Source: Promethearchaeota archaeon Loki_b31 | GTDB lineage: Archaea; Asgardarchaeota; Lokiarchaeia; Sigyniarchaeales; SOKP01 | Assembly (NCBI GenBank): GCA_005222975.1 | Contig: NJBI01000085.1 | Coordinates: 1 to 10,649, forward strand | DNA length: 10,649 bases | Direction of reading: 5' to 3' | Shown here: in pieces, positions 1 through 10,649 of the stretch | Layout: every line of letters starts with the position of its first letter | Numbering within the stretch: the first letter of the stretch is position 1 | Notes under the pieces: model-generated | Databases searched by the model: none | Told to the model about the DNA's origin: nothing | The model's input: only the letters and a program-made list of their open reading frames with translations | Made by a program: the position numbers and the translations under genes

Positions 1-354
1 AATAAATTCGATTTAATATTATTTGAATACCTTGAAAACCTTGAAGGAATCGCTTTTATTAAAAACTTAATTGAAACTTGGAAGAGAGATCGGCGTAATA
101 GTAATAAATTTCCTCTATTGGGGCTTGCTCATTTTGATCCTTCTTTTTTTATGTTAGGTGGTTTCGATGTTTTGTTAGGTTTTTTAAAACAATATAACAT
201 AATAATTGAGTTTAATTCGAGTTATCCTCGTTTTTACTCTCGGAAATACGAAACTTTTTTTAATAAATTGAAAAAAAGTGGTATTATGGTTTCAATTGGA
301 TGTGATTCTCATCATTTGTCTAATATAAAAGATGTTGAGGGGCGTATGAGATGA
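1..354 (+). CDS. PHP-domain (polymerase/histidinol phosphatase-like) metal-dependent phosphoesterase, 5'-partial; true C-terminus may extend to 422 via a frameshift
   Basis: Frame 1 is open from base 1 (NKFDLILFEYLEN...), so the gene starts upstream of the window rather than at 118. It has PHP-type motifs LAH, IEFNSSY and the terminal SIGCDSH (GxDxH). Confidence 0.75.
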   Translation, partial: NKFDLILFEYLENLEGIAFIKNLIETWKRDRRNSNKFPLLGLAHFDPSFFMLGGFDVLLGFLKQYNIIIEFNSSYPRFYSRKYETFFNKLKKSGIMVSIGCDSHHLSNIKDVEGRMR

Positions 355-434
355 TAAAATACCACTATTTAGAGGATAATCTAAAAAATTTAATTAATTC
401 CTTGGAAATGAGAAAAAATTAAAAACGGGGGATA

Positions 435-827
435 TTATCTATGGATTCTGTTGAGATAACCCAAATAAAATTTAAAGGCTCTTTCAAACGCGATATCAAT
501 TAATATTTCGCTTTGTTCTTTAGGATACGATAACATACCTTTTAAGCGTTCTCTACCAATGTTAAATATTTCCTTAAAAGCTTTTAATTTGTCAGAAATA
601 GGGAAATTAGCGATCTCAGCAGCTGGCATATTATGTTTCATTTGCCATTCGTTTAAAGCAAACCAAGTAGTGCTTCTCATTGCTAGTTCGGGTATTGAGA
701 TTTGCTCACAAACGAGATTCGTTATTACTTTTATCAACTTTAACTGTTCTGGTTTAAAATTAATTCTTGCGTAATCAATTTGAATGCTTATAATCTCATC
801 TTTATTAAAATTTAACGCATATGTCAA
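435..827 (-). CDS. Hypothetical protein, 130 aa, probably mostly helical
   Basis: TTG start preceded by AGGTTGAG (SD-like). Protein-like composition. It fills the gap between neighbours and has a TATA-like box at 874-881 on the minus strand. No family motif recognised. Confidence 0.7.
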   Translation of the reverse strand: MTYALNFNKDEIISIQIDYARINFKPEQLKLIKVITNLVCEQISIPELAMRSTTWFALNEWQMKHNMPAAEIANFPISDKLKAFKEIFNIGRERLKGMLSYPKEQSEILIDIAFERAFKFYLGYLNRIHR

Positions 828-873
828 AATATACTCAACCTAAATTATCCTATATAATATTTCTACCTTCGTG

Positions 874-926
874 AATATAAAGGTATAATTATTCTCAAAA
901 AATGAATTAAAATTTACCTTTATAAA
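874..926. promoter_or_regulatory. Back-to-back divergent TATA boxes forming a 10-bp perfect inverted repeat
   Basis: TATAAAGGTA (876-885) and TACCTTTATA (915-924) are exact reverse complements. They read as TACC-TTTATA(TT) on the minus strand toward the 827 gene and TACC-TTTATA(AA) on the plus strand toward the 1035 gene. Confidence 0.5.
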
Positions 927-1034
927 GTAACTGATAAATTTGGATAAACACGTCAATATTTAGAATTTATTTTTATAAGAGCAGTAAAGGAACTAAATGA
1001 ATTACTTTTTATTTACAAAAATTATTTTATTTGT

Positions 1035-1790
1035 ATGGAACTAGAAGAAAAAATTGAATTAGCCGCAACTTGGATTTTCGAATCAAAAAACTTAGTAATA
1101 TTTACTGGTGCCGGGATCAGCACAGATAGCGGTCTACCGGATTATCGTGGGCCAGATGGGGTATGGACTCGTCGCGACAAGGGTCTTCCACCTCCAAAAT
1201 CTCCTCCTTGGGACCAAGTTCGACCGAATCAAGGACATCACGCAATTGTGGAACTGTTAAAGATGGGGAAACTTGATTACCTAATTTCTCAGAATGTAGA
1301 TGGACTCCACGCGAAATCTGGGATTCCTTTCGAAAAACTTGCAGAACTCCACGGTAATTTATATTTCATGCAATGTTTGAATTGTGGAAAAAAATTAACA
1401 TTTGAAGATGCGGGATGGGACAAAAAGGAATGGGGTCAAGGATATAGGACGGGAAATGTTCGAAAAAATCAACCAAAATGTCCCAATTGTGAAGGGAGGC
1501 TTATTTCAAGTATAGTTAACTTTGGAGATTCTTTACCAATGGACGAACTCGAAGAATCAATGAGAAGATCTGAAAAAGCGGATGTATTTTTTGTAATTGG
1601 CTCATCTTTAGTTGTAACACCGGCGGCAAGTATGCCTGGAATTGCGTGGAGAAATGGCGCAAAATTAATAATTTTAAATATGGGCGAAACTCCTTACGAC
1701 GACGAAGCTGACTTGAGATTTTTTGAGCAGATTGGAGAAGTTCTTCCTAATATTGTTGATAGAGTAAAAGAAATGGCAAATAAAAATTAG
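1035..1790 (+). CDS. cobB: NAD-dependent protein deacylase, Sir2/sirtuin family, class IV (SIRT6/SIRT7)-like architecture
   Basis: Motifs [30 protein letters not shown], catalytic ELHGN, Zn-binding CLNC...CPNC, FGD, IGSSLVV and LNMGETPYD. cobB is only the generic prokaryotic sirtuin symbol. Confidence 0.95.
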   Translation: [251 protein letters not shown]

Positions 1791-1804
1791 TAATTAATTA
1801 CTCA

Positions 1805-1824
1805 GTTTTGATTTTTTTATTTTT
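1805..1824 (+). terminator. Possible archaeal oligo-T terminator after the sirtuin gene
   Basis: GTTTTGATTTTTTTATTTTT lies about 15 nt after the TAG stop. Weak evidence in an AT-rich genome. Confidence 0.3.
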
Positions 1825-1829
1825 ATGAT

Positions 1830-2663
1830 ATGGTATTTTTTATGAGAACTATTGATGAAAAACAGATTAAAAAGATAAAAGAGTTTGTTTTTAAAAATGG
1901 AAGACTTCTTGAAAGAAGATTATTTTCATTTTTTTTTGAAAATGGAAATAAAGATGCCGTTATTAAGGCTTTAGTGGCATATCAGAATATGGATGGAGGC
2001 TTTGGTAATGGAATTGAACCAGATATATTGTGTCCAGACAGTACTGCTATTGGTGCTGAAACTGCAATGTATATTCTTGATCTCTTGGAATATGTAAATA
2101 ATGAAATCACAGATCAATTATTTAACTGGATTATTAAAGAACAGAATGAAGAAGGATATATTAACCATCCTCCTAAAAATATGTATAATTATCCATTTCA
2201 AGAATGGTGGAGTGGTCCTGATGAGCTAAGAATATTGGCTTTATCAGGCTTTCTTAAAAAGTGGGGATTAAAAGACGCTACTTTTTTTAAAAAAGTAAAA
2301 TATTTTTATTCAAACAGCTCTCTTCCTAAGGAATTCACTTTTTATGAGTATCCTTATTTTATATATCTGAAATACTTAGGAGAAAACAAAGAGGAAAAAA
2401 AGATGCTACAACATATTGTCAACCAACTCCCGAGTATTTTTGAAAAAAATAAAGAACACTATCCATTATTTGGTCGACATTGGTATCATGCTCTCGATAT
2501 TTTGGATAAAAATATGCTACAAGATGAAGCAGATAATTTTTTTAATGGTCTTAAAGACGATGGTGGTCTTAAAATAATTTATCAGAACTTTCCTTGGTGG
2601 AGACCAATATGGACTTTAGATGGTTTAATATTGTTGAAGAAATCAGGTATGATTGAATTTTAA
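1830..2663 (+). CDS. Uncharacterised alpha/alpha-toroid protein of the terpenoid cyclase/prenyltransferase-repeat superfamily; start may be ATG 1842
   Basis: N-terminal GRLLERRLF and YQNMDGGFGNGIEPD, plus further QW-like repeats EQNEEGYI and LKDDGGL. C-terminal WWRPIWTLDGL. Confidence 0.7.
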   Translation: MVFFMRTIDEKQIKKIKEFVFKNGRLLERRLFSFFFENGNKDAVIKALVAYQNMDGGFGNGIEPDILCPDSTAIGAETAMYILDLLEYVNNEITDQLFNWIIKEQNEEGYINHPPKNMYNYPFQEWWSGPDELRILALSGFLKKWGLKDATFFKKVKYFYSNSSLPKEFTFYEYPYFIYLKYLGENKEEKKMLQHIVNQLPSIFEKNKEHYPLFGRHWYHALDILDKNMLQDEADNFFNGLKDDGGLKIIYQNFPWWRPIWTLDGLILLKKSGMIEF

Positions 2664-2863
2664 TTTATAATTTACTTCATTTTATTTCGGCATATATTAA
2701 CTTAAGCTGAAGTATTATATTTCTCTATTCTTTTAATCTATTGCGCTTAAGGGGAATTTAAAAAAAAACTTAAATACAGAGATGACATAATTAAGCATTA
2801 GAATAAAATCATCTAAAAATCAAATTTATAAAAAAAATAAATAAAAATAAGAGAAAATATAAA

Positions 2864-3244
2864 ATGAAAGATATAGCTGTTATTTTGGAAAATCGTCCCG
2901 GAGCACTAGCTGATATGGGAGAAGTTCTAGGCAAAAATGGTATAAACATGGAAGGATTATGTGGAATTCCCTTTAAGGATGGAGCTATCGTTCACATTTT
3001 GGTTGAAGATGAAACAGTTACTCGTTATGTACTCGAATCAGCAGGTTTTAAAGTAAGTGCTGTGCGTGAAGTGATTGTCATGAGTATAGGTCATAATGCG
3101 GGAAAACCCAGTTCTGGTGGGAAGATGACTCGTAAAATAGGCAATGTTGGCGTTAATATTGACCTAATCTACTTTGCTGAAAATAACAAGATAGTCATTG
3201 GAGTTGATGATATAAATAGAGCCCGAAATGCATTAGCTAAATAA
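2864..3244 (+). CDS. Stand-alone tandem ACT-domain (amino-acid-binding) protein
   Basis: LENRPGALADMGEVLGKNGINMEG is a typical ACT signature. A second, more diverged repeat reads KPSSGGKMTRKIGNVGVNIDLIY. Confidence 0.85.
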   Translation: MKDIAVILENRPGALADMGEVLGKNGINMEGLCGIPFKDGAIVHILVEDETVTRYVLESAGFKVSAVREVIVMSIGHNAGKPSSGGKMTRKIGNVGVNIDLIYFAENNKIVIGVDDINRARNALAK

Positions 3245-3275
3245 TTAGAATGAGTATTTTTATGGAATGAAAGTC

Positions 3276-4946
3276 TTATTTTAAAATTCCATAAAATTTT
3301 TTATTTCTATCGTATTCTTTTAGAACTTTTCTCCCTTCTTTGTTTGAAAGAGAAAGCGTTATGTTGCTAGAACGACTCAATGACCCTGTAAAGACTTCTT
3401 GATCATCAGCAAAAACAACAATATTTCTACTGGCAAATTCCGGATTTGCTTTTAATATTACTTTTTGCTTTTTTATTTCAACATCTAACTCAATTCGCGT
3501 CTCTTTTCTATCTTTAGTAATTTGTCGCCCTTTATAATGCTCTTTAGTTTTAAAAGAATCCTTAAGGCCAATAGGATTTATTGGATTAATTACTATATCT
3601 TGACCGAACGAATAAATTTCGTAAGCAAGACGATCCGTTTTAAAATCTCTAACTTCCACAACGGGTCTTGCCAAATCTTTGTCTCTAAATCCATGAGGTA
3701 CTTTAACGGTCATTTTGAGGGTTAGAACAGCAGAGATGTCTCCTCCTTCAATAAATATAATAGTATCTATTATTGACGGGAGCATTCCAAGCTCTATTCG
3801 ACCAATGAACCGCTGTATTGCGTCGATGGCTGAGGAAGAATGAACTACACCTACCATTCCAACGCCCGATAATCGAAAATCAGAATAAATCTTAAAATCT
3901 TCAAAGACACGAACTTCGTCGAAAATTGTATAATCTGGTCTAACTAAAAGAAGGATATCAGCAGAATTTTCAAGGCTTCCTTCTAGTTTGGTGTATTGCG
4001 TAATTTCGGGTCTAACTTGTAAATCTCGGACACTTTCTAAAGTTTTTACTACTTTATTTTGTTCTAAATAAAAATTTGCTAATGCAGCTGAAAATGTGCT
4101 CTTACCTGCTCCGGGAGCTCCAGCTACTAAAATACCTTCTGCTTTTTCTAATCTTTTATGTAATCGAGCATCAATTGAATAATCTGATAATGTGAGATTA
4201 ACAAGCGGATGGACAGCAGTAATTTCAACAACGTTAGAAAACGGAGGGCGCGTTATTACTATTCTAAATTCTCGTAATTGAGCAACGACGGCACCAAACT
4301 TCTCTATTTCCACGAACGAGCGCTCGTCCTCCCTTACCATTTCAATTATTTCCATTGCGATATCTTCTATGTCTTTTGCTGTTAAGGGTTCCTCACTTAT
4401 TTTTTGTAAGTACCAGTTTCCAGGACTTCCTTTCTTAGCGTAAGGGGGTAGATCTTGTTTAAGATGGACGCTCATGGTGGTGTCATCAAAAAAATCTAGT
4501 AATCTAAGCGAAGAAGGCTCGATTTTTCTAGGAAATGCTTTTTCTTTTACATACATAACATCTAAGCCTTCAAAAACACCAACATCGCCTTGAATTCGAT
4601 CTGCCGTGATTAAAGTCGCATTAATTTTTAAGGCACTTTCTCTAATTAGAGCATCTAACTCTCCTCCCGGTGCCATTTTTATTTCATCTCTTATAGGGCG
4701 TTTACCGCTTATATGAAGTACCACTTTATTTTCATTATGGAGCTTTCGTAATTCTTTTAATACATTTAAGCCATAAAACCCAATTTCTCTCTGGATATTT
4801 GTCCGGTATTCCACTTCTGCGACAACAACATTTGAAATGTAAACTTCTGGCTTTTCTCCTAATTCTCCGTCTTCTATTAGATTTAATATAAGGCCGTTAA
4901 AGATTACGGAAGTATCGCAGGCAAATTTATTTGGCATATTAATCAT
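3276..4946 (-). CDS. PINc/VapC-family ATPase (archaeal PINA-like: PIN domain + P-loop ATPase); start may be ATG 4937
   Basis: PIN acidic residues in CDTSV, VAEVE, ELDAL and ITAD. Family motif FFDDTTMSVHLK, Walker A GAPGAGKST, LLVRPDYTIFDE (Walker B), GMVGVVH, DLARPVVEVRDF. Confidence 0.93.
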   Translation of the reverse strand: MINMPNKFACDTSVIFNGLILNLIEDGELGEKPEVYISNVVVAEVEYRTNIQREIGFYGLNVLKELRKLHNENKVVLHISGKRPIRDEIKMAPGGELDALIRESALKINATLITADRIQGDVGVFEGLDVMYVKEKAFPRKIEPSSLRLLDFFDDTTMSVHLKQDLPPYAKKGSPGNWYLQKISEEPLTAKDIEDIAMEIIEMVREDERSFVEIEKFGAVVAQLREFRIVITRPPFSNVVEITAVHPLVNLTLSDYSIDARLHKRLEKAEGILVAGAPGAGKSTFSAALANFYLEQNKVVKTLESVRDLQVRPEITQYTKLEGSLENSADILLLVRPDYTIFDEVRVFEDFKIYSDFRLSGVGMVGVVHSSSAIDAIQRFIGRIELGMLPSIIDTIIFIEGGDISAVLTLKMTVKVPHGFRDKDLARPVVEVRDFKTDRLAYEIYSFGQDIVINPINPIGLKDSFKTKEHYKGRQITKDRKETRIELDVEIKKQKVILKANPEFASRNIVVFADDQEVFTGSLSRSSNITLSLSNKEGRKVLKEYDRNKKFYGILK

Positions 4947-5544
4947 CGAGAGTTTCTATTTTATTAATAATTTCGAATTTATTCACGCTATAATATATCG
5001 GTTTACTCAATCTATCAACAGTAGCAACAATCAGGTCTTTACGAGAGCTCATTGCTACGCGAGACATTTTATCCAATTCTTTCAAATCTATTGGATACCC
5101 TTCAAATACGGGGTAAATCAAGAACTTAGCGGAATCCTTTTCGAAGTCAGCCCCTCGCTTATACACTCGAAAGTCAATGCCTTCTCCATATCCTGCTCGA
5201 ACAATATATCCCCTTTTTCGCAAATCCATATAAATAATATATTTTTGCCACAGACGATCGTCAAACCGGCTGAAGTACTCTAGTAAACCCTCAAAATCGT
5301 ATAGAGCATTTTTCTTATCATTTTCAAGATACAGTAAAATCCGATTTCTTTCGCATAAGAGTAATACTTCAATAGGCTCTAAGACTAAAATATCTTCAGC
5401 GTCATCTTTTTTTATGAGCGTACCAATATAAGAGTTATTATAAAATTCTTCAATGCACTCCTTGTCTGAAATTATAACCTTATCGTCCTCAATAATTCCT
5501 TCAAATTGGACTTTTTCAGCTTTTTCATTAGTTTTTTCGTTCAT
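4939..5544 (-). CDS. endA: tRNA-splicing endonuclease family protein, probably a non-catalytic (structural, beta-type) subunit
   Basis: LEPIEVLLL in the N-domain; IYMDLRKRGYIVRAG..GIDFRVY, RVAMSSRK and IVATVD...IYY in the C-domain. The catalytic Tyr and His positions are Glu and Ser. Confidence 0.88.
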   Translation of the reverse strand: MNEKTNEKAEKVQFEGIIEDDKVIISDKECIEEFYNNSYIGTLIKKDDAEDILVLEPIEVLLLCERNRILLYLENDKKNALYDFEGLLEYFSRFDDRLWQKYIIYMDLRKRGYIVRAGYGEGIDFRVYKRGADFEKDSAKFLIYPVFEGYPIDLKELDKMSRVAMSSRKDLIVATVDRLSKPIYYSVNKFEIINKIETLDD

Positions 5545-5571
5545 GTTCTATTATGTCATAGCATTTCATAA

Positions 5572-5592
5572 TTAAAGAATTTAATTCTTTAA
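5572..5592. repeat. Perfect 21-bp palindrome (10-1-10) overlapping the putative endA promoter
   Basis: TTAAAGAATT-T-AATTCTTTAA. It overlaps minus-strand TTTAATTA (5576-5569), about 25 nt upstream of the endA ATG. Confidence 0.75.
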
Positions 5593-5620
5593 ACGAATAG
5601 AACTCCAAGATTAGGAAAGC

Positions 5621-5653
5621 AAAAAAAAAGAATAGGCTCAAATTTAAATGAGT
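5621..5653 (-). terminator. Probable terminator of the MFS-SDR transcript
   Basis: The minus strand reads ACTCA-TTTAAATT-TGAGC (weak hairpin), then CTATTC and a run of 9 T (5629-5621), starting about 26 nt after the SDR stop. Confidence 0.45.
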
Positions 5654-5679
5654 TTTATATTAAAGTTTTTTTTGTAAAA

Positions 5680-6561
5680 TTATTTCGATGATTTAATTAA
5701 AAAATCGACTAATTTTCCTAATTTTTTAACATTAGCATATATTTTAGGTGATTTTTCTTCCAAATAGGCCTTAAAAACTTCCCAACTTTCAGTTTTATCG
5801 GAAGGTGCTTTAGATAAAAACTTCTTAACTTCAGCAAAATCGCTAGAATATATTAGAGCATTATCCACTCTATTAGCATAATCGCTTAATAGAAATAAGT
5901 AATAATCGTTGAGATCCCAAGGATTCATAACATAATCTGGTTTGCTTCCATCTCCAGCTTTTCTGCCCCTTAGCATTCGTGTGTCTACTTGTGTTGGCAA
6001 AACCATGTTAAAATTAATATTTTCTTTTTTGTATTCAGCAACTAAAACGCTTTGGATTCCTACAACGGCATATTTAGCGGCTACATAAGCGGTAAATTTA
6101 GGCATAGCCATTGGATAAGCAGCGCTCCCAGTAATTATAAACATCGCTTTTTCATTTTTATCGTCTTTTTTCAAATAAGGATACGCGGCTTTAAAAGTAT
6201 GAAATACGCCTAAGACATTTACATTTATTATGTTCGCAAATCTTTCATTATCAAATTCGTGTGTATTACCCATCCGAGAAGCGCCTGCGTTGGCGACAAC
6301 CCCATTTAATAACCCAAGATTATCGTGAAAAAATTTAAACGCATCAGCAACTTCATCGTAATTTGTGACATCAGCAGTTTTAACGGCGATATTAACGCCA
6401 GACCCTAAAGCTTCGATTTCTTGCTTTGTATTAATTATTTCTTCAAGTGTTCTTGCTAATAGTCCAATATTAGCGCCTTCTCTTGCGCAAGCTATAGCTA
6501 CTGCTTTTCCAATACCTCTTCCCGATCCAGTAACTATTACATTTTTACCTTTTAATAACAT
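5680..6561 (-). CDS. Short-chain dehydrogenase/reductase (classical SDR, likely NADP(H)-preferring) with a C-terminal extension
   Basis: TGSGRGIG, ADVT, ANAG, catalytic Ser (TGSA), YVAAK and VDTRM. Arg after beta-2 (LLART) suggests NADP(H). Confidence 0.92.
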   Translation of the reverse strand: MLLKGKNVIVTGSGRGIGKAVAIACAREGANIGLLARTLEEIINTKQEIEALGSGVNIAVKTADVTNYDEVADAFKFFHDNLGLLNGVVANAGASRMGNTHEFDNERFANIINVNVLGVFHTFKAAYPYLKKDDKNEKAMFIITGSAAYPMAMPKFTAYVAAKYAVVGIQSVLVAEYKKENINFNMVLPTQVDTRMLRGRKAGDGSKPDYVMNPWDLNDYYLFLLSDYANRVDNALIYSSDFAEVKKFLSKAPSDKTESWEVFKAYLEEKSPKIYANVKKLGKLVDFLIKSSK

Positions 6562-6614
6562 AATAAAAAAATAGTAGAGTAAAAAAAAAAATTAACTAAA
6601 TTTTATGATTTAAT

Positions 6615-7979
6615 TTAAGCTTTCATCTTTGCTTTTTTTTCCATGTGGATTTGTTCTAATTTTACCCTCATATCTTTAAGTTTTTCACCATGGAGAGGAT
6701 AGAAATACATGAAAATCAGACTAATTGCAGTAACAATGGCGGGTATAAGCAAGAATAAAATGTCAATACCAATCAATGTGAAAGCTGATTGTATATCCGA
6801 TCCTGAATTATATAGAAATAGTTCTAACACTATTGTTGCAACTATTGGGCCTAAACTAGCTGCTGGTTTTGTGAAAAGAGCGTTCATGCCCAAAAGCATC
6901 CCTTCTCTACGGGTTCCGTGGTTAATCTCATCCTCATCAGCAGATAGATACATGGTTGGGACCACAAATACGCCATAACCTCCAAAAAAGGTTGATATAA
7001 TTAGCCCAATCATAGCTAATGATGAACTCTGAACAACTACTAACAGTACAAACGAAATGAGCATGCCTACAACTTTTAAAGCCCCCAATCTCAATATTAT
7101 ATTGCGCATACCCCATTTTGGCCTTAATTTCATACAAAGAATGTTTGAACCATAACCCACAAGGATAAATATTACGAAATATATAATAGTTGAATTATCT
7201 CCAAGTATAAAGCTCCAAATAAAAAGATAGCTTAGTCCTATTGAACCTAAGAATGTGACACAAAAGTTAAATCCTACAAAAATTAAGAACGACTTTAACT
7301 TTAATGATTCTTTAATAGACTTCCATAGAGGAAATACCTCATCTTTTTGGTATTCTGGTTTTTCTTCGCATAAGTATGCCGTCAGCCAAAGAAAAAGTGT
7401 AGAAATAATAGCTATTACAATCATTAAGAATTGGAAACTTTGAGATGTAGGTTGCATATCTCCTACTATCAGAAAAAACGGAACTACAAAGATGGCCCCA
7501 AAAACTAAAGATAAGAAGTGCGCTTTATTTCTTTCGTCAAGGTCCGAAGTCATTTCAGGTAATAACGCCATCCATACAAGAACAACAAGCGTAAGCATAG
7601 TGTCAAACAAACAAATGCTTATGACATAATGGAAAAATATTATTATTTGATTATCGAAACTCCAGGGAAACCAAACCAATAAGAATGTTAGAGCCCATAT
7701 TGGTGCGCCGTATTTAATATATATGATTCTACGACTACCCCATTTTTTGCGGTTCGTTCGATCAGAAAGCTGTCCAGACAACGGGTCGTTTAAGGCATTA
7801 ATAGTCATGTAAATTATTTGTCCGAGAATAAATAGACCTGGAAGTAACTGTAAATCGTCGTAAAAAAGTTCTACATATTTTAGACTAAAAATATATGCTA
7901 GTAAACCCGATGGTATTGCGCCAATTGCATACCCCCATAAATTTCGGGAGCTTATTTTGTCTTTTACGCTATTTGACAA
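6615..7979 (-). CDS. MFS transporter, glycoside-pentoside-hexuronide (GPH/MelB-like, MFS_2) family
   Basis: About 12 hydrophobic segments. Motifs NALNDPLSGQLSDRT...WGSRR, ALLPEMTSDLDER, DEDEINHGTRREG and terminal YPL. TTG start with GGAGA SD at 7990-7986. Confidence 0.92.
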   Translation of the reverse strand: MSNSVKDKISSRNLWGYAIGAIPSGLLAYIFSLKYVELFYDDLQLLPGLFILGQIIYMTINALNDPLSGQLSDRTNRKKWGSRRIIYIKYGAPIWALTFLLVWFPWSFDNQIIIFFHYVISICLFDTMLTLVVLVWMALLPEMTSDLDERNKAHFLSLVFGAIFVVPFFLIVGDMQPTSQSFQFLMIVIAIISTLFLWLTAYLCEEKPEYQKDEVFPLWKSIKESLKLKSFLIFVGFNFCVTFLGSIGLSYLFIWSFILGDNSTIIYFVIFILVGYGSNILCMKLRPKWGMRNIILRLGALKVVGMLISFVLLVVVQSSSLAMIGLIISTFFGGYGVFVVPTMYLSADEDEINHGTRREGMLLGMNALFTKPAASLGPIVATIVLELFLYNSGSDIQSAFTLIGIDILFLLIPAIVTAISLIFMYFYPLHGEKLKDMRVKLEQIHMEKKAKMKA

Positions 7980-8113
7980 TAAAGATCTCCTAATTTTTTA
8001 TTTAATTTTTTTTTAAAAATGTAGATTAATTTCATTTCAAGAACATATATAGTTTTATAATTCTACTAGAAATGCTAAAATTAATGTTTTATAGAACAAT
8101 TTATTACTTAACT

Positions 8114-8689
8114 ATGGAAGATTTAGATTTTTACGAGACACTATTGAATAGACTAAATGGCGCTAAAAAAGTAGTTTTCATCGGGATTGGAGAAGAAAAA
8201 TTAAGAGACGATGGCGTAGGTCCTTATATTATTAGCAAACTTCTATCTTTTTCGGATAAAAGAGTTTTATTCATAAACGCCGGAATTGATCCAATGGCAA
8301 GAATCGATGAGGTAATAAATTTTGAAACTTCACATTTGATTCTTTTAGACACTTGTACGTTAAGCAAACCTCCAGGGACCGTTGCAATTTTAGAGCGCGA
8401 GAATATCTGCGATTACGTGCCAATTTCTACTCACACTATTCCTGTGCATATTGTAATCGATCTAATCGTTGAGAAATTACCCGATTTGAATGTTTTTATG
8501 ATTGGCTTTGTTCCAAAAAGTTTTGAAGGATTTACGGAGCTAAAGTTATATAAACAAGACGAATTATCTCTAGACGATCGAAGCAATAATATCGATTTGC
8601 CCTTTTTTGAACCTCAGTTAACTAAAACGATTGAAAAAGAAGCGGATAAATTAATAGAAATAATTAAAAAATTGATTAAAGCGTTTTAG
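8114..8689 (+). CDS. hycI: Hydrogenase maturation endopeptidase, HycI-like (ORF open from 8072; ATG 8114 is the more plausible start)
   Basis: VVFIGIGEEKLRDDGVGP, ILLDTC, PPGTV, ISTHTIP and MIGFVP. The metal-ligand Asp/Asp/His set is retained. Confidence 0.88.
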   Translation: MEDLDFYETLLNRLNGAKKVVFIGIGEEKLRDDGVGPYIISKLLSFSDKRVLFINAGIDPMARIDEVINFETSHLILLDTCTLSKPPGTVAILERENICDYVPISTHTIPVHIVIDLIVEKLPDLNVFMIGFVPKSFEGFTELKLYKQDELSLDDRSNNIDLPFFEPQLTKTIEKEADKLIEIIKKLIKAF

Positions 8690-8692
8690 AGG

Positions 8693-8869
8693 CTAAGAGC
8701 TTTTGGTAAAATGATCTACTATTATTTCAATGACATTTGAAATTAACTTTTTTTCATTGTCACTTAGATCTTCTTTAAATTTTTCGAGAAACTTTATTAC
8801 CTTATCTGCTTCTCTTAAATTTCTCAAGTGATCAGAGCCTTTCTTATTTAACGAGCCACCCCATGCCAT
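8693..8869 (-). CDS. Small hypothetical protein, 58 aa, absent from the supplied ORF track
   Basis: Translated by hand: MAWGGSLNKKGSDHLRNLREADKVIKFLEKFKEDLSDNEKKLISNVIEIIVDHFTKSS*. ATG at 8869-8867 is preceded by GAGGGT (8880-8875). It fills the gap almost exactly and stops 3 nt from the hycI stop. Confidence 0.75.
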   Translation of the reverse strand: MAWGGSLNKKGSDHLRNLREADKVIKFLEKFKEDLSDNEKKLISNVIEIIVDHFTKSS

Positions 8870-8899
8870 GATTTACCCTCAAATTTTTCGATATTTAAT

Positions 8900-10291
8900 C
8901 TATTTGTCAGGATCGGATAATACCTTTCTAAACGGTCGCAAAAATTCTTGCATCATATTTATTTTGTTCCTTAATTTATCAATTTTCATTAATGGAATTA
9001 ATTTTTCGTTCAATTTCTTTGCGCGCTCGTCATTTTGTGGAAAAGTATCATATACTCCATGCGTTTTGTAATATTCGTGATCGGCTAAAAACACAAACCG
9101 GTTCCTTCCATAAACATCATCTCTAAACATTTTCATAGCTGCCTCCCCGAGAAAAGTTCGTGGTCCTATATAATTAGCTACAGAAAAATCGATTGCTTGT
9201 TTTGCAAAATTATACAACAACGCATCAATATCATCGGATTCACCGAATTCATCCGTAATAAAATTTAGGTAATTCGAGTCTTGGTACTCTACATGTGCCT
9301 GCAACATCTCTTTTAGGTTAGGAATCTGGCTAATTGGGCCTGAGACGATATGTCCTAATTGTTTTCCGATTATAGTAGGTGTATGATTATTAAAAAAGGC
9401 TCTGTCATAGACTAATTTCCATTTTGACGATAAATAACGGTCTTTAATAGTCCCGGCAAATATTAAAATATCTGCTTTCATGACCTTATTAGTCCAAAAA
9501 TCTGTAAAACCATCTTTGTCTTTATATATGCATTCGTGATTGTATCCACATTTAGCACATCCTATACATGGTCCTTTTATATCGATATCATAAATGTTTA
9601 TTAGTTTGACATTGTTAGCAAATGATTCTCTAAACCTATTTACCATTTTTCCTAAATTTGTAGATTCGCTCGTGTCCTCTGAAACAATTAATACTTTCTG
9701 CCCTTTAGTATCTATTTTTTCTTCTTTTGTTGTTGAACTCTGAGGAACATAATCGAACTTTCTATGGTTTAAAGGCTGAAATTGTCTAGTTGTAGGAAAA
9801 TTATTTTCGATAGTCTCAAAAAACTTTTCAGTAAAAATCAACCAACGGTGTCTTCTTTTTGGATATAGCAAATCCCAACTATCAGCAGCAAAATATCCAA
9901 AAAATTTCATGCCTAGATCGTCACAAATTGCGCGAATATAATTTTGAGCAGTATGATCGTAAAAATGTATTGAAGTTGAGAGAGACATCACGTATTTATC
10001 CTTAAAAAATGATTCTGCTTCCTTTTCGAAGATGAGTTCAATAAAACGCTTATATTGGGAACATACTAGCATAACATATACAGGAAACCCCCAAATTATA
10101 CCGTCTGAATCTCCTACTTGTTTTAAGACATTTTTAAATCTTTCCTCATTTTTCTCAATCTTCTTAATAGTTTGTGCGATGTTTATTATGTTATATTCGT
10201 GTTCTGGATGTTTTTTCTTTATATATAAGATATATTGCATAGTGACGCTCTCAGCGCCTTTTGGGCTTCCATTTAAAATAGTTATTTTCAT
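8900..10291 (-). CDS. NAD(P)H-dependent oxidoreductase with two flavodoxin-like domains (FMN reductase / iron-sulfur flavoprotein-like)
   Basis: Domain 1 has ILNGSPKGAESVT, DGIIWGFPVY and QYKRFIE. Domain 2 has CIGCAKCGYNHEC (CX2CX2CX5C), KDGF, ADILIFAG and KWKLVYDR. Confidence 0.88.
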   Translation of the reverse strand: MKITILNGSPKGAESVTMQYILYIKKKHPEHEYNIINIAQTIKKIEKNEERFKNVLKQVGDSDGIIWGFPVYVMLVCSQYKRFIELIFEKEAESFFKDKYVMSLSTSIHFYDHTAQNYIRAICDDLGMKFFGYFAADSWDLLYPKRRHRWLIFTEKFFETIENNFPTTRQFQPLNHRKFDYVPQSSTTKEEKIDTKGQKVLIVSEDTSESTNLGKMVNRFRESFANNVKLINIYDIDIKGPCIGCAKCGYNHECIYKDKDGFTDFWTNKVMKADILIFAGTIKDRYLSSKWKLVYDRAFFNNHTPTIIGKQLGHIVSGPISQIPNLKEMLQAHVEYQDSNYLNFITDEFGESDDIDALLYNFAKQAIDFSVANYIGPRTFLGEAAMKMFRDDVYGRNRFVFLADHEYYKTHGVYDTFPQNDERAKKLNEKLIPLMKIDKLRNKINMMQEFLRPFRKVLSDPDK

Positions 10292-10538
10292 TATTAATTA
10301 CACCATTCTATTCCGTATTAAATTCCATTTATTTCAAAATTAAATCGAGTATTATATTTAATTTAAGATCTTTATTAAACCATAAGGATTTAACATTATT
10401 ATCTAAGTTAATGCTAATAAGAATTAAATTCCAGACTTAATGATAAGCTAAATGCTTCAATTCAGATTATTTTTCTTATAGTAAATGATTTTCCAAAATA
10501 TTTTTAAATTAAATGGGGGCTTAATTATAAAACAATTT

Positions 10539-10649
10539 TTAAAAAAAGTTAAAAATCCATAAGAATAACAAGGAAATTATTGCTAAGAATGCGATACAAC
10601 CTAAACCCATCCATGAAAATAGAGCGTTTTTAACATAATTAATTTTAAA
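10539..10649 (-). CDS. C-terminal end of a membrane protein; gene begins beyond the right edge
   Basis: Minus-strand frame open from the window edge: FKINYVKNALFSWMGLGCIAFLAIISLLFLWIFNFF*, containing one clear transmembrane helix; TAA at 10541-10539. Confidence 0.6.
   Translation of the reverse strand, partial: FKINYVKNALFSWMGLGCIAFLAIISLLFLWIFNFF

Follow-up and report, generated by a model that had tools for sequence, protein, structure and literature searches.

Eukaryotic SIRT6/7-type sirtuins already have described relatives among prokaryotes. The description of the CDD model for SIRT7 and class 4 sirtuins (cd01410) includes several bacterial homologs. Grau-Bove et al. (2022, bioRxiv 10.1101/2021.11.30.470311) reported, with good support, that the SIRT7 of eukaryotes and a clade of Asgard sirtuins from Heimdall- and Lokiarchaeota are sister groups. 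The counterpart studied at the biochemical level comes from Candidatus Lokiarchaeum ossiferum B35 (Loki-B35), which has three SIR2 paralogs (bioRxiv 10.64898/2026.07.02.735847): LoSIR2b has a short loop, and LoSIR2a and LoSIR2c have a long one (supplement of the same preprint). LoSIR2b deacetylates peptides of Loki histone tails in an NAD-dependent manner, is the best-working paralog on these tails, and showed a deacetylase activity comparable to that of SIRT1 in a fluorogenic assay; in addition, its model was compared with the SIRT6-nucleosome structure, and SIR2 enzymes of Loki and Hod rescued silencing in yeast (all from 10.64898/2026.07.02.735847).

We analyzed a window of 10,649 nucleotides (the whole stretch of DNA under study) from the archaeon Promethearchaeota archaeon Loki_b31, in which an earlier note, made from the letters and their open reading frames, had recognized a sirtuin of the SIRT6/7 type. 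The gene encodes a real class IV-like sirtuin of an already known kind: the kinship of Asgard sirtuins with SIRT6/7 has been in print since 2022, and LoSIR2b was characterized as an enzyme in 2026. We propose that the protein is very probably a compact NAD+-dependent lysine deacylase of the short-loop subfamily, the counterpart of LoSIR2b, and that it most likely deacetylates chromatin proteins.

The sirtuin gene and its short loop

The sirtuin ORF on the forward strand is intact, starts with ATG and encodes 251 aa. The features of the locus, with the observations on which each assignment is based, are as follows.

1035..1790, + strand: coding sequence of the short-loop (class IV-like, SIR2b-type) sirtuin, stop codon included (ORF list; Pfam; matches to SIRT6 and LoSIR2b)
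1107..1121, + strand: GAGIS (residues 25-29), NAD-binding Rossmann motif (aligned to GAGIS of SIRT6)
1170..1223, + strand: 18-residue link (residues 46-63) replacing the helical module (SIRT6 alignment; coil in the AlphaFold2 model; GAG-to-QN distance)
1290..1301, + strand: QNVD (residues 86-89), motif of the NAD ribose and nicotinamide pocket (aligned to QNVD of SIRT6)
1350..1352, + strand: His106 in ELHGN, catalytic general base (invariance; SIRT6 alignment)
1374..1490, + strand: zinc-ribbon module with Cys114, Cys117, Cys149 and Cys152, CxxC...CxxC (invariant cysteines; Zn_ribbon_3; strands in the model)
1512..1529, + strand: IVNFGD (residues 160-165), canonical FGE-type substrate-binding loop (SIRT6 alignment; conservation of F163)
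828..1034, no strand: AT-rich divergent intergenic region, common to the sirtuin gene and the 130-aa ORF at 435-827 on the - strand (reading of the sequence)

Membership in the SIR2 superfamily is plain from the Pfam SIR2 match (PF02146; E 1.2e-34, with 120 bits where 24 are required) and from the presence of the Rossmann GAGxS, QNxD, the catalytic histidine and a Cys4 zinc module. Residues G25, G27, S29, Q86, N87, D89 and H106 are invariant in both of our alignments (A1 and A2), the four zinc cysteines are invariant in A2, and F163 does not vary in A1 and hardly varies in A2. An insert of ~30 residues separates the two Cys pairs of the zinc module, to which Zn_ribbon_3 gives a weak match. The conserved QNVD...ELHGN block spans residues 85-108, and the C-terminal half contains, besides IVNFGD, a ten-residue stretch at 189-198 and NMGETPYD (residues 215-222), both quoted in the earlier note. 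The protein stays under the cut-offs of all seven NCBIfam sirtuin models; its best family matches there, though sub-threshold, are the CobB and deacylase models, and the CobB equivalog NF040867 reaches 207.6 bits against a required 320, matched in two stretches.

TATA-like runs are found ~20-30 nt upstream of the ATG, and region 828..1034, judged by its letters, may be a promoter that gives a leaderless or short-leader mRNA. Scanning the locus for sigma-70 promoters and terminators, with models that are ill-suited to archaea, revealed nothing above shuffled sequences.

The earlier note had drawn attention to a link of only 18 residues between RGPDGVWT (residues 38-45) and the next conserved proline (Pro64), and had stated that human SIRT6 has the same loop length and a nearly identical second block. 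Human SIRT6 indeed has 18 residues at the same place, the link aligns with it without gaps, and the SIRT6 strings given in the note turned out to be essentially right in the HMMER alignment. The likeness extends over most of the protein and lies well outside what chance would give. The top relatives with solved structures are ten variants of human SIRT6 (HMMER, E 2.6e-51 to 1.2e-50), aligned as a single stretch over query residues 2-241, without gaps from residue 2 to about 120, loop included; the spacing from Asn87 to His106 (19 residues) is also identical in this alignment. Sir2Af2 and Sir2Tm follow at about 1e-42 (Sir2Af2 3e-42), in two stretches each because their helical module has no counterpart in the window protein. 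Lower similarities were found with SIRT7 (3e-30), SIRT5 (about 1e-23 to 3e-23), SIRT3 (about 1e-19 to 2e-19) and SIRT1 (2e-17). The GAG-to-QN distance is 60 in the window protein and 54-69 (mostly 59-62) in other short-loop relatives, compared with 76-83 in long-loop sirtuins.

The fold agrees with the alignment. In an AlphaFold2 model obtained from an input alignment of 54 sequences (mean pLDDT 95.2, pTM 0.90), only one short helix (residues 43-48) and coil lie between the Rossmann strand and the helix at 66-76, and the helical module is therefore absent. The superposition that had been suggested as a check favors SIRT6: among Foldseek matches in the PDB, the top 32 are all human SIRT6, with TM scores by query of 0.81-0.85 at 37-38% identity, and Sir2Af2 and Sir2Tm come next with 0.68-0.75. 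These two enzymes (PDB 1MA3 and 1YC5) have the catalytic core in common with the window protein and are 33-36% identical to it in the C-terminal half, but they carry the helical module, which explains both their poorer superposition and their two-stretch alignment.

With a small domain whose helical module has given way to a short loop, and with a sequence and fold nearer to SIRT6 than to the other solved sirtuin classes, the protein belongs to class IV in the broad sense. It is not a SIRT6 ortholog in the narrow sense, as the extensions, the DWED loop, the split zinc cysteines and membership in the eukaryotic clade are all missing. Human SIRT6 (class IV; PDB 3K35, 3PKI and 8G57) is 37-39% identical to the window protein and shares with it the Asn-to-His spacing and a loop substituting for the helical module, in addition to being the best fold match. 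Nevertheless, the window protein (251 vs 355 aa) covers SIRT6 residues ~30 to ~268 and thus has neither the N-terminal extension nor the C-terminal tail; it has NFGD (in IVNFGD) where SIRT6 has DWED (in ILDWED); its second pair of zinc cysteines is a simple CxxC (CPNC), whereas in SIRT6 an insert splits cysteines three and four; and it falls outside the monophyletic eukaryotic clade (100/100, see below).

These differences bear on the activity to be expected. An enzyme working as SIRT6 does in the narrow sense would be a weak deacetylase that mainly removes long-chain fatty acyl groups or performs mono-ADP-ribosylation, which appears improbable for the window protein given the missing N-terminal extension, the NFGD in place of DWED, and the deacetylation by LoSIR2b at a level comparable to SIRT1 (10.64898/2026.07.02.735847). 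In its favor are the position of SIRT6 as the nearest solved structure, the JGI title "mono-ADP-ribosyltransferase sirtuin 6" borne by many homologs (an automatic label), and the case of Sir2Af2, the next closest structure, whose structure with a bound myristoylated histone peptide is known (4twj) and for which a preference for the removal of myristoyl groups is reported (PMC10652111).

Counterparts in Asgard archaea and in bacteria

The gene for LoSIR2b (GNAMCCOK_01652) was found in the genome of Ca. Lokiarchaeum ossiferum B35 (G138), and it matches the sequence in the supplement of the preprint. Over 247 aligned residues, LoSIR2b and the window protein share 59% identity (E 2e-105). LoSIR2b has 253 aa as against 251 in the window protein, and the two are alike in the 18-19-residue loop, the QNVD...ELHGN spacing, the CxxC...CxxC zinc module and the NFGD loop; moreover, in both genomes all other intact paralogs have the long loop. 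High similarity to LoSIR2b together with this status of sole short-loop paralog marks the window protein as SIR2b-type. On the other hand, 41% of the residues differ, and the two hosts are placed in the same order but in different families. The gene for LoSIR2b has an ArsR-like gene on one side and, on the other, a 239-aa gene without an assigned family; the neighbors of the window sirtuin do not occur within 5 kb of it. Of the two proteins, LoSIR2b is the assayed enzyme.

The host genome (G000) is an Asgard MAG of 3.5 Mb in 99 contigs, 92% complete. Besides the window gene, which is its sole short-loop copy, it has four further SIR2 loci: three intact genes (266, 259 and 250 aa), each of which encodes the long helical module, and a 156-aa fragment behind a TAG. 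It also encodes four histone-fold proteins (open frames of 70-77 aa) and three Alba proteins, which are candidate substrates of the window sirtuin. One histone-fold protein, which begins MAKKAPAKKSDS, bears a short Lys-rich tail; long tails of the kind used in the LoSIR2b assays are missing from the histones of this genome.

The closest homologs of the window sirtuin occur in Asgard MAGs. In a survey of the phylum, about 180 of the 400 genomes gave a match at E <= 1e-60, and many of these genomes are complete, which argues for a working gene. Such matches were found in nearly all genomes of the window's own family (f1) and in many genomes of families f3, f4, f5, f7, f13, f16, f18, f21 and f28; several families, including the large f31, gave weak matches only (E 1e-21 to 1e-45), which are no better than those of long-loop paralogs. 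Identity to the window protein is 65-96% inside f1 and 54-65% outside it, and all matches of at least 65% identity in the survey fall in f1. An apparent spread of sequences with 70-80% identity across MAGs titled Hod, Hermod, Thor or Odin was rejected, as the record titles mislead: five such MAGs checked by coordinates (G260, G173, G172, G199 and G198) all belong to f1, one of them to the window's genus, and the labels are therefore not evidence of breadth.

The gene neighborhood is conserved on the same narrow scale. In f1, the order is a PHP-like gene upstream, the divergent 130-aa ORF (of no family), the sirtuin gene, a variable insert, a convergent gene for a PINA-type ATPase, and the gene for the tRNA-splicing endonuclease EndA; in the window, the insert consists of a 277-aa ORF and an ACT-domain gene. 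Among the best 80 loci, the PINA-type ATPase is present at 72, the PHP-like gene at 62, EndA at 47 and the 130-aa ORF at 42, and those loci that were checked (n = 5) belong to f1. The window's neighbors were found within 5 kb of the sirtuin at 0 of 14 loci from six other Asgard families, L. ossiferum included; the arrangement therefore carries no functional signal, and a functional link through gene neighbors was rejected, conservation being confined to one family.

A wider search among 1.84 billion representatives retrieved 16,493 relatives. The best of these outside the cluster of the window protein were a Heimdallarchaeota protein and short-loop proteins of prokaryotic size, followed by mostly long proteins aligned in a single stretch (36-46% identity). 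Those with names are eukaryotic and come from fungi, fish (SIRT6), a lycophyte, Pelomyxa and Hemimastix, those from fungi and fish being SIRT6-type. A profile search with the short-loop proteins of prokaryotic size yielded many proteins of 230-240 aa, some of them from Thermodesulfobacteriota/Deltaproteobacteria MAGs, on contigs of up to 4.7 Mb. In a protein-atlas search, the nearest clusters by features included Myxococcota, Thermodesulfobacteriota and Actinomycetota.

The bacterial short-loop sirtuins (e.g. P0320, P0323 and P0333) are 53-57% identical to the window protein, have a GAG-to-QN distance of 59-61 and share the short-loop clade with it. They differ in having 230-240 aa, with ~15-20 residues fewer in the insert between the zinc Cys pairs, and in forming their own clade (96/99), apart from the window protein. 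They are as near to the window protein as are the Asgard orthologs of other families. The caveat, raised at the outset, that similar proteins may occur in bacteria was thus well placed, given identities of this order on bacterial contigs of megabase size. Since enzymes this similar (53-57% identity) are found in bacteria, which have no histones, the subfamily is not tied to histones.

As a consequence, a general housekeeping or metabolic deacylase resembling CobB, acting for example on acyl-CoA synthetases and other enzymes, is a serious rival to a role in chromatin, although the two are not mutually exclusive. The histone-tail activity of LoSIR2b would then reflect broad specificity, and the SIRT6-like architecture would have no chromatin meaning. 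We regard this as a real possibility, if a somewhat less than even one. Apart from the bacterial relatives, it is consistent with the CobB and deacylase models being the top, sub-threshold NCBIfam matches, with histone tails in the host genome that are short at most, and with neighbors conserved in one family only and having no chromatin link. However, the three long-loop, CobB-like paralogs of the host could already fill such a role, and LoSIR2b is the paralog that works best on Loki histone tails (10.64898/2026.07.02.735847).

Phylogenetic placement and the origin of SIRT6/7

A maximum-likelihood tree was calculated with IQ-TREE (LG+C20+F+G4 PMSF) from 63 rows and 250 columns, with eight long-loop representatives and the three long-loop paralogs of the host as outgroup. 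Eukaryotic representatives considered as possible SIRT7 were rejected as such because they scored better against SIRT6 than against SIRT7; these were P0143 and P0149, which have a SQNCDGLH motif, P0153, which has a SIRT7-like architecture, and P0132.

The short-loop clade is separated from the long-loop outgroup with UFBoot/SH-aLRT values of 100/99. It contains a eukaryotic clade (100/100) whose stem is long (0.78), a main Asgard clade (94/91) in which the window protein's own group is found (100/100), and a bacterial clade of Thermodesulfobacteriota/Deltaproteobacteria (96/99), as well as a Heimdall-containing group and several additional lineages. The short-loop subfamily comprises SIRT6-type (class IV) enzymes of eukaryotes, a number of bacterial proteins, and SIR2b of Asgard archaea. 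By this placement, the window protein also belongs to class IV as a broad clade in Frye's sense, in a tree whose sample contained neither eukaryotic class I-III sequences nor a verified SIRT7. It neither grouped with the long-loop (class U-like) sirtuins sampled as outgroup nor fell within a bacterial clade that is only patchily represented in archaea, the two placements named in the earlier note as contrary to its reading. Its recognition of an Asgard short-loop, SIRT6/7-like sirtuin is upheld by sequence, fold and tree.

Short loops could in principle also arise by convergent deletion in an archaeal sirtuin of class U or III, with a superficial resemblance to SIRT6/7. The C-terminal half of the window protein is prokaryote-like in its NFGD and CxxC...CxxC, and a long-loop protein of 273 aa (P0127) is placed among the short-loop proteins in the tree, which shows that the length of the loop is not fixed. 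We nevertheless give convergence hardly any credence: the clade, eukaryotes included, reaches 100/99 even without the columns of the helical module, which are absent from the tree because they are filled in <30% of the rows, and the similarity to SIRT6 spans residues 2-241, beyond the loop.

The relationships among the main groups are another matter. The backbone of the short-loop clade is a polytomy of the eukaryotic, Asgard, bacterial and Heimdall-containing groups, and it was still a polytomy in a quick tree with 14 more sequences from Asgard genomes, LoSIR2b included, in which LoSIR2b and the window protein lie in separate, weakly supported groups inside a 99% short-loop clade. AU tests did not reject the grouping of the eukaryotes with the main Asgard clade (delta lnL 14.9, p 0.253), nor that with the bacterial clade (delta lnL 4.3, p 0.373). 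The suggestion that the window protein is a candidate precursor of SIRT6/7 is not borne out by these results, which allow either Asgard archaea or bacteria as sister to the eukaryotes; the tree neither demonstrates nor rules out that SIRT6/7 descend from Asgard archaea.

The idea of an Asgard ancestor of SIRT6/7 is already in the literature. The Asgard clade of Grau-Bove et al. (bioRxiv 10.1101/2021.11.30.470311) contains the same kind of protein from Lokiarchaeota and Heimdallarchaeota, linked to class IV; where those authors found SIRT7 as the sister, the eukaryotic sequences in our tree, which contains no verified SIRT7, are monophyletic and their sister group is ambiguous. In its full form, the idea would make the Asgard SIR2b the direct vertical ancestor of SIRT6/7, acting as a histone-tail deacetylase before eukaryogenesis, and the bacterial copies later transfers. 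We consider this rather unlikely. Such transfers would have gone from Asgard archaea to sulfate-reducing or syntrophic neighbors.

Proposed activity and significance

We return to the preferred reading, a lysine deacylase acting on chromatin proteins, for which activity and substrates are inferred by analogy. Based on the conserved sirtuin core, NAD+ would be held by the Rossmann domain through GAGIS, QNVD, GSS and N215, and the acyl-lysine would pass along the NFGD loop into the cleft that separates this domain from the Cys4 zinc module. With His106 as the general base, the expected products are nicotinamide and O-acyl-ADP-ribose. As in SIRT6, the small domain consists of the zinc ribbon alone, because the helical module is replaced by the 18-residue loop.

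Since the window protein is the sole short-loop copy of its genome and the counterpart of LoSIR2b, lysine deacetylation of chromatin proteins is its most likely activity. The substrates would be the N-terminal tails of histones and perhaps Alba, and other proteins are probably deacetylated too. An action on archaeal histones, as the earlier note had envisaged, fits the assays of LoSIR2b (59% identical; 10.64898/2026.07.02.735847); at this level of identity, the substrate preference of the window protein may differ from that of LoSIR2b.

The main addition of this analysis is cautionary: bacterial relatives are as close to the window protein as Asgard ones of other families, and statistics do not single out a donor for the eukaryotic clade. 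The same applies to the 70-80% matches in "Hod/Hermod/Thor/Odin" MAGs, whose apparent spread largely reflects record labels. SIRT6/7-type sirtuins are chromatin regulators in eukaryotes, and a prokaryotic source for them bears on the origin of histone-based regulation. The window gene provides a sound additional Asgard example of these sirtuins, and its product could be used as a further enzyme in comparative assays.

Conserved and variable neighbours of the sirtuin gene

Four genes or open reading frames (ORFs) flank the sirtuin gene in the window:

435-827, minus strand, 130-aa ORF, divergent from the sirtuin gene
1830-2663, plus strand, 277-aa ORF, beginning 40 nt past the sirtuin stop codon
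3276-4946, minus strand, PIN and PilT-like ATPase gene (NCBIfam PRK13764, 654 bits)
4939-5544, minus strand, tRNA-splicing endonuclease gene (EndA), overlapping the ATPase gene by 8 nt

Of the 80 best genome loci, which belong to the window's own family where checked, 72 have the ATPase gene and the sirtuin gene as convergent neighbours; across 14 loci of other Asgard families, the ATPase gene never stands beside the sirtuin gene. In NCBIfam, the window ATPase scores under the cut-off of the model for PINA, a Holliday-junction branch-migration ATPase. On the other side, an AT-rich spacer of 207 bp separates the sirtuin gene from the 130-aa ORF, which matched no family in Pfam and NCBIfam searches. 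Its position and orientation are kept in 42 of the 80 best loci, with 33-92% identity, and no such ORF was found near the sirtuin gene in the other Asgard families.

The 277-aa ORF is present in 20 of the 80 best related loci and lies directly 3' of the sirtuin gene in 17 of these (three as fragments only); on this pattern, it seems to be a variable insert separating the sirtuin gene from the ATPase (PINA) gene. The ORF matched no NCBIfam family; its only hit, at E 0.0017, is a weak, sub-threshold one with the prenyltransferase alpha-alpha toroid.

Additional sirtuin copies and related proteins

The window's genome (G000) holds a fifth sirtuin locus:

G000:C30:9154-9588, minus strand, L004, C-terminal part of a sirtuin, 156 aa

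This part covers the sirtuin sequence from ITQNIDNLH on, with a TAG ahead of it, and L004 probably represents a long-loop paralog that has been truncated or broken. In the 400-genome survey, several genomes of the window's family carry two short-loop copies, in tandem or at most ~1 kb apart and 67-76% identical to the window protein, at the following loci (genome:contig):

G175:C323, G226:C29, G182:C79, G170:C9, G217:C18
G205:C5, G216:C89, G194:C9, G221:C271, G214:C190

Stop codons interrupt one short-loop copy of G170 and one of G214.

Among the relatives retrieved, P0127 (273 aa) has a long insert of helical-module length, yet is placed within the short-loop clade. Three others, P0121 (408 aa), P0129 (537 aa), and P0130 (481 aa), have a short-loop sirtuin domain extended at its N-terminus by 160-290 residues; P0130 bears the JGI annotation 'vacuolar-type H+-ATPase subunit H'.

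Other genes and the kinship of related genomes

Two further genes were noted, one in the window and one elsewhere in the genome:

8900-10291, minus strand, gene of a 463-aa protein
G000:C17:31223-31399, plus strand, L089, histone-fold gene

At its N-terminus (residues 1-140), the 463-aa protein has a flavodoxin-like FMN-reductase domain; its long C-terminal part matched no Pfam or NCBIfam family. The L089 product begins MAKKAPAKKSDS, a short lysine-rich N-terminal tail; in the other three histones of this genome the tail is small or missing.

The metagenome-assembled genomes carrying sirtuin loci L018, L022, L027, L056, and L064 were titled Hod-, Hermod-, Thor- or Odinarchaeota by their submitters. 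Matched by coordinates, they are G260, G173, G172, G199, and G198 of the survey, all members of the window's own family; G260 also shares its genus. For these five genomes, the phylum labels given by the submitters are at odds with the kinship used in the genome survey.
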